A DNA stretch of 64,000 nucleotides from Pseudogymnoascus verrucosus. Its lineage: Eukaryota. The translations under genes were made by a program, and so were the position numbers. How positions within the stretch are numbered: position 1 is the stretch's first letter; each line of letters begins with the position of its first letter. The notes beneath the pieces are model-generated. The model saw nothing but the letters and a program-made list of their open reading frames with translations. It had not been told where the DNA came from and did not search any database. The stretch lies in NCBI GenBank assembly GCA_001662655.1, contig KV460207.1, one strand, 5' to 3'. Positions 1 through 64,000 of this stretch are shown here, one piece after another.

Positions 1-733
1 TCTACATCTTCTCAGTAGCTTCCCTCGAACGTTTCTACGGCATTACCACGCCGGGAATAGGTTCCCAAAACTATCTCCTGTACTGTCGCCGCTTCGCGCC
101 ACAGGAAAATATAGTCAACTGGGAGACCCTGTTATAATGCGCATGATCTCTTCCACGAATTGCTTACCAGCAAAATCTTCACCCAAGTCCCCCATCCCGC
201 CAGCCTCAGCCCCAAGACTCACACACCTAACTCCTTCCGGCAGCGCCCACATGGTGGACATTTCCGCAAAAGACCCCACCTCCCGCTCAGCAACAGCCGT
301 CTGCTCGCTGTACTTTAGCAATGCAACGGCGGCGCAGCTGATAGCGGCGAACCAGATGAAGAAGGGCGATGTGTTGAGCGTCGCTCGGATTGCGGGGATT
401 ATGGGTGCGAAGCGTACTTCTGATCTGGTTCCGCTGTGTCATCCACTGTTTATCACACGTGTGCAGTTAGACCTGGAGCTTGTGCCTGGGGAAGTTTCTG
501 CTGGTGATGGCGTCGGCCAGGAAAACTATGGACGTATCGATATCAAGGCAGTTGTAGACTGCGAAGGGAAGACGGGGGTGGAAATGGAAGCACTTACCGC
601 AGCGTCGGTCGCCTCATTGACAGTGTACGATATGTGTAAGGCTGTTGATAAAGGGATGAGGGTTGAAGGATTGAGGGTAGTGAGAAAAGAAGGCGGCAAG
701 AGTGGGACATGGGTGGAAGGGAAAGGTGTTTAA
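1..733 (+). CDS. cnxABC: 3' part of molybdenum cofactor biosynthesis protein (MoaC domain; probably the end of a CnxABC/MoaA-MoaC fusion), 5'-truncated by the window
   Basis: MoaC motifs LTHL..G.AHMVDIS.K, KKGDVLSVARIAGIMGAKRTSDLVPLCHP and TGVEMEALTA..LTVYDMCKAVDK. The frame is open without a stop from position 2, upstream of the listed ATG at 137. Confidence 0.9.
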   Translation, partial: LHLLSSFPRTFLRHYHAGNRFPKLSPVLSPLRATGKYSQLGDPVIMRMISSTNCLPAKSSPKSPIPPASAPRLTHLTPSGSAHMVDISAKDPTSRSATAVCSLYFSNATAAQLIAANQMKKGDVLSVARIAGIMGAKRTSDLVPLCHPLFITRVQLDLELVPGEVSAGDGVGQENYGRIDIKAVVDCEGKTGVEMEALTAASVASLTVYDMCKAVDKGMRVEGLRVVRKEGGKSGTWVEGKGV

Positions 734-949
734 TGCCATCATGTTCACAGAGAAAAAGGTTGCATGTCCGTTATTATGAATATGCAATGCATTATATGGA
801 GCTGACAGGTAACATTGCTCTCTATGGTTCTGTTTTGCCTTGAAACTTCCAGCTCGGAATCAATAAAGCCCCACTTGTACAGTTCGAACGATTGCAAAGC
901 AATGTGGATGTGGCAGCCGAAAAGCCTACATCTTCATATCCCATTCACA

Positions 950-1883
950 TTACTTCACATCCTCGTCCTCGTCCTCATCGTCTTCCGAGTTCTCCTCTTC
1001 GTCGTCGCTCACCTCCAGCACAAACGGTGCAGGACGCGGCTCCAGGAAATAGAAACCGGAACGATGGTAACTGCCACGGGCATTTCGATCGTTCCGGTTT
1101 TTAGCCACGGATGAAGCATTGGCATCGGCCATCTCCGTTTCCATACAGTTAAGACTTCCATCCATGTCAGGGGCCTCCCAGGGCATGAATTGCGTTTGGG
1201 AATCCACAGCAGTGTCGCCCAGCCCTGTACCAGGTCCACCATCGATAGGGGAGGTTCGCCACTTCACGCCTTTTTCTTGGATGTCCACTTTGATCCTCGC
1301 CACCGGTGGCTCCAAAAAATGCCCCTGGAAACGCGACGCCTTGCTTTTGTTCTTCTTCTTTCCCTTTCCGCTCGTCGGGGCCCACTTCACGCTATTATCG
1401 CCCGCAGGTGCTCCTCCCCACAGCACCGGCTCAGCATTCTCATCTGCATTGTCCTGTTTTGGTTTTGGGATGTCCCAGCCTCCCCAGTCGATTGGTTTGG
1501 GTCCAGGCTTTGGCTGTGGCTCTCTGTGGGCGGCCTGGAGAGCCGTATATTGCGGTCCGGGAGGTGGGACGTAGTTTTGGACGTAGAGGCCCAGGCGTTC
1601 GCGTCGAAAACTGATACTGGAGTCCGAGCTGAGATAGGTGGAGTTGGTGGGCACTGGGCCTGAAGGATTTGATGTCGAAGGCCGATCTCTATTTGAGAAT
1701 ATATTTGTGAAGTTTGGGTCGGCACTGTGGGCGTCAGGCACCAGCGGCGGTTGACGGAACAATGATGATTTGATGCGGTATTCTGTCTGAATTAGAGAGT
1801 CCACCTCATTTAGTAAATTACTTACTGCCTGATTTTGACCTCACTGGTTTGGATCTAGAGCTATGCTGGTCGTTGGGTGCCAT
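950..1883 (-). CDS. Hypothetical low-complexity protein with acidic C-terminal tail
   Basis: 284-aa ORF 950-1804. Probable short first exon from the ATG at 1883, followed by a ~43-nt GTAAGT...CTAAT..CAG intron. No family recognised. Confidence 0.55.
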
Positions 1884-2205
1884 GGCGATGAAGTTTTGGA
1901 GTCAACTAGACTGACGCTGAGATGAAGTTTTGCTGCTCTGCAGTGTAAGAGAAATGTTTGTTGACCTTGCTGTGTCGAAAGTGGACCTCATTGTTCTGCT
2001 TCTTAACATTACGCACCAAACCGGTCACTTATCGTTGAAATGAGTATATTTGCTGTAGTTTCGTGTTCTGAAATATACCACAGTATCTAATTAGGTGAGC
2101 CGTGGGGTAAATAATAACAACAAATATATTGTAAAGGCCTGACATATATATCCCTCTAACTAATTACTTCAGTCACTAAATATATCGTCAGCATTATAAT
2201 TTCCT

Positions 2206-3739
2206 TTACTGCTTCTTGTTCTTTCCAGTACCCTTTGCACTCGACGAGACATGGTGCTTTCTCTCTTGCCCCTTCTCCCTATCTTTGTGGGAATGTTTCT
2301 CCTCTCCTCCCTTCACCTCATTCTTGCGCGCCGATTCACGATGTTCCGACCTATCCTTCGCAACAGCAGAGGTGGATAGCCCTGCAGCCCCAGGCAGCAC
2401 CAGACTGCTCCCATTGGCAATCGGAAGGCTACTTCTCCGCCTCTCCCTCTCATAGTCAGGCTCTGCAGGAGGTGACATTTCTCCTGTCTCGACAATCCCT
2501 TTTCCATTACCCTCCACACCCTGAGGCGATCCCAGCTCTTGTTCGACACCGCCTTGGCCGCCCATGCTAAATGCCGCCATCTTCACGGCCAACTCTTCCG
2601 CCCTCTCGGGTGCTCCCTCCTGGGCAAATTTGACCTTAAGCGCATGTTTCCTTCCATCCGAGCCTTTCACGCTCATCCCATCCAGGCGCTCTCGCACCAA
2701 GCGCGCCTGCTCCTCTGTCTGTAGAAGAATGAGCGCATGGCCCCTCTGTCGTCCATCCGCGTGTGATGGGATCTCGATTGCTTCGATTGGGTTTGTCGTG
2801 TGTGCGGGACAGGCGGCCAGCACGCGCTTTCGGATCTCTTTCTCACTGGAGGCGCCACTAGTGCGTGTGAGATGCAAACGCCGGTTTTCCAGGCGAATGG
2901 TGGTCGGTGGTGAGGGAGGGCCTGCCGGTTGCGAAAAGGGGGGAGATGTGAGAGCACTTGTCGCGGTGGGGTATGGCGCATATGCATACTGATATGTGGG
3001 CGTAGCGTTGGGTTGTTGGATGCCACCTTGGCCATACATCAATGGTTGCACGAAGGATGTTGTGTAAGTGGGCGAAACCTGTTGCAGTTTAGGATAGGTC
3101 CTAGAAAGGCGCGAGGACTCTTACCGGTCCAAACGAGTACTGATGCGGGCTTGCCACAGAATATCCGAGGGCGCTGGTTCCACAAGAGTATGCCTGTGTT
3201 GTGGCTATCTGCATTATCGGCTTATATGCATAAGCAAACTGAGAATTTTCGTTCATACTACTAGTCGTGGGAGCAATAGGTGCCACTGAATAAGAGCTTC
3301 GGGCAGAACGTGGGCTCTCCAGCGGGATGTACGATGAGGGACCAAGAGGCGTTTCTTGATCATAGTTTCTCATGTCAACCTGGAAGCGATTCCCATCCCA
3401 TTCGGCCTGTTTGAGCCATTCTACACTGGTTAGACATCTAGCCTTCCGCAATTAGGTTGCAACCCATACCTCCGAGCCTCCAGAAGTTGTCTTCGCCGTC
3501 AACACAGATCCAGCCGGAGTGTAGGCCCGCATGGATCTGGACGTGTGCGACTTGAAAACCAGCCTGGTGTACAAAATCCTTCAATTCTTGCCAGGTTCTT
3601 TTGCGAGGGATCTTAACAGCTTGGTCAGTAGGAAACCTTGGGGGACGGTTTGCAATCCCAGCACGCAGGTAATCAAGCTTACATATCCGAGGATGATATG
3701 AAATCTCCCCGTTGACGTGCCAGGCGGTGCCATCGACAT
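2206..3739 (-). CDS. RNA-binding protein with two RRM-like domains (4 exons)
   Basis: Spliced model MSMAPPGTSTGRFHIILGY|IPRKRTWQELKDFV...; TWQELKD resembles the pseudo-RRM SWQDLKD motif. The second RRM has RLHLTR...RGHALILLQ...RLDGMSV...LKVKFAQE. Three GT-AG introns join ORFs 3438-3758, 3101-3451 and 2206-3051. Confidence 0.75.
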
Positions 3740-6391
3740 ATTGAATATTAATCAACAAATGAGATCAATGATGCATATATCCAAAGCTTAGCTCGCCGGC
3801 GGAAGTGGTACAAATTTATCAAATGAACGGGAGAACTTCAAACGGAGCCCTCGTTCTACATATATCAGAGATGCCAAATCTTAGCCTGGACCGGCCCTCT
3901 TCAACATCATTCTACTACGCCCCAAAGCTAACGACTCGCGCCATCGCTTGTATTGCCGGGGCTTGTTCAAAATGGATGTACCTATATTAGAAGGCATTAA
4001 TTCGGTACAACCCAGGAAAGCCCAAGCTCATGAGGCCCTCCACCCTAAACCTGATAGCAGCTGCCAGGAGCCTGGTTGGCTGGGAAAATCCTCGACAAGG
4101 AGGCACTAAACGGATGGATGTCTTGGGGCATGGCGTGCAGCTCTCCATAAAGTGGTCTGTCAACTGAGACGGAGTTGGAAACGCCACAGAATAGGAGGTC
4201 AAGGGTACAAAAGAAACGATCGCCGTCGCATATCTCATGACGAGAGAGACCTTGCATATCTATCATATTTTGCTAAGCGACTAAATCTGATATCAAGATA
4301 TGGACGCATTGTCATTAGCGGCCCTGATGGCCATAAGCTAGTCAGAATTCTCTAGTCTGACATGTCCATTCATGTTGGACTGGATAGCGATTGTTTTCTT
4401 AGTGAAGGGGGACTACGCCCCAAGCACCAACCAACATATCAGTCCCCTACCGGCTATTAGAAGAACTGTGAGCAAACGCCTCGCGGCAGCTAGAATGAGG
4501 GTCGAATTAGGATTCGGCAACAGCTAACAGGTCTATATTGTGTTTCATGGGGAGCCGGGTGCCGTTCCGAGAATGCGTAAGATCAGACTACCTGAATTTA
4601 GCCCGCTTTCTCGCTGGCGGTACGTGAGTACCGACTAGACCAACCCCAAACCGGTGGGGAATCCCTGGGTCAAGATCGTCGCGGTCTCAGAACACTAGAC
4701 ATAATTGCATACGGCTAAGTTCCTATACTTAAGCACAGCAGCAACTCCAGTTCCCCCGCCGAAGTTGCTTCGCTCACCAAAGCCCTCCCAATCCGAACCC
4801 TAATTGCATGGGGCAATCCCAGGACACGGGTCCGCAGCTATCGCCAGCAATAGTGGACGAAATTAAGAAGCAATTCGACGAGGGCAAGATAGTGTAGCAC
4901 GGGAAATGTGCATACTGTACTGTGTATGCATGCCATGGCTGTGCGTGGGCCTTTTCTCTGGATGTTCCACTGTGAATTGCGCAGTACATATGCAAAGAGT
5001 GTTCCAGATCAGGCAGATGGGGACAAGAGACGGAATCATGTCCAATCGGCCGACTGCATCATTGCCCGTATCGGTTTGGTACGTGCGTTGCAAGTACTAA
5101 TGTATGGCGAATGGATTGCTTGCAAGGAACGAGTGGATCCTCGAATCTGGGGCGAATCTGGAGCGAAACTGGTGGGGACTGACAAGGAGGGTTACGATCT
5201 TGCCTGTGCATGCTCATGTCGGCCTGTCTGTATATGGAAAGATGAGGCCGCACTGCTTCCACATCAAGCCTCGGCTTTCCAGCCTGTCGTATTATATTTT
5301 CCTCGCATTTTTGCAACACACATTTCGCCAACGAATCCAACACAAAGACATTACATGTCCAACATCCAACAGCAGAGCCAACAAATGCAACCTCTGGATA
5401 TATCATTTTCGGGCATTTCTCATTCCTAACAATGCAACAAAGTAGGTCCCCCAATAAACCCTACTATTGTAGATTCAAGACTTGATGCAGTGGCAATGGA
5501 CGGTTTTGTCGCTCCAGGGCCGCCGATGGCATCCCTTTTCCCATATTGGCCGCCGTCAAATCCAAATCAGGAAGTGCCCTGTCTGGCGCCTGCATGGATG
5601 ATCGACTGATCTCCGGCATGGGTAGCCTTGGCCCCCGCTGCAACCTCCGGGGGCGGGCGGCGCATTGACACTAACTAGGCCTAAGTCCGGGTGCGTCAAT
5701 AAATCGTTCTGTGCTAGGCGTGAAGCTGCACCTCCTTGCGCGATGTGGAGCCTTTGCTGGCGTTACACAAGCTTTGCCGCGAACGCCCGCCTGTCCCGGT
5801 CCGTAAGCTACTTCTTGCCGGAACAAATCTAGCCGATGCCTTCAGCTTCGGATTATGGGCCGGTTAGTTCCACAGGCATCTTTCAATAGATTCACTCTTA
5901 TCGACTGTGTTCGTATACTTACACCATTAATTACTACCAATTACAGCCTTGTGTAGGACTGTACGACTGTGCTTCCAGGCTGTCGACGGTCAAAAGAAAG
6001 GACCAGTGAAGTAAGTGGACAGGGACCTCCCGTTATATTGGTCTTATATCCAGCCGCCATAACGCTGCGATCGTCCCCAATAACAATTCTGTCGTTTTAT
6101 ATTGCCCAAGGCTTTGGGCACAACGAACCACTTAATTGGCGTTTCACCTAAGATATATTAAGAATATATGGGTGTAACCTAGCCACACTGCACAATGGAC
6201 CCAACCTTGTACCCAGTTTGGTTTGTTTTGTTAAGGATTCGTTACATGGGGAAGTTCTAGCTCATTCATGAGCAGGGATTTGTTGACCGGCGTGCTCCAA
6301 CCTGGTTATACATGCTGCAGCCCTCTTCCCACACCCACGTCGAACTTCACGGCACTTCATATGCGTTCCACTCCTGCGGTCTTACCACGGG

Positions 6392-7865
6392 TTACATGGT
6401 ACCGCTCACATATCCATCCCTCCCTTTGACGATCCCATAGCATGGTCCACCTTTAGAGAACATCTTTCTCACATCCCCACATAGTTCCTCAGGTTTCTCC
6501 CATGCAGCAAAGTGCCCACCTGACTCATGCTCGACCTCCTGCACAACCGCCCCCACCATGCTGCCCCATGAATAAGGCATCGGCATCAGTTCCTTGGGAA
6601 AATGGGACAATCCAAATTTCGGCCCAGAGCTATAATCTCTAGCAGCCTGTATGAGGTGAATATCCCCGTTCTTTGGTTTGACATCCGTCGCCCTAGCCTC
6701 ATGGTAGATACGGCTCGAGGCGGCCGGTCCGGCAGCCGAGAACCAATAGATGCTTACCCAGGTTAGGACCTCGTCATCCGTCCAGGGGTATGCATCTGTC
6801 CAGTCGTGCAGCTTCTCGTAAATCCAAGCAAGCAAGGCGACCGGGGAATCGGCTTGGGCGTAACCAATCGTCTGTGGCCTCGAGGTTTGGATTACATTAT
6901 AGCCGCTCCCAGCTTGAAGGAAGGTGGAGGTTTTCGCAAGGCGCCTGCGACTTTCGGCGTAATTTGTTACGAAGTTAAACATTACCTGAAGGGTGGTGAT
7001 GGGGTGGTAGATGGCATTGGTCAAGGACGGGACGGTAGGGAAAAAGTTGAGGTGAGAGGCTTTGACTGATTGGGGGTATAGAAGGCCCTGTGATCGAGTG
7101 ATGAAGGCGCCCCAGTCGCCTCCCTGGGTCACTGGGCCTTGTTAACTAAGATACATGATACTCGCGTTGGACATACCGTATTCATCGTAGCCCAGAGAGA
7201 GCATAAGATTGTGAACCGTTTCAGCATGTTGTTTTAAGCCAAATCCTCTCTGTGGGTTGTGAGTGTGGGTTTTAGGTGGAATTTTGTAAGCATACGCACC
7301 TCCTTGGGGCCATCAGAGAACCCAAACCCTGGGAGAGACGGTGCAACAACGTGAAAAGCTGGCTGGGTCTCCGAACCTGCCGTCAGGATAGGGAGTAGCT
7401 TCGTCACTTCTATGAAGCTTCCAGGCCCTAGGAATCATTAGTTTCAAGTCGTTTATATAATTCCCAGCTGCCTCTCTAGTTACTCGGACCCATTTCCGAC
7501 ATATATCAAGCAGAAACTCGGCGTGTTAGGAAATTAAACTCACAGCCGTGAACAAATAACAACGGAATCGCTCCATCCACCTTGCTTTTCTGGTGCACAA
7601 AATGGACGTCCAGCTCCCCAAACTTCTCTGTGGCAATTTTGGTTTTGAATTGCGGCAGTTTGTTCAGTTTGGCTTCTTGCGCGCGCCAGTCGAAGCCATT
7701 ATGCCAGTACTCAGACAGTCGCTTCACGTGCGAGAGAGGGGCCCCGAGTTCCCAATTTGCATCAATGAGCTCATCTGGGAATGTAGCCAGGCTTAGCTTG
7801 TCGTGGAGAGACTTTATGGAGGATTCCGAAACGTTGATTTGAAATGGAGTTGGGGTGGCCATCAT
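6392..7865 (-). CDS. Epoxide hydrolase (EHN + alpha/beta hydrolase), multi-exon
   Basis: [30 protein letters not shown](W)PGSF, nucleophile motif [28 protein letters not shown]; canonical introns. Confidence 0.93.
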
Positions 7866-8888
7866 GTCCGGTGGCGTACGATACGGGTTCAATCGCCAAA
7901 TGGCCAATATGAGAAACGGCAAGAGTCGGTTATAGAATTGACACGGCTTGCGTTCAATTGGGTATAGTGAAGGTTGATGGGTAGGGTTGCGAGGATAGTT
8001 TGAAGGGGTTTGGAGTTGTAAATGGAGGAAGTTCAAAACAGGTGATACTCAGATGAGGGGTCTTTATGTCTTTGTATTTCTTGTTATCCCGGCCCCGGAG
8101 GCTGTTGGTTATCATGGTGTACCTGGCTCGTGATTGTGTCTCCAACAAATCCCCCCCAGGTAAATAATACGAGACTTCCACCTCCTTGTTTTAAGTTATT
8201 TCGACGGCTTCTGTTTTGGCAGAAAGAACAAACTCTATTGCGAAGAATAAACTATGCTACATACCAACTAATGTTGAGAATGTGCCTGTTCATTGTTGCC
8301 CTTGTTTTGTTTTGTTGATGCTACTTGACGATGGGCGGTAAACCGCGGCAGTATATTGGGCCTCGGCTGGGGCTATGGACAAGAACCTCCTTTCAAACCT
8401 TGGATCAAGTCGTCACATATAGGGGGAAATAGCTATACAAACACAATAATCATTTGAATACTGAAGTATTTTGCGGAATCTCTATTTCCACACTTTGTCG
8501 TTGCGTAAATATAAACTGGCCACATAAAACTTCAAAGGTTTATTTTAAAATTATTCTCAAAATTGTGGAACATTGATGAATATACGAGGAGAAAATCTTT
8601 AGTTGGATGCCTATACTATTGACGTTTTAAGAAGCCACGTAAAAATATAATATTTAAAGTTAGAAACAAGAAGAAAAGAGGAGAAAAATATTAGTGCATC
8701 AATAACTGATAAACTTTAGCCCCCCAAGTTTCCGTGCAAGGACAATTAAAAATAATCCACATGGGCAAGCATCAAAAGAAACTGCCATTCTAATTCTGAG
8801 TGTAAACCAAAGCTGCCAAAAATTCCCTGCATTCATCGCCCAGAATTCATCTCCTATTACGCTGCCATTGAATCTGCTTCCATGAAGT

Positions 8889-10343
8889 CTACCTCCTACC
8901 CCTCTCTCTGGGCGGTTCGTTGGCAATTCTTCTCACCACCGCATCCAAACTGAAAACACTCTCGTCGGTATTATCCCTCCCTGGCTCCCTCAATGACCGA
9001 GCCCTGCTTTCGCCCTCGGATTCATACATAATCGTTTCGTAATCTCTCTCATCGCTCATTGCTGACCCTTCGATGTGGTGGCGATTAAAGTCATCCCGAG
9101 TTTCTGTAACTTGGCTGTCACCTGTCGGATCCCGCGTGAAGTCAACAGGACGGCGTCGATGAATGCCCTCGAGTCTCTGCAACGCCTCTGCCCACACCCG
9201 CTCACGACTAGGCGAACTCGGAAAATGATAGTCTGGGTCTGGCTGGGAATGGTCTGGCTGGCACGGAGGTCTGTCGTCGTCCCTTTCATGCATTGGCACG
9301 GCTAATCTGGCCGAATCTGGAGAGTACACCGTCGGCAATAGAATATGCTCTTGAGATGGGCCATAAGAGAATTCTCCATTCTGCCCTCGTATAGCCTCTG
9401 TTGGCCGCAGAAATGCGCTGGTACCTCGTGACGTGTAACTCTCAGCTGTGGGAATTTGCGGCACAACTTCTGAGCGATGTCGAGAGTATGATGGATCGTA
9501 ATTGGAAATGTATGGATGGCGACTTTGAGAAGGCCGCCGTGTAGAGACTCGGTTTGGCCTTCGGTACTGGCTATTGACGCCATGTACGCGCCCTGGTCGA
9601 AGGGCTATTGACGAAGGCCGAATTTTCGACCAATCCGTGTCAACGGCACTTTGAACATCCGAGGCAGGTCCGACAAGGTTCCTCTGAGAGACGGAGGGCA
9701 TCAAGCCAACATAGTCTACCACCGTCGGGCTGGTGGAGGCTGTGTCATTTATCGTAGTGCCAAGGGAAAACTTCTTGTGCAAGCCTCGGCCAGGTGAGTA
9801 TGAGGAGCTTTCTGCCTCCATGAGCTCATTGCGAGATGCAAGCTCCAACTTCTTCTTTCGGGTGCGGCGCCATATCCAGAAACCCAAAGCAGTTGCTAGG
9901 ATGAGAATGACGCTGACACTAATAACCGTGGCTGTTATAAGCAGAGTTTTACGATTGCCAGGCTGCGGATCAGGCCTTGATTCGGGAGACGTTGTCGTCG
10001 TGGTAGGCGCTGCAACAACTGTGGGCTGAGTCGAAAGAGTCGCAGAAGCTGCAGAAGCTGTAGAAGCTATTAGAGCTGTATCTATGCATGCTGTATGTGT
10101 AACTGGCACAAATTTTGTCTCGGTAGGAATCGACGGGAGTCGTACGGTTATGAGGACATGTGTTGTATAAACCCCTGAGCCATTACTTTGTGTATCTGAG
10201 TATGTAAAGTCATTATAAAATGTGTTTGTAACTGTCGGTAGGGTTGTGAAGACAGTGCTAGTCGAAACCAGGGTCGTAAGAGTCCCCCTCCCTGCGCAGC
10301 TGGCTATCACTGCCGTCGATGCGGCCGTCTGCTCGGATGACAT
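8889..10343 (-). CDS. Single-pass membrane protein with Ser/Thr-rich N-terminal region and long disordered cytoplasmic tail
   Basis: 555-codon ORF; first in-frame ATG at 10343 (start uncertain). T/S-rich region, hydrophobic LLITATVISVSVILILATALGFWIW, then RRTRKKK. Confidence 0.7.
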   Translation of the reverse strand: MSSEQTAASTAVIASCAGRGTLTTLVSTSTVFTTLPTVTNTFYNDFTYSDTQSNGSGVYTTHVLITVRLPSIPTETKFVPVTHTACIDTALIASTASAASATLSTQPTVVAAPTTTTTSPESRPDPQPGNRKTLLITATVISVSVILILATALGFWIWRRTRKKKLELASRNELMEAESSSYSPGRGLHKKFSLGTTINDTASTSPTVVDYVGLMPSVSQRNLVGPASDVQSAVDTDWSKIRPSSIALRPGRVHGVNSQYRRPNRVSTRRPSQSRHPYISNYDPSYSRHRSEVVPQIPTAESYTSRGTSAFLRPTEAIRGQNGEFSYGPSQEHILLPTVYSPDSARLAVPMHERDDDRPPCQPDHSQPDPDYHFPSSPSRERVWAEALQRLEGIHRRRPVDFTRDPTGDSQVTETRDDFNRHHIEGSAMSDERDYETIMYESEGESRARSLREPGRDNTDESVFSLDAVVRRIANEPPRERGRR

Positions 10344-10905
10344 CAAAGTCAAGCTCACAGCCAAGGACCTCGGAAGATGTCGCCAAAAGAGCAACGGTTG
10401 TATGTAGCAAACTCTCTCACAGTGGGTAAAATAGGGCGAAGTTACCGGGGGGTAAATGTGTAAATCTTCAGCATCAAAAGCGTGGAATACCAATATCGAA
10501 ATATAGGTATTTGCACAACATCTATTAACTTTGGCTTGGATGCTGTGAGAGATCACTGCTAGTGGTCGCAGATGAATATGACCGTGTTATAAGCCTGCCA
10601 TTTAGACTAGATACGTTTGAACAAAATGACATACTCACCATAACTTCATTGCCAGATGTGTGAGAGTGACACCAGTAGGTGTCCAGTTAAATTAACTTCA
10701 CTTTGATAGTTAGATGCTAAACTTGGACGTTGGTAAAACGAGCGAAGAGTAACCATCCCATTCCCGGGATTTGCAACTGGACGCCGAAATAAGACAACGT
10801 TAGTTATATTGGGCTATATGAATGTCTCTTGTGAACGTGAGTATTAAGACTTAGACTTCGTAATATATTGTACATAACACTTATCATACAGTAAATAGTG
10901 GCCCA

Positions 10906-12512
10906 TCATGGTGATATCCCTCCGCCGAATCCAACAGGTGGGCGTTTTCCGCCCGTCTCTGGAACAACAGCCATTGCCTTATACACCTTCCCCATACCGC
11001 TTGGTCCCCGGTCGATAAGGCGTTTCCAAGCACCCTCAACTCGTTGCTTCTTTCCTTCATCAATGTTGTTACCTTTCAGCAGCATTTCAGCCCTTTCTTT
11101 AATGCCCATTCCGAGAAGAAAAAATCCCTGCTCAACGGGACCATGCACTTCAACCCCGAGAGATGCCTTTAGTGCTGTCTCAGCTAGGGCCATGAAATCA
11201 ACATCCGCAGAGAGATCGACGAGGCCCGGTGAGCTCAGAGGAGATACGCGTTGGTGGCCCTTGATTCCGCGCAAAGAATTGACTGGTATGGTATCTGCTG
11301 GGCCATAATCCAAGATCAATGCCGCACCGGATGGTTCTGCTTTCGGCTCAGCAGCCGATCCACCTATCCGCTTAGCAATCTGTTCCATGTAGGCGTGAGA
11401 CTCTGGCGAGATCTCAATCAGCGAGTCTGGAGACTTCCTGAGAGCCTTGTACCGATCTGATATCTCTGGGAGATACAAACTATGCGGTGTAGAAGCCTTA
11501 GAAAGAGTAAGCTCGAACTCTGGAGGCGGATAGAGGTCACGCTCAGATATGGGCGTGCCGAGGTCTTCATGAGTAGAATTTGGAGGTGCAGGAGAAACCA
11601 CTAATTCACGCCATTGAGGCTCTTTTGCTGCCGAGCTTTTGGCAACTTGGGGTGCAAGGTCGTGAACACCTGTAGGAGTCTCAATCTTAGTTTGCGAAAC
11701 TTCGGACGGGGCAACCGATTGAAACGCGTGGATCGGAAGAGCGTCGAAGAATTCATGAGCGATAATAAATGGTGATTTTGAGGGGGATGACGGAACAAAG
11801 CGAATATTCTCAGTCCATATTATAGGAATGTTAGCGTATTTGCTTATGCTCCTGAAGCCAATTTCGTGATCCTCCATCGGACAATCTCCACACAGGACCT
11901 GCCTCTGTGTTTCTCGCAATGCTGGGCTCGCCTCCACCATATATACGGCCTCAATAGCAGCAACCATCGGTTTGAAGTTCTGAATAGTCTACAGAAAGTT
12001 AGCTTTGCAACGTCAAGGTTCAACAATACTGACTCGAAGCATATCATCCATCAAGGTTCCTCTTCCTGGGCCAATTTCAACCAGCTCTATGCCAGCGCTC
12101 TTCTTTCCCTGTGCCATCCACTCTGCCACAAACCATATACCGATCAATTCGCCAAAGACTTGTGATATTTCTGGAGATGTAACAAAGTCGCCCTTCTGAC
12201 CAAATGGATCGCGGCCCTCTTGTTTCTCCATGTAATAACCCCCAAGGTCCGCAGTCAAACACATTCGCATGAAGCTCGCCAATGGAACTGGTCCAGTAGC
12301 CTATAAAATGGTCAGTCTGTAATAGGTTTTGAATGGATTGCTCTTACTGTGATAGCTTCTGAGAGCTGTTTTGCCAGAGGCGTTGACCATTTCCGATCCT
12401 CACCAGACGACATCCATCGCCTCGAGGACAATGTCAATTGCGCCGGTAACGTCCTGCTCCTCTGGACCTGCCTCATGCAGGTCCTTGTAGCCAACATAAC
12501 ATTAGATCTCAT
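10906..12512 (-). CDS. NDUFAF7: Mitochondrial protein arginine methyltransferase NDUFAF7/MidA (3 exons)
   Basis: Presequence-like N-terminus; GGYY...[62 protein letters not shown]. Confidence 0.93.
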
Positions 12513-12681
12513 GGTATTACTCTCCAACCTCACATCGTAGGAAACGGTTGTCGTCGGGGACTTGCCGCCGTTAAGTGCTTGGGCATTTTCGCGATAAGCT
12601 ATCCCAAAGCTCCACCCAAAGTTTATCTCGCGACAGAGCCGGTCCGTACCAGTTTCCAACGACAGTCACCCACCGACATAG

Positions 12682-14133
12682 ATGGCAGGACCAACGAAAT
12701 CCCGCTGGGCGGACGATGAAGAGGATGCTGCTCTAGATACGCAGCGAAAGCGCGAAAAGGAAGAAAAGAAGCGCGCAAAGGCTGAGAAGCAGCGGAAGGC
12801 TGATGAAGCTGCTGCAGCTGCCGCTGAGCAACAGCGGCTAGAAGCATTGCGCCGCGCACAAGAGACACAACCAGAGCATGCTGAGCTAGCGAACCGGCCG
12901 GCGAAGAGGCGGAGGTTATCTCCAGAGTTGGCAGGGGAGACAAAGAGCGGACAGGCGAAATTGTTGAGGTTCCATGGCTCGCAATGGAAGAAATGTCGCA
13001 GCGTCGAGGATTTCGAGAAGTTGAACGACATTGAGGAGGGAGCATACGGATGGGTATCGCGGGCAAAAGACTCGATTACGGGTAAAGTTGTGGCGTTAAA
13101 GAGGCTTAAGATGGAGAATGCACAGGATGGTGTGCCAGTCACTGGGTTGCGAGAGATCCAAACTCTGATGGATTGCTCACATCCCAACATTGTGCGCCTA
13201 CAGGAGATAGTAGTTGGTGAGGACACCAGCAAGATTGAGAAGTAAGTAGCCAGTTCTGCCACCTGCGTACTGTCACTAACAAGAAACAGCATCTTCCTTG
13301 TCCTTGACTTCCTAGAACACGACCTCAAAACCCTCCTCGAAGACCTCTCCGAGCCATTCCTCCCCTCTGAAACCAAGACCCTCTTCCACCAGCTGGTGTC
13401 GGGAGTTGCATACCTTCACTCGAACTGGATTCTCCACCGCGACCTCAAAACCTCCAACCTTCTCCTCAACAATCGAGGCATCCTCAAGATAGCAGACTTC
13501 GGCATGGCGCGGTACTTTGGAGACCCCAGCCCGAAACTTACCCAGCTTGTCGTCACCCTCTGGTACCGAGCCCCCGAGCTATTACTCGGTGCAGACAAAT
13601 ACGGTACAGATGTGGACATGTGGTCCGTCGGATGCATATTTGGCGAGCTGCTCACACGCGAGCCGCTGCTCCAGGGGAAAAACGAAGTGGACGAGCTCTC
13701 GAAGATCTTCGAGCTCTGCGGAATCCCGACGGAGGATTCATGGCCTGGCTTTCGTCGCCTACCGAACGCGCGCAGTTTGCGTTTGCCAAAGAACCCAGCT
13801 ACGCACGGCTCTGTGATAAGGAGTAAATTTCCATTCCTCACTACGGCAGGTAGTAACTTATTATCGAGCCTGCTGAGCCTGAACCCAGGAGGCCGTCCGT
13901 CTGCACAGGAAGTGCTGGACTCGCCATATTTCAGGGAAGACCCCAAGATGAAGAGTACGGCCATGTTTCCGACCTTCCCTTCCAAAGCAGGAATGGAGAA
14001 GAGGAGGCGGCACACACCGAATGCACCTATTCGCGGCGATGCACCGGGTCTGCAGAGTATTGATTTCAGCGGTATATTTGCAGGGCGGGAAGAGGAAGAG
14101 AAAGGTGGTGGATTCAGCTTAAAGTTGATATAG
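12682..14133 (+). CDS. CDK11: CDK11/PITSLRE-type cyclin-dependent kinase (Ppk23-like); intron 13242-13289
   Basis: CRSVEDFEKLNDIEEGAYG, PVTGLREI, HRDLKTSNLL, DFGMAR, VVTLWYRAPELLLG, MFPTFPSK, C-terminal GFSLK. Confidence 0.92.
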
Positions 14134-14436
14134 CGTTTCCCTGAACGAGATGGAAAGTTGGGAGGTGGATATACCCTGGGAATGGACATCGTAGATAACC
14201 GGGATACAGTAGAATACAACGTCTGCTTTAATTAATTCATTAAATATCCGCTTGGTGTGCTATCTATGCTAGCCAAAATCATAACACGAAACTCCGCAAA
14301 GCGCCAGGTTCCGTTGCCTCATAAAACCTATGCTAAACAGATCAAACCAGTCCACCCCCTCCAACTGACTCTGCAATTAATACGCCAAATTATCCCCTTA
14401 TTTTCCTCAACTGTACAAAATATATAAATGAATGCG

Positions 14437-15300
14437 TTACCAAATAACATTCAGCCCATTGACAAACCACGTGAATGTCATCACTGTGATGATGCTCATC
14501 CCGAACATAAAACCGAGTGCGTTGCGCTCTAATGAGCCGAATGCACCGCTGCACGATATACATGGTACAGGTCCCGAATCATCTGCGTAATTCTGACCGT
14601 TATACATTCCGAATGTGAAGCTTTTGAACGGGGAGAGATATCCAGCCACTGGAACATCGCTTTCGCTACCCTCAGAGTCGTATATAATCAGGGTGTATGT
14701 TGCCACCACCAAAGGTGCACTGCTGGTCTCATATCCGTTGGAATCCCACACAGCCTGTTGTGTGGGGGCGGTACCATTGATTGTCTGGTTCATGGCAATC
14801 GTATACATCGCTTGGTTGAGTGTGCATGTAGCCATGATGTTCAGCGCCGTGGGAGTTGCCAATAGATCGGTGAAGTTAAAGCCAAAGGTCGCCTTGTCAC
14901 CAATCTTAAAGATGGGCATGCCGGCTGTCGCCGTGGGGCTGACAACAGTAATACCACCAACTGGCAATCGGGGGTCATAGGTCGTATGGACGGCAGGTTT
15001 GGTTGTTTTCGAGGCGGTCGAAGACCCCTTTGATTCAGAAACTGAGCTTGATTTATGTTGGCCAGAGCTGGGTGTCTCCGTTGGTTTGCTACTAGTTTGT
15101 GAGGTACTTTGCGTGTTCGATTCTGCAACTTGGTTAGTAGATCTCCTAGACCAATAAATGGGCGACGTACGGTCTTCATTGGCGCGCACGACAAGAGAAT
15201 CAACCTCAGGAAAGAAGCTCGGCCACGGCCATGCTGCAGTAAACGTCGAGAGTAGTACAAAAAAGGTCGCGTAGATGAAAAACGACGTTGTTGACCTCAT
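14437..15300 (-). CDS. Fungal cell-surface/membrane protein (signal peptide, S/T-rich stretch, C-terminal hydrophobic segment); probable intron 15123-15170
   Basis: Signal peptide MRSTTSFFIYATFFVLLSTFTAA|WPWP; C-terminal C-x-x-C then TM segment; 48-nt GTACGT...TACTAAC...CAG intron. Confidence 0.8.
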   Translation of the reverse strand: MRSTTSFFIYATFFVLLSTFTAAWPWPSFFPEVDSLVVRANEDRTSPIYWSRRSTNQVAESNTQSTSQTSSKPTETPSSGQHKSSSVSESKGSSTASKTTKPAVHTTYDPRLPVGGITVVSPTATAGMPIFKIGDKATFGFNFTDLLATPTALNIMATCTLNQAMYTIAMNQTINGTAPTQQAVWDSNGYETSSAPLVVATYTLIIYDSEGSESDVPVAGYLSPFKSFTFGMYNGQNYADDSGPVPCISCSGAFGSLERNALGFMFGMSIITVMTFTWFVNGLNVIW

Positions 15301-16113
15301 TTTGGCGGCTGGCCAGAAGCAAAGTAATGTGGCCTAAGTTAGGCAGGACCGTTGCCACTGATACTGATCTCGATATATCCCTCCAAGCAACGATTATAAG
15401 TGCAGTGGATATCTCTCGGTGAGATAGTGGTCGTCGGGTGTCGCGGTTCAAAATTCGTTGTCAGAACGAGACGTGTTTACCCCTGTCCTACACTGTGCGT
15501 TGTTGAGAGATAGTAGGATGAGAGTCGCCGAGCGAGTGAAGGCAAAACTGCGTAATAGATAATACAATGGAAATAACGAAGGAAGTCCGAGAAGGTAACT
15601 ATCAGAATCAGAAAGCGCTCTCGCCGGTAGAAAATGGAATCTCGTATTGGACTGGAGAATCCGTATTTAGCTTTCGGCCAGATGCATGCGGATCCTGTTT
15701 ATTTTTAGATCCCAGCCTCAATCCGATCACGTGATTACGTCAAATACTGACCTCTGTAGTGATAAATGAGTGCTTCTGTTAGCTCTACTCTATTGTACAG
15801 AATGTACTGCCTAAATTATGAAACTTTCTTTCGTGCAAAATTGTTATTGCATTGCAGACTGGTATTATTGCTTAGACGCTACGGCTAGATGGTAGCCCTG
15901 TGACTCTGCATAAAAGATGCTGATCCTGAACGACCTTACGCGCTCTGAAATATTCATGCTCTAGGCTGTTTCCTAGCCCTATTTGCCGAAGCGCTCAAGC
16001 CCATTAACGCCTCATAAGTATAGGCATTGTCAGCCGCAAGCTCCCGTCACTGATGCGTCAACGCAAAATACCCAGCCAGACCGTTGAGCGTTGACCGACT
16101 GCCCCGTTGTATT

Positions 16114-16998
16114 TCATGCAACAAGATGCATATAATGGCCTGGAACCCTCTGCTGACACTTTTCACAATCACTCTTGTATCCCATGCTTAATTTTTTAGC
16201 ATTGCCCCCAAACCCATCGCCCATCCCTGTTGGGACATGCCCCATATTCCTGACACCAAGCTTGGTCGAACCATACCTCTTCAGGCTGTCTCTTGCAGGC
16301 GTTCGTGTTTCCACATCCATCTGCATATCTGCCATAAAGCTGGTCGGCATTTTGTGACTGAATTCATCCTCACTGATGGGGCTGGGAAGGCGACGGTCAT
16401 ATTTCAGCCTGCTGGTAGCTTCCTGAATTGGTAAACCGCGATTGCTCGTTCGAACATTGGACGAAAAGTGGCCAGTAATAGGCGTTGGGATGCGGCCGGC
16501 ATGTTTAATGGAGGGGTCCATCTGAGAAGGTTGCGATAGTTGTGGGCTATCATCCATGTCCTCATCGATATCCATGGAATCGTTTCCTTGCAATCTTTGC
16601 GATGCCGCTTGTTGGCTGTTATGCCAGTCTGAAAGTGAACTTTCTTGGGGTAGGACCTGTCCGTAAAGATGCGGAATAGCTGGCGAAGTATGGTATGGGT
16701 TGTTCCATCCAATATTTGGGCGGTCTTCGCTATCCGAACCGTTTGGAGTGATCTCAGCCCCTCTTGGTTGAGACATTGCATTACTCCGAGGACGAGGAGG
16801 AGAGTTAGTTAGCGGTCGGATGGCAAGAGAAGACGTGATCTGGTTCTGGGAGATGAACTCCAACGCTATAGAGGATCGTTTAGTGTTGTCGCGCGCCTTG
16901 AGGATACGCCTGTGCTCGCTGAAGCCATGCAGCGTGGCATCATCATCTTCCTGCCGGTTTCGTTTTCTGGAATTCTGGATATTCATAGCAGAATGCAT
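16114..16998 (-). CDS. Hypothetical fungal protein with basic NLS-like motif and C-terminal C-x2-C-x6-H-x2-H motif
   Basis: 294-aa ORF with RKRNR, RIPTPI, RLPSPISEDE and terminal SMGYKSDCEKCQQRVPGHYMH. Confidence 0.75.
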   Translation of the reverse strand: MHSAMNIQNSRKRNRQEDDDATLHGFSEHRRILKARDNTKRSSIALEFISQNQITSSLAIRPLTNSPPRPRSNAMSQPRGAEITPNGSDSEDRPNIGWNNPYHTSPAIPHLYGQVLPQESSLSDWHNSQQAASQRLQGNDSMDIDEDMDDSPQLSQPSQMDPSIKHAGRIPTPITGHFSSNVRTSNRGLPIQEATSRLKYDRRLPSPISEDEFSHKMPTSFMADMQMDVETRTPARDSLKRYGSTKLGVRNMGHVPTGMGDGFGGNAKKLSMGYKSDCEKCQQRVPGHYMHLVA

Positions 16999-17796
16999 CG
17001 AGACGTCGAGTTACAACAACAATTAACCCCAAGTCTGTGAATTGTTTGATTGTTGGGGTGGATGTTCGTGTTGTGAGGGCGATGCAGGGAGGCTTAGACA
17101 GGATCATGGACGTGCTTGATGACGGAGCCTGGTGGGGGGATGGTCGCTACTCAATTCTTTATCCCTCCTGCGCCGGAGTCTCAAGCAGGTAATCCTTCTC
17201 GCGGTCGCTGGCACACTCGGGATAACGATTGGAAGCCGATAGACGGTCAGTTTCACTTTTGCCTCATCCACATATGGTTGGTGTTTTGGATTTCGGGAAG
17301 CCTTCATCCAGGCGGGTATGTCGCGGAGATAAGTCCCTCCGATTCAATGTTTAGCCTAGCGTTCCTGGCGCCTTCAGCCTTGCTTATGTAAACCAATTCG
17401 TGGACCCCGATATACGGCTAAGATCAAGGCGGTGAGACGAATGCGAAAAAGAATTTGCCCACACCGAGTTTGCTCCGAGCACATGTTGGTGGGGTTAATG
17501 TGGTGTGTGTACAATGTGCTAGAGTCATAGGTTGAGAACATTCCTGACTGGGCCTTGGACTGCAGAAAGAGAACTTTATATTTATCTGCATATATTATTT
17601 ATATAATTCCCTCATAGAGCATTTTAGAGATTTTGCCATTTTGGAGCCAAAATTGTCATTGTGGTAATCAAAGGACAACAATTGGTCATTTGCCGACACA
17701 TATCTCTTGGTTGGCTACTTCATCCTCGCCTTTTGAATATACACCTTTAAAAACTACACCAACACAACCCATTGCTTCACCCCTCCTATACTCGCC

Positions 17797-18991
<1,195 letters not shown>

Positions 18992-19410
18992 ATGCAGCTT
19001 CAAAAAGTTTTGTTGTTAGCGTTACCACTGGTGCACAAAAAGCGGAAAACGATGCCATAGATTGTGGATATTTCTGTCGTGACATCTACTATGCGAAACT
19101 TGTTTGACCATTTTGATACACTTGATACAGGTTCTGATCCGACCACAATATGGATGTGACATATCCCTTCTGGCTTCCTAGGCCCCGGCACTTTCCAAGG
19201 TAGGCGGTAGACTTCATATGATCGAGCCAGCAATTCCCCTCGGTTCTTGGCCTACCATGAAGAGCTTTATACTTCGACCGACAGCCAAAGCCTTCCCATT
19301 CTCCGCTCGACATAGCCGTTTCTGTTTCTATTGGCTTGTGTATATTGGTGTGCATCGCGCCAACGCCTCGATTATCCACGCGCTTCCTTGACTAGCATCT
19401 CGGATCCAGA

Positions 19411-19965
19411 TTATTCGCTATTTACAGGTGCATACACCCCTTGGTCGTCTTGCCGCGAGTCACTGCGCCTGAACAGGCCAGGGCCTAAAGCTCTCCTCTT
19501 TTCCACGATTTTCGATCCAGCGGCCCAGCCGAGAAGTCCTAATGTCGTGCAAATAAACGCTAGCACGATAATCTGGTCCTTCCTGCTATCCCTCTGGAAG
19601 CACGTTGTGAATATGTCCTTCTCTTCGGCATTCTTGCAGATCGGTAGGTTTTGCGCGATACAGAAAGCGCGATTACATTGGCTGCAATCGGCAGAGGAGG
19701 CAGCACGGCGCTCTAGGGATGAGGACGCATCGGGCGAGAATCGGTTGAGGAGGTTCGCCGACTTCTGAGCGGTGGTTTTCGGTGTAAGTTCGATGATGGT
19801 GCTGTTTGTGAAGCACGTGCATTTGCAGAAGGAGGGAGGGGCTAGAGGGTTAATCAGCGACTGCAATTAAATAACTAAAGAATTTCACGAGAAATTAGAC
19901 TCACAGGCGCAAGAGACAGTGATGAAGAGGGCGAAGAACGCGGCGAGGAGAGCCTGGAACCGCAT
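19411..19965 (-). CDS. Small Cys-rich fungal membrane protein (signal peptide, 6 Cys, one TM), 2 exons
   Basis: Exon 1 MRFQALLAAFFALFITVSCA, then a GTGAGT intron. Exon 2 FCKCTC...CSQCNRAFC...C...TTCFQRDSRKDQIIV plus TM segment. Confidence 0.8.
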
Positions 19966-20303
19966 TCCGACGTGAAGCTCGCGTTATATGCTATGGAAGG
20001 CCGTCGGGTTCTGTGGATAACAAGCAGTGCCCAGTAATCGTTAGATGTAATATTATACCCCTCTCTAGAATCGGAACTTAATAGGATTCTTATTCTGCGA
20101 TATTCGAGAGATGCATTGAATGATGAAGCGTATCATATGCTACCAAGGCTACGACCCGGGATAATCGCGATGTTCCGAAATGGACTAGCGCCATGAGCAT
20201 TGGCCTCTAGCCGTTGTTGGCCAAAACTTCATGGGCGTTCGGGGTCGAAATAAAATAAGTCAGGTCAACACTGCCATTCTCGCCCAAACGCACACAACAC
20301 ACG

Positions 20304-21480
20304 ATGCGACGAGTAGTACGAGCTGAACGAGCCATCGGGCGCATCCTGTCAACACCGTCTTCGACGCAGTTTACTTGCGCCGCCTGCCGCCAACATGCTG
20401 CTCCCTTCTCGACTCGCGCGAGCTTAAAAGCCGTCGACATGGAGAAATGGCGCAAGAAGATCTGGGGAACAGACAAGCCGCCCGGTGCTGCAGACCCTTA
20501 CGGAGGGCCTGGTGCAGCAGAAATATACGAGGCTGAGAGAAAAGCAAAGAAAGGAGAAACTGCCGTCGAAGAGACTTCGACTACACCCGCTGCGGATTGG
20601 GATATGTCCGCATACGAACCGGCAGATAACTGGGCTGGGTTGGAAGAGGTTGGAGGAAGGGGAGTCTGGTGGAGTGGGAGGGAGGAACCCAATTACGCTG
20701 GATACATCCCGCAGCAGAAGGTTACGGATCCATACGAGCTGACTGCGGCCCTACATCGCGCTGTGATCGAAGTATTCGCACTTCGTGATGCGGAGCAACC
20801 ATTGTCCAAACTCGCCAATTCCGATGTTGGACCTGATCTCACGACCGAAGTACAGATCGTCATGGCAGATGGAGGAGCCAAGCTGAGCCTCCCGCAAAAC
20901 ATCGGTTTACAGGAGATTGCAGATTCCCTGGCGCCGAGGGTCCAGGAGACTGTCGAGGAGGCAGTGGTTGAGGATGAGACAGCCGTTAAGACTGACCCAA
21001 CAGAATCAGAGGAGGACGTCGCTGCAGACAGATCCGCTGTTGACCCTCTGCACCAAGCGCAAGTACAGAGTGCAGTTGAGAGTTGGGACCCAACCTGGCT
21101 CAGTGTCTCTCTCAATGACCCAGAAGTCAAGTTCACTGTGAGTCTTTTGTGCCATTTCTGTTCTCATTGACAAATATACTGACAAAAATAAGGTTGTCAA
21201 GCGCGTGTTGCAGCTGACCGGAATCCGCATGTCTGATTCAAACATCAATGCCTCCAAGAACGCATCGGATATTTTGGGATTCATGGCGACACCACCTAAG
21301 CCAAAGAAGGTTATCGAGGCCCTCGCACAAAGGCACACTCTCTTCGATTTGCCCAATGTTAAGGTTCACGCACGGAGAGTGACCCCGGTTGACAAGGAGA
21401 AGTCGGTGGGGAGATGGAAGGTCATTGAGAAGGAGCTGGAGGCGAGGGGGCTTCCTGTTCTGGGACATAGTAGGAACTAG
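20304..21480 (+). CDS. mL50: Mitochondrial ribosomal protein mL50; intron 21138-21192
   Basis: Mitochondrial presequence; W..VSL.DPEVKF.VVKRV.QLTG, LPNVKVH.RRVTPVDKEK.VGRWKVIEKELEARGLP. Confidence 0.8.
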
Positions 21481-21750
21481 ATATTGGGGCTGTGGATGGT
21501 GTATATTATTGTAGGCTAGCGAAATGTAGATGTATAAGTACGTCCATTATCATCCTTTATATGCGATCAACTGTACTCACTCTCCGATATAATAATGCCA
21601 CAAACCTGATATGGTCATGTGACTGCGGGTAACTCTTTTGCCGGTATACAGGGGGTACCGGCCGGTGGTCTTGCCGACGCTTCCCTCTACGGGCTACACT
21701 ATTGAGACGAAAGAACGAGAGTGGCAGGCCAACCCCAATGGGGCTCCCTT

Positions 21751-21756
21751 CCTCGG
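21751..21756 (+). promoter_or_regulatory. Putative FarA/FarB (CTF1) site CCTCGG next to a TATA-like element
   Basis: CCTCGG about 90 bp upstream of the thiolase ATG, followed by TGTATATACA at 21761. This hexamer is the known Far core motif in fatty-acid catabolism promoters. Confidence 0.5.
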
Positions 21757-21842
21757 GAATTGTATATACAGGGAAGTAATATTTTATTTGTGATCCTACA
21801 TCCTTTCTATTATTCCCGTTTCAAACCCCCCATACCAACAAG

Positions 21843-23105
21843 ATGTCGACAATCGCAAGGAGAGGCCTCAAGAACATCTTGGCCAAAAACGCAGACGACA
21901 TCGTGATACTCTCCTCTCTACGAACATCCATCACTCGCTCTAACCGCGGTGCCTTCAAAGACGCATACCCCGAAGAGTTACTCTCCGCTGTACTACGTGC
22001 TACCCTGGCCGCGAACCCGAATCTTGACCCTGCACTCATCAATGATGTTGCTGTGGGCACTGTTCTCAGTGAACTCGGCGGCTCCAAAGCCGGCCGCATG
22101 GCCATGAACGCCTCTGGGTACCCTTCTTCGACCAGTTTCTACACAGTTAACCGCGCCTGCGCCTCGGGGCTGACGGCGATTACAACCGCTGCCAATGGTA
22201 TCCAGAGTGGGATGACGGATGTGGCCATTGGAGGGGGAATGGAAAGCATGACGAGGAACTATGGTAGCCGTGCCATCCCGGAGGATCTCTGGCCACAATT
22301 GCGAGACACAGACCAAAAGGATGCAAAGGATTGCATCATGCCCATGGGCCTTACATCTGAGAACGTCGCTGAGCGATATGGTGTCAGCCGGGCTGACCAG
22401 GATGCGCTGGCAGTGGAATCCCATAGACGGGCACTGGCGGCGCAGGAAGCAGGGAAGTTTGACGGGCAGATCGTGCCTGTTACCACCCGCTTTCAAGAGG
22501 TGGATAAGCAGGGCAACAAGATTGGAGAGGAACAAACGATTACTGTCACGAAGGATGATGGTATCAGGGCGAATGCAAGCTTGGAGGGAATGGCGAAGCT
22601 GAAGCCAGCTTTCAAAACGGATGGCACGTCTACGGCTGGAAACTCGTCTCAAATCTCCGATGGTGCAGCTGCAACACTGATGATGCGTCGCTCTACGGCT
22701 ACTGCCCTTGGGCTCTCTGGCTCCATCATTGGGAAGTGGGCTGGGAGCTCGATAGTCGGATGCAAACCCGACGAGATGGGCATTGGTCCAGCAATTGCTA
22801 TTCCGAAGCTTCTTGCTCAAACAGGGCTGACTACCGACGATGTTGGGCTGTGGGAGATCAACGAGGCGTTTGCCAGCCAGGCAATTCATTGCGTGAGGGA
22901 GCTCGGTCTGGAGAAGAAATACGAGGAGGGCAAGGTGAACCCGAATGGCGGAGCTATTGCACTGGGACACCCGCTCGGTGCTACTGGGGCGAGGATGGTG
23001 GCAGATCTGCTGCCGGAGATGCAGCGCCAGGGCCTGCAGACGGGAGTTGTGAGCATGTGCATTGGGACCGGGATGGGGATGGCCGGATTGTTTGTTAGAG
23101 AGTAG
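21843..23105 (+). CDS. 3-ketoacyl-CoA thiolase (beta-oxidation), intronless
   Basis: VNRACASGL (catalytic Cys), TAGNSSQISDGAAA, WEINEAFASQ, NPNGGAIALGHPLGATG, SMCIGTGMGMA. Confidence 0.95.
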   Translation: MSTIARRGLKNILAKNADDIVILSSLRTSITRSNRGAFKDAYPEELLSAVLRATLAANPNLDPALINDVAVGTVLSELGGSKAGRMAMNASGYPSSTSFYTVNRACASGLTAITTAANGIQSGMTDVAIGGGMESMTRNYGSRAIPEDLWPQLRDTDQKDAKDCIMPMGLTSENVAERYGVSRADQDALAVESHRRALAAQEAGKFDGQIVPVTTRFQEVDKQGNKIGEEQTITVTKDDGIRANASLEGMAKLKPAFKTDGTSTAGNSSQISDGAAATLMMRRSTATALGLSGSIIGKWAGSSIVGCKPDEMGIGPAIAIPKLLAQTGLTTDDVGLWEINEAFASQAIHCVRELGLEKKYEEGKVNPNGGAIALGHPLGATGARMVADLLPEMQRQGLQTGVVSMCIGTGMGMAGLFVRE

Positions 23106-25156
23106 GTATGTAGTGCTACGTAGATGAGGCATATATTGTATTTAGACCCAAATTATTCATCAAATATGAGGTTCACGATACCACTTGAGTACGTCGAGGA
23201 GGTATATGATGATTTAGGCTGTACTGTACAACTGCAGCTGTTCAGATGCTGCCCAGCGGTGTGAAAGCCAACTCACAAGCAAACAAGCTGAGCGAATGAT
23301 AAAAATAAATAAGCTGGATGCGACCAATCTTCCCTGGAAGTCGTACCGATGACGGCAAAGTCGGTCCATCCGAATATTACGAGATACAGTATAGCATGCC
23401 CCTTCCCATGCATGAAAACAAATTGGTTCCTGTGAGAGCGGTCAAGCAGGGCATAATGTACAATATCATTGACTGACTTTGGAATGTGGTGCAGTAGAGA
23501 CCGGCGGTGTGATAGTCAAAGGCGCATCAGGTAAACATGGCATCCCCATCACGAAGCTCAGCCATCGGCGCGGGTCTAGTACCGGCTTATGCGGTTTTCA
23601 TTCTTAGCTGTGATATATGAAGCTAATGATAGCTTTTATTACCGTGCGACATTAACACCAGCGTCCCGTGTTTGTCTGCTGTGAAATGTTGTGCAGAGGG
23701 CTACAATGCAAGGCTGAGCACAAATGCAGGACACCGATGCGCCGTCGTCCCCTGCCTCGGATGATCTTTGTCGCTTATTTTTGGTGTTGACATGGATCCG
23801 TTCTGCCATCAATCTTAGCGGGGGGAGCTATGAAGCCACCCATGACAACCTTGACTTCACATCGTTCACTATCCCAAACCGCAGCATTCACCCTTCATCC
23901 TCCCAATTTTCGCCCAGGGCACATGCTGGCAAACGTGTCATAAAACCAATGGTCTGAGCTAATTCTTGCTCACCTCTGGAGCTGTTGGTGGCATTTTTGT
24001 TGGCGACGACTTTGGGCCGCCTGTCTCTATCGCGCTGTAAGTGATGGATCATATTTGATGGATGGCATTGGAAACAGCAATGGCGTAGCAAAACCGGGCA
24101 GTGGCACAGCATTGCGTTGTTTACCTGCCCTTCTGACTGACATCGGGCCTTCCGCTCGATGCTCTCCCCAGTGAACATTCCAGAACGGCAATGTCGCACA
24201 AAGTTGGTCAATGTGTGTCATTCACTGACGATTTGTATTGTTTAGATTCCCTCGCCTTTGCCGAGCAAATCAGCCAAAGATGGCCAGCAATTCGGAAGTA
24301 TGTATTGTCTCAGCTGCCCCGTTCCTCCCTGATTTCCTGTTGTCGCTTTCCCAATGATCTTTGGTATTCCCTCTTAATTTCCTCTTTGGGCGCTTTGTGG
24401 CTTGATACTAGTGGTGTCAAGGGCCGGGCATGATGCATCGAACCAGGCGCGCAGCATCGCCAGGTACCAAGCTTGGGATGCGTCAACCTTAATTTCCGTC
24501 TCCGCGCGTACCGCTTCCCCCTCGTCGCGTTTTTGGGGCGGGATATGCGGCAGCTGGAGAGAGGTGGTAATCATGCCGTCTTTCGTTGCCGCCAATCTGA
24601 CAAGTCTGGCGGCGGACCGAGTCACGCGAGTGCGACTTATGGTGTAGCCAATATGATCCTGTCCCGCCGGCCCTGACATCGTCTTTATTGGAAGTGTGTA
24701 TCCTGTCACCGTGCGTGGGCGACGGCTGGTGAGGCAGACCGGTGAATGGTTTCTGGGTGGGTAACAGCGGTACGCCCATCATCTTTGCCTTGTTTGGAAT
24801 GTCGATCCATCACTCTGCGCTGCTGTTTCTCGATCAAATTCCAATTGGAACGGAGACCTGCCTCTCTTCACTCTGCAGTTGTTCAGGCCGAGTCACATAT
24901 ACCCCACCTGCAAAAAAAAACCCAAAGCCGGCGATAAGACTGCCGCTATTGTAAACGCGAACAAGGAAATAGCTCGATAAGAGAGAGGTTGTGTGTTGTT
25001 CAATATCCCGTCTGGTATCGTCGCGTTTGGCACCACCTCGTTTGACATCGCGTGGTGTCGCTGGGAAGTGTTGTGCTGTGGGAGGTGTCGTGGTAAAGTT
25101 GCGCCCGCACCACCCTCAGGAATTAATTTCACAGCGCAAACTTCCCAGCAGCTTCC

Positions 25157-26468
25157 ATGTCAACATTGCCCACAATGAACCTCCTTCAAAGTGGTCTGAG
25201 GAAGACCAGGGGTGATAAACAATATAATGGGCCTCCTCGCCGTAGCGGCGCAAGATTTGTTAGTAAAGCATCACTGACCTTGGAAACTATCCACGAACAG
25301 AATCGACTGAACCTCCAAAAACGCGATAATGGAAAAGGAAGCATCAAAATACCTGATCCGGCGCCTGGGCCTGCCGCGAAGGGGAAGCCAAGATTGTTGT
25401 TGATGGGCCAAAGGAGGTGGATATAATGATCTATAAAAAAGTTACAAGATGCTAATTCATCATAGGAGTGGGAAATCTTCCATATCAAGTGTCGTCTTTC
25501 ACAAGATGCCGCCCAATGAGACACTCTTTCTCGAATCCACAGCCCGGATACACAAAGACTCCATGCAGTATGACAATCCTCCGAGACAAAGAATCCCCCC
25601 ACTAACACTCCCCAGCTCCTTCATGGACTTCCAAGTCTGGGATTTCCCCGGGCAACTCGAGTTCATGGACCCCTCCTTCGACGCCGACGCCATCTTCGGC
25701 GAGATCGGCGCCCTAATCTGGGTCATCGACGCACAAGACGACTACCTCGAAGCCATCTCCCGTCTCAACATCACGATCATGAACCTCGCCCAATCCTACC
25801 CCGCCATCAACATCGAGGTCTTCATCCACAAAGTCGACGGCCTAAGCGACGACTACAAATTCGACCTCCAGCGCGACATCATCCAGCGGATCCAAGACGA
25901 GCTCTCCGACCACGGCTTCGACAACGCGCCCATCACCTTCCACCTAACCTCCATCTACAACCACAGCATCTTCGAAGCCTTCAGCAAGGTAATCCAGAAA
26001 CTGATCCCCCACCTCCCCACCCTCGAAGCACTTCTAAACGACCTCTGTCGCTCCTGCCGCTTCGAGAAGGTATACCTCTTCGACGTCCTCTCCAAGATCT
26101 ACGTCGCTACCGACTCCTCCCCGCTCGACATGAGCAGTTACGAGATCTGCTCCGATTACATCGACGTCATTGTCGACATATCCGAGATCTACGGGTGGGA
26201 GCGTCCAGCTGCTTATCTTGAGCAATTGGAGGGACCGCCGTGGAATCGGCCGCTGGAGGATCAGATGGGCTGCCGCGATGCGGAGAGCGCGATTGTACTC
26301 AAGGACATGAAGAGGCCGATTATGTTGAGGGAGGTGAATAAGTACCTTGCGCTCGTGGCGGTCATGAAGGAGGGGAGCTATGAGAGGATGCCGCTTGTGA
26401 CTATGAATGTGGAGACGGTGGTGGCGGGGTTGTTGGAGGTGTTTGAGGTTACGGGGGCGAGGCGGTAG
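25157..26468 (+). CDS. GTR2: Rag small GTPase Gtr2/RagC-D (TORC1 signalling), 3-4 exons
   Basis: LLLMGQRR|SGKSSISSVVFHKM.PNETLFLEST, WDFPGQ, VIDAQDDY, VFIHKVDGL, TSIYNHSIFEAFS. Confidence 0.95.
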
Positions 26469-27006
26469 TGTGGGTCCAGTTTGGTCCTGTGGTGGGGGTT
26501 GGGGGGGAAAGGTGGTTTTCGAAATTCAAAAAGTTCGAGGGCGAAGAGGCGTCGGTGGGGGTGTGGATAGGATAGGAGGGAGGAAGGGTATATCATCACG
26601 ACAGGCGTTCTGGGTCTGGGTCGTGTGCATTAGGTTTCTCTCAAATCGGATTTCAAGAATAAACACAGATAAATGTGATTTTATAACCACAATCACTTTC
26701 ACACTACCATTTATCATGAGACGTGTAATACATGCAAACAAGTTCTATTCTCATTAAACACTCTCCACCACAGTAGTATAAAGATTACTTCCACGACGCC
26801 TGCCATTATCAACAACAGTGACGCCCCATATCCATTTCCATTTCCATATTCCCGGGCCCATTCTAAGAAATCCCTATACACCACATCCCACCGAGCAGCC
26901 CGTAAATCAAAACCACGCAATGCACCACACACAATACACAATCTAATCTTTCATCACATCTTGCCAACTCCGCATATTCATAACACATCCCACCAGAGGG
27001 AGACAT

Positions 27007-28513
27007 CTAGAACGCAGCAACAACAGCCATAATAGCAGCACCGAACGCAAGTCCCGCACCCGCAGCAGCGGTAGGAGCAGCACCCGTAGCCACACCAGTG
27101 GTAGACCCAGCAGTAGGCGCAGGCGAGACAACAGTTCCGTTACCGGTGCTGCCCGATCCGCTACCGCTGCCGCTGCCAGATCCAGCGCCGGTCGAGGAGC
27201 CACCAGATGGGGACGCGCTACCAGCACCGCCAGAAGCTCCGCCAGATGGAGAGGCGCTACCGGCACCAGCACCGCCGGTTGGAGAGGCGCTTCCAGCACC
27301 ACCGCCGACGGCAGTGCTAGCATTTCCAGCAGCGCTGGATGGGACGGCGATGAGAGTAGACGAAGCGTCTCCAGAGCCGGAACCAGCACCGACGCCGCCG
27401 GCGCCGGCGTCAGCGGCCTCGGTTGGAGTCAAGGTTCCGCCGCTCGCGACGATGGAGCTAGGCGCCGCCTCGGTGGCTGAGGCGACGTCCTTTGCGGAGG
27501 TAGCGGGGGTGGTGGTATCGACCGATGGGCAGGAGAGGTCGAACAGCGGTGTTGTGCTCAGGGTTGTGCCAACGACGCCGAAGCTGGGGCTGGGGGTGTT
27601 GGGGTAGGAGTCCTGGAGGGTGTACCAGTAGGTGTTGATCTTCCCCAGGGAAGGGCAGGCGACCTTGTCCCAGAAGAACTTGGCGTTCGCGAGACTGGCT
27701 TCGGCTTGTCCGGAGACGGGGCCGGAGACAGGCCATCCGGTCTCGGTGATCCAGACGTCCTTGCCGCCTGCGGCGCCGACGGTGGCGTCGTAGGCGTCGA
27801 AGAAGAGTTGAGGGCCGTTGTCGATGCCGTTCGCCATCGAGGTCTGGAAGTAGGGGTAGGCGTCTACGCCGAGCCAGTCGACGGCTTGGATGACGGCGCT
27901 GTTGGAGCCGTTCACCCAGTCGTTCCAGGTGTCGACGTGGCCGATGGGAGTGCCGGAGAGAGCGGTGCCAGCGATGGCCTGGCGGACTTGACCGATGTAG
28001 GAGACGAGGTCGGCGGGCTCAGCGCCGTAGCCAGACTTGGCGGCGATGCCGGTGGGGGAGAGACGGTAGAGGTCCTCGCTGCCGACGGAGAGACCAGTAA
28101 CGCGGCTGGTGAAGTCGGAGCCGTATTGCTCGATGGCACGCTTGAGGGCTGCGATCTCGTTGTTGATGCCTTCTTGGCCGGCGGAGGCCCAGATGCCGAG
28201 GAGGAGGGTGGTGTCTGAGGCGATGGCGGCGGGGATGGCGGAGATGGGGTCGTTGGCTGTTCCACCTTGCTGTGTGCTGTTAGTGTGTGTTTCAATGGTG
28301 AGAATACTTTTTGTGTCGACTTACAATCATAGTGTAGAGACGGGCAGAGTTGAAGCCAGTGACACCCTTGAGGCTCTTGGCGGCGTTGAACTCGTCCTGG
28401 AATCTCTGCTGGTCCCTGATGGAGCCATCACTGTTGGTAGATCCGTAGTTGAATCCCTGATGGACGGCCGAAGCAGATGCCACGAGGGCGAGGATAGATG
28501 CAGTGGTACGCAT
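27007..28513 (-). CDS. eglC: GPI-anchored GH17 endo-1,3-beta-glucanase/glucanosyltransferase EglC/Bgt2; intron 28270-28324
   Basis: Signal peptide, [55 protein letters not shown]-rich stalk and hydrophobic GPI tail. Confidence 0.93.
27140..27310 (-). repeat. Coding tandem repeats (GAGSASP[TS]GG x3, then GS repeats) in the EglC stalk
   Basis: Visible directly in the translation [35 protein letters not shown]...[12 protein letters not shown]. Confidence 0.8.
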
Positions 28514-30620
28514 CTTGGCTTGTCTGTCGAGGTAGTAACGACTGTGTAGGGTTTTGTTTATGAAAGTTGGAACGAACGATTGTCCAACAAGCTACGTAGG
28601 GGAGAGATGAAGGAAGGAAAAGAGAAAAGGGAAGGGCGAGACGCGGCAGGTCGGCCTTCTTAACCTACAACCTACTAGTTTCCGGAGTTTTCGTGGGGAC
28701 AAAGAAAGACGAGTGGGAAAGAAGGAAAGAGTGGGAAAAGAATACTGGACCTCGTATCCCCACTGTTGTTGACGTTGGCTCAGCGGTGGTGGCCAGCGGT
28801 GGCCAGCGGTGGCCAGGCAAGGTCGGGAATAAGGATTGGGGATTGGGGGGAAGGGGTGTGGAAGTGGAGGAGGGGGAGATCGGAATGTGGATTGGTGGTG
28901 GGTTGTGGACTGGGAGAAGTGGGTTGGGAGGCGTTACTCTATCGTATCCATTTTTATCCCATTTTTGTCTATTCTTGTTCTTGTTTATCGGGAATCCGTA
29001 TTTGGGCAGATAAGACCCCGATTCAGGCCGCGACAGGGGTTACCAAGGTACCCATTAGGAATAGTTTTGCATTAGTCAATAATCAACAACTAGCAAGTTT
29101 GGGTCGACAACCCTTCTTTCACCATCCTTCACCCTCCTTCACCCTCATTTTTCTGTTAGCTCTAGTTAGTTCTGTTGCTATTTTCAGGGTGATCATTTAG
29201 CTGGATTTAGCTGGTCGATTAGCTGTTAGTTTGCTTGTTTAGGTGCCTTTTTTGAATATTCTCCCATGTTTCCGCGGTGGGGTTTGCGCGTTCCCTACAA
29301 AATCGGCGGTGGCCGCGCGCCCTGGCCTCGCCGTGGCCCTGACTCGATTGGCTCATAGTGCTTGGTGTGTCCCGTGACGTCATATTCGTCCCTTCCTCGG
29401 TTCTTCCGTCGTCGTGTGCCCTCGTATGGCTATATGGGTATTATACGGGTATATGCTGAATGACAACGTTACCTACAGTTGCCATCAAATAATTAATGGC
29501 AATAAAATAATAAAATACTCAGTAAAATACATATCCAATATCTATCCGTCATATAAGACATTTCCCACCACAAAGCCCCCTTTTTGTTTCAACACACCCG
29601 AGCTGTCTCACTCCTCCCAACCCCCATAGGCATAGGTTGCCCAAACAACCAAACAAACGCACCAGAAAACCAAATCCAGAGAATCTAGACCCCCAAACAT
29701 CCTCTCCTCTGGTACCATACGGGCTTAAACCCCCCGAGTGGGTCCCACACCCAGTCCAAAAACCGGCACACGCAAGGAACCCCAACCACCCGATTGGCGA
29801 TCCCTGACCCTTCCACCCACAAAAAAAACACAAGTAACCCCAGTCACGTGTTAACCCACAAAGAACAAAAATAAACCACGTCACGTGCTAACCCCCCAAA
29901 ATAAACGCGTGTTCTGACTCGTTGGGAAAATGCACTCGTTCCTGATGAAGAAGAGAATTTCTTTCTCTCACGATAAGCGCTTGTTTTGCGATATGACGGA
30001 ATTGGGAGAATGTGGTGGAAAAAGATGGGACGGGTTGGGGTTGCTGCGCCTACTGGAGTGGAGTTGTGGTTGTGCTTGGATGGATGGATGGGTGAGTGGA
30101 GGGGGGTTACGCAAGCCAAGGGCGGTGACGCTGTGGTGGTGGGGAGGGAGATCGATTTGAGTCCCACGTTGTGTGCAGTAGACACTCGTTTTTTCGAGGG
30201 GATCAGCTATCGTAACCGCCGTCACTGCCGCATACATACCTTCAGAGCCATACAGTAAACGCGATGGGGTATGAACTGCACACACATACGCTCTATGTAG
30301 ATCACCACCCACCGGCCTTCTCGCGGATGAAAACGAGCGGTTAAAACGGCGCCAAAAGAGTGCTGCTGATAATGGTTCATTTTTATATATCCCATGCCCC
30401 CCATTCCGGTAACACGACCGTAGATGTGTTTCAACAAAAAAGTTGTTCTCATTATGCCCCATCTCCTCCTCCCTCCATCCATCCATCCATTCATCTCGTA
30501 AAAATCGTTAAAAAGCGTTCCCCCACGCCCTGTGAACTCCGTGCCTGCGCGTTGTCCCTCATTCCCACCTCGCCCATCCCCGTCAACTGTGCGTGCTGTG
30601 CTGTCTTGTCCAACCTCTAC

Positions 30621-32281
30621 CTACTTCTCGCCCCAGCCCCACACTGTGGCGAGGAAGTGGCCCATATTCACCCTCTTGCTCTTCATGTCGATCATCCACG
30701 GGTGCTCCAGCATGCGCCAAGGGCTCGCGCGGCGATTGGGATCCTTCTCAAGGCTACAGTTCTCATTAGTATCTCTTGTGATTCCGTGACAACAAAGGGG
30801 GTACATACCAGCACTCAATGAAATACTTCATATTATCACTCCACTCAATCCCCCTCGCCGGCTCATCCCTCAACTTCGGAATCGCCTGACTAACAATATA
30901 CGTCAGCAAATCGATCGGCCCCGCCCTCGGCTGCATCTCCGCCCCCTCCGGCGCATCCGCCGGGAACGGGAACCTATGCTGCGCGACCTCCAACAGCGTC
31001 ACGCCCGTACTCCACACATCGCTTGTGATCGTGTAGCTCTGCCCCGTGATGCGCTCGGGCGCCATGTAATACGACGTCCCGATGAATGTGTCCGCGACGC
31101 CCTTGGTGCCGAACTCGCCGCTGACGCCGAAGTCGCACAGCTTCACCATGCCGTTGCGGCAGAGGAGGATGTTGCTGGGCTTGATGTCGCGGTGGATGAT
31201 CTTCTTGCCGTGGAGGTAGGTGAGCCCGTTCAGGACGCCCTCGGCGATCTTGCCGAGCACTTTTTCGCCGGTGCGGCCGCCCAGGCGCCGCATCTCGCGG
31301 TAGATGGAGTCGAGGGACCCGCCCTCGCAGAATTCCATGGCGATGCATATGGTGGCTGTGGAGGGCTCGACGAAGGCGCCGTAGTAGGCGCAGATGTGTT
31401 GGGAGGCACATTCTTTGTTGAATGAGAGCTCGCGGAGGATCTGCTTCTTGACATCGGGGTCGGGGTTGGTTGTGATGATCTGTTCGTGTTAGCTTAACTT
31501 CTGTGAAGATCTTATCAAAAAAACATACCTTCAATGCAAAGACCGTCTTGCCACCCTTCAGAATACATCGCGTTACAGCGCCACCAGCTCCCTCTCCCAA
31601 ACTGCCCAGCTCAATAACCCTCTTCTCCATATGGGCAATACGCCACCCCTCATCCTCTAAACTCTCCACATCGAGTGTCCTTGCCCTCTCCAAAGTTGCC
31701 TGGTCATACTCAGGCAGCCCACCCATGCTCCCGTCCCTCTCCATCCCAACCCCGCCCTCACTAGCATTAGAATACGACGACCCTGCTGCTGACGCTGGGT
31801 CGGGCGTCCCCTTCGGCTGGTTGAGCATCCCATACTGGCTCGCGAAGCTCAGTGCAGAGTACTGGCTCCCAGCGCTCGTCGGTCCGCTCGCCTTGCCGTC
31901 AAGCGGCCCGAAGCTTCCAGACCTGGAATGTGCAGCACTGCTCTCTGACCCACCGCTCGCCGAAGCCCCTTGTATTGCGCTGGGCCGACCATTCTTTAAT
32001 GAGACATCGTAGGACTGTGTCTGCAAGCTTCCCTTTGGGGTAGCGAGCTGCAATTTAGGGAGACCAGGGCGGCCAGTGGGTCGAGCAGTGGGCGGTTGTG
32101 GTGACGAGGTTTGGAGGGAAAGAGCTGGGGTTTTGAGAGAGAGCGAGGAGAGGTCGGGCATAGAGTTCACAGGGCGTGCATTGGGTGACGGAGGGATGGC
32201 GAGGCCTAGTCGAGGAGGTCGACCGGTGGTATTGCGGGAGCCGGGGATCGGAGGACGGAGAAGTGGAGCTGGAGCAGACAT
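30621..32281 (-). CDS. MKK1: MAP kinase kinase of the cell-wall-integrity pathway (Mkk1/Mkk2/MkkA); introns 31480-31528 and 30754-30808
   Basis: N-terminal [94 protein letters not shown]. Confidence 0.95.
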
Positions 32282-33386
32282 GTATGGAGCTTCCTGATGC
32301 GACTGTTGGGGACTGATAGAAGGATACTGCGACTGTCAGCGTGTGCCGAAATGGAAAAGGGGGAAAGACAAACATTTGGTCGAGATATTGATAGTGAGGC
32401 CGGCAACTGAGAAAGAGCTGGCTGGTAATGAGCAGGCGATGGGGATGAGACTTGGGGAGCCGTCCCTGCCGTTGGCATTTGGTCCTGCATGAGGTATGTA
32501 TTGAAATGTTTGTAAGTCGCACAAATAAAGTATTGTTTGAGCTTCTGTTGGTCTTGGATATCGTCTAAGAAATGTGCTCAGTGCTGGAGATGTCGCTCAA
32601 AGCCGCAGTTGTTGTCTTAGCTAAGCTACCAAATATTTCGAGCTGGGACAAGTTTGTACAGGCTAAAGTGATTTAGTTTGCGGATATCGATATTGGTAAC
32701 GATCGTGGGTAGTCGTGAGAAGCTGTTGTCGTCTCTTGTGTCGAGGTGTGGATTGGGCAGCGAGAGTGTAGGGATCGCCAGCACTTTGAGGATGGCGGCT
32801 TATGTGTTGGTTGGAGGGGCTCTGTGACAGGGTATCGACGTGGTATTGGTCCGCAAAAGGGGTATCGCAACGGGTATGAATCAGAGACTACCCCGAAGGA
32901 CGCTTGTTGTCTTGAATAGCGTCAAATCGAGCCGCGCGTAGAGCTGAAGTAAGACTGGAGAACGAGCGGCGTCCGTGAGCGGGAGGGCTGCTGTCAGGGC
33001 CAATAAGGGCGCCTATCAATTGAGGGGTTACCGGCGCACGTGATTTTGGCTGATGTTGGATATTTGCTGAAACAGTCGACCAACGAAGTCCTAGGTTAAT
33101 ATTTGAAATTACAAAATTTAAGGGTTTGTTCGCAGGTATGAGGTCGTATCACAATAAATCGAGATTCGATCCCTTTTGCATCCGAAACTCGTTGCAGGAC
33201 AAAATGCTGTGCGTGTACGATACCCCTGGCACACCAACCCACCACTAAACTAAAGCTTGTCCTATCGGCGTTATCATAGGCGCCGGCCTAAGCGCCGCAT
33301 TCCAAATTTTGGACCCAGCTTTTCCACCAGCGAATAATCCGACGAATAAGACCATATATCTCTCAAACACCCCGAAACACACAAAT

Positions 33387-35003
33387 ATGGGGGCCAAAGC
33401 TGTCACGGACGTGCATGAAAGTGATGCCAGTGTTGAGGGGGACGTATTAGAAAGCTTGAGCGATCATTCTGAAGATTCGGATTCTTTGGATAGCACAAGC
33501 TCGAGGAAACGACGCCGTGTGGCTCCTGTAGACAGCGATGGAGAGGAAGAAGTTCTGTTGTCTACAGTCGCAGTGCCATCCCGCATAAAATCCGGCAAAC
33601 CGGCTTCAGTTGCTAGCAAAGCTGCTCCTCTCCCAATTCTCGCTGCTCCCGTCGATCAAAATACTACGTTCGACTCTCTTGGACTTAAGCCATGGCTGGT
33701 CAACTCGTTAGGTTCAATGGCGATCCGCCGACCAACTGGGATTCAGAAAGGATGTATACCAGAGATTTTAAATGGCAGAGATTGCATCGGAGGGAGTAGA
33801 ACCGGTTCAGGAAAAACTGTTGCATTTACTGCACCTATACTACAAAAATGGGCTGAAGACCCAATCGGGATTTACGCCTTAATTCTCACACCAACGAGGT
33901 TTGTCTCCCCCTTATTTGCTCTTGGCTTCAACTAACAAGACAGGGAACTTGCTCTCCAGATTTACGAACAGGTCAAGGCGATATCATCGCCCCAATCCCT
34001 AAAACCAATCCTCATAACCGGCGGCGTAGACATGCGCCCCCAAGCCCTCGCGCTCTCCGCCCGCCCGCACATCGTAATTGCTACTCCAGGCCGGCTCGCA
34101 GACCACATTCGAACTTCAGGAGAAGACACAATTATTGGTCTACGCCGCGTCAAGGTCGTCGTTCTCGATGAAGCGGATCGACTTCTCGCCTCGGGAAACG
34201 CTGGCTCCATGCTCCCCGCCGTGTCCGAGTGCCTCTCCGCCCTCCCCCCCGCAAGCGATCGCCAAACCCTCCTTTTCACCGCAACTGTCACCCCCGAAGT
34301 ACGCGCGCTCAAGGACCTCCCGCGTGCACCCGGCAAGCTCCCCCTCTTCATCTGCGAGATCGACGCCGCGAACCCACTCGCGCTGCCTGCCAGCCTGCAG
34401 CAGACGCACCTAAGCGTCCCCGTCACGCACCGTGAGCACTACCTACACATGCTCCTCCTCACAGAGGCGAATGTCAATAAGTCCGTCATCATCTTCTGCA
34501 ACCGCACCGTCACGGCGGATTACCTCACGCATTTACTGCGTCTGCTCGCGCACCGCGTCACGGCGCTACATTCGAAGCTGCCGCAGCGACAGCGCACGGA
34601 CAACCTTGCAAGATTCCGTGCTAGCGCGGCGAGGATCCTGGTCGCGACGGATGTGGCGGCTAGAGGTCTTGATATCCCGGAGGTTGGACTAGTGGTTAAT
34701 TACGATGTGCCGCGTGATGCGGATGATTATATTCACCGCGTTGGACGTACGGCGCGTGCGGGAAGGAAGGGTCAGGCTGTTACGTTGGTGGGACAGAGGG
34801 ATGTGGGGCTGATCAAGGCGATTGAGGAGAGGGTTGGGAGGGATATGGAGGCATGGGAGGAAGAGGGGGTTAATCTCGAGACGAGGGTGCTGAAGGATGC
34901 ATTGAAGATTGTGGGAGAGAAGAGGAGAGAGGCTTGGGTGGAGATTGAGGAGGGCAGGGAGGTTGGAGGGAAGAGGAAAACGGGAATGCGTAGGCTAGCG
35001 TGA
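33387..35003 (+). CDS. DBP8: DEAD-box RNA helicase Dbp8; intron 33899-33943
   Basis: [83 protein letters not shown]. Confidence 0.93.
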
Positions 35004-35292
35004 TAGGCTGGTTGATTTGAATTCTGGATATCCACACCGCATCACGCATCATCAGGTGGCAATCACTGTGTGTGGGTGCTGACAGTACATGACATGAAGC
35101 AAGGAAGCTTTTGTACATTTGTGTCCCCCATGAGGTCTGGGCGCTAAAAACGGGTTGCTCATTGAAGCAATGTTATAATATTCCTTTAGCACTCGTGCCA
35201 CCCACATGGATATCTGGTCATGACATCACGAGACGCGTAGACAGGAGAGATTGGTAAACCCCAAATGATCGTTCTTTATTCACGGACTCGAT

Positions 35293-36074
35293 TTATGTCA
35301 TTGCCGGAATCGAAATAGTGGCGATAGTCCAAACTTTCCCCCCTTCAGAAGAAGCAAAGCCAGTATAGGTAGTGCCGCCAGACACGCCCAGAGTATTACC
35401 AAAGGTCGGATCAGCTTCCGCCAATGTGATGACTGTGTTTTTGTACGTCTGAGGGGCAATTGTCCCCGAGCAGCCATCATTGCATTCGGTTCCAGTTCCG
35501 TAGCTATTTAACTATTAGAAAGAGCTGTGGATTTGGGGAATGAAACGAACCCTCTCATAAATGGCCCAGAATCATAAGCGTAGGTGCTCAATAATGCACC
35601 AGTCACAGCATTTGTGACAGTTCTGTATAAGTTAGTTAAATACTGCACCTTCACCGATAGAAATACATACTGAGTCCAAGTTTGCTGGTTGGATTCAAGC
35701 TTATACTCAATCTTAACCTGATCCGACCCAGAAACTACTCCCGCGGTCCCATCCAGCTGACCAAACCACCCAAACACACTAGCACGTACGCACCACTGTC
35801 CTGTCTTTGCTCCACACCAGGAGTTATCCGGCCATGATTCAAGAGTGGTTTGTACCAGGTCGCCTGTGCCGTTGGACATTCCTGGCCAGAGGAATAGCAC
35901 TCCGTTCTGAACTGGGGGTGCGGCACCAGGAGTTAGAGTTGTAACGGCATGGATAATAGTTGACTTTGATGGGCCTAGAGACAGAGCGCCGCCCCAGGTG
36001 TCACGTCTTATGAGAGAAGCGGCATTTGCAGTTGCAGCAAGCAATGCTACAAGAGTAGTTCCGATGTAGACCAT
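35293..36074 (-). CDS. Small secreted protein of unknown function (3 exons, 4 Cys, Trp/Gly/Thr-rich)
   Basis: Signal peptide plus dibasic RR site. Two GT-AG introns with TAAC/CTAAT-type branch sites give an open frame ending ...GYGTGTECNDGCSG...WTIATISIPAMT*. Confidence 0.8.
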
Positions 36075-36824
36075 GATGGTGATTGAGAAACTGAAGGGGC
36101 GTGGTGTAGATCGGCATTTCAGCGGAAGACGTCTCTATTTTATAATAAAAATAATAATTCAGTCAGATGAAACATGGAAATGATTTTCCCGGGACGGAAA
36201 TTCTCAAGCTTTAGGATGTCAGACTTCCATCAGGTAAGATTGGTCGAACCCATGTTGAAACGGTTCCAACCCCGCAAAACACAATTTAGATCCCCGGGTC
36301 CGCTTAAATATGCTTAATCTACATGCCGCAAAGCTAGTGGTAGGATTCAACGGCAATTGCGATATACAAGAAGTGTGCGTTTTAATTCGCGGCGAAATTA
36401 TGGTGTAGTGCTTGTTTTGGTCCGCGAAACAGATCTTTGGGATTTTTCGTTGTCGAATTAATTACATCGCAAATTTATTATAAAGCCGCTTGTTGACAAT
36501 AAATCGCTCAGAGCGAAATTCGTTAACCACACAGACCTGAGACTAAATCCTAAAGAGATAAAATAATTAATTCATAATATCAAGGCCGACTAAACTATTT
36601 AGAGCTGTAAAACGAGAGCAACATAAGAAGCTGGCTTCCAAGCCTTTCAATAAGGCGTGTCATCATGCATCTGGGGCTACCCCGCATAATGCTTGGTATT
36701 GATACCGATAAGCAGGTACCGAGTCCACAACGACCCCTCATTTACCTTTGATGGCCAACTCCACTATCTATCAAATTGTATATGCCGTTGCAGCTCGCGC
36801 GAATCCTCATAAACAATACTCACG

Positions 36825-37720
36825 ATGGCAAACGAGCCCTCAATCTCAATACGAAAGTCTATCCGGTGGGGAGTATGTCCTGGAAACTGCCCACGCGCGT
36901 GACCCTAGCTAAGACTTTATGTAGGACGATGCGGCCTTCGAGGATACTAGGTATGAGCCTCGTCTCCAATATTTGAGGTCCCATCTTGAAGACACCCTGC
37001 TCATCTCCGGGGTAGTACTCTCGTCTTGACGACTGGTCCCAGACGTTACGTCGACCTCAGGGTATACCTCCCCGAGAACCCTGAGGACGGATTACCCAAC
37101 GCCGACGACGTACCTGCACTAGACAGACTAGAATGGGGATTCGCAGGGCAATCCAAAGGCACGCCCGCTAAATGGGATGGACCACGACTAGTGACGCCAG
37201 CGCACGGCACATGGACGCACTGGGTCGACAGCCAGAAGCCGGACGGGTATGAAGATGATGGGTTCATGTACGACCAGCATGACGGTCTGACGTGGGAGAA
37301 GGGGGTCATGGAGTACCCCAAGACTGGGGAACTGACGCCGTATGAGGAAGTTTGGGAGGATTTTGCGCCGGCGAAGGATGCGGCTGGGAATATGATAGCG
37401 GTGACGCTGGTTTATACTGAAACGGGGAATAGCGCGAAGGGGATGGTTATAAGGGTGGGAGACTGGATACAGGGTATATTGAGAGATGCTGCAGGTGGCA
37501 TAACTGTCGAGAGGTGGCACTACGAGGTAAGTTTTCTGTTAGAATTGTCAGTTGATTTTCTGACTTGTTGTAGGAGGCATCGAAAGCCACAGAAGGGTGG
37601 AAACGGGTGGTCCGCATCGGGAGTGGGGAGCTACCTTGTCAGAGACTCTTTGCCTTGGACAACTCGACGGCTGTGGAGGGATCAGGCTGGACTATATTGA
37701 AAGATGATAATGTTTTATAA
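36825..37720 (+). CDS. HRI1: HRI1-family protein (4 exons)
   Basis: Spliced N-terminus MANEPSISIRKSIRWG|DDAAFEDTS|TLVLTTGPRRYVDLRV; LEWGFAG, WTHWVDS, E.G.M..P.TG...YEEVWED, GMVIRVGDWIQG, TVERW. Confidence 0.85.
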
Positions 37721-37990
37721 TCATGATAGAATTAATTGCTGAATGCCCGTTTCATTGCTTGCAAGAGCCAGTTTTGAAACATACAATGCAAGCTCAGAGT
37801 GGCTAATAATATAAAGCAAGCCTCTAACATACACATCCTAGGCAATATTGATACTTGCAACCCAAACAACCAAAAAACAATAATCCATGCCTCCGTTCCC
37901 CTACCTTCATCCATAGATCGTAAACCATTCATTCAACCATTGAAGCCCATACTCCGCATAGCGATACATTTGCTCATAACAACCCGAGAT

Positions 37991-39682
37991 TTATGCCCCA
38001 TAAATCCCCAACCCGACTCCTTCTCCCGCCGCCATCCTTAACTTCTTAGCTCTCACCTCCTCATCATCGGGCAACCTCTTCCTCTTCGGCACACTCGCAC
38101 CCTTCGTCACGCTTCCAAAAATCTTCGCCTGTAACAGTGCCCCCTTTTCTGTCGCCTCATTCAACCCTGGGCTCGCAGCAACCTCAAAGCTCTCCCTCGG
38201 GTCGCGGCGCAGCATAGCTGACGCAGCAGCACTTGCCTGGCTCTCCTGGACATCATCGCTCTCTTGTTCTTCCGTGTCATCGCTATGTCTAGTCTCCTGC
38301 GACGGATGCGGTTGTGGGTGGCCATAAGATGCTAGCTCTTCGGCATCCGAAGCTGAGATAGTTGAGTCGCGACTCTTTCGGCGCTTTTCAGTGCGGCCAT
38401 GGGGGAGCGCCGTGCGTGGGGGCTGCGCAGGCGAGAAGAAATCTTGGTTTGTGCGGTAACGCGGCTCAGACTGGGGGACGAATTGGACCGAAGGAAGGAG
38501 GTGCTGCGATTGATTCAAGTTTCGCACGGGCGTTGAAGGGAGAGATGATAGGGATTGCACGTTTCTGCTATGCTTCACGTGGCTATTACCCTTGTGCGTA
38601 AAACGTGTGCTGGTCGGTGTTGAAGGTGCGGAGTTTTGGTCGTTAAGAACGCGGTCGGCAAGTAGGAGAGTCGCGAAGGAGTCTTGGCTGTCGTGCTGAT
38701 GGATCGAGTGCGGGGTGTGTTTTGGCGTAGGCCGAGTGTATTGTGGGGTAGTTGGGAAGTTTTGCGATTGAGTCCGTGGTGTGGTGGCAGGCGCATAGAG
38801 ACCCCCTGGTGACCTGAGAAGGCGCATATGCTCGCGGTTCTCGCGGATGCGTCCAACGTAGCGGTGATTTTCGGACAAAAGGTCGCTGATATCCTCTTCC
38901 TTCTCTGCGATGATTGCCTTGGCGCGGTTGAGTCGTCGGTTAATGAGCGCGTTCTCCTTTTCCATGGATTCACAGTATGCCTTCATCTCGGCAATATATC
39001 GAGCGTTGGCTGAAGGCTGCTCTGGGGGCTGAGATGATGCTTCTCGGCGAGCCAACTCAGTAGCCTGCAGAATCTCCACTTCGCGTCTAGTCATCTCGTG
39101 CTCTACCTCCATGCGCTTTGTTGCCTCCTCTGTCTCAATTACTAGAAGACTATGCTGCAATTTATAATGCGCAGCCGCCATACGGGCTTCGTGGACCTCC
39201 CCATCTAGCCTTGAGTTCTCATTGAGCGCCGCCTCAAGCGAATCACGCAGTTCGGTAACAGATGCATTGGCTACATGGCTCGCTGGGATAGGCAATGGCC
39301 TGCCGGCCCCTCGTTTACTGTCATACGAGACAGTTGGCGGTGGTGAAGAGAATATGGCATGAGTTGGAGTCGTATCGCGGTCAAAGGTAGAGCTTGGCGA
39401 TCGACGCTTTGGAGGTTGTGATGACGGAGGAGGCGTAATGGAGGATTGAGGAGGCGGAGAGCTATACTTTGGTCGCTCAACGCTCGGGGCAGGCACCGGT
39501 ACACTGCTTGCATTGAAAGAGGTCGGAGGTGAGCTTGGGTTGGCGACTAGCATAGAAGTCGTTGGTGATCCGGTGGTAGCTTTTGCGATATCTGAGTCCG
39601 ATGGCAGCGTCGCATGGTGGGGTTGAGGGGTAGTCGGAACCTCAATTTTCGCCGCATCCTCGAATTGAATTGATTCATTCAT
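37991..39682 (-). CDS. Fungal hypothetical protein with central coiled coil and Pro/Ser-rich disordered flanks
   Basis: 563-aa intronless ORF; coiled-coil segment ARMAAAHYKLQHSLL...RMEVEHEMTRREVEIL; basic C-terminus. Confidence 0.8.
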   Translation of the reverse strand: MNESIQFEDAAKIEVPTTPQPHHATLPSDSDIAKATTGSPTTSMLVANPSSPPTSFNASSVPVPAPSVERPKYSSPPPQSSITPPPSSQPPKRRSPSSTFDRDTTPTHAIFSSPPPTVSYDSKRGAGRPLPIPASHVANASVTELRDSLEAALNENSRLDGEVHEARMAAAHYKLQHSLLVIETEEATKRMEVEHEMTRREVEILQATELARREASSQPPEQPSANARYIAEMKAYCESMEKENALINRRLNRAKAIIAEKEEDISDLLSENHRYVGRIRENREHMRLLRSPGGLYAPATTPRTQSQNFPTTPQYTRPTPKHTPHSIHQHDSQDSFATLLLADRVLNDQNSAPSTPTSTRFTHKGNSHVKHSRNVQSLSSLPSTPVRNLNQSQHLLPSVQFVPQSEPRYRTNQDFFSPAQPPRTALPHGRTEKRRKSRDSTISASDAEELASYGHPQPHPSQETRHSDDTEEQESDDVQESQASAAASAMLRRDPRESFEVAASPGLNEATEKGALLQAKIFGSVTKGASVPKRKRLPDDEEVRAKKLRMAAGEGVGLGIYGA

Positions 39683-40293
39683 GGTGAGGAGTGGCTAGTG
39701 CGAGGGTAGTATGAGTGGAATGCGTGTGAAGGTCGCCGTCGTAGTCGTAGACCAAGCTGATTGTGAAACGAAGACAGGCGACAGGATAACAGTTCGGTGG
39801 TCTAGCACGTAGCTGGTAGATAGGTGTATGTCGCCTCGCTGCTGCGACAACAATATGAGTGTTCTCAACTAGCAAGCGACTGTGAGGTATGTTATATAGA
39901 GTGGCGATTGCTTCACATCGATGGTTTGTGCCGTTTGCGACGGGAACAATCAGAATGGCTATGGTCGATAATCAAAGAGGTTGGACTATTACACTAGTGC
40001 CCCACGCTAAAATGCGGACCGTTGCTCTTGACAACCCAAATACACACAGACTACCGAAGTCACCTGACTGTCTCTCCCGAAGATCCCCAGACCCTTGGAT
40101 TTTCAAAAAAGTGACATGGGTAGGGAGAGATTCACCTCCTATATGACCCCTATTGACCCTTCAGCCCTACTGGAAAAGCTGACAATTTTTGTTCTTTGTT
40201 TCATGGATATTATCCTTCGTTTCAAACAAGGCCCAACGCCGCAAACGATGCTTATGCTTTGAGCTTTAACGCAGACAAGAAGTATCATACGAA

Positions 40294-43200
40294 ATGGGGG
40301 ACGTAAACAATTCGCCAGTCGCGTCGACGCGCTCATCCATACCACGCCCGTCGAGGCTTCCACTCCCGTCACAATCGCTGCGTCAGTCGACATCGCGAAG
40401 CTCTTTAAGATCATCTACAAATACTATACCAGTTGCCAGGCTACGCCCCAAGCAATCGAGAGATGTGTTAGCTTCCACGCAGGCAACAAACGCCGCCAAT
40501 GATCGAGATGTCGACGCAGGCGTTCGTACCCAGAAGGCGCCAGTTTTGCGGTCAAAACCTAGCAATAGTTCCTTCAAGGAACTGCAGTCGCGCTATGAAC
40601 CAGCCCTGGCCTCCACCGCCCAAACCGAAATTTCCGAAGATCCTTCTCAAGCCGATCCAAGGAGTAGGAAACCACGACCTTCCTTGTCCGAGAGAGTTCA
40701 AGAGACGCTCGCGCAAATACCGCCATCTCCAGTCGTCAACAGGCGAAAGTCAAGTTTCTTTAATCCGGAAAGCCCAATGCGCTCACCTTCGCGATCCACC
40801 AATGGATCCAGACCAGGCTCGAGCTATGAGAATGATGGGAAGATGAGGCCGCCATCTCGACAGACGGCATCGAGGCCCGGTTCAAGCGCGGAGTATAGTA
40901 GCCAGGCAGTGCCGATCGACTTTCGTGCTTCGACGAATACATTCAAGCCTAGTTTGCATACTCCAGTTAAACGGCAATCAATTCAAACGCTAAAAACCCC
41001 CAAGAGTGTTTCCTCTCTTCGCCTTGCAGCATCATCGAAGACTCCTGGGTCACCCAATCCAATCACTCCATACAAGGCACCTACACCAGCCCTTGCGGTT
41101 AAATCAGGAAGCAAAACCGTTGGAAGGGCTGTACGCCCACGGGCGTCAGTGACTAGTCTCTTCGATGAACAGCCCTTTGAGCCTATCAGGGCGGCAGAGT
41201 CGAAGGCCCTAAGGACCGTACGCCCTCGAGCATCGATTGGATCGTTCAGTAAGCCTGCCCTATCGGAACTTCCTAACGTGGGGTCTCCCAGGGCAAGTTT
41301 TGGCATGAAGAAAGTATCGCCTACGTTTTCAAACGCTTCATCTACTAGTGCCTCCACAACGTCGCATGCGTCAAAAGAATCTGTAACTACTGTTGGAAGC
41401 ACTCAAAACAAGGAGACGACCCCCAAGAAGTCATCTATAGCTCTTAGAGAGCAGATTGCGAAAGCGAAGGCAGCGAAGAGGGCAGTGATGACCAAGACTG
41501 CGCCTGTCGCACAGCCTGAAGGGTTTGCAGAAGAGGCCCCTGTGATCCCATCTGGCACGTTTGATTTTGGTCTTGAGGATCCTTTCAACCAGAATACTCA
41601 GGACCCAAGCAAAGGTCTCCTCCGCAAGCGCATTGATGGTGCTCGCACAGATGGCCGTCTTAACATCGCTGCTATGGGACTGAAGGAGATACCTGATGAG
41701 GTAATGAATATGTACAATCTTGAGAACATCAATGGCCATGCCAGTTCATGGGCTGAAAGCGTTGACCTGACTCGCTTTGTTGCTGCCGACAACGAGCTCG
41801 AGACTATTGGAGATGATATATTTCCTGATATAGATCCAAGGGACTCGGCAGACGATGACGATGCTCGCGGTAATCAGTTTGGAGGCCTCGAGACGTTGGA
41901 TTTGCATGGCAATACTCTTATTTCAATTCCCAGAGGCCTTCGACGACTTGAGATGCTAACTACACTTAACCTTGTAAGTGATCCATGTGATTTAAGTGAT
42001 AAATCTAACGTTATTAGTCAAATAACAAGTTGCAAAACGACTGCTTTGAAATCATCTCGCAAATTCCAAGCCTACGAGACTTGAAGATCGCCAACAATTT
42101 ACTGTGTTCCGAGGCAAGCAGTGGCCTGCTTAGCCTCGTGAATCTTGAAGTTCTGGATCTACACAACAATCAACTGTCGTCTCTACCTGCGGGATTCGGC
42201 GACCTCGTCCGCCTTCGAGTCCTCAACCTTTCGGAGAACACCTTCACATCCCTGCCATTTAACGCCTTTCAACGCCTGCCCCTGACAGAACTTACTGCGG
42301 CAAACAACAAGCTTTGCGGCACCTTGATACAATCAAATGCTGCTGAATTTCCTAAGCTCCGCACCCTCGACATATCTGGAAACTCCATCAAGGCTATCTC
42401 CTCTGGCTCGCTGTCTCTCCCTTCGTTGCAGCTTCTAACTGTATCTGCCAATCGCTTGACTCATCTGCCGAACATGTCGACCTGGGTATCGCTTCTCACG
42501 CTGTCTGCTTCGGACAATTCGATTTCCGCACTCCCCGAAGGATTTGTCAGTCTTCCAATCTTGAAGACTGCTGATTTGCAGGGGAACGACTTGCGTATAC
42601 TTGATGACAATATTGCACTGATGGATTCGTTGGATACGCTGTTGGTTAGTGGTAACCCTCTTCGGGAGAAGAAGTTCAGCGGCATGAATACCGCAGATTT
42701 GAAAAAGGTACTCAAGGGAAGGTTAGAACCAGAGCCCGAGCCAGAGCCGGAGACCATCATTGAAATTCAGAACAACGGATTTGGGGCTGCAATTGCTAGA
42801 GACGACGACTCGGACACTGGAACCGAATACCTGGATGCACCAAGCACACCTACACTTCCACGATCGCCCTCCGCAAGCGAGTGGTCGATAAACACATCCT
42901 TGGGAATTCTAGACCGCTCGTACTCTCAGTCATACTCGCTAAACCCGCTCGTCGCTGCACAGATTGCGAGCGAAAACAAAATCAAGACGATGGAGCTGCA
43001 TCACAACAGTTTTACTGAGATCCCAACAAGCATTGCGTTCTTCGGTCTTACCCTGACTACACTAAACATGTCACACAATTCACTCACCAGTGACACCTTT
43101 ATGAAAGACGAAATAGAGCTACCGGCGTTGAAGGAGTTGAATCTCAGCTCCAACACGTTCAGTTCGCTCTCTCCAATTCTGCGCTTGCTCTCTGCACCAC

Positions 43201-43535
43201 GTCTTGAGAAGTTAGATGTCAGCTTCAACCGCCTTACAACGCTTCCGTTCCTTCGAGGGGCGTTCCCATTGCTGACGGCTGTGCTGGCGAGCAACAACAC
43301 GATCCGTGAGGTGAGTGCACAGAACGTGACGGGATTACGGATATTGGACGTCGGAAGCAATGAATTAGAAAGGCTAGACGCACGGCTGGGCCTTGTTGAG
43401 TCGCTGCAGAGGTTGGAAGTGTCAGGGAATAGGTTCAGGGTGCCGAAGCATACTATTCTGGAGAAGGGGACGGAGGCGGTGCTCGCATGGCTGCGAGATA
43501 GGATTCCTGTCTCAGAGTTGGAAGAACTGAGCTGA
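40294..43535 (+). CDS. Leucine-rich repeat protein (LRRC40-like) with long basic S/P/R-rich N-terminus; intron 41974-42017
   Basis: ARTDGRLNIAAMGLKEIP followed by many LxxLxLxxN repeats; C-terminal GNRFRVP...GTEAVLAWLRDRIP. The 44-nt intron joins the two ORFs in frame. Confidence 0.9.
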
Positions 43536-44280
43536 TGAGCGAGTAATGGGAGTTGTCTGAGTCCAGTAATGTGGAGTAATTTGGGGTGGAATGGGATAGA
43601 GGCGTCGGCGATTGGAAGGTTACTGGCAGAGAATACCAGGGATGAAAGACGGGTCTAACTAGTATATAATAATGTATTAACTATTCAATGAGGCTATTCG
43701 ATAAAACTTTGGGAGAGTGGTTTGGACTTGGAAGTACACTGCCTTTGAAAAGTTTATGAGTGATTTAATAATCAGACAACACATGAATACCTAAGGCAAT
43801 TTCGACAACCCCGCGAATCGCCCCCAGCACCACCGTCCTTCCGCAACTAGTCATACAAAAGTCAAAAACATAACAATAACATACAACAGTAGGAATTTGC
43901 TGCTGGCCACCCGCTCGACTACTAATCCGCCGATCTGATGTTTTCACTTGCTTGTTACTTCAGTCGGTGACACCAGGCAAAAGGGGCGAGTGTCTGTGTC
44001 TCAAGTATTTGAGGCAATTACGAGCCACCTCAATTATGTGGTGGGAATTATCTCGACAATGCAGATGCACGTCTCATACTGAGACACAATTGACTTGGTG
44101 CAGCACGACTTTGAATGGCCATGGGTGATCTAGGTGGTCCAGGTGACATAGGTGAGATTGACTGTGCAAAGGTTTCATATTCCTTCAATATGCAAGCATT
44201 CCTTCCATATGCGGTGCGAGGATTCCTTCGACTTTGAATCTGCTAATTCACTTGCTCAGACTTAGGTCAGGTTGAACAGT

Positions 44281-44316
44281 AACAACTTTTGGTGTAACAA
44301 CTTTTGGTGTAACAAC
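44281..44316. repeat. 15-bp tandem duplication AACAACTTTTGGTGT x2.4
   Basis: Exact repeat read from the sequence. Confidence 0.85.
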
Positions 44317-44760
44317 GGATTATGTTATTGTATTATAAACCGTTTTTTTGTTTTCAAATTACACTCTGTCAGATGAAGTATTTACCACACAGGCATGCTT
44401 TCAAGTAAATCTCACTCTGTTAGACGACAAAAGGTTTTACAGAATGTGTGTAAATATACGCATAAGGCTGGGCCTGCATTATCGAGGAGGATCACCTGTG
44501 TAACACTTGACAGCTTCTCCTTAGCTCGTAGTACCTTCGTGCTCGGCCAACTGTCCTGCTCGGCCTGCCGATATGCTCTCCCTGACGTACCTCTAAGCAA
44601 ATGGGTATATATAGGTCTTTAAGTCCAAAGAAAAGTCAACCTCATCCATCATCATTCAAAAAGATCCTCAGATATAGTTTCTACAAAACAAAAGTTTCCG
44701 ACCATTAAGATCTTATCAGCTACATCCCGCAATATCAGACAACTACTCCCAATAAACACC

Positions 44761-45239
44761 ATGCATACCAGCTTCATTCTCACTGCCATCGTCGCTATCG
44801 GCGCCGCCACGGGGGCCTCTGCCTCAACAATGGCTCCTCGCGCTGCCCTCCCTAAAGCTAACGAGTTAACAAGTCCAAACTGGTAAGTCTTATACGCCTA
44901 AACCCATATATCCCCTTTCATCTATGACCTACCACTTATACAAACGAAACGCCTACTAACTCCTGCTTTCTCTCTCGTAATAGTGCCCCAGGAACCGGCA
45001 GTTATGAGCATCATTCAGCCTTTCTCGGCGACGTTACAATGAACGATGGTAGTCATTCCGTCTACTTTGCTGCTGGGCCATGGGACTTCTTCAGTGGCAA
45101 GACCAAAGAAGGTGGATATTGTACAGGCGATTGGATAGGAAGATGGGCAGATGATAGTCATCCATGTGTGAATTTGGACACAGCGGGTTCTAACGGTCGT
45201 CGTATTAAGTGTGTTAGGCTTGTGAGGATTAGACTTTAG
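44761..45239 (+). CDS. Small secreted 4-Cys protein (125 aa), effector candidate; intron 44883-44983
   Basis: MHTSFILTAIVAIGAATGASA signal peptide. The GTAAGT...TACTAAC...TAG intron joins in frame to ORF 45039-45239. TATA-like element at about 44606. Confidence 0.85.
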
Positions 45240-45968
45240 AGGGAAATATTTAACCGCTCTTCGTCACCAGCCATAAGCAATCTTCAGAAAATGAGTGCAA
45301 TTGGGCCACTTAGTACATTTGTTTGTGTTTGCACCCAGTTCGCAAGTGAGTATGAATGCGAGTACGACTACGACTACGAGTACCCTGACCATCTTAGCCA
45401 GACCCTCGTAGTAGTAGATTGTAACAACTGGTGGAATTTCCCTTTAAATTGGAAACTTAGTCCAAGCATATCCACAATATAAAGCACAAATAGGAGGCGT
45501 CTGCGCTATGGCTTTCACACGTCAAAGAGAGCCATCATTCCCCACATTCCCCACATGGACTTTCCATCGAACAGCGAAGCCACAATGGGTACCCCGCAAT
45601 GTCCAAGCACGTACGTTCCCCGTTCGGTATCTTAAAGCTTTTTAGATACACACTGCCGGAGTGCGTCTCCCGATAGAGGCTCTCGTAGCTGTGATAGCTG
45701 TGATTACATCAATTTTAAAATTCTTGTAGACCTCTTCATCCAAACACCATTGCAGTCCAGTTTGTATTGTGGGGTGCCATCCTCATTGGGCGATGATGAG
45801 CATGTCGGGGTAATAACATGCGAGATGCACAGCGATGGTATAATAACGTGCAAATTATGTCAGCAATTAAGAAGGCTGATCTGATTTTAACTTAAATTTT
45901 ATATGTAAAGTCTCCTCTTAGATGATTGATGGAGTTGGGAAACTTCTTTAACCATCCCTTTAGGAATC

Positions 45969-47905
45969 ATGCGGGCTTCCATTTTAATCTGCGGTCTGTC
46001 GGCTTGCGCTACGGGGTTGGCTGGAATTGTGCCTAGAGTGTCAACTGGCCATGCAGATGGTTCATTTGCTTCCCCTGGAGTTGCAATTAAGCCAAAATTC
46101 AGATATTGGTAAATGATTATCTTTTCTCCTATTATTCTACGCAGTTCTGTATTCTGATGCATTGTTTTAGGCTTCCAGATGCGAGCATTGATCCGGCAGG
46201 CTTCTCAGACGACATTGCCCAACTTGCCAAGCGTGGCGCTGATGGGACGGAGCTGTTGAATTATTTTGGTCTACCCACAGTCAGTTGACAATAACACAAT
46301 GGAAAGATGGAAGCGTATACCGTTCTTAGTCCGTCACTCCAAGCAACTGGGATATCTACGGATATGGTGCACCAGGTTATTCCAAAATTGTCAAGGTTGC
46401 CTTAGAAGCCCATCGCGACGCTGGCATCTTGTTCGACTATACACACAGTGCCAATGGCTGTGTGCCAGCGGAAAAGGGCAACCCGGGTTTGTCCTGGCAA
46501 TTGGTGAGATGAGACGCTCCATTATATGCATACGTGCGCGAGTACTGATGTGTCCCAGAATTACTACGGCACTACCAATATTGGAAATTTCAATGGCACC
46601 GTACCCGGATGGGGCAAAGGGGAGTTCATCGGTACGGTCACATTTGCGGTGACCAATGTTGGGACTCACCCCGCCGATTTCCATGGCGCGTTCGGATGGG
46701 GAAAATCGTATCCTGCCTATACCATATCCAACGCCTCGTTAACAGATGTGACGAGTTTGGTTGACTCCAAAGGATTCATTGAGACAAACCCAATACAGAC
46801 GCTTGACGCGCAGTACAAATCAAGTTGCAGTTTCCAAGGCCAAGACAACCTTTCAGGGCCTATTAAGCCGTACCAATGTACACCAGGTTCCGTTGGAAGG
46901 GCTCGCCGCCAGCATAAAATCCATTGGCATCGCCCCTAGAGTGCAGGTCTAATCGAATGGGTCTTGGTATCCAAGATGGCGAGAGACTTCGTCAGGTGAT
47001 ATTTATGTCTGGATCTACAATGACGGCGCAGACTCTACAGAAAGCCTCACTTTCGCGACCACTGGAACTCCATATTTTCTCAATGCATGGACAGGCGAAG
47101 AAGAGCTAATTTTCGAATATACCGCAACCAGTGGGTCTACGATGCTACCATCTGCACTGAAAAAACACACGAGACTCGCATTGTCAAATTTACCAAAAAG
47201 ACGCAGCTGCTGAGGCATGCTACCACTAGCTCCGACTCTGTGTTAGGCTTCAATGTTCAGTTGCTAGGATCGCTGATACAAGCAAAAGTTGCATACTCTA
47301 CGTCTTTGTCGACCGTTTCGACGTCCTTTGGATTACCCCAGACCTTCGGAACAACGGGCGTGCAGCCAGCATATACTCTTAACGACTGGAGTCTGGTAAT
47401 TGAGCATTGGGGACCCCCCGACAACTTGTATAATCTGGACCTCGATGCCAGAAAGGAAAATCTGACTGTTCCCATCGATGGGCCTTCATTGAAGTCATGG
47501 AAGGATCTTGGGTTTCCAGATGTCTCTGGCATTGGATTTTATAGGACCACTTTCGAATGGAGCCCCTCATTACTTTACTCCACGGGAGGGGCGTATCTCA
47601 TCCTTCCACCAGTCTCGGACGGAATTGTGGGAACACTGAATGGCAAGCGCCTACCTGCATTTGACATCACAAACCCAACCACTCATATCAAATCGTACCT
47701 TAAGAAAGGGGAGAACGTGCTGGAGTTCAAGGTTTCATCCACGTTGAAAACTTCACTGAAGCCAATATGGAATAACCTTCAAACGGCTGGTGGTGGTGTG
47801 GCATCAAGTTGGGATGCTACAGCGAAACTGGGATTTGGACTGCAACATTACGGTCTGATTGGCGAGGTTCAAATTATTCCATATGGGTTGGTGCCGATAT
47901 TGTAG
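45969..47905 (+). pseudogene. GH106-like (alpha-L-rhamnosidase-type) secreted glycoside hydrolase, internally deleted and disrupted
   Basis: Signal peptide, F.SP....PKFRYW|LPDASID, WDIYGYG, VPAE.GNPGL.W.L. Jumps out of frame near 46800 to C-terminal-type sequence, with in-frame TAA at 46950-46952 and a further frameshift near 47150. Ends with W.L..EHW, SWKDL..DVSGIG.Y, YGLIG.V. Confidence 0.75.
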
Positions 47906-48718
47906 GAAATCTAGGGAGAGAATTATTAAACCAAGTTCCGATCTTTGCTGTGGTTGTGGAGAATACCGAAGACTGATATGGAGCAGCATTCTCCACAGCA
48001 GCTCACGCAGCCTTGGGGGCCTAATAATTTCCAAGTGATCCCTGTTCTTCACCTAATGAAGCGATTGTGACCAGAGTTGCTATTGGGACTAAAGTAATTG
48101 GTAATACCTAATCCTTAATCTCGGAATTTTAGACAAGTACGGCCCCGCTAAATTGAGTTTGGCGGCAGCTAAACCCGATAATATGCTTACAGAGCAATAC
48201 CCTAAATAGCCAATACCGTCGGACTTCGGTGTAGTTTATTTTCCGAGCAACGACGCACGTCACTTCTAAACTTTTGTCTGACTGAGCAATATACACACCA
48301 ATGCTCTCCTCGGCCTTGAGTAGATGTCCGAGGATCGGCATATTTGTAATACTCGATATAATTCTACTGAGACGCCACAGAGACCTCTAACTACCCAGTA
48401 CCGTTTGGGTATTGGATTGCACAGAATTGGAAAATATGCAACGGATTGTTATTATTTATGTTGAAGTTGAACCAATGAGCGACGATGGAATTTATTAGTT
48501 TACCCCATTGCGTCATTGTTAATCATTTCTCTACGATTACCTATGCACTTACTCATCGACATAATAGTGCACCGCTATAAACATATCATATATATATATA
48601 AGAAAGTCCTCCTTGTAGCAGGTAATATATATTCATGAGCCTCTAATAGACATCAACTCAACAAGACTGATATACTTTCCAACCAACACATAACTACGTC
48701 ATCCATCTCAGAGCAACA

Positions 48719-49606
48719 ATGGCAGCTCGAAAGGTTCTCATTACTGGCGCAACGGGCAAGCAAGGCGGAGCTGTTATCGATGCCCTCTTGTCAAGCGGTT
48801 CATCTTTCCAAATCCTTGCCCTGACGCGCAATGCCTCGTCAAAGGGCGCTCAATCCCTGGCCTCAAAGCCCAACGTCACTGTTGTTGAAGGAGACTCTTC
48901 CTCCCCGGCCTCAATCTTCAAAGCTCACTCACCTATCCACTCTGTTTTCTCCCTGACCATCCCAGGCAAAGCTGGAGCTGAGGAACAACAAGCTAAGCCG
49001 CTAATTGACGAGTCTATCAAGAACGGAGTCGACCATTTCGTCTTCACCTCCGTGGATCGCGGTGGACCTGGGACGAGCGAGAAGAACCCTACCAACATCG
49101 AGCACTTCGCATCAAAACATCGAATCGAGGAATATTTGAAAGAAAAGAGTGGAAATGGGTCGAAGATGGCATTCACGATCCTAAGACCTGTGTGTTTTAT
49201 GGACAACTTGACCCCGGATTTTATTGGAAGATCTTTTGCCAGTATGTGGAGAGGAGTTGGCGACAAACCCCTGCAACTGATCTCCGTTCACGACATCGGA
49301 ATTTTTGCTGCGAAAGCTCTTTCGAATCCCGAATATAAGGGGAAAGCAATTTCCCTGGCAGGCGACGAATTGACAGTAGAGCAGGGGAAGAAGGTCTTCA
49401 AAGAGACGATGGGGTATGATATGCCAGAATCCTTTGGCTTCGTAGGCGCAGGCCTCAAATTCGCGATGAAAGAGTTGGGAACCATGTTTAAGTGGTTCAA
49501 GACGGATGGATATGGTGCAGATATTCCAGCATTGAGGAAAGAGGAACCGGCGTTGCAGAATTTTGGCACTTGGCTAAAGGAGAGCAGCAAGTTTTCAAAG
49601 CAGTAG
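48719..49606 (+). CDS. NmrA-like NAD(P)-binding protein
   Basis: VLITGATGKQGGAV, ALTRN, FVFTSVDRG, HFASKHRIE, ILRPV.FMDN, LQLISVHDIG, LAGDELT. Confidence 0.92.
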   Translation: MAARKVLITGATGKQGGAVIDALLSSGSSFQILALTRNASSKGAQSLASKPNVTVVEGDSSSPASIFKAHSPIHSVFSLTIPGKAGAEEQQAKPLIDESIKNGVDHFVFTSVDRGGPGTSEKNPTNIEHFASKHRIEEYLKEKSGNGSKMAFTILRPVCFMDNLTPDFIGRSFASMWRGVGDKPLQLISVHDIGIFAAKALSNPEYKGKAISLAGDELTVEQGKKVFKETMGYDMPESFGFVGAGLKFAMKELGTMFKWFKTDGYGADIPALRKEEPALQNFGTWLKESSKFSKQ

Positions 49607-50105
49607 GAGATGAGTGAGGGAGAATATTTGTAATATTAGTTTCATATCAACTCGAGTTAATATAAATAATACTTCAGCCCGTTCTGGGGTCCAGGCCTGC
49701 GCCTGCACAGGCACAACACAAAGTAGAGTAAGGCGGCGGAAACTTTCGCCGCCCATCTCCATATGTAGACCAAGACCCGTTCGCACCGAATACGCGGATC
49801 GGCGAAAATGAAACTAGCCCCAATTAAGCTATCAAAACGAGTACGTCGCCCTTTGACATCAACTCGCCGAGACGAACGTTACTGAACTGGTAAACAATCG
49901 GCGCTGTCTGCTTTAAGTTCTGCGGGAGTGCAAGTCCTTTCCGAATGTGGCTTTCAAGGTCGCCGTCGATGGCATCACTGCCCGTGGCGCAGCCGATCTC
50001 CTGGCTTCCCACAGCGACCGACAAGAGTCTATATAACGGTGAGTTGCTGTTCCTAAGACGCATGTCACACAGTAATTCTGTACCTGTTTGATACAATCCT
50101 TCAAT

Positions 50106-52018
50106 ATGTTTTTGACAAGGATTTTGGGCATTGTTGCCTCATTTATTTATTTTGCCAGGTCCTCAGTTGCAGATCACAGCTGTCCCCCTGATGGACCTCT
50201 ACTTCCCCGCCCAATGACTCTCGCCAGCCAGGCGGAGTTCAAGGCCGCTGGGACACAATTATCTCATATTCTAGACTCTGTCATTAATGACAAAATTGAG
50301 GCTGGGTTCTCAGTTGAGAACACCTCCTTTTCGATTTCAATCACAACCCTTGATGATAGACATGGGAACCCAGCGTGGCAGTACCACCACAGAGGAGCAA
50401 ACAACGTGAAAGGAACCAAGAACGTCGACGGGGACACCCAGTATCTGATTGGGTCCATCTCTAAGGTCTTCACCGATCTTCTTTTGCTGAAATCCGGCCT
50501 CAACCTCGACGATCCTATCACGAAATACCTGCCAGAATTGATCAGCAACGATTCTCTAATCAACTGGAAGGACATTAGCCTCCGGGCTTTGGGCGCACAT
50601 CTTGGTGGCATCCAAGGGTTCTGTATGTTTCGCGTTATTCACCCTATACTGGCACAACTAATCCGACCAAGATGGATACCCTGAAATGTCATATACAGTG
50701 CCGGATTTCGAACAGCTGGGATTCCCGAAGCTCTCAGATGACGATTTTCCACAGTGTGGCGTATTGGGCATGAGCAAGGGATGCAACAAGAAGCGTTAGT
50801 TTTCAAGCCAGTTTTAAACGCCGAGCGCTAACCGTCGTTGTAGAACTTCTTGCTGGCCTGAGGGATACAGCTCCTGTCACAACACCCGGCCTTCGTCCTG
50901 CGTACTCATCAATATCCTTTGTTCTTTTATCATATGCCATGGAAGCTGCCACTGGAAAGAATTTCACCCAATACTTAGGCGAGCAGGTCATCAAACCATT
51001 GCATCTACCTGGCACGGGTGCATCTCCCGGAAATGATAAGAAAGCTGCGATACCCCCTATTGAAAACTCATGGGGAAGCGATTACGGAGACAACGTTCCG
51101 TGAGTATGCTCCTCAGATATGTAATTTATAGCTAATTATTTAAATAGTGGCGGCGGTCTCTACTCCACAACCAACGACATGTCTCAATTTATCAGGTCTA
51201 TTCTGACGCATAAGATTCTCTCCCAGACAGAAGTTAACACATGGCTAAAGCCGCTGTCAACGACCCCGCAACTCAATACCCTAGTGGGCATGCCCTGGGA
51301 GATTTATCGAAGTAATATCCTTACCCCAGATCATCCACACACAGTCGATGTATATTCCAAGCGCGGCAGTGCAATGGGCTATGAAGCTTATATGGGCATC
51401 ATCGACCAATATGGACTTGGCTTCACTATTCTCACCGCTGGTGGTTTCTCCGAGGCCGCAACAAACTTAGCAGACACTCTAATTGCCATCCTTCTGCCAG
51501 CCGCCGAAAAGGCTACACGTTCCGAAGCACAGGAATATGTAGGCAACTTCACCTCCAGCAAAGAGCACGAATCAGCCATTATAACCACAATGGACAATGG
51601 ACCAGGTCTGATTCTCTCAAACCTCACAAGAAACGGCTCCAATATTGTAGGGGCAATCAAGAGTCTCTGGGCCTCACAACCAGTCCCCCTTGGCGGGCTT
51701 TCAGAGACTCTGCGCCTCTATCCCGCAGGCGTGTCTCGCAGCATCCGCGTGACTGAATGCGTTAATGGCAAGGAGCAGACAAAGACACAGGTAGAAGAGG
51801 AGTGGCGCCTGCAGTTCGACATAGTATCCGGAAATGAGGCTCCCGGAAAACTGCCCTCGACATATCTCGTCGCTGGTGCCTGTGGTACGTTCCAGACACC
51901 TGGGTTGCTAGTGTATGGTGGCGAGGCGCTTGATCGGATTGTATTTGTTAAAGAGCACGGTAAGGTTGTTGGTGTGAAAGTCCCATCACTTCGTGTCGAG
52001 TTTGATGTCCGCGAGTAG
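50106..52018 (+). CDS. Secreted beta-lactamase/transpeptidase-like serine hydrolase (4 exons)
   Basis: Signal peptide, CPPDGPLLPRP, SxxK motif IGSISKVFT, LDDPITKYLPEL, PAYSS, GGLYST..D, GMPWEI, SKRG; three canonical introns. Confidence 0.9.
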
Positions 52019-52739
52019 TGTCGTATGTCAAAGCTGCTGAATATTTCATCTGCCATTAGAGAGAGGTGGTTGTAAAGGGGTTGTAGTATCATTCTCGGCA
52101 TTTTGGAATATAGGCTATACATTAAAGAGAGTGCAGTTTAATTTATATATATACAGAATTGGCACCTAGGGCGATGGCATGTGAGTGCATACTTGGCAGT
52201 TGTCTAGTTTGTCAAACCTCTGAGGTAGTTATCCTGTCTCTCAAACCTCTGAGCCAACCCAGGGTATGTACATCATGAAAAATAGCTCCTATAAAATGCA
52301 AGTGATAGTATCTGTAAACAGCACACAGCTTACTTACAGTTTTCTCTTTATTACTATGCCTATCATTTGCTACTTACAAACAAACAAATGTGAACCTGTA
52401 CAGGAAGCATAGCACAAATGCAATCCTCTAGAAAAAACAACTGGAGAGAGTTGGGCAAAAACTTGTAACTCAACACAGAAGTGATTCGCTTATTTGGTCG
52501 CCTCGTAGCTGCGAGGAAGTGAGGTGAGGTGGTAGACCTCACCTCGTTTTCGGCCAAGTCGCGCTCTTTTACCTCGACCTTAACTCCTCCAACCTTCTCT
52601 TCTCCAACCTTCACTCCTCCAACCTCAATTCCTCAGCATTCACTCCCCCAGCATTTATTCCACAAAAGCCTTCAATCTCAGCAACCTCCATTTCATACCT
52701 GCATCACCTGCCGCAAAACTCTCTCGAGGGCACGACACC

Positions 52740-53458
52740 ATGGGCAGTAAGTATTATCAATAATGATTAATGTGAATCTCTGAAATTAACACACAGATAG
52801 GATCTAAGAACCACAATAAGAACCCCCGTCACGTCCACCATGAGCCATCCCAACCCTCGTATGGCGGTGTCCAAAAGTCGAGATTGGAAGTCAAAATGCG
52901 AAGGAAAGACGGAGACAAGTATGTTGACGATATTAGGGCCGAAGTAAGTGTATAATTTTATATTCATACGACATATCTGACAAGGATATATAGGTCATAA
53001 AGGAGAGAAGGGCAGCAGAAGAAGCAGCAGCAGAGGGGCCATCTCCGGGCCAAAGACTTCGACGCGGGGAGCTTTTGGCTGAAAAAGAAAACTACTTGAA
53101 GCGATTCACCGCCGCCAATGCAAGGATCGCCGCGGCAAAGAAAGCCGTCGACACCGCAGCTGCACAGTATGAAGAAGCCAAGGAGGAGAAGCGAGTGATG
53201 GAGGCGGCATACCGCGATATTTTGACTGAGCTTGGTCGTATCCCAGCTGATCTCTCCAGCTCCAGAGGAGGGACGTTGAGGAGTGGGGTCGATATCGTGA
53301 CGAAGGAGGAGGGGGAGAATGTTGCGAAGCAGGAAGTAGAACATGTTGTGAAGCAGGAAGGGGAATATGTTGTGAATCAGGAAAAAGAAAATGTTGTGAA
53401 GCAGGAGGGGGAGAATGTCATGAAGCAGGAAGAAGGAGGAGTCGTCGAAGAGGAATAG
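52740..53458 (+). CDS. Orphan 204-aa coiled-coil protein with C-terminal 8-aa repeats (exons 52740-52746, 52801-52943, 52994-53458)
   Basis: Two GTAAGT...TAG introns give a single open frame MGRSKNHNKNPR...DDIRAE|VIKERR...; helical A/E/K-rich middle region. Confidence 0.7.
53290..53455 (+). repeat. 24-bp coding minisatellite (~6 units, consensus ENVVKQEG)
   Basis: DIVTKEEG ENVAKQEV EHVVKQEG EYVVNQEK ENVVKQEG ENVMKQEE. Confidence 0.85.
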
Positions 53459-53941
53459 GAGAGGGGAGGGGGGGATATGTTTTGATGGATGTCGAGAGTA
53501 ACGAACCACATATCCTGCTTATATTTTGCTGTATATAATAATCGGGGCATAACTGTTTAGCTAATCCCAATAATAATTGCGCGACAAGCAACGACATTTC
53601 ACTCAACGATATAATCAGCATAGTATTTGTGACGTCGAAAAGTTTGGAGAGTGACTGTACAACAACAGCTGAGTTGGTATAATAACTGTAGCCTCGCACT
53701 CCCCTTCGACCCACTTAATCCCACCCATATCACGTGCATCTAATTCTCGCGTCTCCACCTACAAAAATCTCCAAACGTCGAAGCTCTCTCCCACTCCACA
53801 AACCTCACAATGGCAGATTCCCGGTTCTGATGTCCAACATGGAGATACCAAACCCATTCCACACGTAAGAATTGGACTTAAATACTGAAGCGCATGTCTC
53901 CCTTTCTCCCCTGTCCTTTCCTTGCCTCCCCGAACACTGTC

Positions 53942-54140
53942 TCCTGCCTCGCTCAGCTCCGCCTTCCTCTGGCAGAGTTTCGAGCTGGATGCGCGCCGGT
54001 CCGCAAGGACCGCCGTGTACGAGACCAGAACGAACCCAGCGACCTTTGAGTGCGTACCCTCTCGATCCATGTGGAGGATTGCGCAATTTGTTGTCTGGGA
54101 CAGACAAGACGATAACGAACTGTTTGGAGACGAAGCAGGA
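53942..54140 (+). ncRNA. Putative structured ncRNA (H/ACA-like or unclassified)
   Basis: Several hairpins that need G-U pairs on the + strand, a GCAA tetraloop, a pocket-containing hairpin followed by ACA, and complementary ends. No convincing ORF. Confidence 0.5.
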
Positions 54141-54299
54141 TTTCATTCTATAGTTGTAGGCAATAATTGGAAGAAGTTCATAGAAAACCAAATGGATATA
54201 TACCCCCCCAAGACTCCTATCTATATCATCGCTCAATGCAGACCCAATGCAATGCAATGTTAATAATACGCCGCCAATCGCACAATTCAATCCCACTCT

Positions 54300-56117
54300 T
54301 TACTCCGCAAACCCAATGCTCTCCCTCGCATCATCCACTACCCTCCCATATTCAAGCAGCAGCCGAAAGAACCACACCTCGAGATCCGCATTCCTCAGCG
54401 CCCTCCCCGCCCACTCCGTACTCCTCATCGCAAGCGCCTTCCCCTCTTCTGTCGCAGCTCCCCCTCCCGCACCCCCATCCGTAATCCACCTCATCGCCTC
54501 AACCCAGTCCCTCCCATGCAAGCTCAGCGGCACATAATGCACCCACTCGCGCAGCCACTCCGCGTGCCACTCGCGCGAGATTCCCATCTTCAGCACCGCA
54601 CTCCCACTCTGCAGGAAGCTGTAGAAGCGCCCGCTGAAAGCGTTGCCGTCCATGTCGAGCAGGTAACGGGAGCGCCATGCATCGTTCGGGTCTACCTTGG
54701 GGAGCACGTGGAAGGCCTCGCGCTGCGCGGTGCAGTCGCCTGTATCACATTGCCCGACTTCAGTGAACTTGATGTCGAAGAGGTCTTTGTGGTCCTGCAC
54801 AGCAGTGCTTTTTTCAGTCCACTCCGTGGCGCTGTCTTCCTTGGCGAGGATCGGGGTTTGGTCGTTGGAATTTGCTTTAAGGACGAAACGCTGACGATGA
54901 TGGCGGCGCCACGCTCCGAAGCGCGAGTAGCCGCCGGTAGTCCCGCCGCGCCAGTACAGAGTCTCTTGTTTCTCGGCCCATGGTATGTCTTTCGTGGCAT
55001 TATAGGGCACCATGTCGTACCAGTACCAGGGGGAAGGGTATATGATGTCTTGGAAGCTGGATATCTTGCTCTGCGAGAATATAGGGATGAGATCCTGAGC
55101 AACGTTGAAGCTGTTTGCGCTCGCAAATAAGCCGTAGTTTTTGCTGAACGATGGGGAATTGCAGATATCGCTATACGCCGTCTGGTTTGTTATGAAACCT
55201 AGCGGAGTGGTAATCGACTTGTTGTTGACGTCTGGCACTTCTCCCACTTCCAGGAGAGAGCGCGATGGCGAATCAGGTGGACACGAAAGTTTCGAGTGCG
55301 CCCAGGTCGACTGGTGAGAAAAGTAGTTAAACCGTGACGTCGGCACTTCCTTGATCCCCTTAACTAAATCCGCATGCGAACTCCACGCGTTCCGTGGCTT
55401 CTCATTCAGCATCGCCGTCTCTATGCTCTCCTTACCATTCGCCACAAGTCTTTGTAGGTCATCATGTGGCACCGCCACGCGTGGCTCATCGTGCACATTG
55501 AATGCCAAATCCATATCTGGCAGGTACTGTGTGAATTCTTTCGTCATCCCCTTTAGTGCATCTCTCACCCAACTCTGGCCCCCCTCTGTATGCGTGACAT
55601 TCCCCTGCCGAATCTGCAGCGCAATGAGCATGTTATCGTGGCCAAGAGCTTCGGTGACGCGCGCGCGCAGGACAGCGGGTGGGAGTCCCCGGAATGGGAG
55701 GAGGAGGTCGTGAATGGTGTCGAACTCATCGACGAGGACGACCTTGCGCGCTTTGGCGAAAGCGTACCACTTGTCAAAGTTTGGGGGCGGGGAGAGGCCA
55801 TAGCGGCGCTTGTATTCGGCGATGACTTGGGAGAGACTGGTTGATTGCCGGGCCTTGAGGGCTTCGAAGTCGGCGTTGGCGTTGGCTATTAGAGTTCGTA
55901 TGGGGTGGTCGCCAGAGCCAGTTGTAGGCGTTGGTGGCGTTGGAGTGGCTAACTTGTATTCCGTATCTCGCGAGGAGCTTTGGGGAGAAAATATCTTTGG
56001 GATAGAAGCTGGGGCTTTGCCATCTCGCAAGAAAACCAATGTCGTAGTAAGGAGAACAGAGGCAAGTATAAGACACACAATCCTTGTCGGGGTTCTTCGT
56101 CGCATCTTGCGAGACAT
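54300..56117 (-). CDS. GT90/CAP10-domain glycosyltransferase (Cxt1-like xylosyltransferase family), type II membrane protein
   Basis: N-terminal signal anchor; HPI..L, EY.RRYG..PPPNFDKW, LPDMDLAFN.HDEPRV, PIFSQSK, LYWRG.TTGG, RYLLDMDGNAFSGRF, WVHYVPL. Confidence 0.92.
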   Translation of the reverse strand: MSRKMRRRTPTRIVCLILASVLLTTTLVFLRDGKAPASIPKIFSPQSSSRDTEYKLATPTPPTPTTGSGDHPIRTLIANANADFEALKARQSTSLSQVIAEYKRRYGLSPPPNFDKWYAFAKARKVVLVDEFDTIHDLLLPFRGLPPAVLRARVTEALGHDNMLIALQIRQGNVTHTEGGQSWVRDALKGMTKEFTQYLPDMDLAFNVHDEPRVAVPHDDLQRLVANGKESIETAMLNEKPRNAWSSHADLVKGIKEVPTSRFNYFSHQSTWAHSKLSCPPDSPSRSLLEVGEVPDVNNKSITTPLGFITNQTAYSDICNSPSFSKNYGLFASANSFNVAQDLIPIFSQSKISSFQDIIYPSPWYWYDMVPYNATKDIPWAEKQETLYWRGGTTGGYSRFGAWRRHHRQRFVLKANSNDQTPILAKEDSATEWTEKSTAVQDHKDLFDIKFTEVGQCDTGDCTAQREAFHVLPKVDPNDAWRSRYLLDMDGNAFSGRFYSFLQSGSAVLKMGISREWHAEWLREWVHYVPLSLHGRDWVEAMRWITDGGAGGGAATEEGKALAMRSTEWAGRALRNADLEVWFFRLLLEYGRVVDDARESIGFAE

Positions 56118-56602
56118 CCACTCGCAACTGTCCCTTAATTATGACCCAAAATAAATGTTATAAAGGCAGACAGGTCTCTGGTGATAGTTCAAGCTGTTTA
56201 AGAACTATTGTTTCAGCCGGACAGCTCACTAGACGTTCCGCAAAGTGGACGATAGTAATTTTATGTCAGGATTTCGAAAAGTAAACAAAGGCATTCATGC
56301 CCTCCGTTATCTCTTATCTAAATACGGAATGTCATTGGCCGTTGTGGGCAACTGCCACGTGGTCACGTGCAAAGTCAAAGTCCTCTCAGCAATTATATGA
56401 ACCACACCGCGAAAAATTAAATGGGGATCATGAGCTTTTAATTGTCTTTATATGCACGGCTATCTAGCTTTCGCCGCTTATCCCTCTACAGATTCATACA
56501 TTGGAACCAACGCCCAAAGTCTTTCCATTCCCGGGATATATCCTTTTGATGTCCGATGCATTGCTCATGATACTCCAAGACGCCGTTTGCCAGTCCGATA
56601 AT

Positions 56603-57193
56603 CTAGTAGAAGAAACCGATGATCTTGCCGGCAACGTGCTTGCGGCGGGCCTCCTCGTGGTCCATGATGCCAGCGGAGGTGGTCAGGACGATGTAACCGA
56701 ACTGACGGGCGGGCAGCAGCTTGACAACCCACTTCTCGAGGTCACCGAGACCGACGTTGTAGCGGGGGGAGATGACACCGGTCTTGTTGAGACGTCCGTT
56801 CAACTGGATGACGATCTTGCCGGAGCGGTGGTCATCGACCTCCTCGAACTCTCCGATGTAGCCTAGGAGATATGTCAGTATATCGCGAAAATTTAAAAGT
56901 CGCATAGTTAATGGAAATAACATGAAACGTGTAAGATCCTCGCATGATAATATATCGGCAACTTAAAGGACTATGGTCGTAGGAATCGGAACCGTCATCT
57001 AGTTATCATGCCGAATGGCAAGGAAAGAAAGCAAGAAAACGAAAAGAGAAGTAAACGTACCGTGCTTCTGCATGACAGCAAGGAACTTGACGATGACCTT
57101 GGAGGAAGGTCTGATGAGGACCTGGCGCTTTCCGGCCTTCTCGGCGTTGTTGATGGCGTTAAGCGCATCGTTGAGGACGGAAGTCTTGACCAT
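56603..57193 (-). CDS. RPS22: 40S ribosomal protein S22/uS8; coding intron ~56863-57060 and 5'-UTR intron 57242-57471
   Basis: [61 protein letters not shown]...GKIIGFFY. Confidence 0.97.
56878..57016 (-). ncRNA. snR44: Intronic H/ACA snoRNA, snR44 orthologue
   Basis: Hairpin 1 pocket GAUAACU/UUUAA matches 18S UUAAA-Psi-C-AGUUAUC, with H box AUAUUA 14 nt downstream. Hairpin 2 pocket UCUUACA/UUUAAA matches 25S UUUAAA-Psi-A-UGUAAGA, with an AUA box 14 nt downstream. Same host gene as yeast snR44. Confidence 0.85.
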
Positions 57194-57471
57194 TTTGGCG
57201 GTGGGAGAAGGTTCTCAGATCGTAGATTTGAAAAGAGGTACCTGTCAGGAAAATAAAGTTAGCCTTCATGGGCCTGAAGCATAGAAGAGTGCCCTCGTGC
57301 TGAGCAGAGGGTTCTTCAGCTTTTGTCGCAAGGAGAGAAGCGTATCGGTGTCTTCAGACAGCGATGCAGTACGTCAAGCGCATGCAGGCCAGAATGAGTG
57401 GACAATCGATTGCTCCCTCCGCCCTTATGAAGGACTTTTGAAATATAGCAACAGCATTGTGGTGTACATAC

Positions 57472-57713
57472 CTTGTGTTTTGGATTGATCCAGTTGTCGT
57501 TGAAGAGGAATGAAGAGAAAAGTTTCGCGATGCTTTGACATTAGCTCTGGTCTGGTGGTGTTGTGTGGGAGCTAGCCATGTTAGGACTAGGTTTCGCGGT
57601 TAAGCGATGAGGGCACGCACTTTAAGGCCCGCTGTTGAACATCGCAAGGTTCTTTTTCACATTCAAACAACCACTTCGAGGATCTTTCGACATTAACCTG
57701 AAAGCCATACAAG
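57472..57713. promoter_or_regulatory. Compact bidirectional promoter of RPS22/RPS12
   Basis: About 240 bp between the RPS22 leader donor and the RPS12 ATG; contains PAC-like GCGATGAG at 57604-57611. Confidence 0.65.
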
Positions 57714-58326
57714 ATGGTATGTACTTCCAATTCCTCAATCCAGAATCACCCTCTCGATAGTCTTTAGAGAATTCCAGACAACGCACGCACACAAGCCATT
57801 CATGTACTAACTGCGCTTAGTCGGACGTAGAAGAGGATACCCCCGCTGTTGAGGTGCAAGATGAGGTCGAAGTCTCCGGCGAGGCTCCCAAGGGACAAAT
57901 GTCGGTTCTCGATGCGCTGAAGGGCGTTCTCAAGCTCGCGCTCATGCACGACGGTCTTGCACGCGGTCTCCGTGAGGCCTCCAAGGCTCTCGATCGTCGC
58001 CAGGCACACATGTGCGTCCTCAACGAGGCTTGCGAGGAGGAGGCCTACAAGAAGCTTGTTGTGGCCCTGTGCTCTGAGCACAAGATCCCTCTCATCAAGG
58101 TCCCAGACGGAAAGCAGCTCGGAGAATGGGCTGGTCTTTGTGCGTATACCCAGATACATATTTTTTGATTTGGTTTGAGAATTATACTAATTGGTCCACA
58201 GGCGTTTTGGATCGTGAGGGAAATGCCCGCAAGGTTGTCAACTGCTCGTGCGTTGTCGTCAAGGATTGGGGTGAGGAGTCGCAGGAGCGCTCCATCCTCC
58301 TCAACTACTTCCAGACTGAGCAGTAG
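57714..58326 (+). CDS. RPS12: 40S ribosomal protein S12/eS12; introns 57717-57820 and 58140-58201
   Basis: ATG-only first exon; [71 protein letters not shown]. Confidence 0.97.
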
Positions 58327-60101
58327 AGGACTTTTGTTGGACCACAGGTGCAAGGCATGATGGATGGGGTTACACAGGGGGGAACATTGGCTATGTCATG
58401 ACATGACGGTGGGATATCTTCTGATGTACTCTAGCTTCGGGCTTGCATAGCTGGACATCAATGAAACTTCAATTGTGCAATTTAGCTGTGTAATTTTTTT
58501 GTGTGCTGTGAGCCACGTGATATATCATGTGATGTGTCATGTGACCAAGCACTTAGCCTGTCCTATGTAATTTATGTGATAATGGATCACCACTGTCACA
58601 GGCTTGCCAGCGTCTCAATTTCATTGCTCCGCGCTTGTGGACACGAGTAATAACTTCGGCTCTCTCCGACACGGAATATTAAATCCATCAACCGGCTCAG
58701 AAGCAGCCCCAGTTCCGCTCATCACGTTGGGCTTCTTCAATCTTTTCGCCATCTCCAACAGCTGCACACAATCATTGCCAAGACGCTCCATCGCCGAATG
58801 AGGAAGGCCCTTAAGAAGTAGGAAGGAGGAGCACGTGCAGCGAGATTGTGTTTGACAGTCGGCATTCCAAGGGATAGCGTGATTGGGTAGGTGCTTGCGG
58901 TAGGTTGGCGCTTGTTGCTTGGCGCTGCCGAGGCGGTTGGGGAAAGTTGAACGCGGCGTCAAGGGGATTGGAACTAAGATGCCGACGTCCTTCCTATATC
59001 TGTTTTCAGCGCATCTGAACCGTACAAAGTAGAGCATGACTACTGGGACTACAATACGGCCAAGGGGCGGTTCATACGAATATATTGATTCTCCATGAGG
59101 TAGCCCAACCACAAGTACACCACTTATGTACTGTAGGAGAGTACGTACGTGGTATGAGACATGGCATGAGTGCCGTACCGAGGGTGAGCACGTCCCCTAT
59201 ATACAGTTTATAGTACAGCACTTCACCCTGCATGGCCGATATATAGCCAGGCGGTTGCCGACGCACCTGCTCCATACGAGCGGAGCACAGAGCACGGCAG
59301 AAAGCTTCGCGCATACGCCGGCCATATGTCGGCCGTTAGCAGCGGGTGTTTTCTTAAGCTATTGCGGGGAGCCACACCCATTGACTAGTGGCACAAGATG
59401 GGGGGAAAGGGACAGGTCGGTTTCAGCAGTGTCCTACTTTACAGTTCTGTACCAATAAACTGTTCTGTGCCTTCCTGTATGGGGCCCTTAGGGTGGCCTG
59501 TACTACCTCGTACACCGTGGAACACTAAGGTCCGTGACGGCGTCGAGGCGCGAGTCCGTCTTGCCACCAACAAGTGATAGGATGTCGTATCGGGCAGGCG
59601 GCCAAGGGTGCTGCCGCTGTCCTTCTTCACACCTGCCACATCTGGCCTGAGACCGTCCTTCAACCGATAGTACAACACTATAGCCATCCCATGGTGCCAT
59701 GGTCTGGCGCTGGTCTCAGTCCCACAGGATACCCACAAGGAGCTCTATCTTCCATCCAACATCCCTCCTGCGATCTGCAGCCCGCCACTCATCCCTTCTA
59801 TCTCCGTATCTAGCAAGGATAATCCTCCTGTCACTCCAATCCCCCCTGTCCTGCTAGCTATCTCGACTGCAATTCTGGGAATACGGTCTAGTCGTCTACC
59901 ACTGTATCGCTCGTGGCCATGGGTGATGACAGACTGGGGTCGAGGTTAGGGTCGCACGACCGCCCTTAGCCGTGGCCAGGAGCTGTCTCAAATGCGCATA
60001 TATTCTTGCCAGTCCCCCGCTCCCTTGATGCATAGAAGCTACAAGTTTCCAGACACGGTTGTTCCGCCCCAACCTACCTTGACCGAGAGACGACGATCAT
60101 T

Positions 60102-62539
60102 ATGGAGAAGGATAAGTCCATCGCCGGCGAGACTCCGGTCTACGTCGACATGTCGGGGTCCAACGAGGTCATCGATGAGAAGGCTGAACATGTTAGCCAT
60201 CACGATGCGTTGGACTCGAAGGCTGCCAACGTCACCGCCTACCAGGTCGAGCCCATTCAGGGCGAGACTCACTCTTTGAAGGATGAGCTTTTGGCAGATG
60301 AGGAGATTGACTTGTTCAAGCCCTTCCCCATCGACCCTTCTCACCCTGTCGAGGAACATATCCTCACAATCCGCGCCTTGGTGACCGGCATCGCCCTCGG
60401 CGCCCTCGTCAATGCCTCCAACTTATATCTCGGTAGGCGCAAAACCCCTCTTCTCGGGGAATTCACTAACAATCGCAGGTCTTAAAACTGGTTTCACCTT
60501 CAGCGCAAGCATGTTCGGTGCCATTTTCGGGTACGGTTTTATCAAGTTCCTCTCACGAACCACAGGTAACATGCCTATCCTCGGCGGTTCCTTTGGACCA
60601 CAGGAGAACACCATCGTCCAGGCCGCTGCTACTGGAGCGGGTGGTATCGCTGGTCTCTTCGTCGCGGCCCTGCCAGCCATGTACCAGCTTGACCTGATGA
60701 GCAGCCTGCCAATCGATGATATTGGAAGGATATTCACTATCACCCTGATCTGTTCTTTCTTCGGCCTCTTCTTCGTGACCCCACTTCGTCGATTTTTTAT
60801 CATCCAGGTGGCTAAGGAGCTCAGACTGATCTTCCCTACCGGTAAGTTACACCAGCACACTATAATGGTGCATGACTAATTTTCTCAGCGACGGCAACCG
60901 CTCTCACCATTAGGTCTATGCACGCTGCAGGCTCTGGTGGTCTCGATGCCGTTAGGAAGCTGAAGGCTCTGGGTTATACATTCATTGCCGCTGTGATCCA
61001 TCGTGTCGCATCATACTATGCCATTGGTATCCTCTACGACTGGCACGTGTTTACTTGGTAAGTCTCCTATCCAGGTAACCAAGTATTCTTGTCTAACATC
61101 CCAGGTTCTACATATGGTCTGGGCACACTAACTGGGCGCTCAACATTGAAAACTGGGGCTGGTACATCGAAATCACTCCTGCCTTCATCGGTTCGGGTAT
61201 GCTCATCGGTCTCAACTCGGCCCTTTCTATGTTCGGTGGTGCAGTCCTCGCTTGGGGCATAATCGGGCCTCTCCTCGTCCACTACGGAGAGTGTATCGGC
61301 AAGGCCTACGATCCGGAAGACCCAATCTGGCACGATTACACGTCCTTCAGCTCTCTGAAGAACCTAGGCAAGGAGACTCCCTCACCACGTTACTGGCTCT
61401 TATGGCCGGGTGTCATGATCATGGTGTGCGCGTCGCTCGCTGAACTCTTCATCCAGTACAAGGTCATCTGGATCGCCTTCAAGTCCGTATTCCGCCAAGT
61501 CAACACTTCCATCGACGAGGCGGCGAGGAAGCGCGGCAAAGTTATCCCTTTCTGCGCTCGCCATGCCGGTACTATGGACTCATCCGACCTCGTCGAGGAC
61601 CCATTCCCAGCGGAGCAGCAGGTTAAGGACTGGATGTGGATGCTTGGCCTTACCGTAACCCTCGTCATCTCTTTCATCATCTGCCACTTCCAGTGGCAGA
61701 TGAACGTCGGCCTCACTATCTTGGCATGCGTCCTCGGTTTCATATTTGCCTTCCTCTGTATCCAGATCGGCGCCGTCACTGATACCACACCGCTCACCGC
61801 CGCCTCCAAAGCTTCTCAGCTCGTCTTTGGTGGTGCTACTTCCGGCCACGGTTACTCCATCAAGGATGCACAGCGCCTCAATCTCATTGCTGGAGGTATC
61901 GCCTCCGGCGCTGCCGATGTGGCCACCAACCTTACTGCGGATTTCCGTACTGGTTTCCTCCTCCGCACCCCGCCTCTGAAGCAATGGATCGCCCAGGCCA
62001 TCGGCACCCTGGTCTCCGTTTTCCTTGCCCCTGGCATGTTCGTCCTCTTCACCTCCGCCTACCCCTGCATCATCCACCCCGACGACTATGACCACTGTCC
62101 CTTCCAGGCTCCGTCCGTGGCTGCTTGGGCCGCTGTCGCCCAGGCCGTCACCGACCCCAGCATCGGCATCCCCATCAAGGCCGGCATCTTTGCCTGCGTT
62201 ATGGGCGCCGTGTCGGTCATCCAGGTCATCTTCCGTCACTACTACCTCGTCGGTGAGCGTGAGAAGTACCGCGCCTATCTTCCCAACTGGGGTGCCATCG
62301 CGCTCGCCTTCGTGTTGCCCGTTCCAGTCTTCACCAATGCGGCGCTCCTTGGTGCCATAATCGCTGCTGTCTGGCGCAAGTACCGCTATGCCAGCTGGGA
62401 TATCTACGGATATGCTGTTGCGGCTGGTATGATTGCTGGAGAGGGTATGGGTGGTGTCGTTGGTGCCGCGCTGCAACTCGGAGGTGTTTCTGGGGATGTG
62501 TACGGAACGAACATCGGATGCCCTATGCTCTCGTGTTAG
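60102..62539 (+). CDS. OPT-superfamily oligopeptide/YSL-like transporter (4 exons)
   Basis: LTIRALVTG...[32 protein letters not shown]...[38 protein letters not shown]; many TM segments. Confidence 0.93.
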
Positions 62540-63408
62540 TTGGAGGGCGAGGATGTATGTTGGAGGTATGGGGCTATATACTAAGTTCAGTGAGCTATGT
62601 AGAACATTACTAGACTGACTGGTGCTGTTGAACGGCCGCTAATGACAATCGGTTGATGAAACTCCATGTATTTTCGTGATTCTTGTGAAATTGCTTCTAC
62701 GATATCTCTATCCAAGCGTGATCCTTTCACCTTCCACGTCCTCAACTTCAACAGTATATCAGCTCTATATCCCTCACCAACTTCATAAAGTCGTCTCATA
62801 ATTTGGCTGTAGATGAGGTCGTGTCAACCTTTTAAGGTTCTGAGAGGCGCTGAGTGACCCACCACGGGACTCGGGGTGTGGCGCTCTGTAATTCACTAGT
62901 GACCGAACGTATCACTGGAACTAACCTTTCGTTTCCCTCGAGTTCCAGGCAAACGAACAGTGTTCGCGGAACCCGACGGCGTTCACGACCAGCAAAATTA
63001 GCAGGCACATTTACTAGTAAATTATATGCGAACTGACATAGAATACTACGAAATTTGAAAATAATTCCGGCACGCTACCAGAGCCTGTTCTTAACAATTA
63101 CAGAGAGCACAAATCAAATAATTATAAGCTATACTCTTAATATGAGTAGAAGAGTATATTTATTTATTATGAATCCTCTGAACTGAATATTATGAGGGCT
63201 TGTCATTGCAATATATTGGTTTAGATTTTACTTTTTAATTTTTATTATTGCTTTGTTATAAAAGCTGACCTTTACAAATTCTAGTTTTTTCTGCAACATC
63301 ATCCATTTTCTCTCGAAATATATAGAATGGGACAGAAAGTCTTCAATTTCGAAGATCGAATTTCGATCGCTATAGCGTAGGGGCTAGGTTACCCATTGTA
63401 GCACAGCT

Positions 63409-63720
63409 CTATTGAGCTTGAGCGTGGCCGTCGTATTTCGAGATGGCCAAATCAAGAGTATCGCCGAGAGATTTGGCCTCGCTCTCAAAGTCCTTCGCTC
63501 GAGACTGAATGTGTTGGATAAGTATGTTTGATATCGACTGTCCAAGGTTAGCTAATATGCCAATCAAAATGGTAAATTTAAGGAAACCCATATTGACAAC
63601 GTCTTTCACCTGGCCGAGAACGACAGCAACGGGCGGGCCGAGCAAGGGAACTTGTTCCACGATGCCCGCCTTGCCAATTACGACGCACCATTCTCCTACG
63701 AGTACATTAGGTAGGGTCAA
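63409..63720 (-). pseudogene. Probable degenerate 3' fragment of a UVI-1-like secreted protein gene
   Basis: IGKAG...VPLLGPPVAVVL.QV..VV...I.SRAKDF.SEA.SLG.TLDLAISKY resembles the UVI-1 family C-terminus as I recall it. Intron-like segment with GCTAAC...CAG but donor reading ATGGGT; no open upstream frame. Confidence 0.45.
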
Positions 63721-64000
63721 ATGTCTTGCTAAGTGAAAATCAACCTATGCTCTCATTCTCTTCTGCCTAGTTTCGAGGTGTATGAAAAAGGAGCAGGAAT
63801 CCAATAGTCCAAATTTAGTGAGTTCGCCGTTGTGGCTAAGACTGAAGTGTTTGATAAGCATATGCAGCATCATGGATGGCCTATGGCGCTGGCGTACTGC
63901 CTTGCTGTGCCATAGAAACCCAATTAAGATTGAGTCTGTCTAATCCACAATATAGACTATTGACTTTCAATAAAAGAGGTTCGGGAAAGAGCCGAGGAGG

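Follow-up and report, generated by a model that had tools for sequence, protein, structure and literature searches.

The window analyzed here, a stretch of 64,000 nucleotides, very probably encodes on its + strand, at positions 53937-54105, an orthologue of yeast snR36, a box H/ACA snoRNA. The pocket of its 3′ hairpin is predicted to guide pseudouridylation of 18S rRNA at U1187 (yeast numbering). The RNA belongs to a known family with a known target and has an ordinary arrangement; it is not an orphan, and it is not new. In terms of annotation, 169 nt that resemble empty intergenic DNA become the predicted guide for a conserved pseudouridine, and the predicted target adjoins the hypermodified m1acp3Ψ in the region of 18S rRNA by the P site. 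The host-gene question and a sequence-frozen, pocket-less 5′ domain are of modest interest to snoRNA specialists, and the field at large will not be surprised.

Identification of the snR36 Homologue

The whole window was scanned by cmscan against Rfam 15, and two matches reached the gathering level, snR36 (RF01242) and snR44 (RF01262). The snR36 match lies at 53937-54105, on the + strand only, and scores 56.0 bits against a gathering score of 43, with an E-value of 1.1e-07 over the 64 kb of the whole-window scan and 1.3e-09 locally. It is the top-scoring of the overlapping clan matches at this place, and in the local Rfam search it covers model positions 1-180 of 180. The upper-case consensus positions of the model align with UGCCUCGCUC, GAGCUGGAU, CUUUGAGU, AAUU, and ACA. 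The hairpin-hinge-hairpin-tail architecture of the H/ACA class was found in the minimum free energy (MFE) fold, in the Rfam alignment, and in covariation on 55 distinct rows. The features of the predicted RNA are as follows.

53937-54105, +: snR36-family box H/ACA snoRNA, predicted mature RNA, 169 nt (Rfam RF01242; similarity to homologous loci)
53939-53943, +: basal stem of the 5′ domain, 5′ arm GUCUC, pairing with 54021-54025
53945-53989, +: hairpin A of the 5′ domain, base helix UGCCUCGCUC / GAGCUGGA (cmscan alignment)
53990-54019, +: hairpin B of the 5′ domain, GCAA tetraloop at 54003-54006 (MFE fold)
54021-54025, +: basal stem of the 5′ domain, 3′ arm GAGAC (MFE fold, covariation)
54027-54032, +: H box AGAACG, a variant of ANANNA (aligned with AuAauA, the hinge consensus in Rfam)
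54035-54043, +: basal stem of the 3′ hairpin, 5′ arm, pairing with 54090-54099
54044-54051, +: pseudouridylation pocket, 5′ strand CUUUGAGU (18S pocket scan; included in the search pattern; same as the Rfam consensus)
54052-54084, +: upper stem and loop of the 3′ hairpin (covariation)
54085-54089, +: pocket, 3′ strand AAUUU (AATT in 54 of 55 distinct rows, outside the search pattern)
54090-54099, +: basal stem of the 3′ hairpin, 3′ arm (fold, covariation)
54100-54102, +: ACA box (aligned to the ACA of the model; 3 nt before the predicted 3′ end)

A preliminary description of this DNA had placed the RNA in the H/ACA class, and the full-length snR36 match above the gathering score bears this out. 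It had also called the RNA an orphan, atypical, or a new fungal ncRNA, while naming an Rfam hit to a known family as the outcome that would remove the novelty. The search it had proposed returned just such a family, with the snR36 model matched end to end above gathering, and these labels fall. That the RNA is a new or orphan structure unrelated to known families is now extremely improbable, since the sole support for this reading was that no H box and no target had been seen, and against it stand the full-length match above threshold, the finding that the best match in 18S rRNA is the known snR36 target site, and the fact that 19 of 20 homologues also reach the snR36 gathering score. A fold of an H/ACA RNA drawn by eye can thus be correct and yet miss the family, given a common H-box variant and a short target duplex.

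A protein-coding reading found no support among the open reading frames crossing the region, with no Pfam match at E 0.1 or better in five of five. A SNORD34 match at 54138-54189 on the - strand (19.5 bits against a gathering score of 38, E = 0.75) was set aside as chance. The main text of a study of the fungal snoRNAome, supplements apart, does not name snR36 (PMC5824354). By analogy with established H/ACA snoRNPs, the RNA would assemble with the pseudouridine synthase Cbf5 and with Nop10, Nhp2, and Gar1.

Folding and Covariation

Folding was compared with 200 dinucleotide shuffles, as the preliminary description had suggested, and the structure exceeds chance, with the + strand favored. The 169-nt unit bounded by the Rfam match folds on the + strand at -66.3 kcal/mol against -55.1 kcal/mol for its shuffles (z = -2.63; 2 of 200 as good), while the - strand reaches a z of -1.35 with 15 of 200 shuffles as good. 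The longer 199-nt stretch of the preliminary description (53942-54140) reaches -83.4 kcal/mol, where its shuffles average -63.7 ± 4.1 (z = -4.79; 0 of 200 as good), and its MFE fold shows the proposed closing stem and all four proposed hairpins.

Homologues were collected from metagenome contigs by a pattern of three conserved motifs, which matched 73 loci, 54 of them distinct; about 0.4 chance matches would be expected, a hand estimate that assumes ∼10^12 bases. The gathering score of snR36 was reached by 19 of the 20 metagenome loci tested (45.8-188.7 bits), with L053 falling below. We aligned the loci with MAFFT and derived a consensus with RNAalifold (74 rows; cell counts on 55 distinct rows). 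The three pattern motifs are invariant in this set by construction, which makes their conservation here circular. Outside the search pattern, sequence is invariant or nearly so at T48, G91, C93, and G151 and in the AATT of the 3′ pocket strand, which 54 of the 55 distinct rows carry.

The consensus holds 33 pairs, 22 of which show compensatory changes in the homologous loci, so that the conservation and covariation check proposed at the outset also came out in favor of a structured RNA. Counted over the 55 distinct rows, 1797 cells are 94.4% paired; sliding the 3′ partners by 1-3 columns lowers this to 29.9-40.4%. Double-change cells number 216 compared to 22-66 in the slid controls. None of 500 shuffles reached any of the observed pairing measures. 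G-U pairs are frequent in the relatives (27, 22, 21, and 18 rows at four pairs) and therefore place the RNA on the + strand. This strand had been proposed before on the same kind of pair, and the strand-limited Rfam match and the better folding of the + strand uphold it. The fold supported by covariation is the Rfam fold, in which a basal stem GUCUC/GAGAC surrounds two hairpins and is followed by a hinge and a 3′ hairpin with an internal loop.

In blastn of the window against the homologous loci, similarity is limited to 53935-54096; the flanks did not align in this comparison, and similarity ends at the RNA borders. The conserved unit is therefore the snoRNA alone. Every element named in the preliminary description was found in its place when checked one by one, including the GCAA loop at 54003-54006 and the ATG at 53810 that starts a tiny open reading frame. 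Some of these elements extend beyond the conserved unit, in particular one arm of the closing stem, formed by TCCTGCCTCG at 53942-53951 and CGAAGCAGGA at 54131-54140:

54131-54140, +: 3′ arm of the closing stem of the preliminary description (outside the conserved RNA, not conserved in relatives)

This arm begins 26 nt past the predicted 3′ end. A duplex between the 5′ end (first 20 nt) and the downstream sequence (55 nt) is strong in the window itself (-18.9 against -11.8 shuffled, 0 of 30 as good). Over 54 loci, its mean is -11.2 against -11.5 shuffled, and only two of them, the window and L113, beat all their shuffles. The closing stem is thus present in the MFE fold of the window but is not conserved. 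The same holds for the fourth hairpin (54101-54126), which appears in the MFE fold but lies outside the conserved unit and is not conserved. Of the long stem with the GCAA loop, the hairpin itself is present, but the CTGG/CCAG and TTCG/CGAA extensions compete with the pairing supported by covariation, and these extensions would sequester the H box.

H Box and 3′ Hairpin

The hinge sequence is CCAGAACGAAC, and within it AGAACG fits five of the six positions of the H-box consensus, with the G at position 6 departing from strict ANANNA. Of the 55 distinct rows, 37 have A at position 6, 15 have G, 2 have T, and 1 has C, and A follows every G at that position. The A residues at positions 1 and 3 of fungal H boxes are highly conserved, with more variation at position 6 (PMC5824354). 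Judged by the aligned sequences, AGAACG is a normal H-box variant for the snR36 family. The earlier statement that no canonical H box is present is literally true, but the aligned H box is there, in a form shared at its sixth position by 15 of 55 rows.

The 3′ hairpin is well supported. Its basal stem shows both-side changes at all nine pairs (columns 167-175/260-269), and the upper stem (columns 183-188/250-255) is 95.8% paired, with both-side changes at four of six pairs. At the aligned place of the ACA box, homologues carry ACA or the variants ATA, AAA, or AGA. The ACA had been described as lying 14 nt after the upper stem; it is indeed found at 54100-54102, and the spacing measures 15 nt.

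A pseudogene reading, in which this copy of snR36 is decayed or not expressed and another locus in the genome holds the functional gene, draws on the non-canonical H box and on the Rfam score of 56, which falls in the lower half of the 19 scored homologues (45.8-188.7). We regard it as very unlikely. The boxes, both pocket strands, and the helices are all intact, and the G at H-box position 6 recurs in 15 of the 55 distinct rows. The number of exact 31-mers shared with the contig of a relative is sufficient for the RNA to lie in a conserved block, while the flanks in that contig differ by ∼9%. Fungal snoRNA families also mostly have one sequence per organism, according to a passage of the fungal snoRNAome study (PMC5824354).

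Predicted Target in 18S rRNA

The rRNA sequences used for target prediction come from eukaryotic contaminant contigs in the GTDB collection, found with a 16-nt motif, and thus from eukaryotes other than this fungus. All six 18S loci tested carry SSU_rRNA_eukarya, and three of them (L026, L039, and L013) are full length at 1785-1793 bits. L026, a full-length 18S of fungal type (1790 bits), also supplied the 5.8S, the ITS2, and the first 387 nt of the LSU for scanning. The target scan considered every uridine, with the 5′ strand of the pocket pairing 3′ of U+1 and the 3′ strand pairing 5′ of the U.

Among the 470 uridines in the 18S of L026, the best bipartite match is U1183, with 4 + 6 Watson-Crick pairs, and the next site scores 7.5. 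The equivalent of U1183 is also the best site in the 18S of L039 and L013. The target context is CUUAAUU[U]GACUCAACACG, with the target uridine in brackets. UUGAGU (54046-54051) pairs with 18S ACUCAA, and AAUU (54085-54088) with the 18S AAUU that immediately precedes the target U. H/ACA guidance involves bipartite complementarity and a target U 14-16 nt from the box; here, the 4 + 6 pairs would leave an unpaired U-G at the pocket top, with 15 nt from there to the ACA, and the uridine directly 5′ of GACUCAACACG, yeast U1187, would become pseudouridine. This numbering follows from GACΨCAACACG, given as nucleotides 1188-1198 of yeast 18S in a passage of PMC3045603. In yeast, U1187 is guided by snR36 and U1181 by snR85, as stated in part of PMC2862742.

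On its own, the 18S duplex is weak evidence because shuffled guide strands score at least 10 somewhere in 18S in 51 of 1000 trials, and ten base pairs make a modest duplex. The complementarity is convincing only because the best of the 470 uridines is the known site of the family. The preliminary description had seen no convincing rRNA target, a view that the pairing of the 3′ pocket with the U1187 equivalent overturns. On the 5′ side of the target there are only four pairs, followed by a U-U mismatch; 18 of the 55 distinct relatives have AATTA, the yeast-type strand with which a fifth pair is possible.

Compared to Saccharomyces cerevisiae snR36 (RF01242), the RNA described here has the same bifurcated 5′ domain, hinge, 3′ hairpin with pocket, and ACA tail, the same predicted target (18S U1187), and identical pocket strands (CUUUGAGU and AAUU) and hairpin A base helix. 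It differs in its H box (AGAACG instead of ANANNA), in its 3′ pocket strand (AAUUU instead of the yeast-consensus AAUUA, for four instead of five to six pairs), in its hairpin B, which is shorter, GC-rich, and capped by a GCAA loop, and in being possibly intron-borne. Human SNORA36 (ACA36), a member of the same Rfam clan (CL00035), is likewise an H/ACA guide for the equivalent 18S site, Ψ1244 in human. Human U1248 corresponds to yeast U1191, hence an offset of 57, in a passage of PMC3045603. The same 18S stretch is also acted on by snR35 (18S Ψ1191) and snR85 (Ψ1181), which are other RNAs with other target uridines and whose duplexes overlap that of snR36, according to parts of PMC2862742 and PMC3045603. 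Neither snR35 nor snR85 was found in the whole-window Rfam scan.

The 5′ Domain

The 5′ domain is a three-way junction in which the canonical pocket is absent. Its basal stem (columns 7-10/141-144) is 99.1% paired, with both-side changes at two of four pairs. The base helix of hairpin A is the same as the Rfam consensus; since it was one of the motifs searched for, the metagenome set shows it as invariant by construction. The upper helix of hairpin A is variable and covaries at columns 23-27/61-65 (for example, GC in 34 rows and AU in 19, or UA in 34 and CG in 16). Hairpin B varies in length and sequence among relatives, and its basal three pairs (columns 76-78/136-138) all covary; hairpin B is therefore a helix and not a guide. 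We infer that the 5′ domain does not guide but provides a second hairpin for protein binding.

A second target for the 5′ domain in 18S was sought over 12 strand-offset combinations, with best scores of 7-9, none of them convincing, and hairpin B taken as a pocket gave 7.5 at best. ACA36 differs in this respect, as its 5′ hairpin also guides 18S Ψ105. In the present RNA, whose 5′ domain lacks a canonical pocket, no bipartite match was found near the U106 equivalent, and no pairing of the SNORA36 type near 18S U105/U106 was a top hit in the 12 offset combinations or with hairpin B. Guiding at the U106 equivalent appears to be the task of the snR44 homologue, also present in this window. In plain complementarity, the whole RNA shares six eight-mers with the rRNA against a shuffle mean of 7.1, which is chance. 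One further 5′ domain match, at about LSU position 163 of L026, scored 11.5; it uses non-adjacent offsets and G-U pairs and was judged chance after 24 scans. The LSU stretch around this position varies between fungi.

It is an unlikely proposal, though one that can be framed, that the 5′ domain is more than a structural second hairpin and has a second, non-guide role or a further target. Separately, a dedicated spliced non-coding host may carry the RNA. A second role is proposed because the base helix of hairpin A in this filamentous-type fungus is letter-identical to the yeast-derived Rfam consensus, while the other helices all covary. Candidate roles are docking on pre-18S rRNA or on a protein in the assembly of the small-subunit head; alternatively, the 5′ domain may guide a target outside the rRNA stretches scanned.

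Host Intron or Independent Gene

The RNA may be released from an intron of a short non-coding host transcript, with its donor at 53865 and its acceptor at 54138, or it may be transcribed on its own. For the first of these, three candidate signals can be read from the sequence alone:

53865-53870, +: candidate 5′ splice site GTAAGA
53897-53931, +: pyrimidine-rich tract between the candidate donor and the snoRNA
54111-54138, +: candidate branch site GATAAC (54111-54116) and candidate acceptor CAG (54136-54138)

We give about an even chance to a short spliced non-coding host whose one intron (53865-54138) contains the snoRNA, which exonucleases would release from the debranched lariat. GTAAGA is the sole donor-like hexamer from 53700 to the RNA, and it is followed in the right order by the 35-nt pyrimidine tract, GATAAC, and CAG, with the RNA 72 nt from the donor and 33 nt from the acceptor. 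The flanking open reading frames have no Pfam match. The snR44 homologue in the same window is a proven intronic H/ACA snoRNA with the same layout. The contig of a relative adds to this reading. Among the changes listed for it, the ATG of the tiny open reading frame (53810-53812) is altered at all three bases, and none falls in the donor hexamer or elsewhere in 53859-53874, while 53848, 53850, 53851, 53858, 53875, and 53880 differ. The changes listed in the pyrimidine tract (53906, 53912, 53916, and 53919) are all from pyrimidine to pyrimidine.

Other observations weigh against an intron. The fungal splice consensus is GTRNGT for the donor and CTRAY for the branch site, and all three splice signals here are sub-optimal against it. 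A GTRNGT donor occurs within 150 nt upstream in 12 of 54 homologous loci on the sense strand compared to 22 of 54 on the antisense strand, which is no sense enrichment. The figure from Neurospora applies to C/D snoRNAs and not to H/ACA. In four contig runs, the 53864/54139 joint was not seen, and two short contigs cross the proposed borders; the only joints among the four runs (54106→54166 and 54233→54300) come from a second, diverged sequence in run X23.

Somewhat below an even chance goes to an independent RNA polymerase II snoRNA gene, whose promoter would lie near the TATA-like GGTATAATAAC at about 53677 and whose leader would be trimmed. Budding-yeast snR36 is itself an independent RNA polymerase II gene, and the yeast-like homologue L067 (188.7 bits) has a TATA-rich stretch ∼45 nt upstream and no donor motif. 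In the window, TATA-like elements lie at 53525-53535 and 53677-53687, and the lack of observed splicing in the four contig runs fits transcription of this kind. A leader of 250 nt would be long, however, and the pyrimidine tract and the ordered splice-like signals would be left as coincidence.

Neighboring Genes in the Window

The snR44 homologue (RF01262) lies at 56878-57016 on the - strand, 2.8 kb from snR36, with a cmscan score of 36.6 bits against a gathering score of 33. It sits in an intron of the gene for the ribosomal protein uS8 (RPS22), also on the - strand, whose exon 1 (57193-57061) and exon 2 (from 56862) cover positions 3-38 and 41-126 of the Ribosomal_S8 profile. Between the two exons are found, in order, GTACGT, a 44-nt pyrimidine-rich spacer, the snR44 homologue, ACTGAC, and TAG. 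The intron of yeast RPS22B likewise harbors snR44, as stated in a passage of PMC4937481. The two snoRNAs of the window are of the same clan and class, both have an upstream pyrimidine tract, and an exact 11-mer is common to the sequences just upstream of each; their guide sequences differ, and the host of the snR44 homologue is the uS8 (RPS22) intron, as in yeast RPS22B.

Next to the snR36 locus, the open reading frame at 54300-56117 on the - strand encodes a member of glycosyltransferase family 90 (Pfam E = 2e-14). The Atlas clusters nearest to it come from fungi of the Ascomycota and Basidiomycota, which fits a fungal genome.

A second box H/ACA snoRNA in a ribosomal protein intron

The window contains a second H/ACA snoRNA, a homologue of snR44 (56878-57016 on the minus strand), which scores 36.6 bits against a gathering threshold of 33 and has an AUA box in place of ACA. 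The RNA lies in an intron of a ribosomal protein gene, uS8/RPS22:

56863-57060, minus strand: uS8/RPS22 intron carrying the snR44 homologue, 198 nt, GTACGT ... ACTGAC ... TAG

The exons around this intron match positions 3-38 and 41-126 of the Pfam family Ribosomal_S8, and the host gene is the same as that of snR44 in budding yeast (RPS22B).

Sequence upstream of the two snoRNAs

The 64-kb window contains only two perfect copies of the 11-mer CTTTCCTTGCC. The first (53916-53926, plus strand) ends 10 nt upstream of the snR36 homologue, and the other (57017-57027, minus strand) directly adjoins the start of the snR44 homologue. When one mismatch is allowed, there are 6 matches compared to 1.5 expected, and 6 are reached in 2 of 100 shuffles. 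The pair is either a chance occurrence within two pyrimidine tracts or an upstream feature common to two RNAs of the same Rfam clan.

Splice-like signals were also seen at the borders of snR36 in the metagenome loci recovered by the three-motif pattern search (L052-L124), where the 9 nt preceding the RNA include a TAG in 22 of the 54 distinct loci. A YAG is present in these 9 nt in 26 of the 54, compared to 16% of 754 control windows, and three loci (L075, L082 and L086) have a GTAAGT 2 nt past the 3′ end of the RNA. Because of these upstream and downstream signals, snR36 may lie directly downstream of a 3′ splice site in some fungi, or may even itself be an exon. The window's own snR36 homologue has no TAG in the 9 nt upstream of its start.

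Two of the loci fitting the three-motif pattern, L053 and L094, probably either fit it by chance or represent a highly divergent relative. In both, the H box and the ACA are missing from the aligned positions, which read GTTTTA and GATT, and L053 scores below the snR36 gathering threshold; the alignment counts for the snR36 family include both.

Variation and further observations around the snR36 homologue

In X23, the best-matching sequencing run, the snoRNA region (53935-54062) is present in two versions, one on a 128-nt contig with 0 differences and another with 7, and there is also a contig that joins 54106 to 54166, with 54107-54165 replaced or missing. These contigs suggest that X23 includes another related genome or a second haplotype.

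The conserved strands of hairpin A, part of the 5′ domain, can form a non-canonical pairing (8 + 3.5, using offsets and G-U pairs) on either side of a U at ∼2795 (LSU position ∼163) of L026, a contaminant contig with fungal-type rRNA; this U belongs to the 5′ region of the LSU rRNA. This pairing is likely due to chance.

On the same strand, a 127-amino acid ORF (53075-53458, plus strand) that matches no Pfam family ends ∼480 nt upstream of the snoRNA. Its lysine- and glutamate-rich tail contains the imperfect repeats VAKQEVEH, VVKQEGEY, VVNQEKEN and VVKQEGEN.
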